A stretch of DNA of 64,000 nt. Source: Cyanobacteria bacterium auto_48_18 (lineage in GTDB: Bacteria; Cyanobacteriota; Vampirovibrionia; Obscuribacterales; Obscuribacteraceae). Positions 1 through 64,000 of this stretch are shown here, one piece after another. The notes below the pieces were generated by a model, which had not been told where the DNA came from, made no database searches, and saw only the letters and a program-made list of their open reading frames with translations. The translations under genes were made by a program, and so were the position numbers. The stretch is from positions 36,651 to 100,650 of the forward strand of contig JAVHQC010000005.1 in the NCBI GenBank assembly GCA_036170915.1, written 5' to 3'. Within the stretch, counting starts at the first letter, position 1, and each line of letters opens with the position of its first letter.

Positions 1-309
1 CGCTGCGGCAGCTCTTTTTCCAGCTTCGGTTGAAGGGAAGTACTGTGCGATAGTTTTGTAGCGACTTTTGGCCATAGCCCAGTTTTTTAGTTGGTGAAAA
101 CAGAGGGCATCGTAATACCAAAGCATCGGGTCCTTCTGTGTTTTCTTCAAGGCCTCTTCGAAGTGAAGGGAGGCTTTGGCGTAATCGCCTTTTTTATATG
201 ATTGCAGGCCGAGTTCGTATGACGTTTCTGCTGCTTGGGCACTATTTGCAGAAAAAACAACAACTGCGAGAATACTCAAAATGGAAATTTTCAAAGCGGT
301 CTTAGTCAC
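1..309 (-). CDS. TPR-containing exported protein, 5' part (runs off the left edge)
   Basis: Manual translation from GTG at 309: MTKTALKISILSILAVVVFSANSAQAAETSYELGLQSYKKGDYAKASLHFEEALKKTQKDPMLWYYDALCFHQLKNWAMAKSRY... Signal peptide plus TPR pattern, open to base 1. Not in the ORF track. Confidence 0.75.
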   Translation of the reverse strand, partial: MTKTALKISILSILAVVVFSANSAQAAETSYELGLQSYKKGDYAKASLHFEEALKKTQKDPMLWYYDALCFHQLKNWAMAKSRYKTIAQYFPSTEAGKRAAAA

Positions 310-337
310 TTTTAGCTGGGGATGGTTGAAGTATACT

Positions 338-1885
338 TTACTCAATCAGTCGCCAGTAGCGCAGTGAATAATCGTTACTGCCAGTGATAGCATTTTCTCC
401 ATCGGAGCTGAAAGCTAGACCGAACATGCCGTAGGCATTTAAGTTGAAGAGGCAGGTTTCGATGCCCCGGTCTGCACTCCAAATACGGAAGGTCTTATCT
501 AGACTACCGCTGGCAATTTTGCTGTCTGCTTTGATAAAACGAGCATTGCAAATCCAGTCGCCATGACCTGTGAATTGTTGAAGTTCGTTGCCGCTGCCCA
601 CATCCCAGGTGCGGATGGTAAGGTCGCGGCTGCCCGAGAGCAGCCTGCTGCCATCTGACGAGAAGCTTACGGTGGTAATGTCACCTTTGTGGCCGGTAAA
701 GTGACGGATGAACGAGCCATCGCGCACCCGCCAGAGGCTTATTACTTTGTCGGTGCCACCACAAGCAACTTGCTCGCCATCTGGGCTGAAGGCGACACAG
801 CGCATGGTGCCCTGACCCTGACACTCTTGCAATTGTTTACCAGTAGAAACATCCCATACGCGCACGGTGCCGTCATAACCGCACGAAGCGGCCTTGTTTC
901 CTGCTGGTGAAAAAGTACAGGCCGAAACTATGTTGCCGTGACCAATTAATTTCTTCAGTTCAACTCCAGAATCAAGATCCCATATACGTACTGAAGAATC
1001 GGTGCTGGCCGATATAGCAATGTTGCTGCTGGGAGACAAAGCCACGCAGTTGACGTTGTCTGTGTGACCTTCCATTTTTTTCAGTTCTTTGCCGCTGCTT
1101 AAATCCCATAAGCGAATGGTATCGTCGTCACTTCCAGATAGCGCCCGCGTGCCGTCAGCAGAAATCGCCAGGCCTTTTGTCCAGTTGAAGTGGCCGGTCA
1201 TTTTGAGCAACTCTTCGGCTTTTTTGACTCGAGGACATGCTTTCTGATCGCCTGGCATGCCGCCAATAGAAGCTATTCGCTCAGTAAAACTAGAACTGGT
1301 ATTGGCACTCGTGCCGGAATTACTATTGAAGCTGCTATTGGCGCTGGGGGTGGAATTGCTGCTAGTGTTCTGGGTGGAGCTGCTGGTCGTGCTCAAGCTT
1401 GATTTGCCATCAGATTTGGTGCGCACCAGTGACTTAGCTTCATCACTATCGTCGTCATCATCGTCGTTGTTATTATTGGTTTTACTCTTTATCGGTGCAG
1501 CAGCGGCAGCAGCTGCTGCAACTTCTGCCGACGGAATTTCAGTTCCCCTGTCCATGGCCTCTAACCGTGCCGTCACAACGTCTGCCTTAGCCGAGTTGCC
1601 TTGAGCTTGATAGACCTTACGCAATAGCTCCAGGCTAGTTTTCAACTCAGAGCCCTGAGCATCGATTTTTTCAGCTTCTTTAATGGCGTTTAGTAAACTT
1701 TGCTCGGCCTTCTGGTAATCATGATCGTTGAAGAATTTGCTGCCACTTTCGTTAAACGCTTTCCAGATAATTTCTTCCGCATTTGCCGGCAGAGTAGAAC
1801 TGAAGGAGAAAGCTGCTGCCAAGGCAATCATTTTGAGAGATAAATACTTTGTTGAGCGTCGTGTCGATACTGGCTGGTCTGTCAT
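338..1885 (-). CDS. Exported protein with N-terminal TPR helices, low-complexity linker and C-terminal WD40 beta-propeller
   Basis: Signal peptide ending ANA; about seven GH...WD repeats (GHFNW..IRLWD, GHTDN..VRIWD, GHGNI..VRVWD, GHKGD..IRTWD). Confidence 0.9.
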   Translation of the reverse strand: MTDQPVSTRRSTKYLSLKMIALAAAFSFSSTLPANAEEIIWKAFNESGSKFFNDHDYQKAEQSLLNAIKEAEKIDAQGSELKTSLELLRKVYQAQGNSAKADVVTARLEAMDRGTEIPSAEVAAAAAAAAPIKSKTNNNNDDDDDDSDEAKSLVRTKSDGKSSLSTTSSSTQNTSSNSTPSANSSFNSNSGTSANTSSSFTERIASIGGMPGDQKACPRVKKAEELLKMTGHFNWTKGLAISADGTRALSGSDDDTIRLWDLSSGKELKKMEGHTDNVNCVALSPSSNIAISASTDSSVRIWDLDSGVELKKLIGHGNIVSACTFSPAGNKAASCGYDGTVRVWDVSTGKQLQECQGQGTMRCVAFSPDGEQVACGGTDKVISLWRVRDGSFIRHFTGHKGDITTVSFSSDGSRLLSGSRDLTIRTWDVGSGNELQQFTGHGDWICNARFIKADSKIASGSLDKTFRIWSADRGIETCLFNLNAYGMFGLAFSSDGENAITGSNDYSLRYWRLIE

Positions 1886-4635
1886 TTGCGACTTGCTCCG
1901 CTGTGTCTGGTTCCATTTCCGGCATATCCAGAAGGTGCCGCGGCTTTGGCGCGACCGCCGGTAGATTTGCCACTGCTGGCAGTGCCAGGCTTACTTGATG
2001 AATCCACAGAGTCCGGCAACTCAATTGGCCCCAAGCCAGGTGATGGTGCGGCGGGCCTGACGCCAAGAATCAAATCGTTACCGCGCCATTTGCTGCGCAT
2101 CACCGGTGTTTGCAGCAGTCCGCGATCTCTCAAAACTTCTCTTTGTACTTCAGTCTCCATGAAGCTATAGGCATCGCCAAGCTTTGTCATAGAGCCATTT
2201 TTACGCAAGCCATCAATTAGATAACGAGTAAAGACACTGCCTTCATATCTTTGAGATTCCCACGAGCGTTGATCTGGTTTACTCGATGAAATCACCAGTT
2301 GTCCTGTACCTTGCACAATTGGCTCCACATCTACATTGCCTGGTCGAGCCATCGCTTTACTTGCGGTCGGTGCGGTAACACCGCTATGGCAAGCGTCAAG
2401 CACAACCATCACCCGGTCGCTATGAACACGGTCTTTGATGATGCGTGCAAGGTCTTGCATGGCGATGCCAGTGGCATAAAGATCTTGGGGGTCTGTATCG
2501 TGTGCCACCAAATAATTGACTCCACCAACATCCAAGCTAGAGGCACTACCATGGGTTGAAAAATAAATTACAACCAGGTCATCTTTCTCTGCCACCCGCG
2601 GCAACCATTTGTTGCCTAGCAAAGAGAGAATATTGGCTCTGGTAGCTGCCTCGTTTGTGAGCAGCTGCACATGATCTGGTGCGAAGTTTCTCTCTTTGAT
2701 CAAAAACTCGCTAAAATCTTGAGCGTCTTTAGCAGCGTATTTTAAATTGATTGAAGGGTCTTTAAACCGCCCGGTGCCAATGATCAGAGCCCATTTATCG
2801 CGAATTGGTCGATTAATTTCTATTTGCGAACTGTCCACAGCTTCGTTATTCGCGTTCTGATCAGAGGCATTGGAAGATCCAGATGCAGGCTGATGTGCGC
2901 TACTAGCGGCAGCCATGCGCACCAGGTCTTCTTGACGATCATCCTTGCGCTTTTGTTTAAAGGCTTCCACCGCTTGCTCAGCTCGCTTTGACACTTCCAG
3001 TGGCATGGCATATTCGGTCCAATTATGGCTGGCTCGCAGCATGCGAGTATCAGAGAAAATTGAGCCAGCTTCCTCAAGTTTAGAGCTAAGCATCAATTGC
3101 TTAGCACATTTCTCGAGCGCGAAAACTGCATATTTCTGGTTGCCATCACCCGATTGGCCCAACTTGGTTAGGGCTGTTCTAAACATGGCTTCGGCTTCAA
3201 CTAGTGAATTTTTCTTCAAATAAATATGACCGAGCAGCAAAAGATTGTTAGCGCCGCTTTTAACACCTCCGCCCTTATTTTTATCGAGCTTAATTACCTG
3301 TCTGACGATACGCTCAGCTGAGTTAAAATCGCCAAGAGAAAGGTCAAAAAGGGCCAGACGACTATAGTTTGTGGCTTGGTCGACACTGTCACTGCCAGCA
3401 GCCGAGCTACTTGAAGCAGAACCTTTTTCAACCTTTGCTGCAAGTTCTTTGCGCTTAGTTTCCATCAAGGCGGCGTTCGCTTTATTCGCTTCAGCTAAAT
3501 CGTCTGCGGCGCCACCAATATCTCCAAGCGATAGTGAAACCATAGCGCGGGCGTAAAGGCCTTCGGCATTGCGAGTGATTTGCAAGGCACGATCAAGATC
3601 GGCTTTGCTTTCTTCGTAGTGTCCCTGACTTGCCTTGATAGTGGCACGATCGACCAGGGCCGCTTGCATTCGAGGATTGATTTTCAGAGCCTCATCCAGA
3701 TGCGTGAGTGCTTGCGCCGATTGGCCTTTGGCCAGCTGCAGGTGACCTAGTTTAAATTGAGCATTGGCGTTTCCCGGCAGCATTCGCGCAGCATTTTCTA
3801 AATCACTAAGGGCTTTGTCGGTTTGCGAGAGCTGGTAATAGGCCATGCCGCGATAGTAGTAATCTAAGCCTTTCTTTTGCGATTTGGCAATGCTTTTTGA
3901 AAAGTAAGCTATCGCTTGGTTAAAGTGGTCGGTGGCGCCGGTGGTATCACCCTTGGCTTGCAATGCTTCGCCCCATTCATAGTGAACATCAAATTCTTTG
4001 CTGCCACCTTTTTTGAGAATGTACTGGTAGTCGGCGACGGCGTCATTATAAGCACCAAGTTGCAATTTGCAATCAGCTCTTTCTCTGCGCGCAGAAAGAT
4101 CGCTCCCTTCCGATTTGAGATAGGTGTCGTAATCTCTGGCAGCTCCTGCGAAATCGCCGTTAAGTTTCAGGGCCTGACCTCTCAACAGCAAGGCTCTGGT
4201 ATTTTTAGGATCAAGGCGCAAAACCTCGCCATAATCGCGGACGGCCGCTTCCTCTTCGCCCAGGCTGGCTTGCAGCTCGCCGCGCTGCAGATAAATTTCA
4301 ACGGCGTTTGGGTTGGCCTTAATTGCCTGCTCATAGTCAGCCATAGCGCCTTCATTGTCTCTCAGCTGGCTGCGAGCGGCAGCTCGTTTAAGATAGGCCT
4401 CGTAAGCCCCAGGGTGTTCCCGGAGAAGTTTAGTAAAGGTGGCTACAGCGTTCTCATATTCCTTCTTTTCAAGGTAGCGTTCGCCCTTTTCGAGAGGCTT
4501 GCTGTAGTCGTCGTCATCTGAGGCAAAGGCTGGAGGAGTGAAGACTGAACTGGTGGCCGGAATTAGCACGATAGCCAGACTTAAGGCAGTTCTGTTCGCA
4601 TACCTGAAAGCACGCTTAGCAAATTTCACTGTCAT
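1882..4635 (-). CDS. TPR-repeat protein with C-terminal caspase-like (peptidase C14/metacaspase) domain
   Basis: Many TPRs; KWALIIG, FSTHG (His) and DACHSG (Cys) dyad. Start moved to ATG 4635 (GGAG RBS, signal peptide ending AFA). Overlaps the WD40 gene by 4 nt. Confidence 0.9.
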   Translation of the reverse strand: MTVKFAKRAFRYANRTALSLAIVLIPATSSVFTPPAFASDDDDYSKPLEKGERYLEKKEYENAVATFTKLLREHPGAYEAYLKRAAARSQLRDNEGAMADYEQAIKANPNAVEIYLQRGELQASLGEEEAAVRDYGEVLRLDPKNTRALLLRGQALKLNGDFAGAARDYDTYLKSEGSDLSARRERADCKLQLGAYNDAVADYQYILKKGGSKEFDVHYEWGEALQAKGDTTGATDHFNQAIAYFSKSIAKSQKKGLDYYYRGMAYYQLSQTDKALSDLENAARMLPGNANAQFKLGHLQLAKGQSAQALTHLDEALKINPRMQAALVDRATIKASQGHYEESKADLDRALQITRNAEGLYARAMVSLSLGDIGGAADDLAEANKANAALMETKRKELAAKVEKGSASSSSAAGSDSVDQATNYSRLALFDLSLGDFNSAERIVRQVIKLDKNKGGGVKSGANNLLLLGHIYLKKNSLVEAEAMFRTALTKLGQSGDGNQKYAVFALEKCAKQLMLSSKLEEAGSIFSDTRMLRASHNWTEYAMPLEVSKRAEQAVEAFKQKRKDDRQEDLVRMAAASSAHQPASGSSNASDQNANNEAVDSSQIEINRPIRDKWALIIGTGRFKDPSINLKYAAKDAQDFSEFLIKERNFAPDHVQLLTNEAATRANILSLLGNKWLPRVAEKDDLVVIYFSTHGSASSLDVGGVNYLVAHDTDPQDLYATGIAMQDLARIIKDRVHSDRVMVVLDACHSGVTAPTASKAMARPGNVDVEPIVQGTGQLVISSSKPDQRSWESQRYEGSVFTRYLIDGLRKNGSMTKLGDAYSFMETEVQREVLRDRGLLQTPVMRSKWRGNDLILGVRPAAPSPGLGPIELPDSVDSSSKPGTASSGKSTGGRAKAAAPSGYAGNGTRHSGASRK

Positions 4636-4815
4636 TTCTCCATGCTCAGAACACCGCCGCTTGAGTGAAGCTCTAGTTTGACATATACAGCTATACCCTC
4701 CCTTTTTAGGAAAACGCCGCCGGAATATTAATATGGTCTCTGAATTAAACCGCAAACCCTTGCGCGGAAGCAATCAGCGGCAGATGAAACTTACAAGCTT
4801 CTCCGAACTGGTCTA

Positions 4816-4835
4816 ATATAGGAAGTGTCCTACGG
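4816..4835. promoter_or_regulatory. Putative PadR operator (ATATAGGA-N4-TCCTAcgg)
   Basis: Imperfect inverted repeat upstream of padR; the same ATATAGGA half-site recurs at 5501-5520. Confidence 0.6.
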
Positions 4836-4865
4836 GTCAGCGCTCAAGATTATTCTGGAGTTTAA

Positions 4866-5426
4866 ATGTCGCTCGCTCATGCAATTCTTGGTTTTCTTCG
4901 TCGTGGCTCACAAACGGGATACACTCTGAAAAATGAGCATTTCGATAAAAGTGTGGCCTATTTCTGGCCGGGCGATCAGACGCAGATTTATAAAACTCTC
5001 GACAAACTCGTAGAGCAGGGATTTGCCACAAGTGAAGTTGAAATTCAGCTAGATAGGCCAAATCGCAAAGTCTATTCAATTACAAAAAGCGGCAAAGTCG
5101 AATTAGAAAAGTGGCTCAGTGCGCCTGTTGAGCCTCCCGTATACCGCGATCCATTGCTCGTGCAAGTATTCTTTAGCGATTTCGTTGACTCAGAATCTAT
5201 ATTAGAAGTGTTGGCCAGTACTCGAGAAAAACATGCTGCGATATTGCAGCAACTACAAGCTATCAAAATTCCCAAATCTGGAAAGTGTTCAAATCGCGAA
5301 GAATTGTCCGGCCGTCTCACTTTAGACTTGGGTTTGAAGTCTAAGCAAGCTTATATAGACTGGATTGACGAGGCTACAGAAGCAATCAAGTCGTTAGACA
5401 AGCGGCAGAACCGACGGTCAAAGTAA
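4866..5426 (+). CDS. PadR family transcriptional regulator
   Basis: MSLAHAILGFL...GY.L...QIYKTL.KL...RKVYSIT..G signature with an AphA-like C-terminal domain. Confidence 0.92.
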   Translation: MSLAHAILGFLRRGSQTGYTLKNEHFDKSVAYFWPGDQTQIYKTLDKLVEQGFATSEVEIQLDRPNRKVYSITKSGKVELEKWLSAPVEPPVYRDPLLVQVFFSDFVDSESILEVLASTREKHAAILQQLQAIKIPKSGKCSNREELSGRLTLDLGLKSKQAYIDWIDEATEAIKSLDKRQNRRSK

Positions 5427-5500
5427 TTCAAGTACTTGATGTAGCCTGGCAAATGTGAAAACTTTGCAATTTTGGTGTGGCCGGCTATTGTATTTTGCAG

Positions 5501-5520
5501 ATATAGGAGTAGTCTTATAT
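5501..5520. promoter_or_regulatory. Putative PadR operator (ATATAGGA-GTAG-TCTTATAT)
   Basis: Near-perfect inverted repeat 38 nt upstream of the oxygenase ATG; matches the site upstream of padR. Confidence 0.65.
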
Positions 5521-5558
5521 CGGTTGGATCGGTTTTAACGTCAGTGAGGATTCAAAAG

Positions 5559-6932
5559 ATGGCTACCAGTGAAAAAGTTCTAGAACAAAGTTCGACAAAT
5601 GCGTTTCTACGAGCCAATTTTGCTCCGGTAACAGACGAAAATGTCATCTTTGATTTACCTGTCAGCGGTTCAATTCCGCTCGAGTTAAACGGGCGTTTCC
5701 TTAGAGTAGGGCCAAATCCCGTTGGCAAAGTCAGTGCTAAAAACTATCACTGGTTCGTGGGCGCAGGCATGGTGCATGGTCTTCGATTAACTCAAGGCAA
5801 AGCTGAGTGGTATCGCAATAATTATGTGCTCAGTAACAACGTCGCAAAAGAACTTAAAAGAAAGCCGTTGCCCAAATTGCGCAACAGGCGTGGTGGCAGT
5901 GTCAATACAAATGTTTTAAGTATCGCAGGCGATCTTTACGCCCTAGTTGAGGCTGGAGATTTGCCCATCAGGCTAGACAAAGATTTGCAGAGTGTCGCCA
6001 ATAGTGATTTTGGCGGCACCCTTGAGGGCGGATTCAGCGCTCATCCTCGTCGCGATCCTTCAACGGGCGATCTGCATGTAATTACGTACGAACCGGGCAA
6101 GAGATCTGTAGATTATCTAGTGGTGGACGCTGCTGGTCGCTCTCGCAAAGCTGCTGAGATTGCAGCGCCTCATATGCCCATGATTCACGACACCGCTATC
6201 ACGCCGTCGTATCTGGTGGTGCTCGATTTGCCCTTCACTTTCGACCTGGTTACTGCACTTGGCGGCAGTCTGCCGTATGCCTTTAATTCCAAGAGACAGG
6301 GTCGCATAGGGCTTTTGCCACGCTCGGGTGATGTCGGCGCTACAAAGTGGTTTGAAACACCACTTTGCTACGTTTATCACATTCTCAATGCCTACGAAGA
6401 CGCAGATAAGGTTGTGGTTGATGTAGTGAAAAATTCAACTAGTTTTGATGCCTCGATTTTGAAGCGCTCAATTCAGGCACCGATGCTGGTGCGCTGGATT
6501 CTCGACTTAGCCAGCGGCAGATTAGTCGAAACACAGCTCAGTGAGCGAGCCGTAGAGTTTCCACGTTTGAACGATAAGCTAGTAGGGCAAAACTATCGCT
6601 ATGGCTATACCGCCGAGTTTACCGCTAACCTTGAGTTTGGTAGCGCGTTCAAGCATGATTTGCTCAAGTCTGAAACCATCGAACACAACTACGGAGACGG
6701 TCGAGTGACAATGGAACCTGTGTTCGTGGCTAAAGAGAATGCTTCAGCCGAAGATGAAGGCTGGCTGTTGTCCTACGTTTTTGACAAAAACACAAATAAA
6801 TCAGATGTGGTCATTCTTGATGCTCAGAATTTTGACGGCGATCCTGTGGCAACCATCCATTTACCCGTGCGCGTGCCTTTTGGTTTTCACGGTAACTGGG
6901 TTAAGGATAGTGAATTGAAGGCAAGTCACTAA
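5559..6932 (+). CDS. Carotenoid oxygenase / lignostilbene dioxygenase (RPE65) family protein
   Basis: NFAPV, GRFLRVGPNP, HWF.G.GMVH; four Fe-ligand His (SAHP, MIHD, VYHI, GFHG). Start set to ATG 5559 after a GAGG RBS. Confidence 0.92.
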   Translation: MATSEKVLEQSSTNAFLRANFAPVTDENVIFDLPVSGSIPLELNGRFLRVGPNPVGKVSAKNYHWFVGAGMVHGLRLTQGKAEWYRNNYVLSNNVAKELKRKPLPKLRNRRGGSVNTNVLSIAGDLYALVEAGDLPIRLDKDLQSVANSDFGGTLEGGFSAHPRRDPSTGDLHVITYEPGKRSVDYLVVDAAGRSRKAAEIAAPHMPMIHDTAITPSYLVVLDLPFTFDLVTALGGSLPYAFNSKRQGRIGLLPRSGDVGATKWFETPLCYVYHILNAYEDADKVVVDVVKNSTSFDASILKRSIQAPMLVRWILDLASGRLVETQLSERAVEFPRLNDKLVGQNYRYGYTAEFTANLEFGSAFKHDLLKSETIEHNYGDGRVTMEPVFVAKENASAEDEGWLLSYVFDKNTNKSDVVILDAQNFDGDPVATIHLPVRVPFGFHGNWVKDSELKASH

Positions 6933-6971
6933 TCATTTCGCAACACAATTGCCATATTTTCAAAATAATCG

Positions 6972-7000
6972 TTGACAAAGATGCGAGCCGCAGTTAACCT
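6972..7000 (+). promoter_or_regulatory. Sigma70-type promoter of the arg leader/operon
   Basis: TTGACA (6972-6977), 17 bp spacer, TAACCT (6995-7000). Confidence 0.7.
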
Positions 7001-7021
7001 TCAATTCGTCACTGCTTTGGA

Positions 7022-7108
7022 ATGCAATCTGCAATGCCAGTTATCACCACTGCCGCCAACCGCCGCCGCCGCGAGTTCTCACCGAACCCGGGGCATCGAC
7101 TTGCATAG
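7022..7108 (+). CDS. Arginine operon leader peptide, 28 aa (MQSAMPVITTAANRRRREFSPNPGHRLA); alternative ATG at 7034
   Basis: Four tandem CGC codons at 7061-7072, located between the promoter and a terminator upstream of argF. Confidence 0.8.
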   Translation: MQSAMPVITTAANRRRREFSPNPGHRLA

Positions 7109-7134
7109 CTAAAAAGCAAAACAAGATTTGAAGC

Positions 7135-7165
7135 AACCCTGGGTCAAGCGCCCGGGGTTTTTTTT
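7135..7165 (+). terminator. Intrinsic terminator (attenuator) upstream of argF
   Basis: AACCCTGGG-TCAAGCG-CCCGGGGTT stem with a T8 tract at 7158-7165. The 5' arm can pair alternatively with ACCCGGGG at 7086-7093. Confidence 0.85.
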
Positions 7166-7201
7166 CGTATTAAATTCACGACCATTCAATTAGGAACAAC
7201 G

Positions 7202-8257
7202 ATGACTCAAATCAATATAGCAATTAAAGAAGACTCCCCTCCAGGCGGCATCTCTCAGTTTAAAACCGCTAAACCGCAGCGTATGGCTAACCCTGAAGGT
7301 GTTTCACCGCTAGCATTTGTTCTTGAAGAACACAGCATGAGGGGTAAAGATATCATCGGCATCGAGCAGCTCAATGCCACCGAAATCAATTTGATTCTTG
7401 AAGTTGCCGCTAAATTGAAGGCGCACAAATTTGACGCCACCCAGACGCTTTTTGCTAAAGGTCAAACTTTGACAATGCTTTTTGAAAAGCCTTCACTGCG
7501 CACAAGAGTGACATTCGAAGCTGGTATGACGCAGCTCGGCGGTCACGCCATCAACATCGAAACCAAACTTGGTGAGCGCGAAACAATTTCTGATGTGGGC
7601 AAAAATCTAGAGCGCTGGGTAGACGGCATCATGGCTCGTACTTTCGAGCATTCCACCATTGAGGCTCTGGCTGCCAATGCCAACGTTCCTGTAATCAATG
7701 GCCTATCTGACAAAGAGCATCCGTGTCAGGCGCTGGCCGACTTCCAAACTCTTATTGAACACAAAGCTAAAGCGGGCAGTTTAAAAGGAATAAAATTGGC
7801 ATATATCGGCGATTCCAATAATGTTTCCAACTCACTTTTGCTCACGGCGGCTACTCTCGGCGTCGACTTCAGCATCGGTTGTCCTCACAAGTATGAGCCC
7901 CAGGCCTCAATCTGGATGAAAGCTCTGGAGCTGGCCAAGATATCCGGTGCCACAATTACTTTATCGAACGACCCGCATGTGGCGGTGGCCGGTGCCGACG
8001 CAGTTTACACAGACGTGTGGACATCAATGGGTCAAGAGGCCGAAGCAAAAGAACGAGAAAAAATATTTGCACCCTATCAGCTCAACGCCGCTCTTATGAA
8101 AAGTGCCAAAGCTGATGCCATCATCATGCACTGCTTACCTGCTCATCGCGGTTTAGAAATTACAGACGAAGTGATAGACAGCCCAAATTCAGTGGTTTTC
8201 GACCAGGCCGAGAATAGATTACACGCGCAAAAAGCAATACTTGCTCTAGTGCTTTAA
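7202..8257 (+). CDS. argF: Ornithine carbamoyltransferase
   Basis: FEKPSLRT, HPCQ, DVWTSMGQE, HCLP and QAENR motifs. The start may be further downstream (about 45 aa N-terminal extension). Confidence 0.95.
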   Translation: MTQINIAIKEDSPPGGISQFKTAKPQRMANPEGVSPLAFVLEEHSMRGKDIIGIEQLNATEINLILEVAAKLKAHKFDATQTLFAKGQTLTMLFEKPSLRTRVTFEAGMTQLGGHAINIETKLGERETISDVGKNLERWVDGIMARTFEHSTIEALAANANVPVINGLSDKEHPCQALADFQTLIEHKAKAGSLKGIKLAYIGDSNNVSNSLLLTAATLGVDFSIGCPHKYEPQASIWMKALELAKISGATITLSNDPHVAVAGADAVYTDVWTSMGQEAEAKEREKIFAPYQLNAALMKSAKADAIIMHCLPAHRGLEITDEVIDSPNSVVFDQAENRLHAQKAILALVL

Positions 8258-8268
8258 GGAGATAACAA

Positions 8269-9489
8269 ATGAAAAAAATATTGCTGGCCTACTCTGGTGG
8301 GCTCGACACCTCATGCATTTTGACCTGGTTAAAAGAGAAATATAATGTGCCAATCGTGGCTTATTGCGCCAATGTCGGCCAGGACGAAGATTTTGATGCC
8401 GTACACGCTAAGGCATTGATAACCGGTGCTGAAAAATGCATCATTGACGATTTGAAGAACGAGTTTGTTAAAGACTTCATCTTCCCATCTATTCAAGCTA
8501 ATGCTGTTTACGAAGCCGTCTATTTGCTTGGCACCTCGCTCGCCCGGCCCTGCATCGCTCAAGGCATGGTTGAAGCTGCGCTGCGTGAAGGATGCGATTA
8601 CATCGCCCATGGTGCCACTGGTAAAGGTAATGACCAGGTGCGTTTTGAATTAGCAGTCAAATCGCTGGCCCCACAACTTAGCGTCATTGCTCCCTGGCGT
8701 GAATGGGAGTATCAAAGCCGCACAGATCTCTTTGCTTATGCTGAAAAGCACGGCATCCCTCTGCCGATCACGAAAGAGAAACCTTATTCCATGGACGCTA
8801 ATTTGATGCACATTAGCTATGAGGGTGGCATTTTAGAAAATCCGTGGCAGGAAGCGCCGGAAAACATTTACTTGTGGACCAAGAATCCTGAAGAGGCACC
8901 AGACAAAGCTCAGTTTGTTGAAATTGAATTTGAGCAAGGCGTGCCGGTTGCCATTGACGGTGTGAAAATGGGCCCTGTGGCATTGATGGAAAAGGCCAAC
9001 GAAATTGCCGCCGCCCATGGTGTCGGTCGCATTGACTTGGTGGAGAATCGTTATATTGGTATCAAGTCTAGAGGCGTGTACGAAACTCCCGGCGTCACCA
9101 TTCTGATGCAGGCTCACCAGGCCGTTGAATCGCTTACTTTAGACAAAGAAGTAGCGCATCTAAAGCAGTCGTTGGTCAGCAAAATTGCCGAGTTAACATA
9201 TAACGGATTCTGGTTTGCCCCTGAAACACAACTGCTGCACAATTTCATCAAAGATTCGCAAACTTGTGTCAGTGGCGTGGCCAAGATCAAGCTCTATAAG
9301 GGCAGCTCTATGGTGGTGGCAAGAAAATCTGAACTCTCACTTTACAGTGAAAAAATGACAAGCTTCGAAAATATGTCGAGCTTCAACCCCGCTGATTCAG
9401 GCGGTTTCATCAATATTAACGGTCTTAGACTCTCTGCCTGGAGCCAGAAAAATGCAAGTATTAAGAAAAGCGTTCACGCAACAGCTTGA
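8269..9489 (+). CDS. argG: Argininosuccinate synthase
   Basis: LAYSGGLDTS, HGATGKGNDQVRFE, KSRGVYETPG. Confidence 0.97.
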   Translation: MKKILLAYSGGLDTSCILTWLKEKYNVPIVAYCANVGQDEDFDAVHAKALITGAEKCIIDDLKNEFVKDFIFPSIQANAVYEAVYLLGTSLARPCIAQGMVEAALREGCDYIAHGATGKGNDQVRFELAVKSLAPQLSVIAPWREWEYQSRTDLFAYAEKHGIPLPITKEKPYSMDANLMHISYEGGILENPWQEAPENIYLWTKNPEEAPDKAQFVEIEFEQGVPVAIDGVKMGPVALMEKANEIAAAHGVGRIDLVENRYIGIKSRGVYETPGVTILMQAHQAVESLTLDKEVAHLKQSLVSKIAELTYNGFWFAPETQLLHNFIKDSQTCVSGVAKIKLYKGSSMVVARKSELSLYSEKMTSFENMSSFNPADSGGFININGLRLSAWSQKNASIKKSVHATA

Positions 9490-10810
9490 TCAGTCGGTCA
9501 CTGCTTTTATCAATTCGGTTGATGCCGATCAGGCTTTAATCGAGGTTGATATTCAGGGCAGTATCGCCCACGCCACCATGCTTTGTCAGCAGGGCCTGCT
9601 TACCCAGGCCCAGGCGGCGAATATTGTCAGCGGTTTGCAGGCCATTTTGAGCGAGTACCACGCTGGTGCCTTTGTGCTCAACCCTGTGTTTGAAGACGTG
9701 CATATGAATGTAGAGAAACGTCTCGAACAACTCATTGGTCAAGACGCTCTGCGGCTTCACACCGCGCGCAGCAGAAATGATCAAGTCGCACTTGACTTGC
9801 GGCTTTTTGTAATCGGGCAAATCGCTCAGCACAAAGCGCAAATTGCAGCACTGAAAGCAGCGATCAACAAGTCTGCCACAGAGAATATTGACGCTGTCAT
9901 GCCGGGCTATACACACCTGCAACGGGCACAGCCTGTGCTTTTCGCCCACGCTATGCATGCCTTCATAGAAATGCTCGCTAGAGATTACGGTCGCTTTGAA
10001 GATCTCGAAAAACGGGTGGCGATTTCACCACTAGGGGCTGGTGCCCAGGCTGGTACCGGGCTTCCAATCGATCCGCATTTGAGCGCCAAATTGCTTGGTA
10101 TGCAGGGCTGTTTCAATAATTCGATTGATGCCGTTAGCGATCGTGATTTTGCCGCTGAGTATTTATTTGCAGCGTCAATGTGCTCGGTGCACTTAAGTCA
10201 GATGGCCGAAACATTTGTGATTTGGGCCTCGCGCGAGTTTGGCTTTGTCACTTTTAGTGACGCTGTGACCACGGCATCGAGTTTGATGCCGCAAAAGAAA
10301 AATCCTGATCCCGTTGAAATTGTGCGCGGAAAAACTGGTGGCATGATTGGTGCGTTAGTAAATATACTTTCCACCTTAAAGGGTCTGCCGCTTGGTTATA
10401 ATCGCGATTTGCAAGAGACCAAAGAGCCGGTTATTAAGGTCAGCCACGAACTGAGTGGCAGCCTAAATGTCATGGCAATTGCCATTGCCAGCATGACCGT
10501 CAACTGCGAGACAACGCTGAAAGCCGCTTCTGACCCAGATATGATTACTACCGACCTGGTGGAATACCTTGTAAATAAGTCGGTGCCATTTCGACGAGCC
10601 CACGAAGAAGTGTCGGCTCTCGTGGTTTTCGCACGGGAGAAAGCTGTCTCTCTTTCGGCTTTAACACTGGCCGAGCTGCAGAATTTCAGCAAAGAATATG
10701 AAACTGACGCTCTCGCTCTGTTCGATCCCGTCGTTTCGGTGACCGCCAAAACATCTCACGGTAGTACCGGCGCAGCCAAAGTCAAAGAGGTGGCGCATTC
10801 GTTTAAATGA
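9452..10810 (+). CDS. argH: Argininosuccinate lyase
   Basis: EDVHM, HTARSRNDQ, MPGYTHLQRAQP, SSLMPQKKNPD, YNRDLQE. Confidence 0.96.
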   Translation: MQVLRKAFTQQLDQSVTAFINSVDADQALIEVDIQGSIAHATMLCQQGLLTQAQAANIVSGLQAILSEYHAGAFVLNPVFEDVHMNVEKRLEQLIGQDALRLHTARSRNDQVALDLRLFVIGQIAQHKAQIAALKAAINKSATENIDAVMPGYTHLQRAQPVLFAHAMHAFIEMLARDYGRFEDLEKRVAISPLGAGAQAGTGLPIDPHLSAKLLGMQGCFNNSIDAVSDRDFAAEYLFAASMCSVHLSQMAETFVIWASREFGFVTFSDAVTTASSLMPQKKNPDPVEIVRGKTGGMIGALVNILSTLKGLPLGYNRDLQETKEPVIKVSHELSGSLNVMAIAIASMTVNCETTLKAASDPDMITTDLVEYLVNKSVPFRRAHEEVSALVVFAREKAVSLSALTLAELQNFSKEYETDALALFDPVVSVTAKTSHGSTGAAKVKEVAHSFK

Positions 10811-10845
10811 TTGAGAAAACTTGACTGCAAACAGGGTTATATAGA

Positions 10846-10863
10846 TTAGAATGGTCGTTCTAA
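10846..10863. promoter_or_regulatory. Putative TetR operator (TTAGAATG-GT-CGTTCTAA)
   Basis: Inverted repeat just downstream of a TTGACT -35-like hexamer (10821-10826) and upstream of the TetR gene. Confidence 0.55.
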
Positions 10864-10891
10864 CCTATTTATGCAGTAACAGGCTTTCAAA

Positions 10892-11476
10892 ATGGCGTCA
10901 ACAAAACAGAAAGCATTGCCTAAAGACAAACGCCAGATGATTGTTGAAACTATGCTCGATCTCGTTGTTGAGCGTGGTTTTCACAACTCACCAATGTCTC
11001 TTCTGGCGAAGAGAGCTGGCGCTAGCGCCGGCGTTATTTACCATTATTTTGCCAGCAAAGAAGATGTTATTCACGCTGTTTATTTGCACGTCAAATCTGT
11101 AAAAGTGAAATTTATTCTTGATGGGCAACCGACTAGCAATTCAATAGAAGAGTTGTTTTTACTTTCTTTTGTCAAAGTCTATAATTTCTATCGCACGCAT
11201 TTGCGCGAAACACTTTTTCTCGACCTGTATGAAAATTCTACTTTTTGTTCTACTGCGTCCGACCACGCAGCACAGGCAGATCCTGCTCTACAGGCATTCA
11301 TGAACGCCTTTCGCCCTAAGAAAGATGGCGGCCTGTTGAAAGATCTTCCTCCTGAGGCGATCCACGAGTTTTCGTTTGGATTAGCCAGGCGTCTTGCCAA
11401 AAATGAAATGGCTTTACCACCAGCTTCCTTGAAGAAAATCGCCAAAGCGTCCTGGCAAGCAATTGCAGCCCAGTAA
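10892..11476 (+). CDS. TetR/AcrR family transcriptional regulator
   Basis: N-terminal HTH: GFHNSPMSLLAKRAGASAGVIYHYFASKEDVI. Confidence 0.92.
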   Translation: MASTKQKALPKDKRQMIVETMLDLVVERGFHNSPMSLLAKRAGASAGVIYHYFASKEDVIHAVYLHVKSVKVKFILDGQPTSNSIEELFLLSFVKVYNFYRTHLRETLFLDLYENSTFCSTASDHAAQADPALQAFMNAFRPKKDGGLLKDLPPEAIHEFSFGLARRLAKNEMALPPASLKKIAKASWQAIAAQ

Positions 11477-11494
11477 CTTTTAATTTACCGGCAC

Positions 11495-11514
11495 TAGAAT
11501 GAACGTTCGGTCTA
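11495..11514. promoter_or_regulatory. Putative TetR operator (TAGAATGAAC-GTTCGGTCTA)
   Basis: 20-bp imperfect palindrome upstream of the aldo/keto reductase; shares the TAGAATG half-site with 10846-10863. Confidence 0.65.
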
Positions 11515-11588
11515 TGATTCAATATTAGGCAAGCGCTGGCAATTAGAGATTTCTGATTGGGCCGCTTAAGTAGTTGAGGAAATCACAT

Positions 11589-12653
11589 ATGGAATATAGA
11601 ACTCTCGGCAATACCGGCTTACTGGTCTCGACCCTTTGCTTTGGTGCTATGACTTTTGACGGCGGTAAAGGCATTTTCAAAATGCTGGGCGGCTCTAATC
11701 AGGCTCAGGCGGATGAACTCGTCAAGGCTTGCATAGCGGAGGGTGTCAATTTCTTTGATACCGCCGATATCTATTCTGAAGGCGGCAGCGAGGAGATGCT
11801 TGGTCAATCCTTCAAGAATCTTGGTATAGCCCGAAAAGATGTTGTCATCGCCACAAAGTGCTTTGGCCGCATGGGTGACGGCCGCAACGATGTCGGTGCA
11901 TCGCGCGGGCATATCATGGACGCTGTAGACGCCAGCCTGCGCCGCTTGCAAACCGATTACATTGACCTTTATCAGATTCACGGCAGCGACAGCGTTACTC
12001 CCATTGAAGAGACCTTGCGCGCTTTAGATACTCTCGTTAATTCCGGCAAGGTTCGCTATATAGGATGCTCAAATTGGCAAGCGTGGAAATTGGCTAAAGC
12101 ATTGGGAATTTCTGAATACAAAAATTTGGCTCGCTTTGATAGTTTGCAGGCCTATTATTCACTCGCCGGTCGCGATTTAGAGCGCGAACTGGTGCCTCTT
12201 CTGGAAGCTGAAAAAACAGGACTGCTTGTATGGAGCCCACTTGCAGGTGGATTGCTTTCAGGCAAATTTAGTCGCGAGAATCAAAAACCTGAGAATTCGC
12301 GCCGCTCTGAATTTGATTTTCCACTTGTTGATAAAGAGCGCACATGGAATATTCTCGAAGCGATCGCACCTATTGCAGAAGCGCATGGCTGTAGCGCAGC
12401 GCAGATTTCTTTAGCATGGCTTTTGTCGAAATCAGTTGTTACTTCAGTGATTATTGGTGCTAGAAATATGCAACAGTTGAAAGACAATTTGAGTTCGGTG
12501 CACGTTAAATTGAGCGACAGTGAAATTGCAATTCTCGATGAAGTAAGCCAATTGCCGCCGGAATATCCGGGCTGGATGGTGCCCTTTCAAAACATGGATC
12601 GCCTTGCGCCCGTCGACCACTTTGAAGCCATGAAGGAACTGGTGAAAAAATAG
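11589..12653 (+). CDS. Aldo/keto reductase
   Basis: GVNFFDTADIY, ATK, DYIDLYQIH, GKVRYIGCSN, WSPLAGGLL. ATG follows a GAGG RBS. Confidence 0.95.
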   Translation: MEYRTLGNTGLLVSTLCFGAMTFDGGKGIFKMLGGSNQAQADELVKACIAEGVNFFDTADIYSEGGSEEMLGQSFKNLGIARKDVVIATKCFGRMGDGRNDVGASRGHIMDAVDASLRRLQTDYIDLYQIHGSDSVTPIEETLRALDTLVNSGKVRYIGCSNWQAWKLAKALGISEYKNLARFDSLQAYYSLAGRDLERELVPLLEAEKTGLLVWSPLAGGLLSGKFSRENQKPENSRRSEFDFPLVDKERTWNILEAIAPIAEAHGCSAAQISLAWLLSKSVVTSVIIGARNMQQLKDNLSSVHVKLSDSEIAILDEVSQLPPEYPGWMVPFQNMDRLAPVDHFEAMKELVKK

Positions 12654-12675
12654 TTTCGGTTGGTCGAGCTAAAGG

Positions 12676-13611
12676 CTAAAAAGCCAAGTTGAATGCTTTC
12701 CACATGCTTGTTTGGGTGGTGGTGGTGTTAGGTGCTAGGAAGCCACCACCATACAAGCGGGGAGTAGAAAAGGCGGGAGCATAAAACGGTGCCGGGGAAA
12801 CCGGATAGCCATAAGGATAAGCCGGCACCGAGCCAATCGCCGCCTGGAATTTACCGATGTTGAGTGTCACTGCCGGTCGTGTGTAACCGTATGCGCCACC
12901 ATATCCGCCACCATAACCAAACGGATTATAGGCATTGCCGCCAAATAAACCGGCCGCCGGGTTGCCAAAAAGATTGCCGCCGCTAAAGCTGCCGTAGTTG
13001 TTCCACGGATTGTATCCGCCTCCATAAGCGTTATATCCGCCGTACAAGCCGCCATAGTATGGATTCCCATAACCGCCAAATCCACCGTAGCCGCCGTAAC
13101 CGCCATAACCCGGATAAAACCCATTACCAATCACACCATTAGGATAAATTGGCCGCGGATTTAAACTGGGATTGATATAACCGGGAGCGTTGTATCCGGG
13201 CACGTAAGGACGATAACCGTAAGGAGTGTAGCCGTATCCTGGGCCACCGAAGACAAATGGCTGGGGCAAAGCCTGAAAAGTGTTTTCGATATTATTGACG
13301 AAAGGTTTAACGCCAGTGCCTGCCCACGGGTCTGTGGCAGAGTCTTTAATAGGCACTATGTTGCCGTGCGGATCGACTGATACTCCCACTCGGCTTAAAT
13401 CAATAGGAATTTTGGGCAGCTTGGGTTTTGGTTTGCTGTCGACAACTTCTTCCATAAAAAGATTGCCGTTGTCATCTTCAAAGGCTTCACCAGCAGGTTT
13501 ATTCTGCGCCGCTGGTGTTGTTGCCAGTGCTTGATTGATTGGCGCAAAATTGAAGAAACTACCAACGCTCAGGCAGAGGCAAAAAGCTAAAGGAATAGTC
13601 TTACTGAGCAT
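12676..13611 (-). CDS. Exported Gly/Tyr/Pro/Asn-rich low-complexity protein
   Basis: Signal peptide from ATG 13611 (MLSKTIPLAFCLCLSVG...ALA); long GYGGYGG-type region; overlaps the stop of the upstream gene. Confidence 0.7.
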   Translation of the reverse strand: MLSKTIPLAFCLCLSVGSFFNFAPINQALATTPAAQNKPAGEAFEDDNGNLFMEEVVDSKPKPKLPKIPIDLSRVGVSVDPHGNIVPIKDSATDPWAGTGVKPFVNNIENTFQALPQPFVFGGPGYGYTPYGYRPYVPGYNAPGYINPSLNPRPIYPNGVIGNGFYPGYGGYGGYGGFGGYGNPYYGGLYGGYNAYGGGYNPWNNYGSFSGGNLFGNPAAGLFGGNAYNPFGYGGGYGGAYGYTRPAVTLNIGKFQAAIGSVPAYPYGYPVSPAPFYAPAFSTPRLYGGGFLAPNTTTTQTSMWKAFNLAF

Positions 13612-14578
13612 CTGGTAGAGGGCTTCCTGGTGGGTTATCGGGGCTGACGGTTGTGGTGGACTCAGTGCCACTATTACTTGCCGGAACAACTTCGCCTGCC
13701 GGCATGGCACCACTGTTGATGGCGTTTTTAATCAGACTTATATCAATATTGCTGCCGTCACCACCATTATTAAACACACTCTTTACTTTGCCAATTAAAG
13801 CCATGACTGGTTGATAAATTTGATCAGGTAATTTGCTCGAAATTGATTGAGAGATTCCCATTTTTTCGCCCGTGACTTCGGCGATTGGTTGTTGCTCATC
13901 GTTTTTATGTAAGCGTGATGCGATCACATTGACCCAAAACTGCACATGAACTTTAAGACCGGTAATGCGGTCAATGCGAATTTCACCTTCATTAGGTTCG
14001 CTCAATTCGAAAGTGATGGTTTTATCGAAACCAATTTCCGATACGCCTTTTTGTCCTATGGCTTTGACATATTTATCAGCCAGTAAAATTTCAATATGAT
14101 GGCCGGTGTTGGTTTTGGAAACGGCAATTTTCTCTGCGCCCACCTCTTTGAAAGCGCTGGCAACATCCGCCCCAAAGGTAGCCGGATCCACCAACCGATA
14201 ACTGTTCGACAACAAGCTCAGATCTTTCTCTAACTCCGGATCGCCACCCGCGGCCAGTTTCTGGGCCTGATGGAAGCATTCGGATGCAAAGGCATAGCTC
14301 TTTAATTGCAGAGCGCATTCGCCAATTTGTCGTAAAGTGCGCTCTTCGATCGCTTGCACTTGAGCCTTATCTTGGTCCGATAATTCTTCAGCATTCTTGC
14401 CGAGCTCATCTCTCAAGCGCTCCCACTGCGATTGCGCTCTTTTAAAGTCGCCTTCTTCGAAAGCTCGCTTGGCTGAACTGTCATATTTGTCTATTTTGCC
14501 GCTCAGAGCGTGCGCTTCGCCCAGGCTGAACGAGCATGCTAACAAAAGAGCGAGAGCAAAATTACTGCTGTTTTTCAT
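13601..14578 (-). CDS. Exported protein with TPR helices and an uncharacterised beta-rich domain
   Basis: Signal peptide ending AHA; TPR-like helices; 325 aa. Confidence 0.75.
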   Translation of the reverse strand: MKNSSNFALALLLACSFSLGEAHALSGKIDKYDSSAKRAFEEGDFKRAQSQWERLRDELGKNAEELSDQDKAQVQAIEERTLRQIGECALQLKSYAFASECFHQAQKLAAGGDPELEKDLSLLSNSYRLVDPATFGADVASAFKEVGAEKIAVSKTNTGHHIEILLADKYVKAIGQKGVSEIGFDKTITFELSEPNEGEIRIDRITGLKVHVQFWVNVIASRLHKNDEQQPIAEVTGEKMGISQSISSKLPDQIYQPVMALIGKVKSVFNNGGDGSNIDISLIKNAINSGAMPAGEVVPASNSGTESTTTVSPDNPPGSPLPDAQ

Positions 14579-14739
14579 CTGATGCTTGGCTTCTCCATCG
14601 CCTGTCTTTAAGAGTCAAAATCGACCACACACTAATTAAACTGAATCTTCCATCAATCTGTCATCTCGCGCTGTGCGAGAATCTCATGCCATAGCGGCGC
14701 ACCGCTGAGAATACTGTTTTTTTCACCACAGGCCAGGCT

Positions 14740-16086
14740 TTGACTTCTAACGGCAACCGAAATAACGAAGAAATTAGGGAGAATCAAAACCCCATAGCTG
14801 TCAAAACTGCTTCCCGACTCGAAATCTGGTCGTGGGCCATGTTTGATTTCGCTAATTCTAGCTATACCACAGTAGTCACCACTGCAATCTTCAATGCTTA
14901 TTTTGTCAAAACCGTGGCCAGCGCCGTGGAGCTCTCTACGGCCACTCTGTATCTAACTTGTTCGCTTGGTTTAGCCAACCTGCTGGTGGTATTGACCGCC
15001 CCTGTGGTTGGAGCAATTGCCGACGCCTTCGCCATCAAGAAGCGGTTTTTGATGGTCTCAACTTTCTTTTGTGTCATCTGCACCGCCGGCTTATCGCTGG
15101 TGCATCAAGGCGATGTGGCGCTGGCCATGACTTTGCTCGTGCTTTCTAATTTTGCCTTTGGCACTTCAGAAGACCTGATTGCCGCATTCTTGCCCGAAAT
15201 TGCCACACCCGAAAAAATGGGTCGCATCTCAGCCTTTGGCTGGACACTTGGCTATATCGGCGGCATTGCAGTGCTTGGCACCTGTCTGGCCTACGTTACC
15301 TGGGCGCAAAAAGCCGGACAGGCACCTGTTCAATTTGTGCCAGTGACCATGCTGTTTGTCGCCGTAATTTTCATGATGGCTTCTGCACCAACATTTATTT
15401 GGTTGAAGGAAAGAGCGCACAAATCAACGGATCAATCAAAGGTTAGTACCATTGCCGCAGGGGCTTTTCGCCAGGTGTTGAACACTATTGGCGACGCCAA
15501 AAAACATCGTGACCTCTTCACGTTTTTATTGTCGCTGCTTTGCTACAGTTGCGGCTCTACTACGGTAGTGGCTCTGGCAGCTGTTTACGCTGAGCAGGTG
15601 ATGGGTTTTAAAACCAATGAATCGATTATTCTTATTATAGTAGTGAACATTACCGCCGCCGTCGGAGCATTCATCTTTGGATTTATTCAAGATAAAGTTG
15701 GCTCTGTGCGCACGCTGGCAGTGACGCTGGTACTGTGGGCGGTGGCAATATTTATTGCTTATGCCACCACTGATAAAAACGGATTTTGGTGTGCCGCCAA
15801 CATCATGGGTATCGCCATGGGCGCCAGTGCATCAGCCGGTCGCGCCCTGGTGGGCCAACTTTCGCCCGCTGGACGTTCGGCAGAATTCTTTGGCCTATGG
15901 GGTTTATCTGTCAAATTGTCAGCAATTATTGGGCCCATGACTTACGGGCTCGTTACTTATTTGAGCGGATCCAACTATCGGCTGGCCCTGCTTTCAACTC
16001 TCATGTTTTTCATACTCGGCCTGATTGTGGTTTTATTCGTCGACGAAAAACGCGGACGCGGTCAGGCGTTGGCCGAGTCTAATTAA
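14740..16086 (+). CDS. MFS transporter (UMF1/ATG22-like)
   Basis: SWAMFDFANS, GAIAD..AIKK, GRISAFGW.LGY.GG, AEFFGLW; about 12 TM segments. Confidence 0.9.
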   Translation: MTSNGNRNNEEIRENQNPIAVKTASRLEIWSWAMFDFANSSYTTVVTTAIFNAYFVKTVASAVELSTATLYLTCSLGLANLLVVLTAPVVGAIADAFAIKKRFLMVSTFFCVICTAGLSLVHQGDVALAMTLLVLSNFAFGTSEDLIAAFLPEIATPEKMGRISAFGWTLGYIGGIAVLGTCLAYVTWAQKAGQAPVQFVPVTMLFVAVIFMMASAPTFIWLKERAHKSTDQSKVSTIAAGAFRQVLNTIGDAKKHRDLFTFLLSLLCYSCGSTTVVALAAVYAEQVMGFKTNESIILIIVVNITAAVGAFIFGFIQDKVGSVRTLAVTLVLWAVAIFIAYATTDKNGFWCAANIMGIAMGASASAGRALVGQLSPAGRSAEFFGLWGLSVKLSAIIGPMTYGLVTYLSGSNYRLALLSTLMFFILGLIVVLFVDEKRGRGQALAESN

Positions 16087-16100
16087 CAAACTTTTGTCGG

Positions 16101-16715
16101 TTACTTCTGTAAATCATTGGCCATGCTTATGGGCAGTTTGAATCGGGCTGACACTTCGCCCTCGTACTCTTTTAAATGCCACTCTTTGATCTTGCGTGAA
16201 CTTTTGCCTGACTTGTGACCAATGCTGCCAAACCGCTCTAAGCCTTCCGCCATTGCTTCGCGATCACACTGACTGTATTCGGTAGAATTAGCCGCACTGG
16301 TCAGTTCGCCACGCCTTATGCGAGTATCTCCACCCGAAATGGTGCGGAAGTTTCTTTCTATTGTCTCTCTGATATCGCGGGCTATGCGCATTTCTTCAGG
16401 GAAAGATCGGGCTGATTGATTCAGCAAAGCCAGGTCGTTTTTTGTGATGCCGTCATTTTCAAAGAACCATTCATCATTGCTGAGGCTCTGAATTTGGTCA
16501 ATATTCTTGGCTAAAGTTGCGCCAAACTTTTTGTCTGGTGCTTGATTAAGCTCGGTTGGAGTCAAGAAACCATCTTTATCTTTATCTATCTGATCAAACT
16601 TATTGACTGTTGCGGAAATAGATTTCTGAAGTGCTTCAGAGCTAAGCTTGTCGTGCGCGTTCAACTTCGCATCGCTTGTCTGTACTTCATTTAAGGCGCC
16701 GCGGTCACAAGTCAT
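16101..16715 (-). CDS. EF-hand-containing hypothetical protein
   Basis: DKDKDGFLTPTEL EF-hand loop. Start probably ATG 16715 rather than 16838. Confidence 0.65.
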   Translation of the reverse strand: MTCDRGALNEVQTSDAKLNAHDKLSSEALQKSISATVNKFDQIDKDKDGFLTPTELNQAPDKKFGATLAKNIDQIQSLSNDEWFFENDGITKNDLALLNQSARSFPEEMRIARDIRETIERNFRTISGGDTRIRRGELTSAANSTEYSQCDREAMAEGLERFGSIGHKSGKSSRKIKEWHLKEYEGEVSARFKLPISMANDLQK

Positions 16716-16903
16716 ACAGCTAATTCTCCGTTGCGTTCCGGCTACCGTGCCATGATTGTTTTCGAATCTAACAGCAGCGCATATTCGAAACAATGGTGGA
16801 AATCCCACAAACCATATGGTTTGGACCCGTGTATCCAATTTACATTGGAACTAACCTCGTCAGTGACAGTCGTAGGAGTCAAATACCGACGGAGTTAGGC
16901 AGC

Positions 16904-17353
16904 ATGCATTCAAGATCAAACGAACCCATGGAAGAGACGACTAATAACCCAGCTCTTGATGGACCCGAACGCGTTGCAGCGGATCAACATGCCTATGAGC
17001 AAGCTCTGGTTGAGCAAAAGCTTCGCGAAGAGATGCCTAAAGAAGAAGTTGTAGACATGCCCTCGACTTATGTTGGCAATTGGAGTATGTCAGGACCAAT
17101 CATGGCTTGTCTTCTAGTCATTGCCTTTATGGTCGTTGCGGTTGTGGCATCAAGGTCGCTTAATAACTGGATTCCTGCCAATAAACCGGCGCCGACTTCT
17201 GGAGTAGTAGTTCAGCAAACTGTTTCAACGCCTGAAGCAATACCGGCCTATCCAACAGTCTACGTCCAGCGTTCAGCTGATCCAACTATGACACCGAGCC
17301 CTTTGCCCCCAGCTCAAGAAAAGAAAAAGGGCTTTTTCGGTCTGGGTAGATAG
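16904..17353 (+). CDS. Single-pass membrane hypothetical protein
   Basis: One hydrophobic segment (IMACLLVIAFMVVAVVA), Pro-rich tail, C-terminal KKKGFFG; GGAG upstream of ATG 16904. Confidence 0.6.
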   Translation: MHSRSNEPMEETTNNPALDGPERVAADQHAYEQALVEQKLREEMPKEEVVDMPSTYVGNWSMSGPIMACLLVIAFMVVAVVASRSLNNWIPANKPAPTSGVVVQQTVSTPEAIPAYPTVYVQRSADPTMTPSPLPPAQEKKKGFFGLGR

Positions 17354-17357
17354 AGCA

Positions 17358-17612
17358 TCAATTAATTCGACGCTTCCAAAAACCGTCTTTCAATCTCGGC
17401 GGATCGAATTCAATATCAACGGTATCAGGCATCGCCAACAGATCAACAATGCTTGGTTGGTGACCCACAAGGTTGCGGTAATCTTCAATAGTTAAGAGGA
17501 CGTGCGTGGGTTGCCCGTCGTTGGTAATCATGATCGGACCGTTTCGGGCTGCCTTCATAGCTCGATCAGGATTTTGATTGAAATTGAGACTTGTCATCTC
17601 TTTTATCGCCAT
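17358..17612 (-). CDS. Phd/YefM (StbC-like) antitoxin with no adjacent toxin
   Basis: FNQNPDRAMKAARNGPIMIT.DGQPTHVLLTIEDY..L...SIVDLLAMP...IEFDPPR pattern. Confidence 0.85.
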   Translation of the reverse strand: MAIKEMTSLNFNQNPDRAMKAARNGPIMITNDGQPTHVLLTIEDYRNLVGHQPSIVDLLAMPDTVDIEFDPPRLKDGFWKRRIN

Positions 17613-17741
17613 ATCAGCCTCTAATTCAATATAAGTATGTTACTGCTTGACCTTTGGGGATGTAAAGGTAGGCCCTAGCCTTAACTACTCGTTAATAACG
17701 TTAAGCCACAATGACCTGAAGTTACTTCTCAGGATTGTCTA

Positions 17742-18071
17742 ATGCAAACAATTTCTATTCCAGGCCAGTTGGGACGCCTGTCAGACGATGACACTCTGAT
17801 GGTGGGATTTGTGGAATTTCGTGGACCATACTTTGATTCGTCAAGCTGCTTCAACACTCCTGGCTTGCTTGCCGTATTGAAAATTTTGAATGATGAAATC
17901 GAAATGGTAAATCTATATTCGAGCTTAGATCTGCGCGCTTCTGCCCAAGCAGAGTTTGATAAGACAAATTCATCGACACCTATTCGCGTGGCCGTTTATG
18001 AAGCACCATATCTGACACTGCAAGAACTTGACAGTCTTGCAACTTTGACCCTGGCCGAGTTCGAAAATTAG
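17742..18071 (+). CDS. Hypothetical protein
   Basis: 109-aa ORF with an AGGA RBS, filling the intergenic space. Confidence 0.5.
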   Translation: MQTISIPGQLGRLSDDDTLMVGFVEFRGPYFDSSSCFNTPGLLAVLKILNDEIEMVNLYSSLDLRASAQAEFDKTNSSTPIRVAVYEAPYLTLQELDSLATLTLAEFEN

Positions 18072-18143
18072 AAACGTATCTTCTTCCAATCTTCTATACT
18101 GCCCCTGAATCTTTTAGTGGCAACAGCTGAATTGGGACGAAGC

Positions 18144-19226
18144 ATGCGAGCAAGAAAAATCATTAGTACTCTTTTGGCCGCCGTGGCCTTCAACTTTTCA
18201 CTATTGCCGACGCAGGCATGCACCGACTTTTTGGTACAACCGAAAGATGGTTCCAAAATTGTTGGTCGCTCTATGGAATGGGGTGCTGACCTTCAATCTC
18301 ATGTCTGGAAGTATCCGCGAGGACAGTCGCGCAACTCGCAAACTCCTGATGGTAAGCCCGGTTTGACCTGGAAGTCAAAATTTGGTTACGTTGCCCTTGA
18401 TGCCAACAACATGCAGCTGGCGGTGGACGGTTTAAACGAAAAAGGCCTGTCTGTCGGCCTTCTCTGGATGCCTGGCACCAAATATCAGCAAGTAGATTCA
18501 AGTCACGCTGACGAGGCTGTCAGCATTGTCGATCTCGATCACTGGCTGCTCGGTAATTTTTCTACTGTTGCAGAAGTAAAAGCTGCGATTGCTAAAGTAA
18601 AAGTGTGGGCTCCGCAGATGGCTGACTGGGGAGGCATTCCTACAGCACATTTGGCTATCCATGACGCTTCAGGTAACAGTGCTGTGATCGAATTTATCGA
18701 CGGTGAGCAGAAAATTTATGACAATTTGGCAGGAGTGCTAACTAACGCACCCACTTTCGATTGGCATCGCACCAACCTGAGTAACTATTTAAATTTGTCA
18801 GCGGCCAATGCGCAACCGGTTAAAATTCGCGGTACGGTTTTGTCACCACCAGGCCAGGGCGGTGGATTTCTAGGTATTCCCGGCGATTGGACACCACCTT
18901 CGCGCTTCGTACGCGCCAACGCTATGCTTGCCTTTGCCAAGCCTGTATCCACATCCTCTGCTGGCGTCAATCTGGCATTGCACATTCTAAATGCCGTCGA
19001 CATACCGCTTGGAGATGTGCGCCCACAAGATAATTCTCTTGACCACAGCGATTACACGCAGTGGATTGTGGTTAAAGATTTGACCAACAATATTCTTTAT
19101 TTTCGCTCGTATGACAATTTGACTTTGCGTTCTATCGATTTGAAAAAGCTTGATTTTGCAGAGACCTCCAAAGTGGAGAAATTGAGCGACATTGCTGGTG
19201 GTAAGGCTGTTGTCGAGCTGAATTAG
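18144..19226 (+). CDS. Choloylglycine hydrolase / penicillin V acylase family (Ntn hydrolase)
   Basis: Signal peptide followed by nucleophile Cys (QA|CTDF), GRSME, DGLNEKGL, LTNAP, PGD.TPPSRF. Confidence 0.92.
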   Translation: MRARKIISTLLAAVAFNFSLLPTQACTDFLVQPKDGSKIVGRSMEWGADLQSHVWKYPRGQSRNSQTPDGKPGLTWKSKFGYVALDANNMQLAVDGLNEKGLSVGLLWMPGTKYQQVDSSHADEAVSIVDLDHWLLGNFSTVAEVKAAIAKVKVWAPQMADWGGIPTAHLAIHDASGNSAVIEFIDGEQKIYDNLAGVLTNAPTFDWHRTNLSNYLNLSAANAQPVKIRGTVLSPPGQGGGFLGIPGDWTPPSRFVRANAMLAFAKPVSTSSAGVNLALHILNAVDIPLGDVRPQDNSLDHSDYTQWIVVKDLTNNILYFRSYDNLTLRSIDLKKLDFAETSKVEKLSDIAGGKAVVELN

Positions 19227-19320
19227 AGCCATCAATCAATCAACCAGTACTTTGAGCGACGACCACAATTAGCCAAACTTTTTTTGCTCTAATAGCCAGA
19301 GCGTTAATGGTGGGTCTTAC

Positions 19321-20622
19321 ATGGCTAAGCAAATTATGTTACCTGAGCAGCTTTTTGCCGAAGGTACTGAGGCCGAGCAATCTGGCAATTATCGTACAGC
19401 GATTAAAAAGTATCTTGAATTTACTGCGCGCACAAACGCTGATCCTAGTGTTTTGCTGGCAGTGGGCAAACTCTATGAGAAAGTAAAAGACGATTTTAAG
19501 GCGAGTGAGTGCTATCAACACGTTGTCGCGTTAAAGGCAGGGGCTGCCGCCGAAGCTGTGCGAGACGCATATCTGCACTTAATTGGGTTAGAGAATCGGC
19601 TTCTCCGTCATCAGGTGGCAGTTGAGTATTGCGACCTGGCTTTAGAATTTGCACCTCATGATATGGAGCTGTTGTTGGAAAAACTCAACGCTTTGTATGA
19701 GCTGACATTGAGCTCAACTGCTTCAGCTGCCACTCCTGAGAGAAAAGCTCAGTTTGAGCAGACCGCTGAACTGGCATTGTCGCTAGACCCAGAGAACTAT
19801 TTGGCTAATTGCTTTTTTGGCCGGGCCAAGACTCTAGTTAGCGACCAGTATGACCAGGCTTTGATGGCCTTTGAAAAGGCAAGACAAATAGATTCGGGGC
19901 GTCCGTTTGCCAGTTATCTCGAAGGTCTTCTGCATGTTCGTCGCCGAGATCATGATCTTGCATGTGTCGCTTTCGACAAAGCCGCTGCTTGTGCATGCGA
20001 TTTAACTATAGTTGCTGAAGCCAGGCGCTATGCCGATCAGTTTAGAGCAGACGCTAAGAATGACAGCCGGCGCCGCCGGTTCTGGCACACTTCGCTTGAA
20101 GAACAGCTCGCTGTTTTGAGCAAATACGGCATCAAGCTAAACTCTGATTTTACGTTAGAGAGAGTTTTTGCTGTGCGTCAAAACAGAGTGGAGTACGAAG
20201 AGAAGGAACCGTTTTTGCGAGCGTTAGTCAGTGTCGGCTGCAACGATTTAGCGGCCAATGTACGCACTTTCAATTTTAAAGTTCCCTATGAAGAAATTGC
20301 CATGCACTGTCGCGATATCGCTGAAGGTGATTTTGATCTGGAAGATGTGCAAGATTACTTTTATGGCGATGATGATGGCAAGGCTGCTGCATGGATGTCA
20401 TTTAGGTTGGCCGGAAAAAAATATAAGTGGAAATTGAAATGCAACGGCTCGTTTTTTGATCTCAATGTGCTTTACAAGATGGCTGACTTGTTGCGTAAAA
20501 CACACAGCAGCAAGCGCTTTGTGGTGGTTTCTCAGCCCGGTAGCATTTCTATGTTGTGTCTGACAGAGGCGCAAACAGAAGCTTTAGCCGCACATACCGG
20601 ATTGGATTTGGAGTATTTGTAA
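19321..20622 (+). CDS. TPR-repeat protein with uncharacterised C-terminal domain
   Basis: Repeated TPR-like helical pattern in the N-terminal half. Confidence 0.75.
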   Translation: MAKQIMLPEQLFAEGTEAEQSGNYRTAIKKYLEFTARTNADPSVLLAVGKLYEKVKDDFKASECYQHVVALKAGAAAEAVRDAYLHLIGLENRLLRHQVAVEYCDLALEFAPHDMELLLEKLNALYELTLSSTASAATPERKAQFEQTAELALSLDPENYLANCFFGRAKTLVSDQYDQALMAFEKARQIDSGRPFASYLEGLLHVRRRDHDLACVAFDKAAACACDLTIVAEARRYADQFRADAKNDSRRRRFWHTSLEEQLAVLSKYGIKLNSDFTLERVFAVRQNRVEYEEKEPFLRALVSVGCNDLAANVRTFNFKVPYEEIAMHCRDIAEGDFDLEDVQDYFYGDDDGKAAAWMSFRLAGKKYKWKLKCNGSFFDLNVLYKMADLLRKTHSSKRFVVVSQPGSISMLCLTEAQTEALAAHTGLDLEYL

Positions 20623-20627
20623 GACGC

Positions 20628-21497
20628 TCAGTGGAATTCAAAATATTCGTTTGCCCCTGTGCATTTATTGTCTTCAAGGGTCAACTCGAGGGTTACTCGT
20701 CGCATTAGGCCATAGTACATACTTCGATTGCTGGGTTTTATTTCAAGCCCATTACGTAGTTCTTCATTGTGCTGCTGTTGCACCAGTCCTCGAGCTGCAG
20801 CAAAACTGACATCGCCGTTCTTGTCGTTGAGAAGTACGAGATAATCTAAGGCATGGGTGCTTTTGAATACCTCTTCGCGCGATTTGCCTGTAGCAAGGTC
20901 TTGTATAAACTTTCTGTGCCTTCTCATTGCAATAAACATATTTTCAAGGTTCCCATCAACGCTGGCGCTGATGCACTTGTTTTCGTAGAAAGTTAAATCA
21001 AGCATTACGATTTCAAAACCAAGAAAGTAAACCCAGTGCGAGCAGCCTGTGCGCGAGGGCGCTGCGTAGCCTTCAGCGCCAGTCTTCACCTCGGGGTTAC
21101 CTAATTCACATGCAATTTGATCTTGAGATTTTCCTGTGAGTTTGGAGGCCAATTTTTCGACAAACTCAATTTCCAAGGGCTTGAGTGAATAGAGTCTCCA
21201 CATTCTCTGTTCTGGATAATCCGGCGGCAGTTTGAGAGCTCTAAGCTTGCTCAGAACTTCTCTTTCAAAGCATTCGTTATTGATCTCACCTGATGCAGTG
21301 CGTGTAATAAATGGATGGACCAGTACTGGCTTCTGCTGTGAAGCAGCGCTCAACGTGGTTTCGGCGCAGTTCGCGCTACCGATAACGGTGATTATGCTTG
21401 CCGAAACTGCGAGAAACCCTGCTGCAAGAAGTTTTGTTCTGTGTGCAAAAAATAGGCTCAAAATCTTTTCCGGCTTTAATTCGATATCTCGCTGCAT
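20628..21497 (-). CDS. Hypothetical membrane-anchored protein (SmpA/BamE-like pattern)
   Basis: N-terminal hydrophobic segment; GKSQDQI..ELGNP...WVY pattern, partly duplicated (GKSREEV). Confidence 0.6.
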   Translation of the reverse strand: MQRDIELKPEKILSLFFAHRTKLLAAGFLAVSASIITVIGSANCAETTLSAASQQKPVLVHPFITRTASGEINNECFEREVLSKLRALKLPPDYPEQRMWRLYSLKPLEIEFVEKLASKLTGKSQDQIACELGNPEVKTGAEGYAAPSRTGCSHWVYFLGFEIVMLDLTFYENKCISASVDGNLENMFIAMRRHRKFIQDLATGKSREEVFKSTHALDYLVLLNDKNGDVSFAAARGLVQQQHNEELRNGLEIKPSNRSMYYGLMRRVTLELTLEDNKCTGANEYFEFH

Positions 21498-21601
21498 CCG
21501 GTAGTATCGCGCATTCTGGATCGATTAGATTCATGAATACATGCTGGGTTGAAAACTTTTCGAAATTTCATAAAGAGCGACAATGCTAAACTTATCGCCT
21601 G

Positions 21602-22801
21602 ATGAATTCACCAGTTAAAAAAATCAATTTACTCGTGGCCTGCTCACTGATTGTGGCCACCACAGTTGTGCCTCTCAATGCCCGTGAAGTCAGTAACGCT
21701 GTAGACACTCCTCAGCCATCACCCAGCATCATAATTATCGGCGAAAGTTTGATCGGTGAAGAAAGCAGTGCTATTTGCCTGCAAGAACTGGTGGACGCTT
21801 TAAAGACTAAGCCAAACGATGCAAAGCTTTTGGTCCTAAAGGCTGCTGTTGAAAATTATGAATGTCAATATTCGAAAGCCATCGCCGACGCTTCTGCGGC
21901 CATTAAGGCCAGCCCAAACTATGAGCGAGCGTATGCTCTCAGGGCCGAAGCCGAATTGCGCTCTGGCCTTTTTGACGCAGCTCGCAAAGACATGCTTAAA
22001 GCTGGCAGCCTTTCGAAACCGAAGTTCTACGAACAACGCTCAGCAGAAGTTGATGACCTTGAATATGATTTCAAACACCAGGAGAAGCAGCCGGCCAGGC
22101 GCCTGGCGTTGGCGTGCACAGCCGTACTTTTCACACAGAACCGGCAGGGCTGTTCTAGTTTAGCCGGCGCCGAGCCCAATGAGAATCTTAAGTCTGAGCA
22201 AAAAGATTTGTTAGTGCAGTGGTGGGATGTTCATGATCGTGACGAGCTGCTGGATACACTCAAACACCAGCTTTGTGTGGGCCATAACACCCGCTGGCAG
22301 CGCATGCAAAAGGAGATAGAGGCCAATCGACCGCTTGATAGTTTCAAGGGTGGCTGGAATCTGCCTCAAGATTTTGAAGCAGCAATTCAACTGGTGAAAA
22401 AGTACGGCAAGCAATTTGGCAGCAGAGGTTTGTTGGCCTGGGATCACTGCCGTTGTGTGGCACTATGCAGGTGGGGCTATCAGGCCGGTTATCTTACTGA
22501 GGCCGAGGCCTGGGAATTAATAATGCCTGTGGCCGCGAGAATTCAAAAGCAGTCTAAAAATTGGCAGCAATTGGCTACTGATTATTTGATTGGACGTAAT
22601 TTCTGGTGCGATAGCATCTATCAGGAAGGGGCGGTTTCATCTAAGAAGATACAGCACCGATTGCTTCATGACCCAAACAGTCCATGGGTCAAATTGCCTC
22701 TGCAAAGCATTCCCATTGTGTGCAAGTCAGACGATGCCACTATAGTCGCCATTATTGAGCGCTTGCGCAATGGTAGGAAAGTTCAGCGTTCGGCTAATTA
22801 A
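21602..22801 (+). CDS. Exported TPR protein with DUF1266-like domain
   Basis: Signal peptide and TPRs; L..WWDV.DR, LLAWD..R.V..CRWGY.AGYL...EAW, W......YL.GR..W. Confidence 0.8.
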   Translation: MNSPVKKINLLVACSLIVATTVVPLNAREVSNAVDTPQPSPSIIIIGESLIGEESSAICLQELVDALKTKPNDAKLLVLKAAVENYECQYSKAIADASAAIKASPNYERAYALRAEAELRSGLFDAARKDMLKAGSLSKPKFYEQRSAEVDDLEYDFKHQEKQPARRLALACTAVLFTQNRQGCSSLAGAEPNENLKSEQKDLLVQWWDVHDRDELLDTLKHQLCVGHNTRWQRMQKEIEANRPLDSFKGGWNLPQDFEAAIQLVKKYGKQFGSRGLLAWDHCRCVALCRWGYQAGYLTEAEAWELIMPVAARIQKQSKNWQQLATDYLIGRNFWCDSIYQEGAVSSKKIQHRLLHDPNSPWVKLPLQSIPIVCKSDDATIVAIIERLRNGRKVQRSAN

Positions 22802-22897
22802 TCTGTTCCGTGCCTCTACCGTGCTTTTCGCCATAATAACTATGATTGACGGCAAGGCAATGACAGTTAAGACGGTTGATAGAATTGCGCATTCGCA

Positions 22898-23848
22898 TCA
22901 CTGATAAATTTTGCGGAGCGTCGACATGTCACGATCGCTCAGCTTAATCAAAGGCGATTTGAAATACATCACATCAAGGCCAGACGGCGAGTGTCCATCA
23001 ATACCTAAAGCATGGCCAGTTTCGTGCAATGCTAAATTGAATAGTTTTTCTTTAGCCCTTGGGCTCATGTCTTTGCTGCCATAAGTTGCCGCGCTCAAAT
23101 TTACGACACTTCGATTGATGATTTGTCGCGATGAATGTGCCGCAGTTTGACCATTTGCGCCAATGCCGATTTGGGTGCCGCCATCAGCTCGATGAACAAC
23201 AATGTTGGCACCGGCGATGGTGCTCGTCAGTTGCATGCGTACTGGCGAGCCGCTAAATGTGCACCACAAATTCATGGCTTGAAAAATCAAATCACGCAAA
23301 TCTTGAGCGAAACCTGTTTTCATGGTGGTATCAATATAAACGGTAATGGTTTGGCCGGGCGCGAACCTTTTACAGTGCACACTTTCGCAATAGTCGCATG
23401 TATTAGGATTCTGAGCCGCTCGCCAATCAAGGATTTCACTCAACTCATCTCTGTAAGCGGTGGCGAAAGGCACGTTCACTCCGGCCTTATTACCTTGCAA
23501 ACATTTGGCATAATTGTCCCGCGCTGCCTGCCAGTCGCATGTAGCGCGCTGATATTGGCCTGTGACATCATTGGCCACGGCCCTGGCGTAATAAAGATCC
23601 GCCATCTTTTGGGCGGCGTCGTATGGCAAAAGGCTGAGCGCTTTGCTGTACGCTGTGACCGCCGCCGAAAAGTTTTTGTCGTCGAAAGCGATTTCGCCCT
23701 GTTCTTTATATTTGGCGGCTTGTTGGGCGGCATCATTTGATAGGGCCCAGGCGCAATCACCAAGATGAAATATCGAAATGGTTGCAAGCGCAACGAGTGC
23801 TGGGCCACGTGCGCAGCGTTTCAGTTGACCTGGTTCATTTTTAGCCAA
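22898..23848 (-). CDS. TPR plus matrixin (M10-like) zinc metalloprotease
   Basis: HETGHALGIDGHS zinc motif, Met-turn DVMY, LSDRD; N-terminal TPR. Confidence 0.88.
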   Translation of the reverse strand: MAKNEPGQLKRCARGPALVALATISIFHLGDCAWALSNDAAQQAAKYKEQGEIAFDDKNFSAAVTAYSKALSLLPYDAAQKMADLYYARAVANDVTGQYQRATCDWQAARDNYAKCLQGNKAGVNVPFATAYRDELSEILDWRAAQNPNTCDYCESVHCKRFAPGQTITVYIDTTMKTGFAQDLRDLIFQAMNLWCTFSGSPVRMQLTSTIAGANIVVHRADGGTQIGIGANGQTAAHSSRQIINRSVVNLSAATYGSKDMSPRAKEKLFNLALHETGHALGIDGHSPSGLDVMYFKSPLIKLSDRDMSTLRKIYQ

Positions 23849-23905
23849 TGCTCAAGTACCGTTCAGTGAGTCAAAGTCTACAATTAATTACACGCGCTTA
23901 CCAGG

Positions 23906-25048
23906 TTGAGTGACAATTCTGGGCGGTTCTGGGCATATAAATTTGTACAGGAGCCAAGCTTGTTTAAAGAAACCTCTAAGCTGAAAGAGTCCATAGATTT
24001 AGTCGTGGCTGCTGATAGCTACAGCGAAACTCTAGTGTGCTCTGAAAATCAGGTGGAAGATTCACCCGTCACAACCCCTGCTTCACCACCACTAACGGCT
24101 TCAGCATCAGTTTCGAACCCATCCGCCCCGCGACGTGTAGTTGTTGGCTGCGGTATGCCTTTCATGTATGGCCCCCGTCAGGCTGACATTTCTGAACCCA
24201 AACGCCCCTTCTGGCACGCTACTGGCCAGCGCGTGGCTATTACGTCAATGGTTTTAGCGTCAATGATGTCGTATTTTATGCTTCATCTTTTGTCTGGTCA
24301 TTTTTTCTGGCATTTCAGTGGTGTACAGACCACGGCTTACATGCACTCTACTATTGATGCATCGACTATCGGTGTTGTGGTTACCATGTTTTGCTACGCA
24401 GAATTCTTATACAGTTTCTTGCGCTTCAAACACACTTCTATTTCTGTTTTCATTGGTTGCCTAGTGGCTAGCCTGGTCACTTTAACTGGTTTTGCCAACG
24501 GTGGTGTGGGTGGTGCCATTACTGCGCTGATTTGCTGCACTCTTTGTTTAGCAGTTGGTAAACTGGCTAGTCTTGCACGCATGGCAATTCCGCCAACATT
24601 TCGCGCAGGTCGGGCCGTGCTAGTTGCCGCTGCTGCGTCAATACCGGCTACGCTTGTAACTTTGACAGCTTTCTATCAGGTTTTCACACATCCTCGCCCG
24701 GCGAATTATTACAGTGTCTATGGTGATAGTTCTTGCGGTGATGAAATTACTGCAGCCGTAGCGTTATTCTTCTTTCTTGCAATTCCTGCTTATGCTTTTG
24801 TTCGTTGCGCCCGCACCAGTGAAGCCAAGCCGCTGGTGGCCTTAGGACTTTTGCAAATGAGCCCGCTGGTTGCAGGTTTTTTGGCCCAGCTCGCCCTTCT
24901 TGCTCCGCGTGGTGATGGCTTAGCGATGACTGCGTCAGGTTTAATCACACTCAGTATTGCTTGCGCTCTTGTCGCTACTGGATCAGCTTTGGGCGCATTA
25001 GTTAATGGTGCCAAACATCGTCGTAAGATGGCTAAGGCTGGAATCTAA
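23906..25048 (+). CDS. Multi-pass membrane protein of unknown function
   Basis: About eight hydrophobic segments; start uncertain. Confidence 0.65.
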   Translation: MSDNSGRFWAYKFVQEPSLFKETSKLKESIDLVVAADSYSETLVCSENQVEDSPVTTPASPPLTASASVSNPSAPRRVVVGCGMPFMYGPRQADISEPKRPFWHATGQRVAITSMVLASMMSYFMLHLLSGHFFWHFSGVQTTAYMHSTIDASTIGVVVTMFCYAEFLYSFLRFKHTSISVFIGCLVASLVTLTGFANGGVGGAITALICCTLCLAVGKLASLARMAIPPTFRAGRAVLVAAAASIPATLVTLTAFYQVFTHPRPANYYSVYGDSSCGDEITAAVALFFFLAIPAYAFVRCARTSEAKPLVALGLLQMSPLVAGFLAQLALLAPRGDGLAMTASGLITLSIACALVATGSALGALVNGAKHRRKMAKAGI

Positions 25049-25151
25049 TATTTTATCTGTACAAGAGTGACAACTGGCGACATTCTTGGACGCAACCTTA
25101 ACTTGGCTTAATGTGCTGGAACGACTGCCTAGTTTTCGCGTCCATTCTCGC

Positions 25152-25679
25152 ATGAAAAATGCAAAAGAACCCGAAATCGAATTAGCAAATGCTGACGTAA
25201 GGCTGGCAGCTAAGGATACTTTCAGAATTTTATTTCTGGATAGTGTCGCCCACACCTTGCAGTTAAAAGCTGCCTGCCAGGCCGCTGGACACTCAGTAGT
25301 TTCTGCGCATACCATCGCCGATGCCTTTGCTTTTTTAAATGGAACCAATCACGCAGACGTCGTTGTTTGTGCCGCGTATTTGGAAGATGAATCAGTCTTT
25401 GAATTCCTTAAAGCGTTGCGCAAAGACCCACTGCACAAGAGCACCATGTTTATGACACTGGCTCTAGAACCCAGCGCCATTGGTGCTAAAGCAAACGCCT
25501 CAACAGAGAAGACGGGTCGACTATTAGGAGCAGACGCTTTTGTCAGCATGCCTGTGTTTGATGCAGTTCGTTTAATTGCTGAAATTAAAAGGCTACTACC
25601 GGCGGTGCCGGCGTTGGAGCAAGGAAGACTTGATAAGTTGGCCTCTGATCAAGCTGCGATGCGTTCTTTCGTTGAGTAA
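25152..25679 (+). CDS. Atypical (pseudo-)receiver domain protein
   Basis: Receiver fold pattern (RILFLD...DVVVCA...FEFLKALR...LGADAFVSMP) lacking the phospho-Asp and the conserved Lys. Confidence 0.7.
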   Translation: MKNAKEPEIELANADVRLAAKDTFRILFLDSVAHTLQLKAACQAAGHSVVSAHTIADAFAFLNGTNHADVVVCAAYLEDESVFEFLKALRKDPLHKSTMFMTLALEPSAIGAKANASTEKTGRLLGADAFVSMPVFDAVRLIAEIKRLLPAVPALEQGRLDKLASDQAAMRSFVE

Positions 25680-25681
25680 TC

Positions 25682-26557
25682 CTATTTCAAACTTGCAAGG
25701 AAAGTTTTTACCGCTTTGCTGTAGGCGGGTGAGGATTGCATCACATCATCTCCATGATAGGCGCCATCTACTCGCACATATTGTTTCGGTTCGGCTATAG
25801 CTTCGTACAACTCGTCTGACTGTTCGATTCTTGTGATCATATCGGCGGTGCCTGCCACCATTAAAACGGGTGGGTGTTTTTTGCCCAGAACTAGAGCGTT
25901 GTTCAAGGCTTTGCAATTTTCTGACCAGGCCCAATCTGGATACAATTTTAGAAAAGGCAGGGTGTCGCAACCGACTCTTTGAACTGAATAAAGCGGACAC
26001 TCTAGAATAGCACCGGCACAGTAACAAGATGCTGCCAACTTACCGGCCACCACTGTGCCCAATGATTCACCAAAGAGGATAATTTGTTCCGGTCCATAAT
26101 ATTCGTGATTGATTAAGTATTTATAGGCACCGTGTCCATCATCGTAAAGGCCACCCAGTGAAGGTTTTCCTTCGCTGCGGCCGTAACCTGAATAGTCGTA
26201 TGTAAATACTGACGTGCCGGCTTTAAGTAAACGTTCCACAAGATAAGCTTTGTATGAAACATTGCCAAAATTGCCATGACTAAAAAGCATAATTTTCTTG
26301 GCGCCTGGAAGCTTATACATCAGCCCGTGGAGCGTATTTCCGTTGTCTGATCTAAAGTAAATATTTTCTGGTTGAATGTTGTTCGCGTTGACTTCTTCAT
26401 AGTATCCGCCTGGAAATTTAACCGGATAAAACAGTAAGTAATTGTAGAGCGGTTGACCGACAATAGGCGCGAAAGTCAGTACCAATGCTGCTGCTATGGT
26501 ACTACTGGCAATAAATAAAGTGCGCAGGGCGCGCTGCCATTTTTTAGAGACTGGCAA
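25682..26557 (-). CDS. Alpha/beta hydrolase (ABHD17-like), paralog 2
   Basis: SHGN, YDYSGYGRSEG, GESLG nucleophile elbow, GTAD, GAYH. Confidence 0.9.
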   Translation of the reverse strand: MPVSKKWQRALRTLFIASSTIAAALVLTFAPIVGQPLYNYLLFYPVKFPGGYYEEVNANNIQPENIYFRSDNGNTLHGLMYKLPGAKKIMLFSHGNFGNVSYKAYLVERLLKAGTSVFTYDYSGYGRSEGKPSLGGLYDDGHGAYKYLINHEYYGPEQIILFGESLGTVVAGKLAASCYCAGAILECPLYSVQRVGCDTLPFLKLYPDWAWSENCKALNNALVLGKKHPPVLMVAGTADMITRIEQSDELYEAIAEPKQYVRVDGAYHGDDVMQSSPAYSKAVKTFLASLK

Positions 26558-27452
26558 GAAAATTTTTCAATCCCTCTTTGTATTTCGGTGATTTCATCAT
26601 CACTGCATCACCATGCTGGGCGCCTTCAATTCGAATGTATGCTTTCGGTGCCGCCACAGCTGCATACAGTTCGTCAGCTTGTTTAATTTGTGTGAGATTG
26701 TCTAATGTACCGGCAATCAGCAACACTGGCGATCGCTTTTGATGCAAAGCCCGTGAGTTATCTAACTGTTTGCATGAATTACTCCAGGCCCAATCTGGAT
26801 ACCAGCTCAAAAAAGAAAATTTGTCGCAGCTGGTTCGTCGCAAAGAATAGAGTGGGCACTCTAAAATTATTGCTGCGCATTGCACTGACTCTGCCAGTTT
26901 GCCGGTAACAAGCGTGCCCAGCGATTCGCCGAATAAGATAATTTCTTCGGGGCGCAGATGCTTTACTTTAGTCAAATAGTCATAAGCACTTTGGCCATCT
27001 TGGCAGAGTGTTTCAAGAGTCGTTTTTCCCTCACTGCGACCGAAGCCTGCGTAGTCATAAACAAAAACAGAAACTCCATCTTTTAGAAGTACGTCAACAA
27101 TATGGCCGCGCTGCGAGATATTTCCTGAGTTGCCGTGACTCAGCAGTACTACATGTTTAGCCAGAGGCAGAGAATAGAGCAGGCCGTGCAGCTTAATGCC
27201 GTCTTGCGAACGAAAGAATATTTCTTCTGGTTTGATGCCTTTAACGGTGAGCTTTTGATATGTACCTTTGGGATATTTGAGCGGCTGAAAAAGTATGCGA
27301 TCGTAAATGGGTTGGCCCACTGCGGGAGCCAGAGCCACCGCAATCGCCAGTGGCAATAACAAAAGTAGGCCAACCAGCGACAGCGCCGTGCCGCACAATA
27401 CAAAGGCCCAGTTTAAATTGACGAGTTTTTTCGGCAGAAATTTTGCAGCCAT
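26544..27452 (-). CDS. Alpha/beta hydrolase (ABHD17-like), paralog 1
   Basis: SHGN, YDYAGFGRSEG, GESLG, GTLD, GAQH; tandem paralog of the downstream gene. Confidence 0.9.
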   Translation of the reverse strand: MAAKFLPKKLVNLNWAFVLCGTALSLVGLLLLLPLAIAVALAPAVGQPIYDRILFQPLKYPKGTYQKLTVKGIKPEEIFFRSQDGIKLHGLLYSLPLAKHVVLLSHGNSGNISQRGHIVDVLLKDGVSVFVYDYAGFGRSEGKTTLETLCQDGQSAYDYLTKVKHLRPEEIILFGESLGTLVTGKLAESVQCAAIILECPLYSLRRTSCDKFSFLSWYPDWAWSNSCKQLDNSRALHQKRSPVLLIAGTLDNLTQIKQADELYAAVAAPKAYIRIEGAQHGDAVMMKSPKYKEGLKNFLASL

Positions 27453-27578
27453 TTGAGTGCCGCCCGGAGCTTGCCCACACTTTTTAAGCTTACCAAGCAG
27501 GCTTGAGGTGGCCCAGAGCAACCAACACTTTGCCAAGTGTTTGCTGTCTTAATGCGAAACAGTCATTATATATAGACC

Positions 27579-28178
27579 ATGGCAGAGACCAATGTCGATA
27601 AAACACGGGCAAAAAGAACCAACTTTCGTGTTGGTTTGGCCCTCGCTTGCACCGTGCTGGTGGTTGCGATTTTTGTTGTTGTAGAGAAGCTCAATACACC
27701 GAAAGACGAGCCAGCACAGGTTTCGCAGCCCCATTTGAAGTTGGCTAATCTGCCGGCTAATTTTAAACCGGAGGCATCTGCCAGCGTTTACGTGCCGATT
27801 TATTCCACAATTTCTTATGAAAATCGACTGCGCACCATTGATTTGGCCGCGACTTTAAGCGTGCGCAATACAGATTTGAAACAATCTATTATTTTGCGCA
27901 ATGTAGATTATTTTGGCACTGAAGGCCAGTTAATCAAAAAGTATTTGAGCGAGCCTGTGGAGCTACCGCCCATGTCGTCCGCCGACTTTGTAGTCGATCG
28001 TACCGATGTTCGTGGTGGTGTCGGCGCAAATTTTCTGGTCGACTGGATGGCGGCTAAAAAAGTAAACTTACCCATCGCTGAAGCCGTAATGGTGAGCACT
28101 GGCTCATCTCACAGCATTTCATTTGTCAGTCGCGGTGTAACCATCGTGACACCTGAGAAACAGGCCGAAGAAAAATAA
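27579..28178 (+). CDS. DUF3124-like protein
   Basis: VYVPIYS.I, LAATLSVRNTD, DY...G, D..GG.GANFLV.W, P..EAVM. Confidence 0.8.
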   Translation: MAETNVDKTRAKRTNFRVGLALACTVLVVAIFVVVEKLNTPKDEPAQVSQPHLKLANLPANFKPEASASVYVPIYSTISYENRLRTIDLAATLSVRNTDLKQSIILRNVDYFGTEGQLIKKYLSEPVELPPMSSADFVVDRTDVRGGVGANFLVDWMAAKKVNLPIAEAVMVSTGSSHSISFVSRGVTIVTPEKQAEEK

Positions 28179-28310
28179 TTAGTCGGCGCCTTCAGCAAGG
28201 CTGCGGTCGTTTGGATTGAATGAGTCAGCAGGAATAGCGAAGCCTCTTTTAGTTTGGCTTTTTACTTTTCTTTCTTCCGGCTTTGTTTCTATTGTTTCTT
28301 GCTTTTCCAT
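28179..28310 (-). CDS. Small 43-aa charged protein (not in the ORF track)
   Basis: AGGAG RBS 8 nt before ATG; MEKQETIETKPEERKVKSQTKRGFAIPADSFNPNDRSLAEGAD; its stop abuts the stop of the convergent gene. Confidence 0.5.
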   Translation of the reverse strand: MEKQETIETKPEERKVKSQTKRGFAIPADSFNPNDRSLAEGAD

Positions 28311-28432
28311 TTTGATTGCTCCTGTTGGCGGTGCTGCAACGAGTTCTATAATGCACCATAAATGCTAAGGACAGATTAAGTTGGCCTCGTTTGTAACTGG
28401 TTGTCAATGAGAGTTGCTACATCTGCGCGCAA

Positions 28433-28479
28433 CATCGCTTAAAATTTCAGGCAATAAATGCCGAAAAGTTTAAGCGATG
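28433..28479. terminator. Long stem-loop downstream of the aldo/keto reductase
   Basis: CATCGCTTAAA...TTTAAGCGATG outer stem with inner TTTC/GAAA and GGCA/TGCC pairs; no clear U-tract. Confidence 0.4.
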
Positions 28480-28513
28480 CGAACCACATATAGTGGCAGA
28501 GGCAGAAGCTTAT

Positions 28514-29503
28514 TTAGCGGTCGATCTGAGCCAATAGTGGCTGTTCATAACGTTCGCCGGCAGTCTTGAGAGCAAGCCCGCTCAAAGCAGCCAGATCTTC
28601 GTCTTCCAGATCAAGTCTAAATGAAACTGTATTCTCTTCTAAATAACGCACATGTTTCGTGCCAGGAATCGGCACAATATCTATGCCTTGATGCAGCAAC
28701 CAGGCGATGGCAACTTGAGCTGGTGTGGCGCCGTAACGGTCGGCCACTTCATTGACTTCATCAACTAAAAGCAAATTGCGATTGAAGTTTTCGCCCTGAT
28801 AACGAGGGTCACTGCGGCGATAATCACCTTCAGGAAGATCGTCGAAGCTCTTAATTTCGCCAGTCAGAATGCCGCGACCGATAGGGCAATATGCCACCAG
28901 GCCGATTTTTAGTTCGCGCAAAACAGGCATGATTACTGGCTCTAGATTGCGTTCCCACAAAGAGTATTCAGACTGCAGAGCAGAAATAGGATGCACAGCA
29001 TGAGCTTTGCGAATAGTTTGTTCACCGGCTTCAGAGAGGCCGAGGTAACGCACTTTGCCTTCTTTCACCAGTTCGGCCATAGCGCCCACTGTTTCTTCGA
29101 TAGGCACGTTAGGATCGACTCGGTGCTGATAATAGAGATCGATGACATCGATTCCGAGTCTCTTCATCGAAGCTTCAGCTACACGCTTAACTGTTTTAGG
29201 GCTGCTGTCCAAACCGGTAGATTTACCGGCGGTGTCATAGCTGAAACCAAATTTGGTGGCAATGACTGCTTGATCGCGTTTGCCTTTAATGGCTTTGCCG
29301 ATCAGCTCTTCATTTTTGTATGGGCCGTAGCGTTCGGCTGTATCAAGGAAGTTCACTCCCAGCTCCAGCGCCCGGTGGATAACCTTAATCGCTTCGCCTT
29401 CGTCGGCTGAGCCGTAAGCAAAGCTCATACCCATGCAGCCGAGGCCGATGGCAGATGTTGTGAGCCCCTGGTTGCCCAGTTTACGTGTGTTGATGATGCC
29501 CAT
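28514..29503 (-). CDS. Aldo/keto reductase (AKR13-like)
   Basis: IGLGCMGMS, DTAERYG, ATKFG, DLYYQHRVDP, PIPGTK. Confidence 0.95.
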   Translation of the reverse strand: MGIINTRKLGNQGLTTSAIGLGCMGMSFAYGSADEGEAIKVIHRALELGVNFLDTAERYGPYKNEELIGKAIKGKRDQAVIATKFGFSYDTAGKSTGLDSSPKTVKRVAEASMKRLGIDVIDLYYQHRVDPNVPIEETVGAMAELVKEGKVRYLGLSEAGEQTIRKAHAVHPISALQSEYSLWERNLEPVIMPVLRELKIGLVAYCPIGRGILTGEIKSFDDLPEGDYRRSDPRYQGENFNRNLLLVDEVNEVADRYGATPAQVAIAWLLHQGIDIVPIPGTKHVRYLEENTVSFRLDLEDEDLAALSGLALKTAGERYEQPLLAQIDR

Positions 29504-29785
29504 AGTGACGTCGAATTCCATACTCAGTGACAATCAAACCCTATCACGGCAGCAGGCCCTTTACATGATGCTTTTTCGAGAGAACTATTGCTGAGTTGCT
29601 CCACTCGGTGGCATTACGCCATGTATAGATAGTTCAATCAACATTAAGATTGTAGAACTCAAGCCTGTTGCCACTTTCGCAACTGTTCGAGGCTAAATTT
29701 TTTTGATGGGCGGAATATTGAGATAATAGAACCCTCACAAATTCGCTTTAATAATCTGTTTCAACAATCGCTCGAGAATTCATTT

Positions 29786-30376
29786 ATGCCGGTTCATGCC
29801 TCCAACACATCCAACGGCCGCGCTTTGATAGTCATTGATATGCAGCAAGGCTTCGACGACCCTTACTGGGGTGAGCGTAACAACCCTCAGTGCGAGGCCA
29901 ACGTGGCCGCCTTGATCGCCGCATACAGGCAAGCCCATCTGCCGGTCATTCACGTACAACATATGTCTGACGAAGCCCAGTCACCGCTGCGTCCTGGCCA
30001 GAGCGGAAATGATTTTAAAGCTGAAGCGCTGCCATTGGCCGCTGAGAAAATCTTCCAGAAGTCAGTAAACAGTGCGTTCATTGGCACAGATCTGGAATCA
30101 TTTTTGCGCGCGGCAAATATTGACAGCCTGGTATTGTGCGGTCTAACTACCGATCACTGTGTTTCCACCACTACCAGAATGGCCGGTAATCTTGGTTTTA
30201 CCGTAATTTTGGTCAGTGACGCTACCGCTACTTTTAATCGCACTGGCATCGACGGTCGATTGTGGTCGGCCGAGGATATTCATCAAAGTGCTCTGGCCAG
30301 CCTGAATCAAGAATTCGCTCAAGTAGTAACTCTTGAGCAAGCGATCGCACTTCTTCCGCCAGGCACCGGGTCTTAA
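29786..30376 (+). CDS. Isochorismatase family cysteine hydrolase
   Basis: ALIVIDMQQGF, K.VNSAF, GLTTDHCVSTT.R, DATATF. Confidence 0.92.
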   Translation: MPVHASNTSNGRALIVIDMQQGFDDPYWGERNNPQCEANVAALIAAYRQAHLPVIHVQHMSDEAQSPLRPGQSGNDFKAEALPLAAEKIFQKSVNSAFIGTDLESFLRAANIDSLVLCGLTTDHCVSTTTRMAGNLGFTVILVSDATATFNRTGIDGRLWSAEDIHQSALASLNQEFAQVVTLEQAIALLPPGTGS

Positions 30377-30380
30377 AGGC

Positions 30381-31124
30381 TTAATTTGTAGGCGGACCCA
30401 GCGAGCTGAGCATGCGCTCAAAGATGCGCCTGACTCGGTCGTTTTGAATGTCTTCGATATTCATACGCACAAGATGAAAATTCAAAAGTTCACCGTTTCG
30501 TCGCACCACAATATCAACTGGTGTGCCTGCCCTGCCTGCTACGGTGCGCCAGTAACTGCGTTGATCATCTTGAGCAGTAAAAACGTGGCCATTGGCCGAA
30601 ATCTCGACGTCGCCTCTTTGAAGACCAGCTAGAGCCGCCGGGCAACCGGGCAGCACTTCTGTAATTGTGTAAAAGCGACTGAAAACATTCTTTTGAGCGA
30701 CGATGCCGAGCACACCATATTCGAGTTTGCGATATTGCTCAGATGTCCACGGTTTGCTGTTAAAGCCAAAAAGCGTTCTACGAGGAAAAGCACTACGGTC
30801 AAGAGCAGGTTGCTGACCGGCCAAATTTTGTTCGCCGGCGGCAGCCGATGAGTTTAGCGGATTATTTGACGCGCTGGCTGCAGCTTCTTCTAAAAGAATG
30901 CCACCCTGCAAGGCGCTGTTTTGGTTAGTTGTCGGCATTACCGGAGTGTTGTCTTCGCGTGCCGTATGAGGGGCAATGGCTTGCAGGGTCACGTCTGTGT
31001 TGGCACCCGCCGCCGATGGCCCATTTTGTGCCTGTGCCGGCATTGTCATGAATGGAAGTAATGCCATGACAGTTAAGGTAATGGACTTTTTGATATTAAG
31101 GCCTGCAGTGCTTTTAGATTTCAT
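30381..31124 (-). CDS. Exported PDZ-domain protein
   Basis: Signal peptide ending AQA; GVLGI...EVLPGCPAALAGLQRGD...G.AGTPV.IVV.R. Confidence 0.82.
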   Translation of the reverse strand: MKSKSTAGLNIKKSITLTVMALLPFMTMPAQAQNGPSAAGANTDVTLQAIAPHTAREDNTPVMPTTNQNSALQGGILLEEAAASASNNPLNSSAAAGEQNLAGQQPALDRSAFPRRTLFGFNSKPWTSEQYRKLEYGVLGIVAQKNVFSRFYTITEVLPGCPAALAGLQRGDVEISANGHVFTAQDDQRSYWRTVAGRAGTPVDIVVRRNGELLNFHLVRMNIEDIQNDRVRRIFERMLSSLGPPTN

Positions 31125-31224
31125 GTCTGTTAGCCGTTATTTTTGGAGAGGACAGAGATGATTACGAGCGTCATTCTTTTTTTAGGAGGCATATCGCAAG
31201 GCACCACCGCCGGTATCATTGATT

Positions 31225-31890
31225 TTAATGCCCTTTGGCTTTGATATATTTGAGCATTTCTACAGCATTGAAATTTTCAGGATAACATTTAACAGCTTTC
31301 TCGGCGTAAGTTCGGGCGCTTTTATAGTCGCTCTCAAGCAAGTAGCTGTTGCCTAGATTGAGCCAGGCGTTAGAAGAATCGGGATTAATAGCAAGCGCCT
31401 TTTTGGCGGCTTCTCTCGCCAATATTGGTTTCTTTTGCACTAAATAAATAGTGCTCAAGCTATTGAGTGGGCTTTCATACTTTGGATATTTAGCTGCACA
31501 CTGTTTAAATATAACAATTGCCTGGCTGTGGTGATTTTGTGCCATCTGAGTGTAACCCTGGTTATTCAGTTTATTGGCGTCGTTCGAAACCGTGTAGCGA
31601 GGTAACTCAGATTTGAGCATGGTGAGGGCGCGATTTTTATCAGTGTTGTTTTTGGCGGCTTTGATGGCCAGGCCAAGCGTGGCTTTCGCTTTTTCGGGCT
31701 CTCCCATATTTTTATATGTGAGCGCCAGTGTTATATAGCGCTGTGAGCTCCAGCCCGCAGGAGGATTTTCAGGTATGATCACCAGCGTTTCGTCGGCAGC
31801 CCAGCCTGGAAGACTTAAGATCTGCCATACAGCCGCAAAGAAGAAAACGGCTACTGCCTTTCTAATTGCAGAACTGTTCAAGCCATCCAT
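31225..31890 (-). CDS. Exported TPR-repeat protein
   Basis: Signal peptide; canonical TPRs (ALAINPDSSNAWLNLGNSY). Confidence 0.85.
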   Translation of the reverse strand: MDGLNSSAIRKAVAVFFFAAVWQILSLPGWAADETLVIIPENPPAGWSSQRYITLALTYKNMGEPEKAKATLGLAIKAAKNNTDKNRALTMLKSELPRYTVSNDANKLNNQGYTQMAQNHHSQAIVIFKQCAAKYPKYESPLNSLSTIYLVQKKPILAREAAKKALAINPDSSNAWLNLGNSYLLESDYKSARTYAEKAVKCYPENFNAVEMLKYIKAKGH

Positions 31891-31892
31891 CT

Positions 31893-34466
31893 TTATGAAA
31901 GTTTTTCGCGAATGAAATCGATTACGATTGGCGCTGCTAGAAAACCAATTGTGGCTGCCATTTTAGCTCTGGTGCCACCACAACGGTAGGCTAGATAGGT
32001 CAAACCACCTGTGATACCAACGTCTGAGGCCACCATAAACGTATTCTGCAAGCTCGGACGGTTATACAAATTTGCAAAATCTTGAGCTTCGTCAGCTAGA
32101 CCGCGAACAAATGGATTTTTGCCCAGCAATTGCCTTTCGGTTTGAGCCCGATTCACAACAGCTGGATTGCCCGTGCGATCAAATTTCAGATCAACGTTAA
32201 ACTGATCTGGTGAGAACAATACTGTGCGCATCCAGTCGGGTAGCGGGTTTTCCATGGTGGCACGATAGATGCGTCCGTCTACACCGTTTGGACCAACCGG
32301 CAATTCTGTAATATTTTGGATTTTACTATCGAGATTGTAGCCTGCTACTTGTGCGTGCAATGTGATGCCGCTAATATTTTTCAACTCTGGATAACCGTTT
32401 GCTTTGGCCAGATCAAACGATGTTTTACCAATTTCTATTGACTTGAGAATGCCAACGCCAAATTTCACATCTAATGGAATGTCAGCATTCATTTTGCGGT
32501 CAATCGTGATCGTGTCACGATTCTTCGAAATCAAAGTAGTATTTTGAATAAACTTATTTACTGGATCGTTAAAAGCTACGTGGGTTGAGCGGCTTATCTT
32601 ATCGTACATTTTCGATGGGCTAATTGAACCGTCTGAAATTGTGCGGGCAGCATCAAAAATGTTATCTACATCTTGCTGAATTCCTGCCACACCGCGTTTC
32701 TTTATGGCAGCTCGCAATTGCTTGACTGTGGTCAATTCTTCGACAGGCAGACTGGTTCTTATCTCATTATTGTCGCTGGGTTTGGGAGGGGCGACACGAG
32801 GATGCGCTTCGAAAAAGTCCCAAACCTGCTGCAATCTGTGTGCTGGATTATCGAGGAAATGACCAACTCCACTTAGAGTGATGTGTTCCACCGCTGTTCC
32901 ATTTTGAAGATTGTTCGATGTTTCAATAGTTTCAATGCCTCTTTTCACAACTGTTGGTTTAGTGGTGATACCGTTTAACTTGCGGTAATAATCAGTGCCA
33001 AAGTGCGCGGGCTGAAACAGCGGCACGCCGACATCAGTCAAAACTGTGGGTGTATTGGTCATACCTTCATAAGGAATAATCTTGTCAGCAGTGCCGTGGA
33101 TATTAATCATTGAAAGCGGTGCTTTTGGCGTCGGCTCTTTGCCGTTCATTGTCGAACTCAAAATGCCGATGCCGGCAAGTGTGCCCGATAAAGCTGCGGC
33201 CGTCGAATAGGTCAGCATGCCGCCATTAGACAAGCCCGCCATGTAAATGCGCTGAGGATCTACATTTACTTGTTTCTTAGTGGCTGCAATGATATCGCCC
33301 ATAAATTTGACATCGCCGGCCTTCTGCCCCGGCAGCACCAGCCCGTTGCCTGATTCCCAGGTGCGTAAGTCTTTTACGTCAAACCAGTTAACTGAATCAG
33401 GATAGACAGCAATAAAGCCTTCTTTGTCTGCCAGCTTGTTGGCTTGAAACATCTCCTCAACATCTTTGCCGGTTTGCGACATGCCCGATGCGAGAATCAT
33501 CATGGGCATTGGTTTTGTGGCATCATAACTTGGTGGCACATGCACGGTAAAGGTACGTTTGCGGCCTTCTATCTGCATGGTCTCGACATAATCGCCGGGC
33601 CCTTTGATTTTGAAAGTTGAAGCATCAGTGGAAGGAAGTTCTTTGGCTTTTGGCTGCGGCTGGTCTAATTTGCCCTGAGCGCTTTTGTCAGGCTGAACAC
33701 TATTCAGCACAACGCCAGGATCGAAATCGCTTTTTAAATAGGTGCCGAATCTAGACATAAACGGCGCCATAATATTTTTAACCCAGGGGCCATTATTCTG
33801 GTTAAATTCAGCCACGTCGCCAGCATCGTTAAGGGCGTCTTTCAGCACTAGACCAGGCAAGGTAGTACCGGCGCTGTTAGAAAGCGTACGCAATACTTCG
33901 CTGTCACTGGGATAGGCAACTTTGCCCTTTGCGTTGACGAAAATATTCAGCGGAATTGTACTTGGAGTATTGAAGACTTTTTCCACTTCAGGAGGCAGCG
34001 GATTGTCTACCTGGAGCTGAAAGCGAGTGCTGCCATTGGCTTCTTTGCTTATTGCAATACTTCTAACCGCCAAGGTCTCTTCGCGGCCAAAAGTGTGGAA
34101 GTTTAGCTTGATACCGCTGACATCGGTCAAATTCTGACTGCCGTCGGCCGCTGTGGTCTTTTTGAAAGTTGGATTCTTCGCTTCCAACGACTTCAAAACC
34201 AACTCTTCATTTAGATACGAGTGATTGAGAGAAATGGTGAATTTTTCGCCGACAATAGAGGGCAGCTTAAGCTTTGCGCCGTCTGCTGTCTCCGCGATGC
34301 CTGTCAAAAATCGAGACATAGTATGCTGTTGCGCATGCGGCCCGCGAGTGCGAGCGTCAATATTGGCGACACGGTCTGCAGTGCGGCTCGAATGAGTGTC
34401 GTCAAACGGTCTGTTTTCCGACTTCTCTAAGCCAGGCTTTTTCGATGATGTCTGTACTTGGTCCAA
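31893..34466 (-). CDS. Large protein with central LpqC/PHB-depolymerase-like esterase domain
   Basis: RTFTVHVPPSYD, GFIAVYP, DV.F, IYMAGLSNGG, IHGTADKIIPY, GVGH; flanked by a repeated unknown domain; C-terminal hydrophobic helices. Confidence 0.85.
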   Translation of the reverse strand: MDQVQTSSKKPGLEKSENRPFDDTHSSRTADRVANIDARTRGPHAQQHTMSRFLTGIAETADGAKLKLPSIVGEKFTISLNHSYLNEELVLKSLEAKNPTFKKTTAADGSQNLTDVSGIKLNFHTFGREETLAVRSIAISKEANGSTRFQLQVDNPLPPEVEKVFNTPSTIPLNIFVNAKGKVAYPSDSEVLRTLSNSAGTTLPGLVLKDALNDAGDVAEFNQNNGPWVKNIMAPFMSRFGTYLKSDFDPGVVLNSVQPDKSAQGKLDQPQPKAKELPSTDASTFKIKGPGDYVETMQIEGRKRTFTVHVPPSYDATKPMPMMILASGMSQTGKDVEEMFQANKLADKEGFIAVYPDSVNWFDVKDLRTWESGNGLVLPGQKAGDVKFMGDIIAATKKQVNVDPQRIYMAGLSNGGMLTYSTAAALSGTLAGIGILSSTMNGKEPTPKAPLSMINIHGTADKIIPYEGMTNTPTVLTDVGVPLFQPAHFGTDYYRKLNGITTKPTVVKRGIETIETSNNLQNGTAVEHITLSGVGHFLDNPAHRLQQVWDFFEAHPRVAPPKPSDNNEIRTSLPVEELTTVKQLRAAIKKRGVAGIQQDVDNIFDAARTISDGSISPSKMYDKISRSTHVAFNDPVNKFIQNTTLISKNRDTITIDRKMNADIPLDVKFGVGILKSIEIGKTSFDLAKANGYPELKNISGITLHAQVAGYNLDSKIQNITELPVGPNGVDGRIYRATMENPLPDWMRTVLFSPDQFNVDLKFDRTGNPAVVNRAQTERQLLGKNPFVRGLADEAQDFANLYNRPSLQNTFMVASDVGITGGLTYLAYRCGGTRAKMAATIGFLAAPIVIDFIREKLS

Positions 34467-34649
34467 ATTAACTCACAAGGTGGGGGCTTGTTGATTCAAG
34501 ATTTTGCGTGATCTTGCAGAATAAAGCTCTGTGGTATCTACGTACCCGCAAGTTAATTTTGAGGGCTGTTGGCGTTCATAATTCCTTTACAACAATTCGA
34601 TAGGCTAAAAACATCAATGGTGGTAAGTCGCTCAGTTAGAGGAGATTTT

Positions 34650-35594
34650 ATGAAATTCCCAATTTTTCTGGCGCTGTTTTTAACTGTGCTTATGCCTTCG
34701 GCCATTGCCGCTGATCAGGGCATCGGTTGGATTCCCACATGGCAGCAGGCGCTTGTTGAGGCCAGACAAACGAACAAACCAATCATGCTCATGGCGGGAG
34801 CGCCTGCCTGTGCGGGAGTGCCAGGCACCTGGTGACCGGGCAAGCAAGCCTCAGACATGAGTTACATGTCTCAACCGGAAGTAATCACAGCCTCGAGAAA
34901 CTTTGTTTGCGTCAGAATGATGACTTACGAAAATGCTGCGGAAGCCGAAGTTCTGAAATCTTTGTGGAGGCCAGGGGCGCCTTTAGAAAATACCCTTTTT
35001 GCCATTCTTGATCCTAGCGGCCGGCCGCTCACCAGAGGCGTTCGTTCACCGGGCTCTTTGTATAACGATGCTCACGCGCTCGCCGCCGCACTCAACGATG
35101 TTTCCAGTCATTATTCAGGCAGGGCAAATCCAAGGGCATTGCCTGTGATTGCCACAGTGCGCCTGGGTTTAAATGTCGCAGCTTGTGACAGAAGGCCACT
35201 GACTGTTGTCGTGGCCGATAGTGAACAGGACAGGCGCACTCTAGAGGCGACTCTTGCTCCTCTGGCGTGGAGCCCAGATTTGATTGGAAAAATGTGTTAT
35301 GCATCGGGGGGCAGAAACGACTTGCGCGGCATCTCCGGGGCGAATTTATCCAGGGGCTTTTTGTTTGTCGCTCCCAACGAATTTGGCACCACCGGCAGCA
35401 TCATTGCCCAGTTGCCACCAACCGCATCAGCAGCCGAAATGAAAAATGCGCTACAACTTGCTGTTGATCGGTATCGGCCATCGTATATGGATCATCATGA
35501 TCACGTGCGCAAGGGCCGCGAGCAAGGAATTCACTGGGACACAGCAATTCCGGTTACAGACCAACAAGCGCTTAGGGCTGAGCAAGGTAGATAA
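34650..35594 (+). CDS. Predicted exported thioredoxin-like selenoprotein (314 aa, Sec62 encoded by UGA 34833-34835)
   Basis: GAGGAG RBS and signal peptide. The pattern IGW..TWQQALVEARQTNKPIML...GTW-UGA-PG...PEVITASRNFVCVR continues in frame through the UGA. A hairpin lies 3' of the UGA. Confidence 0.72.
34836..34878 (+). promoter_or_regulatory. Candidate bacterial SECIS element
   Basis: Upper stem AGACATG/CATGTCT (34853-59/34865-71) with loop AGTTA (G at position 2) starting 24 nt after the UGA; lower stem CCGG/CCGG. Confidence 0.62.
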
Positions 35595-35676
35595 GCAAGA
35601 CCTTAATGGCTGATGCTTGGCAATTTTATTTTAAAAGTGTACGCTAACAATGTACGTTTTCTTGTTGGTTTCAATC

Positions 35677-36033
35677 ATGTCAAATTTGAAAGACAGTCAG
35701 AAAAAAGCGGCTACTCTTATGGGTTTTACTCAAAAATCCATGGGTAAAACGCAGGCTCGTAGAGAGTTTTTCCCTTTGGTTGATTCTTTGAGTACCACTT
35801 CTTCGATTGTCGAAATTTCTGACCACAACAAGCCTGTTGCTGTCCTCCTCAGCTATGAAAATTATGCAGCACTTACGGCCAAACTGTGTATGTTGGCAAA
35901 TGCTGCAAATCAGCACCCTATGCCGAATTTAATGGGTTCGATCAAAATTGTGACAGACGATCTAGATGAAGCAAGCAAACGTATCTCTGAAAAATTTGAG
36001 AAATCAGTCAAGCAGAGTGTCAAAAAATTGTGA
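35677..36033 (+). CDS. Phd/YefM family antitoxin
   Basis: TQARREF..LVD...VEISDHNKPVAVLLSYE.Y; coupled to the PIN toxin gene. Confidence 0.85.
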   Translation: MSNLKDSQKKAATLMGFTQKSMGKTQARREFFPLVDSLSTTSSIVEISDHNKPVAVLLSYENYAALTAKLCMLANAANQHPMPNLMGSIKIVTDDLDEASKRISEKFEKSVKQSVKKL

Positions 36034-36443
36034 CAGACAGATTGTTGGTGACGGATACTCATCCAATTATTTATTACTTCTGTGGGCGAGACAAGCGACT
36101 GGGCAAGAAAGCTTTAGCGGCCTTCAATGAAGCAACTACTTCTGCTAAGACTTCTATCTTTGTACCAACACCTGTGGTCTGGGAACTGGCAATATTAGTC
36201 GAAGAGGGAGCAATTAAGCTAGATAAACCGTTCCCACAATGGATTGACACTCTGTTCCAGTATCCCGCGATTAACCCAGTGGCGTTTGACGTTGATATAG
36301 CTAAAACTTGTTTCGATGTCCGGTTTCATGCGGATCCATTTGACCGTGCAATTGTGGCTACAGCAATTCAAATGGATCTTCCTCTGATCTCCAACGATCG
36401 AAAAATGCACCTTCATCTTCCGTGCAAACTTTTTTGGGACTAA
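36030..36443 (+). CDS. vapC: PIN-domain (VapC-type) toxin
   Basis: LVTDTH, VVWEL, H.DPFDR.IVATA, LIS.D acidic PIN motifs; GTGA overlap with the antitoxin. Confidence 0.88.
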   Translation: MTDRLLVTDTHPIIYYFCGRDKRLGKKALAAFNEATTSAKTSIFVPTPVVWELAILVEEGAIKLDKPFPQWIDTLFQYPAINPVAFDVDIAKTCFDVRFHADPFDRAIVATAIQMDLPLISNDRKMHLHLPCKLFWD

Positions 36444-36467
36444 CACTTGAATTTTTCAGTATCGCTA

Positions 36468-37679
36468 TTAGTCTGAAGGCAAAATAGACCAGAGTGCCGG
36501 CCTGCCGGCGTTACAGTGAACGGCGCGTCCCAACAAGCCAAGGCCGGCGATAGAGAGCCAAACAGCGTAGCGAGCAAGATTCCAGGCACCGAATGCGGTG
36601 GTACCATCAAGCGCCACCGCGCGGCGAGCTGGTGTGGGAATAGGATGGAAAATTAGCTGTACAGCATTTGTGCGCTCGGCTTCGTCTTCCATCATTGCGT
36701 CTATTCCACCAATAGTTTGCAAAAGCAGATCTCGCGGAACGCCTTTGGTTAGCGCGCGCTGGTCGGCTTCAATCACTCCTTGCTGACTGGCGAAGGGCAG
36801 AACGAGAAGGCCTACAAATGACCAGAGAGTAAAGACAATTGATGTGCTGATTACCCCTGCGGATGTGGAGAGTGACAATCCAAGCAGAGAGTTAACAATG
36901 GCCGACGCCACTATCGTTCCGCATACAGTGAATATCAGCGCCCACATCACCCCTCTGCTGCGGCTGCCTGAGCTGATCGCTACATTCCTGCGAGTGATTT
37001 CAGTCCACAGTTCGCGTTCCGACAATTTCTCCAGCCATCTTGCTGGAATGACGATATCTTCGGCACCAGGGAAGCCAATGATTCCCCCTGTGAAGCCTTT
37101 TTCTGGCGTCTGTGCGATGACGATGCCTACAGAGCTCGCGCGGTTTTGAACAAATTTAGACCTGAGATTTTGGTCTGGTTCTTCAAATATCACGCCAGAT
37201 AAAAATCGCGCTGCCTCGCCCTGCTTCCAAATCAAGAATATAGAAAGCAATGTAACCAGCGCAGTTGACGCCGCGATTCCCCCTGCATTGACCGCGCAAC
37301 TGTAGAAGACCATGCAAGCGACCAAGAGCATGCCATGCTTAAACGCGGCTTGGCACCAAGTAGACATATAACTGAGTAGCGACTCTCTCGTTTTTCGGTA
37401 AAGGCGTTCGATGCGAAAACCAATCAAATCGAACGGCAGACTGAGTAATTCGAAAGCCAGAGTAAAGGCCAGTATGTTGCGAAACCAGTGGTATGCCGAC
37501 TGGTCAGTCTCTCCACACAACCGAACTGCCAGGCCTGACGCGAGTGCATAACATGAAAAACTGACAATTGCTCCAACATAGCATATGCCAAGGCGCCGTC
37601 TGGCTGTGGCATAGGGCAATGAAATTCTCTTCCCGGTGAAAGATTCGTTTTGGCTATTACTGCTAAGGTGTAAGTTCAT
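36468..37679 (-). CDS. Membrane protein resembling Ste24/M48 proteases but lacking HExxH
   Basis: Multi-TM topology; LPFD...IERLY, EADQRA and FHPIP.PARR resemble M48; TEITRR occupies the expected HExxH position. Confidence 0.55.
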   Translation of the reverse strand: MNLHLSSNSQNESFTGKRISLPYATARRRLGICYVGAIVSFSCYALASGLAVRLCGETDQSAYHWFRNILAFTLAFELLSLPFDLIGFRIERLYRKTRESLLSYMSTWCQAAFKHGMLLVACMVFYSCAVNAGGIAASTALVTLLSIFLIWKQGEAARFLSGVIFEEPDQNLRSKFVQNRASSVGIVIAQTPEKGFTGGIIGFPGAEDIVIPARWLEKLSERELWTEITRRNVAISSGSRSRGVMWALIFTVCGTIVASAIVNSLLGLSLSTSAGVISTSIVFTLWSFVGLLVLPFASQQGVIEADQRALTKGVPRDLLLQTIGGIDAMMEDEAERTNAVQLIFHPIPTPARRAVALDGTTAFGAWNLARYAVWLSIAGLGLLGRAVHCNAGRPALWSILPSD

Positions 37680-37792
37680 GTCTTGAAGATATCTGGTTCA
37701 GATGATTTTCGTGTGAACTCACTGAAAACTTTGTAGAAGATGTTCACGGTTTTTTCACCAGCATAATAGATGATTGCAGTCTAGAGCAGAAT

Positions 37793-38818
37793 GTGAGGGC
37801 AATGACTAATCTGAAAAACTCGAGAACGAGAGTGGCCATAGTGGGTGCTGGCATGTCAGGTCTTGTTTGCGCACAGGCTCTACTGGAGGCCGAAATCGAG
37901 GTCACGGTTTTCGACAAAGGTCGGTTTGCCGGGGGGCGGTTGGCATCACGTCAGCGCGACCAATTTTCTTTTGACTATGGTGCTCAGTACTTCTCGGCGC
38001 GAGATGTGCGGTTTAGAAAGTTTGTCGCCGGCCTGATTCGCCATAAGAGTGTACGCAAATGGAAAGGCAAATTCGCGAAATTCTCGCAGGGGCATTTAGC
38101 TGCACAAAATTCCAGTCATGCGCGTTATGTGGGTGTTCCGCTCATGCGCGCTATTGTGGAGGATCTTTCTGCATCTCTCAACTGCCAAATGCAACATCGC
38201 GTCACCAGTGTCTCTCGTGAAAATGGACTTTGGTCTATTGATGGTATCAACGAGGTCGTGGGCGAGTCATTCGTCAGTGAGGGTTTTGATTTTCTGGTTC
38301 TTAATATGCCGCCGCAACAAGCTTCAGCCCTATGGCCAAATTCGCAGCTTGCCGATATTCGCTTGCTACCTTGTATTGCTGTACTCTTAGCTTTTGAAGA
38401 GCGAATCGCAATTGAGTTTGATGGTATCAGTCTTGATGATTCTCAGCTCTCTTGGGTCGCACGAGATTCTAGTAAACCTGGCAGAAGCGAAGGTGAGCGC
38501 TGGGTGTTGCATGCCAGCGCTGCTTGGTCTCAAGTGAATCTGCAAAGTGATGATGTGGCGTTGGCACAGATGATGACCGAACGGTTTGCCACGACATTTA
38601 AGTTAGACTTGCCTGCGATAAAATTTTCGAAAGTGCATAAGTGGAAGTACGCTTTGCCTGATAACCCTGTAGCAGTCGGTTGCCTTGTTGACGCACCGGA
38701 GTCAGTAATTTACTGCGGCGATTGGTGCGAAGCGCCTCGCGTGGAGGGTGCTTTTCTGAGTGGTATTGCTGCAGCTGAACAAATCTTGGAAGCCTTCGGC
38801 GCAATTAAGAAGTTATAG
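37793..38818 (+). CDS. Renalase-like FAD-dependent oxidoreductase
   Basis: AIVGAGMSG, FDKGRFAGGR, FDYGAQYF, HKWKYA, CGDW..PRVEGAFLSG. Confidence 0.92.
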   Translation: MRAMTNLKNSRTRVAIVGAGMSGLVCAQALLEAEIEVTVFDKGRFAGGRLASRQRDQFSFDYGAQYFSARDVRFRKFVAGLIRHKSVRKWKGKFAKFSQGHLAAQNSSHARYVGVPLMRAIVEDLSASLNCQMQHRVTSVSRENGLWSIDGINEVVGESFVSEGFDFLVLNMPPQQASALWPNSQLADIRLLPCIAVLLAFEERIAIEFDGISLDDSQLSWVARDSSKPGRSEGERWVLHASAAWSQVNLQSDDVALAQMMTERFATTFKLDLPAIKFSKVHKWKYALPDNPVAVGCLVDAPESVIYCGDWCEAPRVEGAFLSGIAAAEQILEAFGAIKKL

Positions 38819-39199
38819 ACCGCCTTTATCTTTCGTTTTTTGACTCAACCAGGCTGAGAATAATGGCAGCAACTTCACTTGCAGTGGAGCTATAGAAAGC
38901 AGCCTGGACGTTAGGCCGGGATGGCTGTCTCTACCGAGAACAGCAATAGTTCGACCCGAAAGTTCGACAACGAGCCTGACGCCCATCTCTGAGAGTGTGG
39001 AGTGAAGGAACTTGAGCGAAGGCTGATGGAATTGAACCTTTTGATTTAGCGCCGAAAGCTCAGTCTTGAAAGTCTGCGGTAACGAAACAGTTATTTCTCC
39101 GCCATCAGCCTTAACGACCAGTTCAGCGGTGTCTGAAGAGATAGTTAGAATACCGAAGACGTCGCTTTGTGCCCGACCAAGTCGAGAGTTACTTGCCAT
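38813..39199 (-). CDS. Hypothetical protein
   Basis: ORF overlapping the stop of the upstream small gene (likely coupled); start uncertain. Confidence 0.5.
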   Translation of the reverse strand: MASNSRLGRAQSDVFGILTISSDTAELVVKADGGEITVSLPQTFKTELSALNQKVQFHQPSLKFLHSTLSEMGVRLVVELSGRTIAVLGRDSHPGLTSRLLSIAPLQVKLLPLFSAWLSQKTKDKGGL

Positions 39200-39404
39200 T
39201 GCCCACGGTGTCACGAGTTTTTATGCTCAAAATGCCGTTTACTTTCCACTTAGCATGCTCTGCGTCTGAACCAGTTTTACTAGGTACCCAAATTTCCAAA
39301 TCTTTGAAGTCGTAGCTAATCTCAGCTCCCCGCCCTGTTAGCTTGTCATACAACCCAATCGCCAAGTCAGGCCAATTCTTCGTGTGGTGCGATTCTTCTG
39401 CCAT
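39189..39404 (-). CDS. Small hypothetical protein (WPDLAIGLYDKLTG motif)
   Basis: AGGGG RBS before ATG 39404; globular-looking 71-aa sequence. Confidence 0.7.
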   Translation of the reverse strand: MAEESHHTKNWPDLAIGLYDKLTGRGAEISYDFKDLEIWVPSKTGSDAEHAKWKVNGILSIKTRDTVGNGK

Positions 39405-39479
39405 CGGATTTTCCCCTGTATGTAATTCGAGTTTAATTCGTTTAGCTGAACGTTGAGTGAACAACTTTATGGGTAAAGC

Positions 39480-39513
39480 TAGTGAAGCGCAGACAGTAGC
39501 CTGCGCTTCACTA
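39480..39513. terminator. 13-bp perfect stem-loop downstream of the fasciclin gene
   Basis: TAGTGAAGCGCAG-ACAGTAGC-CTGCGCTTCACTA. Confidence 0.6.
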
Positions 39514-39530
39514 AGCGACTGACGCCGAAA

Positions 39531-39932
39531 CTATTTGGGCATAATCACTGTATCGATAACGTGAATAACGCCATTGCTTGTTTCAATATCGGTTGCCGTA
39601 ATCTTCGCATCATTAATGGAAGCTCCGCCCTCGGTTTTAATTGCAGCGTCTTGACCTTGTACGGTCTTGACTGACGATAATTTGACGACGTCAGCAGCTA
39701 GATGTTTACCAGCGACCACGTGATAAGTCAAAATAGATGTGAGTTTTGCCTTGTCTTTGAGCAATTGTGCGAGAGCATCTGCGGGTATTTTGGCAAATGC
39801 TTCATCGCTTGGAGCGAATACTGTAAATGGTCCTGGACCTGAAAGAGTATCCACTAAACCAGCTTCGGTCACAGCAGCAACTAGGGTCTTGAAAGTTCCG
39901 GCACTGACGGCAGTTTCTACGATATTTGGCAT
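39531..39932 (-). CDS. Fasciclin (FAS1) domain protein
   Basis: [30 protein letters not shown]. Confidence 0.95.
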
Positions 39933-40148
39933 TTAATTTCCTCTGTAGTTTTTTTCAGGCCTGACATCACAATTGATCGACCTGATGAGGAAAGCCTAGC
40001 AGCTAAAAACTGACAATTTTTCTTGTTTACGATTAAGTGACAATGCAAAATAAATGGGGCGAAATGTCTGTTTTGCCTCTAGTCACTAAGCAGTTATTTT
40101 TGCTGCTTACAGTGGGGAAGTTACCAAGGTATTTCAGAGGTACAAATT

Positions 40149-40418
40149 ATGAGCATAGAATCTAGTGACCGAGTCACGCCTTCGAGATCAGAAGTCAGTC
40201 AAGATCCATGGTCGCAAATTGCAAGCCAAGCGTACGAAAGAGATAGCAGAGACAGCGGAATACAGCTGGCTGCCAGTGCCTGCAATCCTAAACTCGGTAT
40301 TCCAATTACTCCAGTAGAGCGGTTACTTGCTCCGATTGAGCCCCTGAGTACACATATCCCTAGTTGGCGCATGGGTGATGGCTGTCGCCAAATACCAAGA
40401 AGACCCGGCGCTGCGTAG
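40149..40418 (+). CDS. Small hypothetical protein (89 aa)
   Basis: GAGG RBS; N-terminal QAYER motif similar to the 61306 gene; two Cys in the C-terminal half. Confidence 0.6.
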   Translation: MSIESSDRVTPSRSEVSQDPWSQIASQAYERDSRDSGIQLAASACNPKLGIPITPVERLLAPIEPLSTHIPSWRMGDGCRQIPRRPGAA

Positions 40419-40521
40419 AGGTCGGGTGTCCGCAACATCTTAAGCTCGCGAACATCGGTGTGGCTCTTAGTATAATATTTCCTGAGTTTGGTAATTTTGA
40501 TGACTTTAGGAAATTTGGGAA

Positions 40522-41226
40522 ATGAAAGTTTTAATAGTACATGCGCATCCTGAGTCGCAAAGCTTTAATGGCGCCCTGACTCGTGCCGCGGTCGCCTCTC
40601 TGGTAGAAGCGGGTCACGAAGTAAAAGTGTCCGATCTTTATGAGATGGGATGGCAGCCGGTTTCAGGTAGAGATAATTTCACAACTGTAAAAGATCCATC
40701 GTACTTTAAACAACAACTTGAAGAAGCCTATGCCTCTGAACAGAATGGTTTCTCGCCTGACATACAAGCGGAACTTGAAAAATTAGATTGGTGCGATGTT
40801 CTGATCTTCCAGTTTCCGCTATGGTGGTTCGGTTTGCCTGCAATCCTCAAGGGCTGGGTCGACCGCGTCTTTGTTATGGGGAAAATTTATGGTGGCGGCG
40901 TTTGGTATGACAATGGTTATTTCAAGGGCAAGCGTGCATTTTGTTCTGTCACGATTGGCGGTCCCGCTGACGTGTACAGCGAAAACGGGTTAAACGGAGA
41001 CATCAATCAAATCTTGTTTCCTATTAATCATGGCATCTTTTATTTCGTTGGCTTTGACGTATTGCCACCGTATTTGGTGCATAGTCCTGTTAGGCTTAGC
41101 GATTCGGAACGTCAAGCCAAAATCGCTGAGTATGCTCAGTACGTTCTAGGCACTGACTCAAGAAAGCCCATCGAGTATAAACGTCTGGCTGATTACAATG
41201 CGAATTTTGTCGCTAACCAGAAATGA
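40522..41226 (+). CDS. NAD(P)H dehydrogenase (quinone), flavodoxin-like fold
   Basis: VLIVHAHPE..SFN, SDLY, QFPLWWFGLPAILKGWVDRV. Confidence 0.93.
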   Translation: MKVLIVHAHPESQSFNGALTRAAVASLVEAGHEVKVSDLYEMGWQPVSGRDNFTTVKDPSYFKQQLEEAYASEQNGFSPDIQAELEKLDWCDVLIFQFPLWWFGLPAILKGWVDRVFVMGKIYGGGVWYDNGYFKGKRAFCSVTIGGPADVYSENGLNGDINQILFPINHGIFYFVGFDVLPPYLVHSPVRLSDSERQAKIAEYAQYVLGTDSRKPIEYKRLADYNANFVANQK

Positions 41227-41299
41227 GAGTTTCGTACTGCTAGGCAACTTCTTTGCTAGGATCTTTTTGAGTTTGCCACGACGCAACAAAGGATAAAAA

Positions 41300-41950
41300 A
41301 TGACCACAGAATTATTGACTAGTTCGCCAATTGAAGCTCTAGCCTGGCGCTATGCCACAAAACAGTTTGACTCTCAAAAGAAAATTCCCGAGAGTGATTG
41401 GCAGATTTTGGAAGAAGCACTTCGGCTGACGCCATCCAGTTTTGGCATGCAGCCATATCGATTCGTCGTCGTCACTGATCAAAAGACCAAAGATCAGTTA
41501 GCTCCCGTTTGCTGGAATCAAGCTCAGGTTTCGCAATGTTCTCATTTTGTTGTTTTTGCCCGCAAAAATGAGGTGACACTAGATACAGTGGCAGAGTATG
41601 TGCAACTAATGGCCACTGTTCGTGAAGTGTCGGTGGAATCGCTAAAGGTCTTTCATGGAATGATGAACGGATTTGTTTCAGGTTCTACGCCTGAAAAATT
41701 GGCTGAGTGGGCGGCCAGGCAGACTTATATTGCTCTCGGTAATTTGATGACAGCCGCATCTTTGCTTAAGATAGATAACTGTCCTATGGAAGGCATTGTT
41801 GCGCCAGACGTTGATCGTATTTTGAATTTGCCGGCACAAGGTTGTCACAGTGTTGTTGCTTGCGCGCTGGGATATAGAGCAGCGGATGACAAATATGCAG
41901 AACTGAAAAAGGTTCGTTTTCCAAGCGAAGAGCTATTTATCAAGGTCTAA
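41300..41950 (+). CDS. Nitroreductase (NfsB-like)
   Basis: WRYATK.FD, LTPSSFGMQP, WAARQTYIALG, CPMEG, K.R. Confidence 0.93.
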   Translation: MTTELLTSSPIEALAWRYATKQFDSQKKIPESDWQILEEALRLTPSSFGMQPYRFVVVTDQKTKDQLAPVCWNQAQVSQCSHFVVFARKNEVTLDTVAEYVQLMATVREVSVESLKVFHGMMNGFVSGSTPEKLAEWAARQTYIALGNLMTAASLLKIDNCPMEGIVAPDVDRILNLPAQGCHSVVACALGYRAADDKYAELKKVRFPSEELFIKV

Positions 41951-42022
41951 AGCTGGAAGGTCATATTTCAAGCCTACGGCTCCTGGGCTGCAAGCTATTA
42001 GTTGAATTAATAGGTGACCGTA

Positions 42023-42051
42023 TTGACACGTGACTAAATAGTCACTAATAT
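42023..42051 (+). promoter_or_regulatory. Sigma70 promoter with a palindromic operator in the spacer
   Basis: TTGACA 42023-28, 17 bp, TAATAT 42046-51; perfect inverted repeat GTGACTA-AA-TAGTCAC at 42030-42045. Confidence 0.75.
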
Positions 42052-42058
42052 TGTCCTC

Positions 42059-42856
42059 ATGGACGCTGTATTTAGGGCTTTGAATGATGCGCATCGCCGC
42101 CGCATTCTTGATTTACTTCATGAGTGTGATGGCCAGAGCTTGCTGGAGATTGAGGCTAACTTTGATCAGATGACGCGTTTTGGTGTCATGAAACATCTCA
42201 AAATTCTAGAGTCAGCGTCCCTTGTTACAACGCGCAAAAGCGGGCGCTTTAAATATCACTACTTAAATACCGTTCCACTGCAGGAGATATCTGACCGCTG
42301 GATATCGCGCTTTGCTGCACCGTGGTCGGCTGCGCTGGCTGATCTGAAGACCAATTTGGAAATGCCAAAGGAAAATGAAAGAAGTATGGAAAACTCAATG
42401 GTGAAAACAAAACCACAGCATGTATTCGTTACTGTAATTAAAACAACCCCAGAGAAGCTTTGGTCGGCACTAACCGATGGAAAGATTACGCCAGGCTATT
42501 ATTATGGTGCCACTCTTCAGGGTGAAATGAAGAAGGGTGCTCATTATTCGTATATTGGACCTGATGGGAAGAATTTCCTGACTGGCGAGATTCTAGAGGC
42601 TGTTAAGCCAGAAAAGTTGGTGATGACTTTCAAAGGCGAGTGGATGCCAGGCATGCTAGATGACAAACCAAGTCGAGTTACTTACGAGATTTTGCAGCAG
42701 GGAGATTGTTGTCGGCTCACCTTGGTTCATGATCAGTTTGAAGATGAAACAGAGACTTTCAAGAATTGTGGCGGAGGATGGCCTGGTATTGTTTCGGGGC
42801 TCAAGACTCTGCTGGAAACTGGTCAACCATTAAACTACAACCCCATGGGCGGTTAG
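42059..42856 (+). CDS. ArsR/SmtB HTH regulator fused to SRPBCC (AHSA1) domain
   Basis: VFRALND..RR.ILD.L...MTRFGVMKHL..LE; I.TTPEKLWSALTD...GWP.I.SGLKTLLETG. Confidence 0.92.
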   Translation: MDAVFRALNDAHRRRILDLLHECDGQSLLEIEANFDQMTRFGVMKHLKILESASLVTTRKSGRFKYHYLNTVPLQEISDRWISRFAAPWSAALADLKTNLEMPKENERSMENSMVKTKPQHVFVTVIKTTPEKLWSALTDGKITPGYYYGATLQGEMKKGAHYSYIGPDGKNFLTGEILEAVKPEKLVMTFKGEWMPGMLDDKPSRVTYEILQQGDCCRLTLVHDQFEDETETFKNCGGGWPGIVSGLKTLLETGQPLNYNPMGG

Positions 42857-42885
42857 ATAAATTGGCGTAGCTGGTTTTCAAAAGC

Positions 42886-42918
42886 GTGGTCTGGAGCAAT
42901 ACTCCAGGCCACTTTCTT
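42886..42918 (+). terminator. Intrinsic terminator
   Basis: GTGGTCTGGAG-CAATA-CTCCAGGCCAC followed by TTTCTT. Confidence 0.7.
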
Positions 42919-43022
42919 ATCTTAGTGGCTGATAACTTGCTTGCCTTGCTTTAGCTAACTCTTCTGGGTGATTGTGCTGTCGAGTATCGAGAGGTAGGCT
43001 GGAAGAGAGAGGGCACAAGGCT

Positions 43023-43598
43023 ATGAGTAAGTCACATATCAACTACTGGGAAGACCTTAGTCGATGGTTTTCGTTTGCTGTGCATCGCCTTATTTTTGTC
43101 CCAGTGTGCTGCATTCAAGCTATTGAGAGTGAACTAACAACAAAGCACGCCGAGTTCAAAATATCACATAGTCTGCCAGAACATAATAAGGGCGGCGAAA
43201 CAGACAATTTGGAAACCCTAATGAATACGCTAAATATTCCAGAAAAGAAAGCGCTTATAGACCATCCTCACATCTGTAGAGGCTGCGGCCATGACATCAT
43301 CTCTCGGGCACACTCTAGCGTTGTTCATGAGCATACAAAACTCGACCATGAAATTTTTCACAATTGGTTGTCTAATGATCAACCACGTCTCGACGTTTAC
43401 CAAGCACTGCCCCACGCTAGTGGCTATGAGCAAAATCTGGACGGCTTCACCGATGAACACCTTCAGCGCGTTGAGAAATACTGGGCAGAACATCAGCTAG
43501 TAAGTCCGACCTGCACAAATTCAGCCAGACTCGCAACAACAGCCGAGTGGGAAAGAACTAAGAAAATGGCTCTTGAAGCTGCGCACCGCGATATCTAG
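43023..43598 (+). CDS. His/Cys-rich hypothetical protein, tandem paralog A
   Basis: Start aligned with its paralog (MSKS..NYW); HPHICRGC.HD motif. Confidence 0.75.
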   Translation: MSKSHINYWEDLSRWFSFAVHRLIFVPVCCIQAIESELTTKHAEFKISHSLPEHNKGGETDNLETLMNTLNIPEKKALIDHPHICRGCGHDIISRAHSSVVHEHTKLDHEIFHNWLSNDQPRLDVYQALPHASGYEQNLDGFTDEHLQRVEKYWAEHQLVSPTCTNSARLATTAEWERTKKMALEAAHRDI

Positions 43599-43735
43599 AG
43601 AAAACGAATAGGTCGCGTACCGCGCTCAGTTGGCTTATATTAAGGAACTTTGGCATGCGGCATAACGTCACTGCGGGCCTGATGTCTTCTCCACGAACTG
43701 CAAAAGAGCGAAGGTATAATGATAATCACAAAATT

Positions 43736-44308
43736 ATGAGTAAGTCTCAGACCAACTACTGGGACGACCTCACGCAATGGTTTTCCTTTGGAATGCATCG
43801 TCTTCTCTACATTCCAGCATGCTGCATTCGAGCCATTGAAAATGAATTAACAATGAAGCACGGCGAGTCTAAAGTATTACATCGACCGCCAGATCATTTG
43901 GGCCACAATACTGCTAATTTCCAAACAGCAAACTATCCCCTAGCTGTTCCTGAAACACATGGATTTATAGACCATCCTCACATCTGTAGAGGTTGCGACC
44001 ACGACATAGTCTCTCGGGCAAAGTCTAGTCTTGTTCATGAGCATACAAGACACGACAATGAAAGTTTTCACAATTGGTTGTCTAATGACGAACCTCGTCT
44101 CGACGTCTACAAGGCGTTGCCTCGCGCTAGTGGTTATGAACAAAATCTAGCTGGCTTTTCAGATGAACACCTTCAGCGTGTGGAGAAATATTGGGCGGAA
44201 CATCAACTTGTAAGCCCAAATTGCACAGGTTCAGCCAAGCTCGCAACCTCAGCCGATTGGGAAAGAACTAAGCAACTGATTTCTGAATCTGGGCCCAGCG
44301 CTATCTAG
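43736..44308 (+). CDS. His/Cys-rich hypothetical protein, tandem paralog B
   Basis: Highly similar to 43023-43598 with both reading frames intact. Confidence 0.75.
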   Translation: MSKSQTNYWDDLTQWFSFGMHRLLYIPACCIRAIENELTMKHGESKVLHRPPDHLGHNTANFQTANYPLAVPETHGFIDHPHICRGCDHDIVSRAKSSLVHEHTRHDNESFHNWLSNDEPRLDVYKALPRASGYEQNLAGFSDEHLQRVEKYWAEHQLVSPNCTGSAKLATSADWERTKQLISESGPSAI

Positions 44309-44429
44309 ATAAGACTGTATTGGTACGACCTGCCGCCGCAATGGCACCGAATCTTGCGCGCCGGTGGCAGCTGCTGTTAGTATTCCAGTTTTAACTTATT
44401 GAAGTATAAGTTTTACGCGGACAACAGCA

Positions 44430-45812
44430 ATGCCACGCGATCGCACAAAAGAAATAGACGTGTCAAATCTGCGCAGAAAGTATCGCAAGCGCATCCGCAA
44501 GGTTGAGAAGCTCGTACTCTCTCGCACTCATCCTACCGTTGCGGCCCAGTGGCATCCGAAAAAGAACAAAGGTTTGGGACCTGAAGATGTCACTTATGGA
44601 TCGCACATTAAGTTATGGTGGCTTTGCGATGTACATCCGTCACACGAGTGGGAAGCCGCGCCACATAGCCGCTGTGGTGCCAATGGTAAGCTTAGAAGCG
44701 GGTGTCCATGTTGTTCTGGAAACAAAGCCTGCGTTACGAATTCCCTGGCAACATTGTTTCCTAAAATTGCATCGGACTGGCATCCATCAAAGAATACTGG
44801 CTTGACACCAGAACACTTTACCGGCAGCAGCAATTACAGTGCCTGGTGGCAGTGCAAGATCAATAAAACACATGTCTGGCAAGCCGCAATTGGTTGGCGA
44901 ACAAGAGATGACACCGGCTGCCCATTTTGTAGCAACAAAAAAGTATCAAAAACAAATTCGCTGGCGGCGCTTTACCCGAAGCTCGCGTCTGAATTTCATT
45001 CTAGCAAAAATGGCAATCTTACCGCGCGAGAAGTTATAGCAAACAGTCACACTATATATTGGTGGGAATGCCGCCAGCACCATGAATGGCAGACATCACC
45101 AAAGAGTAGAATTGCCGACAAAACGAGATGTCCCTACTGTGTCGGACGAATTGCTGATGACGAGAATAATCTCGCTGTACTTTATCCGGATATTGCAAGT
45201 GAGTGGCACCCGATTGCAAATGGCAAATTGTCACCGTGGACGGTATTGCCAGGTGGTCACAGAAAAATTTACTGGCGATGTAGCAAAGATCAAACACATA
45301 TTTGGCAGGCAAAATTGGTTTCTCGCACCAGAAATGGCTCGGGCTGCCCAGAATGTGCTCTAGTCAAAAGATCAAATAAACGTCCGAGGGCGTCTAAGAC
45401 CAATAACCTCTCGAAAACTTTTCCACAGCTCGCGAAGCAATGGCATCCGACTCTTAACGGCGATTTACGACCAACCGATGTCACCGCTGGTAGTAATAAG
45501 TTTGTATGGTGGAAATGCGCAAAAGCATCAGATCATGTCTGGTCTACCCAGGTAGCGTCGAGAGTGACATCAAAAACTGGTTGTCCATTTTGCTCCGGTC
45601 GAAAAGTTTCCACAACAAACTGTCTGGCCAAAACGTTTCCTGAAGTTGCGGCGCAATGGCACCCGACAAAAAACGGCGCACTGTCGCCAGCTCTAGTTAC
45701 CAACACGAGTAAGCTTAAAGTGTGGTGGCAATGTTCAGCAAGCAAAAAGCATGCCTGGCAAGCAACAGTCAGGTATCGCACCCAGAGGGGCCAGACCTGC
45801 CCAAAATGTTGA
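44430..45812 (+). CDS. Zinc-ribbon repeat protein (DUF4379-like, six repeats)
   Basis: Six units of L...P..A..(W/F)H...N.....W.C....H.W.......CP.C. Confidence 0.88.
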   Translation: MPRDRTKEIDVSNLRRKYRKRIRKVEKLVLSRTHPTVAAQWHPKKNKGLGPEDVTYGSHIKLWWLCDVHPSHEWEAAPHSRCGANGKLRSGCPCCSGNKACVTNSLATLFPKIASDWHPSKNTGLTPEHFTGSSNYSAWWQCKINKTHVWQAAIGWRTRDDTGCPFCSNKKVSKTNSLAALYPKLASEFHSSKNGNLTAREVIANSHTIYWWECRQHHEWQTSPKSRIADKTRCPYCVGRIADDENNLAVLYPDIASEWHPIANGKLSPWTVLPGGHRKIYWRCSKDQTHIWQAKLVSRTRNGSGCPECALVKRSNKRPRASKTNNLSKTFPQLAKQWHPTLNGDLRPTDVTAGSNKFVWWKCAKASDHVWSTQVASRVTSKTGCPFCSGRKVSTTNCLAKTFPEVAAQWHPTKNGALSPALVTNTSKLKVWWQCSASKKHAWQATVRYRTQRGQTCPKC

Positions 45813-45840
45813 TTGTAACGCCCTTGCCAATGACCTTCCG

Positions 45841-45867
45841 GTCACAAGTTGGTCACAGGAAAGTCAC
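45841..45867 (+). promoter_or_regulatory. Three GTCAC direct repeats at 11-bp period (OmpR/PhoB-type box)
   Basis: GTCAC at 45841, 45852 and 45863, upstream of the 45986 gene. Confidence 0.65.
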
Positions 45868-45985
45868 CACTCGGTTTAAGTGCGCCTTTATTGTTGAAGC
45901 ATGTTCGAACTGGAAAGTTCACATTTACTAGTCGGTCGAATCAGCGGCAGAACATGACCGGCATTTTCTTTGAGGGCAGCGCGAC

Positions 45986-47803
45986 ATGTTAGACAATACA
46001 AACACGAGTGACAATGTTGTTGCACCATTAGAACAAGCCACAGACAGTTCTGTGCGACTACAAGATGAAGCAGGCGATATAACGTCTTATAGCACTCCAG
46101 CCGATATCGCCATAAGTACACAAAAAATGGTCGATGCTGGCCAGGTTCCCTCCCTCGAGATTGATTTTTCTGGTAACGACGAATCTTTTAACAGTATGAT
46201 CTCGACCAATGGCCTTAAGGTATTTAATTCACCCGGTCGCGGTCAGATTGATTATTTCTCTCAAGTTGATGGTATGGATGACCCTGGCTTCTTCTATAAC
46301 GGTGAAGATGGCGCAATCACTAAAAGCGGCATAGACAGCTATGTTGCTCAAAACGATAGCACGGCACCTCGGCGATCTACTAATCCTAGAAAAGACGAAT
46401 TTGTAGACTCGCTAAAACAAATTTCTGAAAATTGGGACAGCCCTGAAATGGCACCATACAAAGAATCTGAAGCTTCTATGACGAGAGAATCTTTCGCAGC
46501 CGGCTTAGAGTCTTTACCCGCGCGGCAAGAACAGGCTGCCGCAGATGAAGCACAAATTCCAACAGAAAATACGCCAGTCGAGGTTTTGCCTAAGGCTCCG
46601 GAAGATGTTGCTGTTGATGCTCCTGTTGATGTTTCTGTCGATGCTCCTGTTGATGTTTCTGTCGATGCTCCTGTCGATGCTCCCGTAGATGCTCCGGTAG
46701 ACGAGCCGCTTGACGAACCTGCGGCGACTTTGACACTAGCTGATGAAGTAACTGAGCTTTCACTTGTTCGTCCAGGCGAAGGACCTTACCAAGTCGCTGA
46801 GCGTGTACTTTCCTCAGGTGAGAGTGCCGCCAGCCATGACGAAGTGATGGCTTTGACGCGGGCCATGCAAGAACAGTATCGCGAAGAATATCCAGAAGAT
46901 CCGAGTTTGGTTGGCCTAAAGGTCAATCATCAGTTTCTCTCCCCAGAGAAAGTTGACGCACTCTTGAACTCAATTTCTGACCCGAGTTTGAAAGAGAGTA
47001 TTGCAGCAAAGTTATTCAAGACAGCTGAAAGCGCCACCGACACTGCCACCACCGACTCCGACAGTACCGACTCCAAGACCGCCACAGATAGCACTTCAGT
47101 AAGCACTTTCGACACCATGATTGCGACTGACGGTCTTACGGTCTTCGCTCCACCTGCCAGTGGTGAGGCTGACTTTTTTAGTGAAGTTGACGGGATGAAT
47201 AATGAGGGAACTATAGAAGAAGGAAATGACGGAGCTATAAGCAAATTTGATATAGACAGCTTCCTCAGTGCCAGTGTTGCTAACAATGATATGTCAGAAA
47301 GCTCCGGCGACCCGTTAAGAGATAAGTTTGTTGATTCAATCAAGTCGATCTCTGAAAATTGGGATCGTCCAGAAATGGCTGCCTACAAAGATTCTAATGG
47401 TGCAATGACAAGAGAATCATTTGCTGCCGGCGTGGAATCTTTGCCGCAAACCCAGGAAGCCATAGCGGAGACTGTCGATGCCGGCCAACCAACTTCACCT
47501 TTAGTTCTGAGTGAAACAGCTGCTGAGCTATCTCAGATTCGTAGTGGAGAAGGGCCATACCAAGTGGCTGCTCGAATACTCACCTCTGGGGGGAATTCTG
47601 CTAGTAATTCAGAAGTCACTGCACTTATGCGTGCCATGCAAGCTCAGTACCGTCAAGAAAATCCCGATGATGCAACCATGGCAGGTCTAAAAGCAGGTAC
47701 TCGATTACTTACTGAAGAGAGCGCAGCTGCCGTACTGGAGAGCATAGCGGATCCACTACTGAGAGCCAGTATTGAAGCTAAAATCCGCCGACAAGATAGC
47801 TGA
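45986..47803 (+). CDS. Acidic protein built from an internal duplication (A-B-A-B)
   Basis: F..MI.T.GL.VF...DGAI.K..ID...MTRESFAAG.ESLP occurs twice; ELS..R.GEGPYQVA.R.L...RAMQ.QYR occurs twice. Confidence 0.8.
   Translation: MLDNTNTSDNVVAPLEQATDSSVRLQDEAGDITSYSTPADIAISTQKMVDAGQVPSLEIDFSGNDESFNSMISTNGLKVFNSPGRGQIDYFSQVDGMDDPGFFYNGEDGAITKSGIDSYVAQNDSTAPRRSTNPRKDEFVDSLKQISENWDSPEMAPYKESEASMTRESFAAGLESLPARQEQAAADEAQIPTENTPVEVLPKAPEDVAVDAPVDVSVDAPVDVSVDAPVDAPVDAPVDEPLDEPAATLTLADEVTELSLVRPGEGPYQVAERVLSSGESAASHDEVMALTRAMQEQYREEYPEDPSLVGLKVNHQFLSPEKVDALLNSISDPSLKESIAAKLFKTAESATDTATTDSDSTDSKTATDSTSVSTFDTMIATDGLTVFAPPASGEADFFSEVDGMNNEGTIEEGNDGAISKFDIDSFLSASVANNDMSESSGDPLRDKFVDSIKSISENWDRPEMAAYKDSNGAMTRESFAAGVESLPQTQEAIAETVDAGQPTSPLVLSETAAELSQIRSGEGPYQVAARILTSGGNSASNSEVTALMRAMQAQYRQENPDDATMAGLKAGTRLLTEESAAAVLESIADPLLRASIEAKIRRQDS
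46604..46720 (+). repeat. 12-nt coding tandem repeat (D-A-P-V / D-V-S-V linker)
   Basis: GATGCTCCTGTT/GATGTTTCTGTC-like units in tandem. Confidence 0.85.
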
Positions 47804-47806
47804 TTT

Positions 47807-48478
47807 TCACACGTTTGTATCGACCCGATATCCAAAGCCTCGCATATTCTTGATTATCATTCCTTTGGGATCTATCTTCTGACGCAATCGCTTAACGGTC
47901 TGTTTAACTGCCTGCGGATCAGGCTCTTCACATGCGCCCCACACGTGATGCACAAGGCTCTCAGAGGAATGACTTTTGTTGGGATGCAATATTAAGTACT
48001 CGAGTAATCTATGCTCAATTGGAGCAAGAAGAATCTCAGTGCCATTGAGATAGAAGCAATTTTTGTCAAGATCTAGAACTATAGGACCGGCTTGTATCAT
48101 GCCTTGAACGGCTCCGGCTCCGCGTCGAATCAAAACTTTCGCGCGCAGAAGCAACTCTTGGAGATGAAACGGTTTGCAAAGGTAATCGTCAGCGCCCGAT
48201 TGAAAACCCGCCACTTTATCAACTAGATCGTTTCTGCCGGTGAGAAACAGAACCGGCATCTGGCCTCCGCGACTTTTGTAATACCGGCATATTTCCGGCC
48301 CCAACATGTCCGGTAAATTGTAGTCCAGAATACACAGATCGTAGTCTGAAACAGACAAAAGGGTTTTAGCATCCTGACCGCTTGCCGCAACATCAACCAG
48401 ATAGCTTTCAGCCACTAGGTGCTCTTCTAGCAGGGCCAGCAGTTCTTTATCATCATCAACCAAAAGTACTTTCGACAT
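47807..48478 (-). CDS. OmpR/PhoB family response regulator
   Basis: VLLVDDD, ILDYNLP, FLT, GADDYLCKPF, winged helix ending RGFGY. Confidence 0.95.
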   Translation of the reverse strand: MSKVLLVDDDKELLALLEEHLVAESYLVDVAASGQDAKTLLSVSDYDLCILDYNLPDMLGPEICRYYKSRGGQMPVLFLTGRNDLVDKVAGFQSGADDYLCKPFHLQELLLRAKVLIRRGAGAVQGMIQAGPIVLDLDKNCFYLNGTEILLAPIEHRLLEYLILHPNKSHSSESLVHHVWGACEEPDPQAVKQTVKRLRQKIDPKGMIIKNMRGFGYRVDTNV

Positions 48479-48645
48479 AAAAGCTCTTATTCCCTGTCGA
48501 CAAGGCACCTCTAACCCAGCGCAAAACATAAATGGGAGCAAGCACCACCGACGTTACCAAGATGACACCAAAGCAGTCCTATTATTCTCAAACCGCCGAA
48601 CAAGAGCGGGTAACCGGTGCAAAATTTTTACTAGGAGAAACGAAA

Positions 48646-49101
48646 ATGAGCAGAGTTGATATTCAGGCAGAGACTTCAGAAAGAACACAACCATCTGAAA
48701 AGACCGAACCGCCCAAGGTGCAGGAAGAGGCCTTACAATTACTAGGCGAGAAGCCACAAAACAATCTATCTTCTGAAGCCCCAAGCCTACCTGGTCTGGT
48801 TTTGGTTGATTCTACCTCAGCCGCCAAGCTTCCTGATTTTGCTCAGCCCAAAGATGCCAGCGAGGGGCGCCAAGCCGCATCACTGATGGACTCACAAGGA
48901 CCCAACGCCCCTGGCGCAAGTAGCGTCACACAAGAAGCCAGAGCACTTCTGAACAGTAATGCAAGTGCTAACGAGCGTTCCCAAACACAGCAAGCATTCA
49001 ACGCTCAGAGCCGATACTATGTCGCGGTCCAGGGTACCGGCGTCAATGGTCCAATACTGACCATTCGCGCAGACAATAACAATGACGGAAGAGCAGATTG
49101 A
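48646..49101 (+). CDS. Hypothetical protein
   Basis: AGGAG RBS before ATG 48646; QEEALQLL...LPGLVLVD N-terminal motif; followed by a terminator. Confidence 0.7.
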   Translation: MSRVDIQAETSERTQPSEKTEPPKVQEEALQLLGEKPQNNLSSEAPSLPGLVLVDSTSAAKLPDFAQPKDASEGRQAASLMDSQGPNAPGASSVTQEARALLNSNASANERSQTQQAFNAQSRYYVAVQGTGVNGPILTIRADNNNDGRAD

Positions 49102-49157
49102 TTAGCCGTTAGTCGGGCACCACATTCGTAAAAAAGAAACTATTGCTAAATCAATTG

Positions 49158-49186
49158 AAGGAGCCTTGCTCAAAGCAGGCTCCTTT
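49158..49186. terminator. Stem-loop between convergent genes (probably bidirectional terminator)
   Basis: AAGGAGCCTTGCT-CAA-AGCAGGCTCCTTT. Confidence 0.6.
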
Positions 49187-49201
49187 GCACAATATAAGTA
49201 T

Positions 49202-50986
49202 CTAAGCCTCTTCCAAAGAGAAACTGAAACGGCTTCCCTGACCTTCCTCGCTGTCGACTATCAAGTCGCTTTCGTGCAACCTTACGATCTGCCTGGCTAT
49301 AGAAAGTCCCAGGCCGAAGCCGCGATTAGCGTCCGATAAGTTGACTTGTCTATAGCTATCAAAAATCAATTCTCGTGAGGCCTCGGGAATGCCAGGACCG
49401 TGGTCTTCCACAAAGAACTCGACTTGATTTCCCCGCCCTACAGAGCCAATCTTGACCACCGAGTCACGCGAAGAAAATTTGATGGCATTCGACAGCAGGT
49501 TGATGAGCACTTGCTGTACGCGGTCAAAATCAGCGTATACCTCGGCATCTGATCGAACCACGTTAATTGATACCCCTTCATGCTGAGCAAACTCGGCCAA
49601 ACTTTCGACTGCACGCTTTACGATGGAGTCGGCATCGCAGGCTCTTATCTCGACCTTAAGAGCGCCAGCTTCATTACGTGAAAAATCAAGAATATTGGAG
49701 ACTAACCTGATCATCGAATCAATATTTCGAGCTGTTCGCTCTGCTCGTTCCTGAACCTTAACCGGAACGCCGTCGTAGCCGCCAGTTGCTAGCGCGGTGA
49801 GAAAAACTTGGGTGGAGGCAAGCGGTGCCCTGATATCATGACTGACGATATCCATAAAGCGAGCCTTAGAGCGCTCCAGCTCCAGCCTATCGCTAATATC
49901 GGTAGTCGACAAAATAAAGAAATCGCGTTCTCCTTGCTCGATTCTGATCAACGAGCAGGTAACATCTACGACTCCGTCATCTATGCGCCGGAGCTTAGTC
50001 TCGAAAGGGCGCCCAGTAGAGATCTCTTCTAGCTTGGTGTCTGCCAAAGCCTCAATGAACTGAGACAGGCTGCCATTATGCAGTTCCTGTTCGGTATGTC
50101 CAAGCATTTCTAGGAAACGGTCATTACATGATATCAACTGGCCTTCCGGTGTGAGCAAGACAATTCCTACAGGGGCGCTATCAATTATCAGCCTTACATG
50201 CTGTTCACTATCCTGCAATCGTTGAATCAAGCCTTCTACCGTGAAAGCCATTTGATGGAAAGACCGGTCAAGAAAAGCAATCTCGTCCTTTCCTGCCATC
50301 GCCGGAATTAGCTTTTTGCCGTCAGCAAAGAGCTTCGAATTAGTGGTTAGAATTCTCAGCTTCGAAACCACAGCCTTTACGAAAAAGAATAACAATCCGC
50401 CGGAAATCACTAAATTGACCAATTCTCCTAATACGAGAATTTGAAGCATCGACTTCTTTCTCTTGAGCGAAGAGTCCGAAGTTTCTCTAAGAAGCAACTT
50501 CTTAGAGTTAATCAGTTCCTTCATGCAGCCAAAAAGACGGCGCACTTTCTCGCGCCCCATATTGAAAGCAACAAACTTTTCTACTTCGATCTGTTCATCA
50601 AGCTTGACTCTATCCACAAATGAAACCACTAGGCCTTCCAGTTCTCTAGCTATCGAACTAGCTTTAGCCAAAGTTTTCACCGAGCCAGGATCGGCCCCGA
50701 GCTTAGGACCAAGAGACTTTAACTCTCTCCGAAACGATGCCACCTCCGATTTCAGACGCAATGCCGTCTCGTCATCTGGATGAGCCACGTAAAGTGCGCT
50801 CAGGCGTTCTGCATCGAAGAATCTGTTGATGAGAGTCTGCATCTCATCAATTGTCACTCGAGCATCGCGTTCGATTCTTGTATCTTCCATCGAATCAAGA
50901 ATTAAGCCATATAACGAGGACGCCAGAAGCAGCTGTACCAAAACCGTAAAGCTGATGAACACGCTCGCTCTTTGGGTGAGTGTCAT
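49202..50986 (-). CDS. Membrane sensor histidine kinase (TM-HAMP-PAS-HisKA-HATPase), intact
   Basis: SHDIRAPL H-box, NLLSNAIKF, DHGPGIP, GFGLGL. Confidence 0.93.
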   Translation of the reverse strand: MTLTQRASVFISFTVLVQLLLASSLYGLILDSMEDTRIERDARVTIDEMQTLINRFFDAERLSALYVAHPDDETALRLKSEVASFRRELKSLGPKLGADPGSVKTLAKASSIARELEGLVVSFVDRVKLDEQIEVEKFVAFNMGREKVRRLFGCMKELINSKKLLLRETSDSSLKRKKSMLQILVLGELVNLVISGGLLFFFVKAVVSKLRILTTNSKLFADGKKLIPAMAGKDEIAFLDRSFHQMAFTVEGLIQRLQDSEQHVRLIIDSAPVGIVLLTPEGQLISCNDRFLEMLGHTEQELHNGSLSQFIEALADTKLEEISTGRPFETKLRRIDDGVVDVTCSLIRIEQGERDFFILSTTDISDRLELERSKARFMDIVSHDIRAPLASTQVFLTALATGGYDGVPVKVQERAERTARNIDSMIRLVSNILDFSRNEAGALKVEIRACDADSIVKRAVESLAEFAQHEGVSINVVRSDAEVYADFDRVQQVLINLLSNAIKFSSRDSVVKIGSVGRGNQVEFFVEDHGPGIPEASRELIFDSYRQVNLSDANRGFGLGLSIARQIVRLHESDLIVDSEEGQGSRFSFSLEEA

Positions 50987-51084
50987 TTTTAGTCACATCA
51001 ATTAGAACAGTTTGTTAATGCAACTAGTCTGATGTGTAGATTGCTTCAAAGCAAGACATGACAACACCGGAACCACCTAGACAT

Positions 51085-52848
51085 CTAGCCTTCAGCAAAG
51101 GCAGGGAGCTGAAACAATATCACTGCTCCGCCGCTCTCGGCGTTCTCTGCCCTGATAGAGCCACAGTGCCTCTCGATGATTGTTCTACAAACACTCAGCC
51201 CCAAGCCCGTGGATGGCACCGTATTCTGCGATTGATTGTCAGCCTGCTGGTAAGCTGTGAAAATCGTGGCCAAGGCCTTTTCGGGTATTCCAGCTCCGCT
51301 ATCGCTAATGGAAAAACTGACAACGTTCTTGAGCAACTTAGACTCAACTTTGATGGTGCCATTTTCAGGAGTAAACTTAATAGCATTAGAGAGCAAATTG
51401 ATGATTACCCGCTCTAATTCCCACCTGTTGCAAGCTATCATCGCAAATTCTGGTCGTGCAACTATAGTAATTTGTTTCTTCCAAGCTAGATTGCGAACCG
51501 CATCAACAGCGTCACCTATAACTGCCTGATTAATACAGAAATCAAGATCAAGACCACCTTCAGCCGTATCACAATCGGCCTGATTAAGTTGATTTAGCAA
51601 AATAGCCAATCGCTCTACATTGCCCTTAATTGACAAAACATGCTTGTTCTCGGCGGCACCAGGACCTTCAAGTGATGACAGCGAAGCACTAGCTTCCTTC
51701 ACCATAGCTAAGGGCACGCCTAGCTCAGTAGTCAAATAAGCGCCCATCTGCTCACGCACTAGAGACATGTTGGTGGCATCTGTTACGTCCATGACCAGAG
51801 TAAAGTAAGACTGATGTTGTTCGCTCCAATTAACGGTCCAACTAGTGTGCAGGGGCATAGCTTTGTGGTTTACCAGTGTCAGCTTGGTGGTCATTTTCTT
51901 TTGCTCATCTCTGGCCCGCTCAAAAACGGTCTCCAGGCGCAAACGAACAACATCATCAAATAGAGTAAAGAAAACTATTTTGTCGAGTTTGGAAGATTGA
52001 GGATCGATCTGCAGCCAGCGCAAAGCCGACTGATTGGCCATCAGTATGCGACCGTCTGCATCTAAACGACAGATTAAGGCTGGTGAAAGCTCATAAAGTT
52101 GCTTCTGCTCTGCATAGGCAGCAGTCAGTTCAGAGCTTATTTGGTGCAAGCAGTCATCAACAGCCTCGATTTCTGCCGGTGCTTGTACTGGCAAATTAAG
52201 CGCTTGGCCATGGCCTAACCTTCTGGCATTATCAAGGATGATCGAGAGCGGCCTGTAAACCAGTCGAAAAATTAGCAATGTCATTGCCACTAAAGATAGT
52301 GTCAGACCTAGCCAGCCAACATGCAAGTAATTGCGCAATCTTTCACTTCCAGCCAGGTTGTCGAACTCAATCTGATTGCGCTCATGATTTACTTCGCGGG
52401 CAGCGCCCAGTAGTATCTCAAACAAATACACTGATTGCTCAGCAACGGTTTTTGTAGTTATAGAAGAAGGTCCGCTAGCATATTGACGCAAACGTTCAGC
52501 ATTCTTTTTTGCTTGTTCCAATTGCTGCCTTTTGGTCTGTGAAAGCACAGGCAAGCTTAAGATATTGCTGATGCGACCACTCAATTCTGAGGGCAACGAC
52601 AACTCTTGCAGCGTTGAAACTAACCTCGGATTATCGACTTGGAATTTGACAAAGAACATATACTCAAGCAAATCAATGATTAGCTTATTTATTCGCTTCG
52701 AGCATTCCTCTGCCTCAAGTTCACGTTTAATTGAAGCTTCAGCAAGTACCAACTGATAATTTATCAAAGCCAAAAATGACAGCTGACAAAGCAAAGGCAG
52801 GGCAAAAAGAATAAGACCAGCCAAGGAAAGTGAAAGTTTCTTCTTCAT
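51085..52848 (-). CDS. Sensor histidine kinase lacking the phosphoacceptor His (ATPase motifs intact)
   Basis: H-box reads TTELGVPL; NLLSNAIKF, DSGAGIP and STGLGLS are present. Confidence 0.85.
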   Translation of the reverse strand: MKKKLSLSLAGLILFALPLLCQLSFLALINYQLVLAEASIKRELEAEECSKRINKLIIDLLEYMFFVKFQVDNPRLVSTLQELSLPSELSGRISNILSLPVLSQTKRQQLEQAKKNAERLRQYASGPSSITTKTVAEQSVYLFEILLGAAREVNHERNQIEFDNLAGSERLRNYLHVGWLGLTLSLVAMTLLIFRLVYRPLSIILDNARRLGHGQALNLPVQAPAEIEAVDDCLHQISSELTAAYAEQKQLYELSPALICRLDADGRILMANQSALRWLQIDPQSSKLDKIVFFTLFDDVVRLRLETVFERARDEQKKMTTKLTLVNHKAMPLHTSWTVNWSEQHQSYFTLVMDVTDATNMSLVREQMGAYLTTELGVPLAMVKEASASLSSLEGPGAAENKHVLSIKGNVERLAILLNQLNQADCDTAEGGLDLDFCINQAVIGDAVDAVRNLAWKKQITIVARPEFAMIACNRWELERVIINLLSNAIKFTPENGTIKVESKLLKNVVSFSISDSGAGIPEKALATIFTAYQQADNQSQNTVPSTGLGLSVCRTIIERHCGSIRAENAESGGAVILFQLPAFAEG

Positions 52849-54653
52849 GGCGATTGACCCGCTTTGTTTGGAGCAGTCGCAAATAAAATAGTAGCCTCGC
52901 TGTATGTATTGTCTGATTTCAGCAAGGTCAGAGTAGCGAAATGTTTGCGCAGAACAGATTCGACAAGATAAAACGACATAGGCAAAGAGAGCATCGCTAT
53001 TAGATCTTGGCTGATTTCTTGGCTGACCGGCTCACTAAGCTTCTCAGCCGGCTGCGGCGCCGACGCCAAGGCTAGATTTGCAGATTGCAGTTTGAGGTTG
53101 AGCGCCAAATCATTGCCGCTGGAATTAAGGGTCGCGGTGAATAGATCGCCAGGCAAAGAACTCTGCAGCAAAAAGCAAAAGAGAATTTCTAAAACTTTCT
53201 GCAACTGAAGAGCATCACCATTTAGAAATTGCGGTGCTCCAATAATCTCGAGCTCAACTTCATCGTAACTTTTTGAGGCTCGATCAAGAGCCTGCACTGT
53301 CACTTCAAGCAAATCTATTTGACTTGCAGCCAAACCCAAATTGCCTGATTCTAGCTTTTTCCAATCGAGCACGTCAGTAATAAGATCAGTCAACTTGATA
53401 CTCTGAGCCAACCCGCTACTAAGGCTGCTCTTTTCATGATCATTCATTTGAGCAGCCTTTGTCGCCTGCAATAATTGAAAAGCTGTTGAAATGGACATCA
53501 ATGGTGTGCGCATATCATGATTGAGCGAAGCAATAATGTCCTCGCGAAATCTTTCGATGCGCTTTGCTTTGGTAATGTCATGCGAAATGCAAAAATACTC
53601 TTGTGTATTGGAGTTCCATTTGACGATCCACAAGAAGTAAGCATCAATGCCACTGGGGTCACGATGTCTAAGCTCCACCGTACATGGAAAATCTGCTAAT
53701 TTCGCCTGAGTCAAGCAATTCTGCAACAACTCTTCCGAGCCATCATCAAGAATGTCTGCAATGCAGCTCCCGATAAGATAGCTACTGGGATAGCCCCAGA
53801 ATATTTCAGATAACTGATTTACCGCTAGGAGCTTGCCGTCAGCAGTTAAAGAGCAAAGCACATCTCCAGAATATTGCAGAACTGCTAGCTGCTGCCTATG
53901 AAGTTGATCAAGAGCAGAAATAGCCGCAGCAACGCTTGCATCTAATGCAGCTATCTCATCGCCGCCCGTTAACGACTTTAACTTTTGACCAGAGCTGAAT
54001 AGCTTTATGCGTTCAGGCAGCTGCTTCAAGCGACTTACCAATAGCCGATTGAATGCGAGCAAAGACAAACAAAAAATTAGAACCGCTAGAAGTATGCCGC
54101 TTGCATTGAGCGCGGCAATCGTTTGCGACTCTTTAGCCAACGCCTCGCGAGCCAACGTTTGCATCGAATCTTCAGCAGCAAGACCGTGGTTTAGCAAAGT
54201 TCTAGCCGATACAGCAACCAAGTAAACTTCAAATCTTGTGCTCTTTTCGCGGCCAATTGAATCTACTTTTGAAATCTGCTGATAAAGCCCCGTCAAGCGG
54301 TCGCCCAGTTCAGTGAACTCTTCAGCAATAACCTTCATGCTAGGGTTCTTAGCTACAGCCTTATCAAGGTCGGTTTGCGACTTCTGCATAAGCTGCATAG
54401 TACCGGCGAGAAGTGTCTGCGCCTGAGGACTGAATATTTGTCCCTTACCAATCGAGCTATTCATGCCCTGAAGCAAAGCTACTTCAAATTGCTGCAAACC
54501 CACAAGTGCAGCAACTGATACTCGATGCTTCAAATATTCCTCTTCAAGTCGGGCAAGCGATAATGAGGCCCCGCCGACAATGATCAATGCACTGATGATC
54601 GACGGCACGAGCAGCAGCAATATTTTCAGTCGCAGTGAATATGTGAATAGCAC
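52845..54653 (-). CDS. Sensor histidine kinase with intact H-box and degenerate ATPase domain
   Basis: NHDMRTPL present; N-box reads QKVLEILFCFLLQS; no DxGxG or GxGL. Confidence 0.85.
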   Translation of the reverse strand: MLFTYSLRLKILLLLVPSIISALIIVGGASLSLARLEEEYLKHRVSVAALVGLQQFEVALLQGMNSSIGKGQIFSPQAQTLLAGTMQLMQKSQTDLDKAVAKNPSMKVIAEEFTELGDRLTGLYQQISKVDSIGREKSTRFEVYLVAVSARTLLNHGLAAEDSMQTLAREALAKESQTIAALNASGILLAVLIFCLSLLAFNRLLVSRLKQLPERIKLFSSGQKLKSLTGGDEIAALDASVAAAISALDQLHRQQLAVLQYSGDVLCSLTADGKLLAVNQLSEIFWGYPSSYLIGSCIADILDDGSEELLQNCLTQAKLADFPCTVELRHRDPSGIDAYFLWIVKWNSNTQEYFCISHDITKAKRIERFREDIIASLNHDMRTPLMSISTAFQLLQATKAAQMNDHEKSSLSSGLAQSIKLTDLITDVLDWKKLESGNLGLAASQIDLLEVTVQALDRASKSYDEVELEIIGAPQFLNGDALQLQKVLEILFCFLLQSSLPGDLFTATLNSSGNDLALNLKLQSANLALASAPQPAEKLSEPVSQEISQDLIAMLSLPMSFYLVESVLRKHFATLTLLKSDNTYSEATILFATAPNKAGQSP

Positions 54654-54747
54654 AGCAGAAATGCTACCACTAGTCAGCTAAATGGTTTGCCGATAAACTT
54701 GCCTAAAGCAGTCAAGGAAACCTTGAATTTACAGGAATATTTTCGGC

Positions 54748-55425
54748 ATGGCCAAGATTCTGCTGGTTGAAGATGAATTGCAAGCAGCAACTATGGTGCA
54801 AGAATGGATGCAGATGCAAGGCCATTTAGTTGAAATGGTGACCACTGCTGAAGACGCGCTGCAACTTCTCGCCAATTTTGAATATGACATTATCCTTTTA
54901 GACTGGAACCTTCCAGGAATATCTGGACTAGAAATGTGCAAACGGCACCGCTTACAGGGTGGCCAAACTGCCATTCTTTTCTTAACCGGAAAAGGCGATA
55001 TTGACGATCGGGCTGAAGGCCTCGATACCGGTGCTGATGATTACTTGGTTAAGCCATTTGATGTTCGTGAGTTAGCAGCGCGGGTGCGGGGGCTCTTACG
55101 CCGCCCGGCAGCAGTCGAAAGCAAAGTTCTAACGGCCCAGGGTTTAGTATTGAACACTGCCAACAAAAGCATCACATCTGGCGAAAAGTTTGAAATTCTG
55201 CGCGCCAAAGAGTGCGAAGTTCTTGAGCTGCTTCTCGTCAATCGAGGCAGTGCCTTCACCTCTAAACAACTAATTGCTGCTCTCTGGCCAGTTGAATCGA
55301 ACTCGTCTACCAATACGGTCAGACAAGTAATTAACACCCTGCGCCAGAAGCTCACTAGCGTTGGCCACGACCAACTTATCATCACCGCAGCAGGCAGCGG
55401 ATACACCATTCCATCTGACCAGTGA
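54748..55425 (+). CDS. OmpR/PhoB family response regulator
   Basis: ILLVEDE, LLDWNLP, FLT, GADDYLVKPF, LRQKL...GSGY. Confidence 0.95.
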   Translation: MAKILLVEDELQAATMVQEWMQMQGHLVEMVTTAEDALQLLANFEYDIILLDWNLPGISGLEMCKRHRLQGGQTAILFLTGKGDIDDRAEGLDTGADDYLVKPFDVRELAARVRGLLRRPAAVESKVLTAQGLVLNTANKSITSGEKFEILRAKECEVLELLLVNRGSAFTSKQLIAALWPVESNSSTNTVRQVINTLRQKLTSVGHDQLIITAAGSGYTIPSDQ

Positions 55426-55599
55426 AGCAGGGCTGAAATCTTCAGAATCCTTGTATGGCGATGTACTCTCCAGGAATTTTTTGCGCTTTTTTAGGCGTTA
55501 TTTTGTTTCACGTTGATTTGACCCCCCTGCGCTTTATCTTGTTGTCATGAAGCAGGCGCGGCCAACGAGCCTTTACTAGCAATCACCAGGAGAAGAACA

Positions 55600-56271
55600 A
55601 TGAAACATGCAGAATCTGATTTTAGAGAAGTACGCAATAACACCCAAGTTAGCGAGCAAGCTGCTGCTCAAATAGTTGCCGTTGGTCGAATGGCAGATGA
55701 GCTCTATGCTAGCGGTGTGGGAAAGAAGCCTATGATTGGCGGCCAAAGCAAATGTACAGGTGAGTCAGCGATTAAAAAATGCTTGCCCCAAATGGGCGGG
55801 GGTAATGATGACCACTCTATGGGTAGAGATAGCGATGAAGATGATGACATGAACCGCGATGGCGAACATGGCGACGATGAAGATTTTGACGGCGACGAGG
55901 ATGACAGCGAAGACGACATGAGTCGCGATGGCGAAGATGACGGCGATGAAGATTTTGACGGCGACGTCAAGGGTGGCAAAGGTAAAGAAGATTACCGCTG
56001 CAAAGATGGCGGCCAGCACAATGAGAACGAAAAGGGCGAACTGAAGAAAAACTTCAACGGTCAAGATCTACAGGGTGCCGTCGGAGATGGCAGCGTAAGA
56101 GGTGAACTCAAGCAAAACTTCAACGGGAATGATCGTCCCGTCGAAGGCGATAGAGAAAACCGAGATCACAATTCAGGCAGTCGAAATTGGCCACGCAGCT
56201 TCAGAGACAATGACGAATCACTGCCGCCTTCACTCTATATGGACAGTCCTTATCAGACATTCACTGCCTAG
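55600..56271 (+). CDS. Asp/Gly-rich low-complexity protein with internal repeats
   Basis: AGGAG RBS; 23-aa unit DDM.RDGE...DEDFDGD occurs twice; ELK.NFNG.D occurs twice; followed by a terminator. Confidence 0.7.
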   Translation: MKHAESDFREVRNNTQVSEQAAAQIVAVGRMADELYASGVGKKPMIGGQSKCTGESAIKKCLPQMGGGNDDHSMGRDSDEDDDMNRDGEHGDDEDFDGDEDDSEDDMSRDGEDDGDEDFDGDVKGGKGKEDYRCKDGGQHNENEKGELKKNFNGQDLQGAVGDGSVRGELKQNFNGNDRPVEGDRENRDHNSGSRNWPRSFRDNDESLPPSLYMDSPYQTFTA

Positions 56272-56287
56272 TTTTAGACTGACACAA

Positions 56288-56330
56288 ACAAAAATGCTGG
56301 CTGAGACTTAGTCTTGGTCAGCATTTTTGT
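56288..56330 (+). terminator. Intrinsic terminator
   Basis: ACAAAAATGCTGGCTGAGAC-TTA-GTCTTGGTCAGCATTTTTGT. Confidence 0.8.
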
Positions 56331-56519
56331 ATCATGAGCCCGTGGCAATCAGAGAGACTTGAGCGACAGAGATTGACACCACTACCTTCCAAAATTAAGG
56401 AATTGTTGCCTTGATTGAACGATGTGAATTGCAACTTCATTGGGTACATGGTGATTTAGGTTGCCTTTACTAGCTAATTTTGGGGACACTAGCCGCCGGT
56501 TTCCGGTTGGAGGTTTTAT

Positions 56520-58658
56520 TTGGGCAACGGCGATTTGAAAAAGAGCATGAGCCGTCTCTTCTGGCTCAGTTTCGTGCTCCTTTTTGCCGAAATTTTGTGT
56601 ATACGCTGGCTCGGTTTTGAACTTATTATTGTTCGCATCTTCCCGAACTTGATAGTCATGGCTGCTCTTGTCTCGACGTCGACAGGGTTGATCGCTCAGG
56701 CACGGGAAAAAACCACCGGTATCAAAAAGAGACTCTGGATTGACAATGACATTGCTCTGGCAATTGCAGCCTGTCTACTTCTTTCTAGTGCCATTTTTTC
56801 CGTGCCCTGGCATTTGACTGATCTGAGTGTTCGTTTTGAAACCGCCAGCCCCACCACTATCGCTGCCGCGGTTACTGCCATCTTTTCTGTTATCGGTTGC
56901 GTCTATATTCTCTTTCGACGCATCGGTTATCTTCTCGGCGGTGAGTTCGAGAAACATGAGCCTCTCAAGGCATATTCGGTAAATTTGTTGGGCAGTATAG
57001 TGGGAACTCTCGCTATCGGAATTGTGTCGTGGTTCAGCCTGCCACCATCGGTGGCACTACTTGTGCTGGCTGCTGCCGTTTTTTCTCTTGCTGATCAGAA
57101 AAAGGTAAAAGCTTTGTGTCTTGGCGTTGGCTTGGTATTTTCGGTGCTGGCTTTCGTGCAGTACAAAGACGTCTACTGGTCGCCCTACAGCAAGCTCACA
57201 GTTACTCCGGTGAAATCAGATAAGAATACCGTAGTCGGTCCCGGTAGCTTCGTTCTCAATTCCAACAATGCTTACTTCCATACCGGAATGCGAATTCTGC
57301 CAAAGGAGAAAGAGGCAGAGTTCCTTGCCAAGAAACCAATCTCTGAGCAAGACAAGACGATTCTCTGGTACTACAGTCGCAATAAAACTCCTTTCGAGTG
57401 TGCGCCACGGTTGGACGATGTTCTCGTGCTCGGAGCCGGCTCTGGCAATGATGTAGCCTATGGCCTTATGCGCGGTGTTAAGAAAATCGACGGTGTCGAA
57501 ATCGATCCGGTCATTGCTACATTCGGCAAAATAATTCACCCCAACAAGCCCTGGGCCGATCCTCGCGCCACGGTTCACAACGAAGATGCAAGAACTTATT
57601 TGCGATATTCAGACCGCAAGTATGACCTCGTGTTGTTCGCGAATTTGGATCCTGGTGCCACTATTAACACAGCGTCGTTTCTTCGCGTCGATAACTTCGT
57701 TTATACAGTTGAATCGATGCGGTCGGCTTTGCGCATGCTCAAACCCGACGGATTGATTGCGCTCTCGTTCGCCACTGGTCCTGATAGCATCATCACCGAT
57801 CGTCTTTACAAGACCATTGAAACCGCCAGCGGTGCCAAGCCAATGGCGTTCGTCGATGAAGAGTGGGATTCTGTTTTGTTCTTGTTCGGACCAGGAGCTG
57901 CCACTGTCGATGCTGCCAAAGTCCTGGCTCTGGAGCCGGCCCTGAAACCCTGGCCGCCTGCGGACAGGAATACCGACACGCGTGCCTGCACAGACGACTG
58001 GCCGTTTCTCTATACCAACTTTCATATGGAAGGCATGGTTCTCTATTTTTCAGTATTGCTGGTGGCGGTAGTGGTGCCTGCTCTGCTTACCATTCTGGGT
58101 ACGCCGCAGGGTTCGTCGATATCTCCCGGGGAATGGGGCAACATGTTCTTCCTTGGGCAGGCGTTCATGCTTGTCGAGACAAAGTCAATAACACAGTTGT
58201 CGTTGCTCTTCGGGGCCACATGGTTAGTAAGCTCGATCGTCATTTTGACTATCTTGATACTGGCATGGTTGGCTAATCTTGTCGTCATGAAACTTCCCAA
58301 GGCACCGCTAGCGGTGCTGTACGCTGGTCTTTTTCTTTGTTTGCTGGCAGACTTTTTCTTCACGGTTCCCGAGACTACCAACTTGCCTCCCCTGGCACTG
58401 GGTGCGATGGCATCACTCTTTGCCTGCTGTCCGATTTTATTTGGTAGCATGACGTTCTCCCGCTGCTTCAAAGATACCAAGCGACCACTGGAGCTTCTTT
58501 CGGCCAATTTGCTCGGAGTTGCTTTTGGTGGCCTGACTGAGAATCTGTGCCTGTGGTTTGGCATTAAGGGGCTACCGATTATTGGAATGGTTCTCTACGG
58601 CCTATCTGGCGTTTGTCTGCTTATTCATCAAAGGCGCAAGAAAGACCAGAGTTCATAA
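56520..58658 (+). CDS. Multi-pass membrane protein with central spermidine-synthase-like SAM-binding domain
   Basis: AYSVNLLGS..G, WSPYSK, VLVLGAGSGND, VEIDP, EDAR, TDDWPFLY, FMLVE, ANLLG. Confidence 0.85.
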   Translation: MGNGDLKKSMSRLFWLSFVLLFAEILCIRWLGFELIIVRIFPNLIVMAALVSTSTGLIAQAREKTTGIKKRLWIDNDIALAIAACLLLSSAIFSVPWHLTDLSVRFETASPTTIAAAVTAIFSVIGCVYILFRRIGYLLGGEFEKHEPLKAYSVNLLGSIVGTLAIGIVSWFSLPPSVALLVLAAAVFSLADQKKVKALCLGVGLVFSVLAFVQYKDVYWSPYSKLTVTPVKSDKNTVVGPGSFVLNSNNAYFHTGMRILPKEKEAEFLAKKPISEQDKTILWYYSRNKTPFECAPRLDDVLVLGAGSGNDVAYGLMRGVKKIDGVEIDPVIATFGKIIHPNKPWADPRATVHNEDARTYLRYSDRKYDLVLFANLDPGATINTASFLRVDNFVYTVESMRSALRMLKPDGLIALSFATGPDSIITDRLYKTIETASGAKPMAFVDEEWDSVLFLFGPGAATVDAAKVLALEPALKPWPPADRNTDTRACTDDWPFLYTNFHMEGMVLYFSVLLVAVVVPALLTILGTPQGSSISPGEWGNMFFLGQAFMLVETKSITQLSLLFGATWLVSSIVILTILILAWLANLVVMKLPKAPLAVLYAGLFLCLLADFFFTVPETTNLPPLALGAMASLFACCPILFGSMTFSRCFKDTKRPLELLSANLLGVAFGGLTENLCLWFGIKGLPIIGMVLYGLSGVCLLIHQRRKKDQSS

Positions 58659-58671
58659 TGAGGATGCTGGG

Positions 58672-59397
58672 GTGAAGTACGGACTGCTCATACTTATGCT
58701 ACTTATCACCTTCGGTCTCAGAGCCTATGCAGAACCCTTGCCAGCGCCCAGGCAGCTCACTCCGGGCGTGTACGCGGCACCGCTGCGACTGCCCGCCTCC
58801 CTTGAACCACGTCGCGCAGAATTTGAGGGAGACTTGCTCGAAGCACAGCGGCGGCTTGTCGCGTTTGCCCGGAAGCACGGTTGGACCGACTTAACTTCGA
58901 CGCCTTTGATGAAGAGTGCTGAAATTTACGACAAGAAATCTGACTATGATGAGCACCTGTACGAACTTCAGCCGACTCTGCGGGGGAAGGCAATTCCGAA
59001 GACGTTCGTCGCTGGAATAGAGCATGACGTATTTTTTGCCGTCTCACCAGAAATCGTCGATGAGGTGCTCCCCCAAGGACGCGAAAAAGACAGTTACGTA
59101 AAATTGATTCTTCACGAGCTTGTTCACCGTCTACACGTCCGCATTGTGAAAGGCAACGAGGAGCGCATGGGCCCGGTCTGGTTCTACGAAGGTTTCGCTG
59201 TGTACGGTGCAGATCAATATGCCGCGGCCTCGCCCCAATTGACTGACGACGAGATCTGGAAAATCGTGGCCGCGCCAGAGCGTGGTTCGTACTTCAAGTA
59301 CCGCACAGTCGTCATGCATTTCCTAAAACGCCGCAAGCTGCAAGCGTTGCTTGACCACGCTGGCGATGCCGATTTCGCGGTGTGGCTAAAGAAGTAG
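58672..59397 (+). CDS. Exported gluzincin-like (peptidase MA-like) protein
   Basis: Signal peptide from GTG 58672; LHELVH and WFYEGFA.Y. Confidence 0.75.
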   Translation: MKYGLLILMLLITFGLRAYAEPLPAPRQLTPGVYAAPLRLPASLEPRRAEFEGDLLEAQRRLVAFARKHGWTDLTSTPLMKSAEIYDKKSDYDEHLYELQPTLRGKAIPKTFVAGIEHDVFFAVSPEIVDEVLPQGREKDSYVKLILHELVHRLHVRIVKGNEERMGPVWFYEGFAVYGADQYAAASPQLTDDEIWKIVAAPERGSYFKYRTVVMHFLKRRKLQALLDHAGDADFAVWLKK

Positions 59398-59441
59398 CAT
59401 TTCGAACGAAATATACGTGATTTTTGCTTAGTATGGCGTGA

Positions 59442-60896
59442 TCACCTCGGCTGGCGAGTTTTCGGGGCCGTAGATGTAGATTGCTTTAGATGATCTAGCG
59501 CTGCTTTTAACTGGCTGTCTGCTGCAGAGTTCATTTCGGCGCCTGCGGTTAAGGGCACCAACTGGTGAGGGGTCAAGCCAATTTTGTTAGACCCAGCGTC
59601 GCCGACCCAGGTTCCGTTCGGAGTAAAGTATTTGAACGTAGTAACTTTCAGCCAACTATCTTCAGGCAATCCAGTGCGAATTGTAGTCTGACCTATGCCT
59701 TTGCCGTAAGTTTTTGTACCGATGACGTGGGCCTCGTTATTGTCCTTGAAGGCTCCAGTCAAAAGTTCTGATGCCGAGGCCGAGTTTTCATTGACTAGAA
59801 TGACCACAGGTTTGTCGACCATGTCGGCATGCCTTTCTATGGTCTGCCCTAGCCCCTTCTGCAAAGTAGGCATATCCTCGTATACGGTTTTTAGCTTTAT
59901 GGCGTCGGCTTCAAGTTGATAAGTCGTCTTGTCGAAGCTTATCTCGCCGTCAACATCTTCACGACTTCTGGTCGATAACATTAGCCCCGATGACATGAAG
60001 AGAGAGCCGGTCTGTAAGGCCTCGTGCACGAAACCACCAGGATTGTTGCGCAAGTCTAGAATGTATCCGTTGGCATTAGGATGGGCTTTCAACGCCGCTT
60101 CAACTTCTTCGGAGACATCTGTCTGGGAAAAAGTCATAACCGATAAGTGAAGGAAGCCATCACGCATTTCGCTTTTGACGGCTGGAACGTCAATGACCTC
60201 GCGGGTAATCTCGACTTGTCTTTCTTTGCCGTCTCGTTCGACGGTAAGACGAACTTTCGTATCGACATCACCGCGAATTAGTTTGGCGGTCTCATCGACA
60301 GATTCAGTGTCAATCACTGATTCGTCTACTTTAACGATCCGGTCGCCGGCAGCCAATCCAGCGCGCTGCGCAGGTGAGCTTTCTGTGACTTTGCCGATGA
60401 CGATGGGCACATTCGCAGATTCACCGGGAGCTTCGCCGCCGGGTGACGCCAAATTTTGCGGGACAGCCTTTATTTCTACGCCAATGCCTGTGACTTCACC
60501 ACGTTCGGCTCGCTCTATCTCTCGGGCTTCGGCTGCCGTAATAACATCAGTGTAGGTATCGCCGAAATCTTTCACCGCCTCATTGGCGAACTTTACTGCA
60601 TCGGCATCTGATTTTATTAGACAGTTATATTTCGAGCGCAAAGCGTTGATCTGAGTTTCATTCAGCCGCTCTGGTTCGTAAAAGCGATTAATTGCACCGT
60701 TGACCAGTTTGAGGTAAGCCCTTGACTCAGGGCATGCGGCAGTAGTGCTCTCGGCCGGTTTAGGCTCGTTGACACGCTGTGATAAGTCGGCGTCGCCGTA
60801 GAGTAAATCGCGAGCATTATTTTGCACAGATTGGGAACTTTCGTTCCTAGACTCAAACCTTTCTGAACTGTCTTGTGCCGTGCTTCGGTTTGTCAC
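59442..60896 (-). CDS. S41 family carboxyl-terminal processing protease with PDZ domain
   Basis: GIGVEI PDZ, LDLRNNPGG, SASASE, TYGKG, IGLTP; no Sec signal peptide. Confidence 0.92.
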   Translation of the reverse strand: MTNRSTAQDSSERFESRNESSQSVQNNARDLLYGDADLSQRVNEPKPAESTTAACPESRAYLKLVNGAINRFYEPERLNETQINALRSKYNCLIKSDADAVKFANEAVKDFGDTYTDVITAAEAREIERAERGEVTGIGVEIKAVPQNLASPGGEAPGESANVPIVIGKVTESSPAQRAGLAAGDRIVKVDESVIDTESVDETAKLIRGDVDTKVRLTVERDGKERQVEITREVIDVPAVKSEMRDGFLHLSVMTFSQTDVSEEVEAALKAHPNANGYILDLRNNPGGFVHEALQTGSLFMSSGLMLSTRSREDVDGEISFDKTTYQLEADAIKLKTVYEDMPTLQKGLGQTIERHADMVDKPVVILVNENSASASELLTGAFKDNNEAHVIGTKTYGKGIGQTTIRTGLPEDSWLKVTTFKYFTPNGTWVGDAGSNKIGLTPHQLVPLTAGAEMNSAADSQLKAALDHLKQSTSTAPKTRQPR

Positions 60897-61158
60897 TTAT
60901 CTTGCCCCGGGAGAGAAGACTACAGTAGTCCCGATTGTCTCGCTTGACAATTGGTAACATTCCCATTGCTTCGTAGATCTACGAGCAGTGTATTTACACG
61001 TTTATGCGCCATCAGTGAAGCGCACATCGGGAAGCTGGAAGGTGCCAACTTCAAGACGGTTTGGTCAGAGCATGCAAGCCGTTAAAAGATCAGCCTGGCG
61101 CAGAACTGCCCAAAGGTAAAATATGGCCACCGTGAAGTAATGAGTAGCAAGTAAGTTA

Positions 61159-61212
61159 GTCACGCTTCGGTCACTAATCTGCCACCGCTTAGTCACCCTG
61201 TCTCACTAAGAT
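61159..61212 (+). promoter_or_regulatory. Array of GTCAC-like direct repeats at 11-bp period with a -10-like TAAGAT
   Basis: GTCAC 61159, GTCAC 61170, GCCAC 61181, GTCAC 61192; TAAGAT at 61207. Confidence 0.65.
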
Positions 61213-61305
61213 GTTTTCATGCAGACGAAACAGAGGCAACAACTCCTCTCAAGCGTTTGCAGAAAGCACCACCCACTCTGTTTAAAACAAACACTGGAGC
61301 GAGCG

Positions 61306-62787
61306 ATGGCTACCACCAATATGGAAAGCACTGATATTGTCGCCGACAATTCAAGCATTGGGCCAGAAGGTGCAAGCCACGCTGCAAATGAAGCTTACGA
61401 GCGCTCGGCCCAAACTACTTTCAACAGCCGAGCAAGCGGCCATGACAGCGGCCTAGATTGGCTACCATCCACTCAGTTCTTCGATTCGACAGCCCCGACA
61501 ACTGCACCGACCAAAGATGCCACAACCTGGCCAGTAAGCCAATCTGAAACACAAGAAGCCGCGGCAGCCGTGCAAAGCGCAATGTATGACAGCTGGATTC
61601 CTAGCCTCACTTCAAAGACTGGTTGGACATACGATTTTGATTCTGCATGGCGCGTATTAGAAAACAAGACACCAGATGAAGTACAAGCAATTGATCAAGA
61701 AATTAGCAACACCATCGGTCAAGACTTGTCACAAAATGGCGAGAGATTTGGCCTAAGAGAACTCATTGCGTACAGTGCCGATGATGAACAACTTAGCCGC
61801 TTCGACGCATTGATGCAAGAAAAAGAACAAAGTGATGTACCGCATGAGTTTCGCACAACCGGCGATACACTAATTAAACCGGGCAGCGAATTAACCCCCG
61901 GCGAAGTATCTAGAGTCGAACTCGGCGACCGTCACTATCAAATTTATGTGCCTAAAAACGCCGACAGCAGAGCACCAGTCGTAGTGGCTATGCACGGCGC
62001 CGCTGCCGGTAACGGCGAGAACTTAGCACTCGACGAAATGGGCATGATTGCAGCCGCTGAGCGCACTGGCAGCATCGTTATTTTTGCCGAGCCAAAAGTA
62101 AGAAACTTTGACATGGGGACAGTTTCAAACACCCTAGGCTTAAATGAAGGAGTGGCCTGGAATGTACCTGGCTACCAAAACCTACCAGCTGAAACAGATA
62201 ACTCGTACAGCGACGTCGACTATCTAAACAATGTCATTAGTGATGTTCGTCAAAACGTTAACATAGGTGATACCGTTGGCCTAGCTGGATTCAGCGATGG
62301 CGCGCGCATGGCTCAAGTTTACGCTTCGCTCTATCCAGACCAAGTATCAGCTGTGTACAGTGGCCATGGCACCTGGATGGAAGGAGATCCACTACCCACA
62401 TCACCTGTGCCAATGAAAATTGTTATGGGCACAGGAGACCAGACATTGCCCATGGCAGGCGGCCTAGGTAGCGTAAGCGGATGGATGGACTGGGCAGTCG
62501 ATACAAACCTGGCGAAGTCACGACCACTCGAACAAATCGGTGTCTGGACCGCAGCCAATGATTGTGATGGTGCCACAAACGCCTCGTTCGAACCAGGCGT
62601 AACTAGAGTTGATTACGAATGCCAAGGCGCACCAGTAGAAGTCGACGTATTCGAGAATGCCGCTCATGCCTGGCACGACTTCGGCAATATGGGATCACAA
62701 TCAGTGCAATGGGCACTAGGAGCAGCCGACCGCACCCGCAACATGGGCTTGGACGCTCAGGCCTTTTTGATCACCAATTTGGACTAA
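61306..62787 (+). CDS. LpqC/PHB-depolymerase-like esterase with N-terminal extension
   Basis: RHYQIYVP, VVAMHG, WN, DVDYL, GFSDGA, GTGD, H.W; GGAG RBS before ATG 61306. Confidence 0.85.
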   Translation: MATTNMESTDIVADNSSIGPEGASHAANEAYERSAQTTFNSRASGHDSGLDWLPSTQFFDSTAPTTAPTKDATTWPVSQSETQEAAAAVQSAMYDSWIPSLTSKTGWTYDFDSAWRVLENKTPDEVQAIDQEISNTIGQDLSQNGERFGLRELIAYSADDEQLSRFDALMQEKEQSDVPHEFRTTGDTLIKPGSELTPGEVSRVELGDRHYQIYVPKNADSRAPVVVAMHGAAAGNGENLALDEMGMIAAAERTGSIVIFAEPKVRNFDMGTVSNTLGLNEGVAWNVPGYQNLPAETDNSYSDVDYLNNVISDVRQNVNIGDTVGLAGFSDGARMAQVYASLYPDQVSAVYSGHGTWMEGDPLPTSPVPMKIVMGTGDQTLPMAGGLGSVSGWMDWAVDTNLAKSRPLEQIGVWTAANDCDGATNASFEPGVTRVDYECQGAPVEVDVFENAAHAWHDFGNMGSQSVQWALGAADRTRNMGLDAQAFLITNLD

Positions 62788-62801
62788 TTAGCCTCGGCTC
62801 A

Positions 62802-63027
62802 ATGCGCCAATTTGATGAAAGTTGCCTCGCTGTGCTTGAAGAATTAGGGCCCAAGCAAATCAAGGCATTGTGCGAAAGTTACCATATTAGCCAACCCGTA
62901 TTTGCTCGCTATCTAAATACCAGCGAAAGCACGGTAGAAAAATGGGAGTTTCGACGAAAACCGCAAGGGGCTGCCTTAAAACTTCTATGCGTAGCAAAAA
63001 AAACACGGTCTTGAAATACTAACCTAG
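62802..63027 (+). pseudogene. Degraded HigA/YiaG-like HTH regulator or antitoxin
   Basis: MRQFDESCL...ISQPVFARYLNTSESTVEKWE...ALKLL. The family-like tail KHGLEILT* is out of frame after an A8 run, and the N-terminus appears missing. Confidence 0.7.
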
Positions 63028-63348
63028 ATCTAAAAACAGTTTCGATTAGCGATAGCTTCTGACGTAATTGTTGACGTTAACTTGTTCAGGAACCTGCGCA
63101 TACGGACTCTCTGAGCGGCGTTCTTGAAAAAATAACTAGCTTGCTGCTGTTCTACAGTCGGGCCTGAATAAGCAGTTGAGTAAACCCGGCTTCCGCCGCG
63201 ATCACTCCTAAGCGAATGCCACCACTCAGAGCACTGTAGTGGCTTCAGTGGTGGCATCCTTTTCTCCTATTTTCGACCTTTAAAGCACAAAAAGTATTGG
63301 AAATCGTGAGCGTTCTTCAACTCGCCCGCCAGACATGAATATTCCGCC

Positions 63349-63420
63349 GAACCGCCCTGTACGGACCCGTACGCACGGTGGTGTAACAGGGAAAGCTTGC
63401 GAAAGCCTACCTATGCAAAT
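63349..63420 (+). mobile_element. Group II intron 3' remnant (domains V-VI)
   Basis: GAACCGCCCTGTACGGACCCGTACGCACGGTGGT has the short DV form with a CGC triad, followed by a DVI-like hairpin ending CCTATGCAAAT. No RT ORF upstream. Confidence 0.8.
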
Positions 63421-63441
63421 CGACTAAAAATCGAGCCTGCG

Positions 63442-63473
63442 GTCACTGATCAGTCACAGCTATCCTCTATATT
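63442..63473 (+). promoter_or_regulatory. Two GTCAC direct repeats (11-bp period) with a -10-like TATATT
   Basis: GTCAC 63442 and 63453; TATATT 63468. Confidence 0.6.
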
Positions 63474-63526
63474 GCAATTGTTCACCTTAATACACCTTCC
63501 AATCTCAAGAAAAAGGGGATTACCAA

Positions 63527-63841
63527 ATGAGTAAATTTGAAGTCGCAGATAATGACAGAAACTCAGATAATGTTAGTAGAGACGGACGCATAAGCGAGTC
63601 AATACGTCGACAACTGATGGACGAAGACTTCAAGAAACATGTCGTGATCAGAATCAAGCCAGATGCTTGCATTCGTGACCAAGATGGTTTCATTGCCTGT
63701 GGACCAATTGTTGGTTATGAGCGACCTGAGCTCCCAACACTCAAACCACGCTTCGGTCAACCGAATGACATAGAAAAGTTTCCCAGCAAACCAATGCAAG
63801 AACGCTCACCCAAAGACATTGTCCCGCACAAAGGCTACTAA
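63527..63841 (+). CDS. Small hypothetical protein (104 aa)
   Basis: AGGGG RBS; Cys pair (DACIRDQDGFIACG) and Pro-rich tail. Confidence 0.65.
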   Translation: MSKFEVADNDRNSDNVSRDGRISESIRRQLMDEDFKKHVVIRIKPDACIRDQDGFIACGPIVGYERPELPTLKPRFGQPNDIEKFPSKPMQERSPKDIVPHKGY

Positions 63842-64000
63842 ATAGCCTGAGCAGCACTGAAAAAAATAGGTAATGTAAGTCAGTCCCTGGCTTAGCTTCA
63901 ATGGCTTGAGGCTCAAGTGCATCGAGTTTATGCTTGCTACAGCTAGGTGATGGCGGTCAAATTAAATAAACTGGCGGTCAATTAGGAATGAGCTGTTTGC

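What the first reader, a model, noticed from the sequence alone, without database searches (positions are those of the whole stretch)
6972..7165. Classical leader-peptide attenuator controlling arginine biosynthesis (argF-argG-argH)
Seen: promoter TTGACA-17-TAACCT, then a 28-codon ORF (7022-7108) with four consecutive Arg codons (7061-7072), then a GC-rich terminator with T8 (7135-7165), 36 nt before argF. Segment ACCCGGGG (7086-7093), 13 nt 3' of the Arg run, is complementary to the terminator 5' arm CCCTGGGT (7137-7144), so the two structures exclude each other. Known: this is the trp/his/thr/leu/ilv/phe architecture, whereas bacterial arg operons are normally described as ArgR-controlled. 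I do not know of a described tandem-Arg classical attenuator for them. Inference: stalling at RRRR when Arg-tRNA is scarce frees the antiterminator and allows readthrough.
Basis: partly seen in the sequence, partly recalled or inferred. Interest (0 to 1): 0.88.

Follow-up and report, generated by a model that had tools for sequence, protein, structure and literature searches.

The report
Arginine-sensing leader attenuator of arg operons
A tiny upstream gene with four arginine codons and competing RNA hairpins most likely switches on this bacterium's arginine-synthesis genes when arginine runs short; related switches sit before most arginine operons of its family, a textbook mechanism that I found no paper describing for arginine synthesis.

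Summary
The element has all sequence hallmarks of a classical ribosome-mediated attenuator before argF-argG-argH: conserved promoter, in-frame Arg run, protector 1:2, antiterminator 2:3, terminator 3:4. A covariance model found 98 places in 104 family genomes (Ca. Obscuribacterales, non-photosynthetic Cyanobacteriota); the best 70 all lie directly before argF, argC, argJ or argG, up to three per genome. The terminator shows compensatory changes, the antiterminator weaker ones. In modelling, 2:3 forms with a ribosome on the Arg codons and is lost 2-3 codons later (76 of 76). No ArgR was found in this genome; 49 of 52 ArgR-less, argG-bearing relatives carry a leader, while ArgR genomes mostly use operator-like repeats (exclusion incomplete). 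Translation and arginine response are untested. Ten literature searches found no such attenuator for arginine biosynthesis. This scan noted similar arginine leaders before on other DNA (94 notes, other taxa, unchecked). Verdict: new variant of a known kind.

The parts
6972..7000 (+). sigma70-type promoter, TTGACA-17 nt-TAACCT; transcription start inferred near 7006-7007
   Evidence: sequence; hexamers kept while the spacer varies before argF, argC, argJ and argG leaders of relatives; not listed by the consensus scan
7034..7108 (+). leader ORF, 24 aa, MPVITTAANRRRREFSPNPGHRLA; in-frame ATG 7022 is a non-conserved alternative start
   Evidence: start in the Arg frame in 71 of 76 leaders against 15 and 7 in the other frames
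7061..7072 (+). four tandem Arg codons (CGC), the proposed sensor; 3' part is also region 1
   Evidence: third positions vary CGA/CGT/CGC and runs are interrupted in frame (RRTRR, RRSRR, RRNRR) in relatives
7068..7094 (+). protector / possible pause hairpin 1:2 (-13.7 kcal/mol)
   Evidence: fold: P 0.92-0.97 while the transcript ends at 7096-7140; helices 83-96% paired in 37 aligned sequences (fitted alignment)
7086..7093 (+). region 2, antiterminator 5' strand (pairs with 7137-7144; duplex -16.1 kcal/mol)
   Evidence: unfitted pair count 85.7% paired, 14 cells with change on both sides
7135..7165 (+). intrinsic terminator 3:4 (stem 7135-7159; region 3 = 7137-7144, region 4 = 7150-7157) with T8 at 7158-7165
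   Evidence: 7 of 9 pairs change on both sides across 37 sequences
7202..8257 (+). argF, ornithine carbamoyltransferase
   Evidence: NCBIfam TIGR00658 and PRK00779 over cut-off
8269..9489 (+). argG, argininosuccinate synthase
   Evidence: TIGR00032 over cut-off
9452..10810 (+). argH, argininosuccinate lyase
   Evidence: TIGR00838 over cut-off

Best explanation
A classical ribosome-mediated transcription attenuator that senses charged tRNA-Arg. RNA polymerase starts near 7006 and makes hairpin 1:2 (possible pause; inferred). A ribosome starts at AUG 7034 (inferred). With arginine plentiful it runs through the four CGC codons, covers region 2 and stops at 7106-7108; region 3 pairs with region 4 and transcription ends in the U tract near 7160-7165. 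With arginine scarce it waits on the Arg codons, covering region 1 but not region 2; 2:3 forms, 3:4 cannot form in time, and argF-argG-argH is transcribed. Shown here: the parts, their conservation, covariation, exclusive link to arg genes and the modelled geometry. Inferred: translation, pausing, timing and the arginine response. Paralogous copies in front of argC, argJ, argF and argG make it the family's main arginine control where ArgR is missing.
For: Best 70 of 98 model hits in 104 family genomes all lie directly before an arg gene, 58 of them not training sequences; 79 of 98 overall. Start-to-run distance varies (9, 10, 12, 14, 15, 19, 20 codons in orthologues) and always keeps frame; one leader has a compensated -1/+1 shift (G006). 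ATG in the Arg frame in 59 of 76 leaders, 2 and 1 in other frames. Terminator covariation 7 of 9 pairs; antiterminator, to which the alignment was not fitted, has 14 two-sided changes, 1 of 500 shuffles as high, and beats all slid registers. P(2:3) above 0.5 with the A site on the first Arg codon in 76 of 76 and below 0.1 four codons past the last Arg in 70 of 76; in this genome 0.97 on Arg codons, 0 from codon 15 or 16 with footprint-only masks. 292 of 293 control codons are CGA/CGC/CGT against 69% genome-wide. No ArgR here; leader in 49 of 52 ArgR-less genomes with argG, the other 3 contigs start inside the operon. Few terminators lie close to stop codons, as expected for coupled transcription and translation (criterion from passages of PMC7858274).
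Against: No expression data. Folding the whole leader gives the terminator (P 0.93-1.0) at every ribosome position: the switch appears only on the unfinished transcript, so it depends on timing. Without a ribosome, 2:3 beats 1:2 at equilibrium in 39 of 76 leaders and ties here (0.51 vs 0.47). With the shortest footprint mask, 2:3 returns (0.88) when the ribosome sits on the stop codon. The ribosome-binding site is weak (GGA, 12 nt before ATG 7034). Antiterminator covariation is modest (pairs with two-sided change 4 of 8, 27 of 500 shuffles as high; the -1 slide scores close) and kin are not independent. The model was built on CGN runs, so codon and motif counts are partly ascertained, and CGC is also favoured by 1:2 pairing. 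Some ArgR genomes also carry leaders. The genome is 86% complete.
Confidence: 0.85

Rival explanations
1. An RNA switch driven by a ligand or RNA-binding protein; the CGN repeats are kept only to pair with region 2 and the ORF is incidental.
For: The last Arg codons do pair in 1:2 and the last codon is CGC in 63 of 76; weak ribosome-binding site; the three-strand layout would fit any antitermination switch.
Against: Frame kept across seven lengths; starts strongly favour the Arg frame; unpaired first Arg codons vary only synonymously (CGA 54, CGC 17, CGT 5); runs are broken by whole non-Arg codons; no Rfam family at gathering score in six loci or near it here; little conserved sequence outside the three strands.
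Confidence: 0.05
2. A nascent-peptide sensor: the peptide stalls the ribosome in response to a small molecule (ornithine, citrulline or arginine), as SpeFL or the fungal arginine attenuator peptide do, rather than by lack of charged tRNA.
For: Ser/Thr/Asn-rich stretch before the run and an E/D-F after it recur; Arg-bearing uORF sensors are known (PMC6386406 abstract).
Against: Residues and length before the run vary widely (9-28 codons); a stall here turns the genes on, so an arginine-induced stall has the wrong sign, and an ornithine-induced stall has the wrong sign for the copies before argC and argJ, which make ornithine (pathway knowledge).
Confidence: 0.05
3. A general translation-speed or polybasic-stall sensor that sets a basal readthrough or responds to broad starvation or antibiotics, not to arginine in particular.
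For: Any stall from about codon 8 to 14 gives 2:3 in the model; runs of basic residues slow ribosomes (recalled; search listing PMC3595205).
Against: Only Arg, never Lys, is used; 79 of 98 hits and all best 70 precede arg genes and none of those read precedes another amino-acid or resistance gene.
Confidence: 0.04
4. A chance short ORF beside the terminator of the upstream dioxygenase gene.
For: A same-strand gene ends at 6932; about 0.4-1.4% of terminators here have an Arg-run ORF by chance.
Against: The upstream gene differs among relatives while the leader stays with the arg gene; a conserved promoter lies upstream of the terminator and none was listed between it and argF; copies stand before four different arg genes.
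Confidence: 0.01

Closest known systems
Classical leader-peptide attenuators (trpL, hisL, thrL, leuL, ilv, pheL of enterobacteria; trp, leuS of Actinobacteria, PMC1262725; ilvB uORF of Corynebacterium, PMC11109978; cysS uORF of Rhodobacterales, PMC8632094)
   Same: Promoter, short ORF with tandem codons for the pathway's product, 1:2, 2:3, 3:4 hairpins, U tract, regions 2 and 4 as direct repeats.
   Different: Senses arginine; precedes arg biosynthesis genes, which E. coli controls by ArgR (PMC6345581 passages) and for which PMC1262725 saw no RNA element in Actinobacteria and cites T-boxes elsewhere; up to three paralogous copies per genome; non-photosynthetic Cyanobacteriota; the ORF usually runs through region 2 and stops 3' of it.
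Salmonella orf34 / speFL (PMC6386406, abstract)
   Same: uORF with consecutive Arg codons; ribosome pausing at low arginine changes RNA folding.
   Different: Controls ornithine decarboxylase through Rho, RBS release and RNase G decay, not an intrinsic terminator; conserved peptide. No Rho found here.
Staphylococcus aureus rbfL (PMC13009471, passages)
   Same: Arginine limitation sensed by ribosome pausing in a leader peptide.
   Different: Rare AGA/AGG codons, RBS occlusion, opposite sign, controls a biofilm regulator; here common CGH codons and termination.
E. coli argL (bioRxiv 10.1101/511675, passages)
   Same: Small ORF at the 5' end of argF.
   Different: Overlaps the argF start out of frame and lowers its expression; the passages mention no Arg run or terminator; here the ORF ends 93 nt before argF with a terminator between.
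ArgR repressor with ARG boxes; arginine T-box
   Same: Same target genes.
   Different: DNA-level repressor or large tRNA-binding RNA; neither found at this locus. ArgR with operator-like repeats occurs in 22 of 104 family genomes.

Membership tests
classical ribosome-mediated attenuator | short 5' ORF with tandem codons for the end product of the downstream pathway | tested here: met
classical ribosome-mediated attenuator | intrinsic terminator (3:4 plus U tract) between promoter and first gene | tested here: met
   (sequence, folding, covariation; no 3'-end data)
classical ribosome-mediated attenuator | antiterminator 2:3 that excludes the terminator | tested here: met
   covariation modest
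classical ribosome-mediated attenuator | protector 1:2 that wins over 2:3 when no ribosome stalls | tested here: inconclusive
   forms first and dominates up to 7140, but 2:3 wins at equilibrium in 39 of 76
classical ribosome-mediated attenuator | spacing such that a ribosome on the control codons frees region 2 and one further on covers it | tested here: met
   masked folding; depends on assumed footprint
classical ribosome-mediated attenuator | leader is translated | not testable with these tools
   only frame and start conservation
classical ribosome-mediated attenuator | readthrough rises when the cognate amino acid is limiting and needs the control codons | not testable with these tools
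   needs reporter or transcript data
classical ribosome-mediated attenuator | transcription coupled to translation | tested here: inconclusive
   proxy only: median stop-to-stem distance 34.5 nt, 16 of 112 at 12 nt or less, 11 of these inside the ORF
T-box / known riboswitch | match to an Rfam family at gathering score | tested here: not met
ArgR regulon | argR gene in the genome and ARG boxes at the promoter | tested here: not met
   PF01316 and PF02863 not found in G000 (86% complete) or in 14 same-genus genomes; no operator-like repeat in 6801-7210
arrest-peptide sensors (SpeFL, fungal AAP, TnaC) | conserved peptide sequence and length before the stall site | tested here: not met
   9-28 variable codons before the run; no NCBIfam match

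The most novel reading that the evidence does not exclude
Arginine biosynthesis in Vampirovibrionia is run by an attenuator regulon: an old Arg-leader module, present in two orders, has been copied in front of each arg transcription unit and stands in for ArgR, and a second, terminator-less Arg-leader type works beside ArgR by some other route in a lineage where Rho was not found. Together with the scan's unchecked notes from other phyla, this would make arginine a widespread, overlooked member of the classical attenuation set.
Probability: 0.55. Interest if true: 0.76.

Novelty: new variant of a known kind. Interest (0 to 1): 0.63.

Why it matters
Arginine synthesis is the standard example of repressor (ArgR) control and is missing from the usual list of pathways run by leader-peptide attenuation. 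A complete Arg attenuator with dozens of natural variants shows how bacteria without ArgR can regulate the pathway, gives a short (about 200 nt) cassette that can be tested at once in a laboratory strain or used as a sensor of charged tRNA-Arg, argues that transcription and translation are coupled in this uncultured sister group of photosynthetic cyanobacteria, and offers a within-family case of repressor and attenuator replacing or overlapping each other.

Tried and rejected
Whole-leader equilibrium folding with ribosome masks: terminator always wins, uninformative for a timed switch; replaced by unfinished-transcript folding. ATG 7022 as start: rejected. Strict exclusion of ArgR and leader: rejected. 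The idea that the genus has only argF-G-H: rejected; argC, argJ, argB were not found in this assembly but relatives have argC-J-B-D with their own leaders. Second model hit in G000 (C14): a terminator after a 5S-rRNA-like gene, noise. Four of five class-level hits outside the family are plain terminators. Scan of G000 for other amino-acid leaders before terminators: none recognised from the printed list (downstream genes not annotated). ArgG tree: basal fork open, each label needs 2 changes, order of events not resolved. RNA runs: no RNA holder listed. 16S tail not found in the assembly, so no anti-SD energy. Plasmid search: only distant ArgG, no use. Rfam: nothing near gathering score. One paper on codon sensitivity was not held. 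MAFFT alignments put some stems out of register, so pair counts were made on the model alignment.

Full report
Observation. The three genes are argF, argG and argH by NCBIfam cut-offs. The terminator is the first site listed by the scan of 5500-12500; the promoter is not listed, as its -10 box matches 3 of 6. The bare pattern is uncommon but not unique: 4 of 1110 terminator-like sites in the genome have a short ORF with at least 4 tandem Arg and a downstream gene, 15 with at least 3. The case therefore rests on comparison.

Organism. The closest named ArgG relatives are mostly titled Ca. Obscuribacter, Obscuribacterales or Melainabacteria, i.e. non-photosynthetic Cyanobacteriota (class name Vampirovibrionia is recalled); two titles from other phyla (L164, L187) look like mislabelled bins. 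The genome is 86% complete.

Conservation. ArgF loci from 30 best matches among 61 genomes were read upstream. All 13 same-genus argF loci and six genomes of other genera carry the Arg run, region 2 and terminator directly before argF, though the gene further upstream changes. ATG 7022 is out of frame in 9 of 12 same-genus loci with a whole 5' end; the homologue of ATG 7034 is in frame in all 12, so the leader is most likely 24 aa. The distance from that start to the run takes seven values (9 to 20 codons) in these orthologues and always keeps frame; G006 has a compensated -1/+1 shift after the run.

Family search. A covariance model from 12 leaders gave 98 places in 59 of 104 family genomes. 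I read 95 of them. The best 70 (E at most 5e-4; 12 are training sequences) all lie directly before an arg gene. In all, 79 do (argF 37, argC 25, argJ 13, argG 4; 52 genomes), one is cut by a contig end, 15 are unrelated terminators, 3 were not fetched. Genomes often hold two or three paralogous copies, each with its own promoter; G122 has copies before argC, argJ and argF in one cluster. Among 151 genomes of the class, five hits fell outside the family; one, G212 in another order, is a real leader before argJ, four are noise. Around ArgG relatives, the model hit 20 of 28 family-like loci, including two titled Ca. Obscuribacter phosphatis (L173, L174), and 0 of 39 loci from other phyla (3 kb flanks).

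Coding signal. In 76 non-redundant leaders (3 of 79 dropped: no terminator call or no promoter in reach) a start codon stands in the Arg frame in 71 (ATG 59), against 15 (ATG 2) and 7 (ATG 1) in the other frames; the five misses are leaders where my script took a wrong promoter, and one search shows in-frame ATGs for them. Runs are often broken by whole codons (RRTRR, RRSRR, RRNRR). 292 of 293 control codons are CGA, CGC or CGT, against 69% in long ORFs of this genome; these are common codons read by tRNA-Arg(ACG), of which the genome has two. That this isoacceptor is the starvation-sensitive one in E. coli is recalled, not checked. The model favours CGN, so the count is partly ascertained.

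RNA structure. Here 1:2 is -13.7, 3:4 is -16.3 and the 2:3 duplex -16.1 kcal/mol; 4 of 2000 shuffles pair as well with region 3. On a model alignment of 37 hits (one is a spurious minus-strand row) the fitted 1:2 and 3:4 pairs are 89.9% kept, and 7 of 9 terminator pairs change on both sides. The 2:3 helix, not used in fitting, is 85.7% paired with 14 two-sided changes (1 of 500 shuffles as high); other measures are weaker (27 and 60 of 500), and a -1 slide scores close. One position changes in all three strands together (C-G-C to U-A-U, e.g. G033). Folding the finished leader always gives the terminator. On the transcript ending before region 4, P(2:3) exceeds 0.5 with the A site on the first Arg codon in 76 of 76, is under 0.1 four codons after the last Arg in 70 of 76 and at the stop in 76 of 76 (there everything 5' of the ribosome was masked, which forces the last figure). 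With footprint-only masks in this genome it is 0.97 on the Arg codons and falls to 0 by codon 15 or 16; at the stop it is 0 for two masks and 0.88 for the shortest. Without a ribosome 1:2 dominates until 7140, then ties with 2:3, and 2:3 wins in 39 of 76. The switch is thus a timed one, as for known attenuators, and the uninduced state is the least certain step.

ArgR. Neither ArgR domain was found in this genome or in 14 same-genus genomes; Rho was not found here either. ArgR is in 22 of 104 family genomes, directly before argG in 20, with tandem operator-like repeats before argR in the six examined and none at this promoter (the name ARG box is my reading). Of 52 genomes with argG and no ArgR, 49 have a leader (46 by the genome search, three by local search and eye); in the other three the contig starts inside the operon. 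Of the 22 ArgR genomes the model found a leader in 3. In the 13 whose arg regions I read in part, 4 have a terminator-type leader before argJ, 3 have a terminator-less Arg-run ORF, 6 showed none. The exclusion is a trend, kin are not independent, and an ArgG tree leaves the order of events open.

Mechanism. Best reading: a ribosome starting at 7034 reports charged tRNA-Arg; fast passage covers region 2 and allows termination near 7160-7165; a stall on the Arg codons frees region 2, 2:3 forms and argF-G-H is read (0.85). Parts, conservation and modelled geometry are shown; translation, pausing and arginine response are inferred. Stop-to-stem distances here (median 34.5 nt) do not show the short spacing that passages of PMC7858274 describe for uncoupled B. 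subtilis. Rivals are a ligand- or protein-driven RNA switch, an arrest-peptide sensor, a general speed sensor and chance; each is weighed in its field.

Literature. Ten full-text searches of the held library listed no terminator-antiterminator attenuator for arginine biosynthesis. Seen: passages of PMC13009471 (rbfL), bioRxiv 10.1101/511675 (argL), PMC6345581, PMC1262725, PMC2965389 (no occurrence of arginine in the main text; supplements not opened), PMC8632094 (passages; one supplement file without arg terms), PMC11109978 (passages; its supplement could not be read and lists further uORF candidates that may bear on novelty), PMC7858274; abstract and outline of PMC6386406. Recalled only: the fungal arginine attenuator peptide, ornithine sensing by SpeFL, and comparative attenuation surveys in subscription journals, which the library lacks, so absence from print is not established. 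No Rfam or NCBIfam match.

Earlier scan notes. A word search returned 94 notes in at least 89 genomes on Arg leaders before arg operons; the eight shown include Bacteroidota, SAR86 and archaea. None resembles this DNA or names this lineage. I did not test them; they are not evidence here, but they say the idea is not unique to this window.

Verdict. Real, well supported by comparison, untested by experiment: a new variant of the classical attenuator, with arginine as the signal and several copies per genome. Interest 0.63.

Noticed in passing
L227 and L228 (before argG), L037 (before argF): Three ArgR-bearing genomes have a different Arg-run ORF type (RRRR...MRRLRA, stop) about 230-270 nt before the gene, with no evident intrinsic terminator; how it would act is unexplained.
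   Followed up: partly
L225 2239-2311, minus strand: A tRNA-Arg(ACG) gene lies inside the arg operon between argB and argF in G088, the tRNA that reads the leader codons.
   Followed up: partly
window about 6935-6945: Motif ATTTCGCAAC about 30-40 nt upstream of the -35 box is kept before argF/argG leaders in several genera; could be a binding site for another regulator.
   Followed up: no
window 7202-7340: ArgF has an N-terminal extension of about 45 residues, variable at the start but with a conserved QRMA-x-P motif across the family.
   Followed up: no
L229, between argR and argC: Another short frame with an Arg run (RRRRRER) in an ArgR genome, no clear start or terminator checked.
   Followed up: no
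L079 / L015 (G032) and two same-genus relatives: The leader ATG lies only 7 nt after the -10 box, so these leaders may be leaderless, and the ORF stops before region 2.
   Followed up: no
whole genome G000: argC, argJ and argB were not found in the assembly although same-genus genomes have argC-J-B-D; probably an assembly gap. Rho was not found.
   Followed up: partly
window 4866-6932: PadR-like regulator and carotenoid-cleavage-dioxygenase-like gene upstream on the same strand (below curated cut-offs); not linked to the arg leader in all relatives.
   Followed up: no

Follow-up and report, generated by a model that had tools for sequence, protein, structure and literature searches.

Two annotated genes and the UGA between them

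The window, by which we mean the whole stretch of 64,000 nucleotides analyzed here, carries two adjacent genes that are annotated as "hypothetical" and that are parted by a single UGA. Are these two genes, or is this one gene in which the UGA is read as selenocysteine (Sec)? The first-pass annotation had proposed a hidden selenoprotein. Its description of the locus is borne out by the letters: the open reading frames at 34569-34835 and 34857-35594 share one frame, and only the TGA at 34833-34835 and seven sense codons lie between them. Reading through the TGA gives a product of 314 amino acids with U62 and C54, in which the lone TGA is codon 62 of 314 and the TAA stop occupies 35592-35594. The features of the gene are as follows.

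34640..34644, + strand: Shine-Dalgarno-like AGGAG, 5 nt 5' of the ATG at 34650 (sequence)
34650..35594, + strand: single coding sequence of 314 amino acids with one in-frame UGA (U62) and a TAA stop (frame and conservation in homologs)
34650..34712, + strand: predicted cleavable signal peptide, residues 1-20/21, with a basic start, a hydrophobic core and A-I-A (by eye)
34833..34835, + strand: UGA, putative selenocysteine codon (U62), then P-G-K (TGA in homologous loci, Cys in the Cys clade)
34853..34871, + strand: bacterial SECIS-like hairpin with a 7-bp stem and the loop AGUUA, overlapping codons 68-74 (folding, covariation, codon use)

In the alignment, most complete homologs have an N terminus that resembles the predicted signal peptide of the window protein. 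As the first-pass annotation had anticipated, annotation splits the gene in two, with a front of 61 residues and a back of 245 residues standing as distinct database entries. The halves gave no sign of being independent genes, since all seven short database proteins stop exactly at the W that precedes the TGA. In the predicted model, a break at the UGA cuts the thioredoxin domain just past its first core strand. Both "hypothetical" genes that flank the UGA are very likely one gene in which the UGA is read as selenocysteine.

The codon in homologous loci

We then asked what homologs carry at this position. TGA stands at codon 62 in all 80 of the best-scoring loci (35-83% identity) that were retained for codon counts from 316 confirmed metagenome loci; this ranking by score favors copies with both halves, and the search patterns sat downstream of the TGA codon. 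Among 60 related genomes, nine have a full-length copy, and all nine have one TGA, at codon 62. The first-pass annotation had made its proposal depend on homologs having TGA or Cys here, and that is what they have: TGA in the loci just described, and Cys in 120 of the 120 proteins listed from a search with one Cys homolog, which returned 141 proteins. These 120 read C-x-G-V-S-G-M-W-C-P-G-K. The upstream motif occurs in just 3 of 234 database proteins, all three with Cys at the UGA site, and Cys is also aligned to the UGA in P0100 and in the distant protein P0206. Sequence is conserved on both flanks of the UGA, in the best 80 of 316 loci as in the nine full-length relatives. The closest named homologs, at 83% identity, are Candidatus Obscuribacter records, which suggests an Obscuribacter-like genome within Vampirovibrionia. 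A tenth relative has a degraded, frameshifted remnant that lacks the front part (L032, G016:C18, 1500-1800); its genome retains selA and tRNA-Sec.

A SECIS-like hairpin downstream of the UGA

Is there a signal that could direct selenocysteine insertion? The hairpin is as the first-pass annotation described it, with 34853-34859 paired to 34865-34871 and an AGUUA loop at 34860-34864 that begins 24 nt past the UGA. In the bSECIS model as set out in PMC13188914, a loop of 3-9 nt with a G in positions 1-2 tops a stem of 4-16 bp, lies 16-37 nt past the UGA, and has a free energy of at most -7.5 kcal/mol. The geometry of the proposed bacterial SECIS element agrees with these published values: G is the second base of a 5-nt loop, the stem has 7 bp, and the distance from the UGA is 24 nt. 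The free energy is -6.9 kcal/mol for the hairpin alone and -13.7 kcal/mol for the 70 nt from the UGA, against the limit of -7.5 kcal/mol. Folding of the 100 nt from the UGA gives a z score of -0.70, and a similar hairpin is found at 130 of 2,963 comparable TGA sites of the same genome. Taken alone, without conservation, the hairpin is weak evidence for a SECIS element.

Its position and pairing are conserved across homologous loci, and the hairpin is therefore more than chance. A SECIS-like hairpin follows the TGA in 67 of the best 80 of 316 loci, compared to 258 of 1,358 control positions downstream in the same genes, and its loop starts at +24 or +25 in 65 of these 67. In a set of 35 sequences, 94.3% of cells were paired and both sides had changed in five of the seven pairs; none of 500 shuffles reached as high, and slid registers were 32-54% paired. 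These 35 were picked by us from 81, and kinship inflates such counts. Codon use was analyzed on a set of 66 distinct sequences. Of 45 Arg residues at codon +8, 43 are encoded by AGG, a codon that accounts for 8% in the rest of these genes, and all 55 Ser residues at codon +9 are encoded by AGT, which accounts for 14% in the rest. The pairing averages 5.8 of 6 and drops to 3.6 with synonymous shuffling, although the per-sequence median P is 0.06. The hairpin is under selection, and codon use is the clearest sign of it. The stem in the window carries U-A at a position where G-C prevails among the homologs, and two residues are altered together (D-R-S-Y-L-S to D-M-S-Y-M-S). At the protein level, the Cys clade no longer retains the hairpin-encoded string D-R-S-F/Y-L-S.

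Selenocysteine machinery and the reading of UGA

Sec decoding of this gene presupposes Sec machinery in the genome, and this part of the proposal stood for three of the four components: selB, selD, and tRNA-Sec(UCA) pass curated cutoffs, and selA was not found with two models in the assembly, which is 86% complete. Of 14 congeners, 13 carry selA. In a one-contig relative, selA adjoins a gene whose counterpart here is truncated where contig C27 begins, and for the three genes that lie beyond selA on its opposite side this assembly has no full-length match. From this synteny, selA is likely missing through an assembly gap. Among 61 genomes sampled, selA was found in 31 of 36 of the window's family and in 3 of 3 of the sister family, and it was over the cutoff in only 2 of 21 others of the class; tRNA-Sec follows the same pattern. 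SelD of this genome is the Cys form. A formate dehydrogenase alpha subunit was not found in the genome (86% complete) either, and these two observations make all Sec candidates seen here exported thioredoxin-fold proteins, as far as export can be predicted.

Could the TGA be a true stop, so that the locus makes a 61-residue exported peptide and a separately started 245-residue protein, or is a pseudogene or an assembly error? Database entries do call the gene as two, selA is missing from the assembly, and in 60 of the 80 loci translation could begin anew at an in-frame ATG that lies six codons past the TGA. However, this ATG is absent from the other 20. One public assembly agrees with the stretch at every position, though the DNA may itself derive from that assembly. 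The codon is TGA in each of these best 80 of 316 loci and never TAA or TAG, though TGA, an ordinary stop in this genome, ends only 384 of ~1,450 long ORFs. The seven codons past the TGA are conserved, with P63 in 80 of 80, the Cys homologs are one chain, and the downstream part would be left without a signal peptide and without the first core strand. We regard a true stop as very improbable. UGA might also be read as Trp or Cys, by an alternative code or a suppressor tRNA, and Cys does work at the site in one clade. Yet TGA is common as a stop in the genome, the only UCA-anticodon tRNA found there is tRNA-Sec, and a conserved hairpin at SECIS distance would lack a role; the chance of such a reading is smaller still. 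That UGA codon 62 is decoded as Sec, through the hairpin, is in our judgment very likely.

Architecture and active site of the predicted protein

An AlphaFold model (pLDDT 92) divides the protein into two thioredoxin-like domains, with the following features.

34710..35117, + strand: domain 1, thioredoxin fold of the DsbD-gamma / DsbH / Thioredoxin_7 type, residues ~21-156 (predicted model, fold searches)
34809..34811, + strand: Cys54, invariant, putative resolving partner of Sec62 (80 of 80 alignment rows)
34809..34832, + strand: 8-residue segment C-x2-[VI]-[PS]-G-x-W, missing from Trx7-type proteins (gap in HMM alignment)
34989..34994, + strand: N114-T115, probably where thioredoxins have the cis-proline loop; Pro is absent (profile alignment)
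35142..35471, + strand: domain 2, thioredoxin-like, without a CxxC motif, residues ~165-274 (predicted model)
35493..35585, + strand: conserved C-terminal extension with H285, G289, G293, W296, and P-V-T-D (alignment, model)

The UGA had been placed at the first Cys of a thioredoxin WCxxC motif, and HMM alignments agree, laying W61-U62 on W-C and K65 on the second Cys. The site is thus C-x7-U without the resolving Cys of CxxC, as the first-pass annotation had noted. A profile-profile alignment gives an alternative register that aligns C54 with the first Cys and U62 with the second, in which case the roles of C54 and U62 could be swapped. In the predicted model, helix 63-71 starts directly after U62, and the model and fold searches fit a thioredoxin fold whose catalytic helix starts with the reactive residue.

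The motif varies little in the best 80 of 316 loci. The spacing from C54 to U is seven residues in all 80, U-P-G-K is found in 68, and the fourth place is K, Y, or F in all 80 and never Cys. HMM alignments to Trx7 proteins of the same genome leave a gap of eight at the inserted segment, in which G59 is present in 80 of 80 rows and W61 in 79 of 80. N114 is in 80 of 80 rows and position 115 is T in 77 and S in 3, in a register that comes from a weakly supported part of the profile alignment; Thr (or Ser) probably stands in for the cis-proline. C87 and R89 both occur in ordinary Trx7-type proteins and thus need not be catalytic. Against Pfam Thioredoxin_7 (PF13899, gathering score 27), the window protein scores 16.5 bits, one Cys homolog 27.1 bits, and three others 15-22 bits. 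Long N-terminal extensions, with EF-hand-like repeats and Pro/Gly/Lys-rich linkers, precede the thioredoxin domain in P0100, L086, L095, L128, and L137.

Comparison with known selenoproteins

Does the protein belong to a family that is already cataloged? Against the selenoprotein models of NCBIfam release 20, the window protein scores 11-15 bits versus cutoffs of 275-805, and across 31 aligned members the best E value is ~0.002 (0.0022, to NF041382/NF041383 VPGUxxT). The Trx7/PDZ family NF041199, as represented in the supplement of PMC12013277, shares with it a signal peptide, the W...A...A...KP-I start of a Thioredoxin_7-type domain, and Sec in the active-site region, and gives a weak match in 11 of the 31 aligned members. 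It differs in having CxxU where C-x7-U stands here and a PDZ domain in place of a second thioredoxin domain; the window protein has no PDZ match and scores 13.9 bits versus a cutoff of 300. The VPGUxxT proteins (NF041382/NF041383, OS_HP5) are likewise thioredoxin-like selenoproteins without a resolving Cys past U. The V-P-G-U-P-G of their representative in the PMC12013277 supplement resembles the V-P-G-T-W-U-P-G of the window protein. However, the window protein has two more residues from G to U, an invariant upstream Cys, and UxxK instead of UxxT, and it scores 11.6 bits versus a cutoff of 275 for NF041383 (the curated score of NF041382 is 350). The family resembles thioredoxin-fold selenoproteins such as Trx7/PDZ and VPGUxxT and is a member of neither.

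Other relatives are more remote. The Sec-containing thioredoxin WP_010956703.1 (PF00085, UxxC) also begins its catalytic helix with W-U-P-G, but continues as W-U-P-G-C with a resolving Cys, in a single domain without a signal peptide. Against NF045694 TsoB, a rhodanese/DsbD fusion, the window protein scores 14.5 bits versus a curated score of 805. DsbD-gamma, DsbH, Thioredox_DsbH (DUF255), and ERp18/AGR2 are 14-27% identical to it; unlike it, they carry CxxC or CxxS, without the inserted Cys loop and without Sec. Classical dithiol-disulfide oxidoreductases differ by their CxxC or UxxC motif, which is absent from the window family. Protein disulfide isomerase, ERp44, and QSOX likewise place an active-type domain ahead of a CxxC-less one, but their arrangement is not superposable (rmsd 15-18 Å) and their active-site motif is another. 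No solved structure matched the family profile in sequence at E values up to 10.

Table 1 of PMC13188914 (119 families, some rows motif-less) has no C-x7-U or G-x-W-U-P-G-K motif, and motif searches of the four deep-Sep supplements of PMC12013277 matched only Trx and Prx-like proteins. The available text of the Sao preprint (10.1101/2022.07.06.499078) describes other families. Among the rows of Table S9 of PMC4807772 is a planctomycete candidate that is called "hypothetical", carries no name and has a Cys homolog; because this row cannot be matched to a family, an earlier mention there is possible. Literature searches returned no description of the family studied here. Measured against NCBIfam, Table 1 of PMC13188914, and the deep-Sep supplements, the family is apparently uncataloged.

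A proposed redox cycle and other functions

What might the protein do? We think it probable that this one gene, its UGA very likely decoded as Sec, gives a predicted exported, two-domain selenol reductase that would cycle via a Cys54-Sec62 bond. SelB on the hairpin is predicted to deliver Sec-tRNA(UCA) to the UGA, and the signal peptide would direct the protein to the periplasm, where U62, located in the model at the start of the catalytic helix, may attack an oxidized substrate as the selenolate. Because the second Cys of a CxxC motif is replaced here by Lys, the residue that resolves the selenolate as a selenenyl-sulfide would be the invariant Cys54, at the far end of the inserted loop. DsbD/TlpA-type donors might then re-reduce this bond, and domain 2 and the C-terminal extension may shape the binding site. 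The redox cycle between U62 and C54 is itself the probable chemistry. Fast disulfide exchange requires the cis-proline, whose place here seems to be taken by Thr/Ser, and for this reason we tentatively prefer a small oxidized substrate (peroxide or an oxidized sulfur group) over protein disulfides, and would put this at somewhat under an even chance. In DsbA, according to the portion of PMC13269488 that concerns it, cis-proline substitution abolishes turnover and P151T is linked to substrate trapping.

Two other functions can be set against this cycle. The selenoprotein could act as a protein disulfide reductase or isomerase on envelope proteins, its domain 2 binding clients like the PDI b domain; tandem active and inactive thioredoxin domains, the presence of PDI, QSOX, and ERp44 among the top Foldseek rows, and the similarity of domain 1 to DsbD-gamma, DsbH, and ERp18/AGR types, its nearest, all point that way. 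However, the two-domain matches have an rmsd of 15-18 Å, so that the domain arrangement differs, CxxC is absent and the cis-proline is probably absent, and we consider this role unlikely. Cis-proline guards thioredoxins against metal binding. Since the resolving Cys is missing, as the cis-proline probably is, and a His is conserved close to the C terminus, the protein might bind or scavenge a soft metal or metalloid (Cu, Hg, As) via U62, C54, and possibly H285, without a catalytic redox cycle. Yet U62 retains the catalytic helix position and no metal-resistance or transport neighbors recur, which leaves metal binding improbable.

Distribution, evolution and significance

A representative search returned 581 clusters at E values up to 0.001 and 180 at 1e-30. 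The source names of Cys-clade proteins point to Planctomycetota and Fimbriimonas, and the ESM Atlas clusters nearest a Cys homolog are mostly from Planctomycetota and have no family name. In two quick trees, the main Cys clade was nested among Sec rows and local support was strong, a placement suggestive of a Sec-to-Cys change in this clade. The change remains a lead because the approximately unbiased (AU) test does not reject a single clade of all Cys rows (P = 0.207). According to PMC13188914, an inventory of 2026, Cys homologs are far commoner for nearly all of the 119 prokaryotic selenoprotein families, and Sec-to-Cys changes are rare. It is possible, if rather doubtful, that this widespread family used Sec ancestrally and has a new thioredoxin-fold active site, with the resolving Cys relocated from CxxC onto an inserted loop (C-x7-U) and without the cis-proline, and that its Cys forms are derived by reversion from Sec.

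The family fits none of the motifs that Table 1 of PMC13188914 lists for its 119 families, and in the samples examined most of its members have Sec. One of its clades may have changed from Sec to Cys. In the databases, hundreds of entries are split or shortened at the UGA. The C-x7-U site, if true, would be a new way of resolving a selenol in the thioredoxin fold, and it can be tested without Sec expression because a natural Cys clade exists. These data also indicate an unannotated selenoproteome, exported by prediction, in nonphotosynthetic Cyanobacteriota. If the reading as an ancestrally Sec family is true, then, taken together with a second candidate family (two to four UGA paralogs per genome), it would mean that Obscuribacterales retain the Sec machinery mainly for exported thioredoxin-fold selenoenzymes and not for formate dehydrogenase.

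Neighboring genes and other candidate selenoproteins

No conserved gene neighbor hinted at a substrate; the largest neighbor cluster was found at 13 of 91 loci. In the window, a divergent esterase-domain gene flanks it on one side and a Phd/PIN toxin-antitoxin pair on the other. These and two further gene pairs are as follows.

25682-27536, - strand: tandem paralog pair of alpha/beta-hydrolase-like genes (by eye)
31893-34466, - strand: divergent 857-residue protein with a PHB-depolymerase-like esterase domain in its middle
35650-36443, + strand: Phd/YefM antitoxin and PIN-domain toxin directly downstream, an ordinary type II system
42972-44308, + strand: tandem paralog pair of two similar His-rich hypothetical genes (by eye)

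Elsewhere in the genome, three paralogs make up the second candidate selenoprotein family: L151 (G000:C16:90909-92048, + strand), L152 (G000:C22:55261-56436, - strand), and L153 (G000:C22:441060-442460, - strand). They have a signal-peptide-like start, a Trx7-like N terminus, the motif L-G-x-I-[DE]-G-x-T-(UGA)-S-A-G-N-S-L-R, and a common hairpin whose loop lies 23 nt past the UGA. Nothing came near a cutoff in Pfam (two scanned) or NCBIfam (three scanned). This family occurs in 26 of 41 genomes, with one to four copies each; counted by match, TGA lies within 67 of 69, and the other two begin past the site. A further gene, L154 (G000:C22:456612-457241, - strand), encodes a TlpA/ResA-like lipoprotein whose UGA lies within W-(UGA)-G-P-C (UxxC) and is followed by a hairpin at +31; AhpC-TSA/Redoxin is above the Pfam cutoff, and the candidate is of a known selenoprotein type.

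Follow-up and report, generated by a model that had tools for sequence, protein, structure and literature searches.

Two overlapping sensor kinase genes in the window (the whole 64,000-nucleotide stretch of DNA analysed) have lost complementary parts of the kinase active site: gene A lacks the ATP-binding boxes and gene B the phospho-accepting histidine. Their products probably function only as a heterodimer, sharing one active site: B would phosphorylate the His of A in trans, feeding the adjacent OmpR-type response regulator. The features concerned are:

52845..54653, minus strand: gene A, predicted phospho-acceptor subunit (602 aa; Pfam HisKA, fold model, dN/dS)
53499..53519, minus strand: H box of gene A (His379; acidic residue at H+1, Arg at H+3, Thr at H+4)
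53340..53375, minus strand: end of DHp helix 2 of gene A (residues 427-438; conserved in A-type, lost in B-type sequences)
54651..54671, minus strand: invariant 21-nt stretch before gene A (TGnTAGCAT, 7 nt, GTG start; 7/7 genomes)
51085..52848, minus strand: gene B, predicted catalytic subunit (587 aa; same layout as gene A; HATPase_c)
51727..51729, minus strand: Thr codon at the His position of gene B (ACT, Thr374)
52845..52848, minus strand: ATGA stop/start overlap of A and B
54748..55425, plus strand: divergent OmpR/PhoB-type response regulator (Pfam Response_reg, Trans_reg_C)
55600..56271, plus strand: gene for an acidic low-complexity protein, downstream of the regulator (homolog in 6/6 loci)

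Canonical HisKA kinases carry a phospho-accepting His and an intact ATP domain on one chain; neither A nor B does so. Gene A (TM, four-helix-type sensor, TM, HAMP-like segment, PAS, DHp with His379, degenerate ATP-domain fold) matches Pfam HisKA (40.3 bits, residues 370-437) but, at E<=1, not HATPase_c; gene B matches HATPase_c (84.9 bits, residues 477-582) and has no Pfam match to HisKA. The His379 codon of A is CAT (53517-53519), and the His, Asp, Arg, Thr and Pro of its H box are invariant in 14/14 aligned A-type rows. The N (51373-51402), G1 (51289-51303) and G2 (51196-51207) boxes of B are intact, and its His position is occupied by Thr or Ser in orthologs of this pair (pair 1) and by Leu, Ile or Val in a paralogous pair (pair 2). 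The two full-length proteins align end to end (330 columns, probability 99%), each has two hydrophobic segments, and a DHp plus GHKL-type fold is present in both – in A by model and fold search, in B by HATPase_c match. These reciprocal losses, together with the ATGA overlap read on the minus strand, had been proposed in the initial annotation and are borne out. The layout that it assigned to both genes holds for the TM segments and for PAS (the Pfam match in A is below cut-off; B also has a PAS match), but HAMP is without a Pfam match in A, B and the neighboring kinase, and its assignment depends on a DEIxxLD-type motif and weak matches in relatives. Similarly, the ATP boxes of A are gone, as claimed, but the C-terminal domain itself has not been deleted: the fold persists in the model, with a disordered lid (lid pLDDT <50). 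A fold search with the model of A returned HK853, RetS and DivL. The closest solved folds include HK853, which acts in cis, and WalK/VicK, a point against trans action. VicK is described as cis-acting (PMC3904827), and in trans kinases the handedness of the DHp hairpin is reported to place the ATP domain beside the partner's His (PMC6798134, PMC3904827).

The overlap between A and B is 4 nt in 17/19 pairs and 1 nt in the other two of the 19, suggesting translational coupling. The invariant stretch before A may be an extended -10 promoter from which a leaderless message would start; it was not listed by a paired-hexamer promoter scan, and the promoter and terminator scan performed at chance level (8 found vs 5.7 expected). 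The divergent regulator is intact, as first described: it keeps Asp52 as well as the acidic, Thr and Lys positions, all invariant in 7/7 orthologs. It adjoins the pair in the window and in 6/6 pair-1 loci reaching this far, and on this synteny – the sole basis for regarding it as cognate – it is likely the output of the pair. The link is not universal among pairs, because pair 2 has no OmpR-type neighbor. The acidic protein encoded downstream, for which Pfam gave no match, is a possible target of the regulator. Kinase 49202-50986, which matches both HisKA and HATPase_c, is an acceptable motif control, the role for which it had been cited, but lies outside the conserved locus: in none of the orthologous loci (0/7) does it come after B. 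It was rejected as part of the system, as was regulator 47807-48541 (syntenic in 0/7).

The initial annotation had asked for conservation and selection to be examined in relatives, and both agree with its expectation. Strong A-type matches (22, from 107 genomes searched) and B-type matches (21, from 104 genomes) fall in the same 14/15 genomes of the genus, weak matches outside the genus (among them six as L074-L079 and one in G087) being left out of the counts. Nineteen are intact, adjacent A-then-B pairs; the other cases are one adjacent but frameshifted pair, one split over two contig ends and one A located ~230 bp from a contig end. Wherever the neighbor was visible, no unpaired A or B was found in the genus. 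The genome from which the window comes carries a second pair (pair 2) with the same reciprocal losses, although the two paralogous pairs are only 32-36% identical. Every domain is under purifying selection, with dN/dS of 0.04-0.31 in all 24 domain partitions (four ortholog sets, 7-12 sequences each): 0.16 for A overall and 0.31 for its dead ATP domain; 0.13 for B overall, 0.105 for its ATP domain and 0.136 for its His-less DHp. For the sensors, which resemble the 4HB_MCP_1, CHASE3 and TarH modules (four-helix bundle), the values are 0.11 and 0.14 in pair 1, and 0.16 and 0.11 in pair 2.

The same pattern extends beyond the genus. Among 21 unfused pairs from six other genera, picked by position, 13 are reciprocal, 8 are fully intact and none is otherwise; the fused genes of those genera are reciprocal in 4/4 cases. 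Within one genome, all 24 single kinases fetched keep both His and N box, and 3/7 pairs are reciprocal. A search for fused double kinases yielded 120, with 94 reciprocal, 21 fully intact and 5 with one loss, though the query was itself reciprocal, which biases the 94 toward its clade, and related sequences do not count as independent cases. The His-less, ATP-intact module precedes the His-bearing, ATP-dead module in 93 of the 94, and the order is reversed in one. 'Dead' here is a motif call (at least two lost of N-box Asn, G1 Asp, G1 glycines and G2 glycines), and HATPase_c scores of 48-62 bits persist in some modules so called in other genera. The counts exclude one truncated, non-family kinase at the edge of L112 and, in G034, double-PAS and partial single matches. 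In no fusion (0/120) and no unfused pair (0/21) are both losses on one module, and in no fusion (0/120) are both His or both ATP sites lost. That the two losses never fall on one module counts against a cis-acting family, which would be expected to lose both together.

A tree of 190 modules (thinned fusion set, H box masked) requires at least 13 His changes and at least 11 ATP-site changes, implying that reciprocal loss would have arisen at least six times. A single clade of the 24 ATP-dead modules is rejected (p-AU 1.6e-44), in a test covering the monophyly of ATP-dead modules, run without four long-branch rows and thinned to 119 of the 190. Motif loss, conservation, pairing and repeated origin are what these comparisons show. 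The modules of a fusion are joined by linkers of 37-122 aa (median 52). An AlphaFold model of one natural fusion (P0056, 1198 aa, 59-row alignment; pLDDT 82, pTM 0.56) hints at best at packing between the modules, and its fold search returned ordinary kinases only, so the model was set aside as evidence. Between-module covariation over the 120 fusions gave no clear signal: the 100 strongest pairs included 10 near-diagonal ones by mfDCA and 8 by mutual information, where 5.9 would be expected.

A further distinction concerns residues outside the lost motifs. In 16 His-bearing and 16 His-less representative modules, which include related lineages, the Lys/Arg ending helix 2 is kept in 16/16 vs 5/16, Thr/Ser/Asn at H+4 in 15/16 vs 6/16, and the first N-box Asn in 7/16 vs 16/16, respectively. 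The division of the helix-2 and N-box residues matches their use on each side of the trans Michaelis complex of CpxA (PMC3904827). Placed by residue spacing on Leu291-Arg296 of CpxA, as numbered in that report (PMC3904827), residues 427-438 of A are the predicted docking surface for the ATP domain of the partner.

Because the losses are conserved, under purifying selection, always paired, recurrent and always on opposite modules, the heterodimer or trans component of the initial interpretation is strongly supported by the comparative evidence, although its AND-gate component gains nothing beyond sensor conservation. We infer binding of A to B, the direction of transfer and the identity of the cognate regulator. 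In this model, trans phosphorylation of His379 of A by the ATP domain of B would be followed by transfer of the phosphate from A to the adjacent OmpR-type regulator. The dead ATP domain of A is predicted to be a parked, structural domain, in which case the pair would hard-wire the one-mobile, one-fixed asymmetry of homodimeric kinases; phosphatase activity, if any, likely resides on A because A keeps Thr at H+4. As to origin, the starting point was probably a tandem pair of intact, already dimerizing kinases, in which one His and one ATP site would be redundant: either could be lost first, and the opposite loss would then lock the pair.

The proposed AND gate – each sensor binding its own signal, with output requiring both – is a doubtful addition to this heterodimer. 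Both sensor regions are under purifying selection and are only ~21% identical to each other, but such conservation fits a structural role equally well, and the sensors could instead form one shared site, or one sensor plus scaffold. Four-helix sensor modules often bind ligand across the dimer interface, which would make for one composite site and argues against the gate. Nor does a gate follow from the closest precedent, in which FasB lacking its membrane region is reported still to complement when overexpressed (PMC12675982). It is likewise possible, though unlikely, that the lineage builds many sensor kinases as heterodimers, with tandem intact pairs repeatedly reduced to one shared site and sometimes fused, and two conserved sensor halves acting as a two-signal coincidence detector.

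The sequence patterns do not tell a true heterodimer apart from a pair of homodimers that react with one another. An arrangement in which a B homodimer transiently phosphorylates an A homodimer, and free A homodimer may act as a phosphatase, would predict complementary losses and invariable co-occurrence as well; in its favor, the Thr at H+4 is retained in A, and CheA4 is described as acting in this way on CheA3 (PMC3591291). On grounds of parsimony we nevertheless consider it improbable: A and B are membrane-anchored rods of equal length, to which an in-register dimer is the better fit, the ancestral intact pairs and the linker-joined fusions favor the same dimer, and the available account of FasB and FasC gives no homodimer signal for either (PMC12675982).

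Still harder to sustain, and very improbable, is a separation of roles, with B a DivL-like allosteric pseudokinase and A a ChpT-like phosphotransfer protein or phosphatase fed by another kinase. Fold and profile searches with the domain of A rank DivL among their best matches, and ~70 kinase-domain ORFs in the genome are potential donors; yet this leaves unexplained why B keeps all ATP boxes at dN/dS 0.08-0.105, and why losses are complementary in every doubly affected pair or fusion examined. That two redundant genes decayed independently, or that the assembly is at fault, can be dismissed: the dead ATP domain of A in pair 1 is the most relaxed partition and the pair of one relative is frameshifted (though so is a neighboring kinase there), but the 19 intact pairs, the same losses in two divergent paralogous pairs, reading frames that stay open across orthologs and dN/dS values far under 1 already refute it.

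The closest precedent for the obligate heterodimer favored here is streptococcal FasB/FasC (PMC12675982). In the FasB/FasC/FasA system of group A Streptococcus, FasB and FasC gave a heterodimer signal and no homodimer signal by two-hybrid in the data available from that report, and the model proposed in 2025 has the ATP domain of one subunit phosphorylating the His of the other; its authors do not exclude cis phosphorylation of a FasB His and still call for biochemical tests (PMC12675982). Like A/B, FasB/FasC are two co-encoded membrane kinases with one regulator, the His and the ATP site coming from different subunits in the proposed model. They differ in having six TM segments and a ComE-like regulator, the features that define their family, where A/B have two TM segments, a four-helix-type sensor, PAS, HisKA and an OmpR-type regulator; homology to that family is not indicated. 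As described, FasB and FasC are both still annotated with DHp and HATPase, whereas in A/B the His and the ATP boxes have been removed outright; repeated split origins and single-chain fusions likewise set the A/B family apart.

In HK1/HK2-TcrA of M. tuberculosis, a system listed in PMC9321153, one polypeptide supplies the His and another the ATP site. The same division, shared with A/B, is described for CheA3/CheA4, neither of which autophosphorylates alone (PMC3591291), and for Hik36/Hik43 (PMC7656254). Split kinases of the CheA3/CheA4 type, as described, lack whole domains, whereas A and B are full-length paralogs, each of which retains its sensor and, in dead form, the function that it lacks. 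The trans homodimer of CpxA is reported to have one mobile, catalytic ATP domain and one parked (PMC3904827); there two complete subunits take these parts dynamically, whereas in A/B the asymmetry appears fixed in sequence. RetS/GacS is also a kinase-family heteromer and DivL a degenerate kinase, and they include close fold matches for A, but they are described as inhibitory or allosteric rather than as mutually completing halves, and RetS and GacS also homodimerize (PMC12189002, PMC8498467, PMC4211667). The passage from a two-site homodimer to a heterodimer or fusion with one live site also has a counterpart, by analogy only, in unrelated enzymes.

Class III nucleotidyl cyclases and ABC transporters both include heterodimers or fusions with one degenerate site. 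Sensor kinases are usually treated as homodimers, and natural, mutually completing kinase pairs rest on very few cases, chiefly FasB/FasC. The heterodimer idea thus has a precedent; new here are the HisKA/OmpR version, its repeated convergence, the one-loss intermediates and the single-chain fusions. A literature search, itself incomplete (it missed FasB/FasC), turned up no description of pairs or fusions of this kind from the lineage. Sequences document the full series, from intact pairs through intermediates with a single loss, in either direction, to reciprocal pairs in either gene order and fusions. The series makes testable which residues act from which subunit, whether the dynamic asymmetry of kinase dimers can be genetically fixed, and how a heteromer turns obligate while gaining no new function. 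Single-chain double kinases occurring in nature are, moreover, ready scaffolds for two-input sensors. The reciprocal-loss pattern is missed by annotation pipelines, named fused proteins being annotated only as 'PAS domain S-box protein'. Finally, and against the heterodimer reading, the genome of the window also encodes two soluble kinases with His-to-Gln changes and no kinase partner nearby: in other subfamilies, therefore, His loss can persist without a partner.

The A/B pair is real and conserved. Kinase genes A (52845-54653, 602 aa) and B (51085-52848, 587 aa) are both full length, lie on the minus strand and overlap by ATGA at 52845-52848. The initial annotation ascribed complementary motif losses to these overlapping genes, and this is borne out: A matches Pfam HisKA and has no HATPase_c match, B matches HATPase_c and has no HisKA match, threonine occupies the H-box histidine position of B, and the N, G1 and G2 boxes of B are all intact. 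The neighbouring kinase was likewise correctly credited with both kinase parts (Pfam HisKA and HATPase_c). Within the proposed TM-sensor-HAMP-PAS layout, HAMP found no Pfam match in A or B, and that label thus stands on motif and relatives. The C-terminal part of A retains the kinase ATP-domain fold in the predicted structure (mean pLDDT 78.9), with a disordered lid region; the nearest solved folds to this part in a fold search are HK853, RetS and DivL. The sensor regions of A and B resemble unnamed clusters first, then 4HB_MCP_1, CHASE3 and TarH modules, which is a lead only.

Features of the window
53517-53519, minus strand: phospho-acceptor position of A (His codon)
51727-51729, minus strand: H-box His position of B (Thr codon)
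54651-54671, minus strand: invariant 21 nt ending at the GTG of A, resembling an extended -10 element placed 7 nt ahead of the start codon
55505-55550, plus strand: conserved stretch of non-coding DNA upstream of the gene for the acidic protein (55600-56271), carrying two TTT(C/G)AC units 11 bp apart
49202-50986 and 47807-48541, minus strand: intact neighbouring kinase and second OmpR-type regulator, with a short plus-strand ORF between

Profile searches gave 21 strong B-type matches (104 family genomes) and 22 strong A-type matches (107 order genomes), every one in the window's genus, where 14 of 15 genomes carry them and the exception is 77% complete. The losses and gene order, whose persistence in relatives was an early question, are kept: the genus holds 19 intact adjacent A/B pairs (overlap of 4 nt in 17, 1 nt in two). 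Of the remaining three cases, one pair carries frameshifts, one is divided between two contig ends, and the third is an A gene at the edge of a contig. A second reciprocal pair (histidine lost on one module, ATP site on the other) occurs on another contig of the same genome (G000:C4:38435-42120; related loci L028-L038), which has 71 kinase-domain ORFs. Order, overlap and losses are as in the window's pair, leucine replaces the histidine, and identity between the pairs is 31.5% for A and 35.5% for B. Codon models (point estimates from sets of 7-12 sequences) gave dN/dS of 0.16 (A) and 0.13 (B) for orthologs of the window's pair; the second pair's values are 0.11 and 0.09. The values across all 24 domain partitions, 0.04-0.31, are in the purifying range and answer the annotation's other question; the maximum belongs to the dead ATP domain of A. 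Independent decay of A and B is rejected by the second pair with the same losses, the 19 intact pairs and this dN/dS range.

No OmpR-type regulator adjoins the second pair. A co-oriented PspA/IM30 gene lies 3' of B in one scanned locus and a similar gene follows B elsewhere in L028-L038: a link to envelope stress is possible. At one locus (L071, G009:C133) frameshifts in the assembly affect the second-pair genes as well as a nearby kinase, reflecting either sequencing error or pseudogenes. The window's genome also encodes two soluble kinases with glutamine at the His position and largely intact ATP domains, and a membrane protein without His and ATP boxes (G000:C10:135230-136591, C29:354097-355464 and C29:309794-312157); no kinase gene lies within 4.5 kb of any of the three.

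Reciprocal loss recurs in other genera. In six such genomes, where family kinases were listed and neighbours chosen by position, 13 of 21 unfused pairs are reciprocal and eight fully intact. Both gene orders occur among the 13, and one pair (L109:2291-6533, beside a regulator gene) is convergent with overlapping 3' ends, so co-transcription is not required. All four fused double kinases in these genomes are reciprocal. Single kinases fetched from one genome, in which three of seven pairs are reciprocal, all have the His and N box (24/24), and 23 have every ATP motif.

Single-chain double sensor kinases, ~1250 aa: P0001-P0120; L039, L088, L089, L090, L099, L100, L103

Searching proteins with one fused gene as query gave 190 matches; the 120 that were listed are double kinases without exception, about 1250 aa in length, and database names on fused relatives suggest Candidatus Obscuribacterales. 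Among these 120, 93 have the His-less module followed by the ATP-dead one and one has the reverse order, a reciprocal share that is biased because the query is itself reciprocal; 21 are fully intact, three lack one ATP site only and two lack one His only. In none of the 120 do both losses fall on the same module, nor does any lack both His or both ATP sites: these empty classes are informative despite the biased query. Four hydrophobic segments are present in 104, and the linker spans 37-122 aa. One locus (L088) carries three intact double kinases in tandem.

On a quick IQ-TREE phylogeny of the HAMP-PAS-DHp region from 190 modules, built with the H box masked and with branch support from SH-aLRT only, the His position must have changed at least 13 times and the ATP site at least 11 times; a reduced set needs 10 of each. 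A single clade for the 24 ATP-dead modules is rejected (p-AU 1.6e-44). The tree supports these cases as separate: the window's genus (A clade 100, B clade 100), L083/L091 (both modules sister to intact pair L093; 97, 96), L086 (its own two modules mutual sisters; 100), L097/L107 (95), L094/L074/L075 (93), the main group of fusions, and P0100, a fusion in reversed order that sits among intact fusions (98, 99). With several long branches unplaced, the tree suggests at least six origins.

Cis or trans phosphorylation is set by the handedness of the DHp hairpin, according to PMC6798134. If the family acted in cis, His and ATP site would be expected to disappear from the same module; only the opposite was seen, and this loss pattern points to trans phosphorylation. 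In trans-acting CpxA (PMC3904827), a mobile ATP domain does the catalysis and its counterpart is parked; one subunit contributes the His, acidic H+1 and Arg H+3, its partner the two N-box Asn, and the active ATP domain contacts Arg296, which lies close to where the second DHp helix of the opposite subunit ends. In 16 representative pairs, some from related lineages, with CpxA positions assigned by residue spacing, Lys/Arg matching Arg296 is present in 16/16 His-bearing, 5/16 His-less and 18/19 intact modules, the first N-box Asn in 7/16 His-bearing versus 16/16 His-less modules, and Thr/Ser/Asn at H+4 in 15/16 versus 6/16. The simplest reading is a predicted A-B dimer with one live site; reaction between two homodimers is a possible alternative. 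In the A-B dimer B would provide ATP and A His379, any phosphatase activity would likely reside on A, and the phosphate acceptor would likely be the divergent OmpR/PhoB-type regulator (54748-55425, plus strand). The predicted structure of a fused relative (pTM 0.56) is at most a hint, and covariation between the modules of the 120 fusions gives no clear signal either way: near-diagonal pairs make up 10 of the top 100 by mfDCA and 8 by mutual information, with 5.9 expected.

PMC12675982 describes the same kind of system: FasB and FasC gave a heterodimer and no homodimer signal, and FasC has a required His and a dispensable kinase domain. Fas, as presented there, has six TM segments and a ComE-like regulator, unlike A/B, which therefore works like Fas without being a member. 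CheA3/CheA4 (PMC3591291) and Hik36/Hik43 (PMC7656254) differ in that whole domains are missing. In the part of the literature searched we found no report of A/B-type pairs or single-chain reciprocal double kinases; the same searches also missed FasB/FasC. The kind is already known but thinly documented, and the evolutionary series here is unusually complete. That the A and B sensors form a two-signal AND gate seems to us rather unlikely: both are conserved and dissimilar to each other, which would be just as compatible with a composite single site or a scaffold, and FasB without its membrane region still complemented on overexpression (PMC12675982).

The regulator and the acidic gene 3' of it are syntenic in all six loci reaching that far. 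The invariant 21 nt at the GTG of A suggest a leaderless transcript. Upstream of the regulator (~54720-54725, plus strand), the window lacks an 8-nt stretch, possibly the -10 element of the regulator, whose sequence is TATACTAA in five of six orthologous loci and a variant of this in the other. The block at 55505-55550, whose second unit has a one-base change in one locus, is a candidate regulator box. None of seven related loci has the intact neighbour kinase after B, and neither it nor the second regulator is syntenic with the pair in seven relatives; at this side one of them carries a HipA-family gene instead (L021:4468-5763). Further plus-strand genes encode a 605-aa acidic protein (45986-47803), for which no Pfam family passes, in which a module bearing a GEGPYQVA motif occurs in two internal copies on either side of a short repeat tract; a 460-aa protein (44430-45812) built from about seven Cys/Trp-rich repeats, zinc-ribbon-like by eye; and a 712-aa membrane protein (56520-58658) with a spermidine-synthase-like domain.
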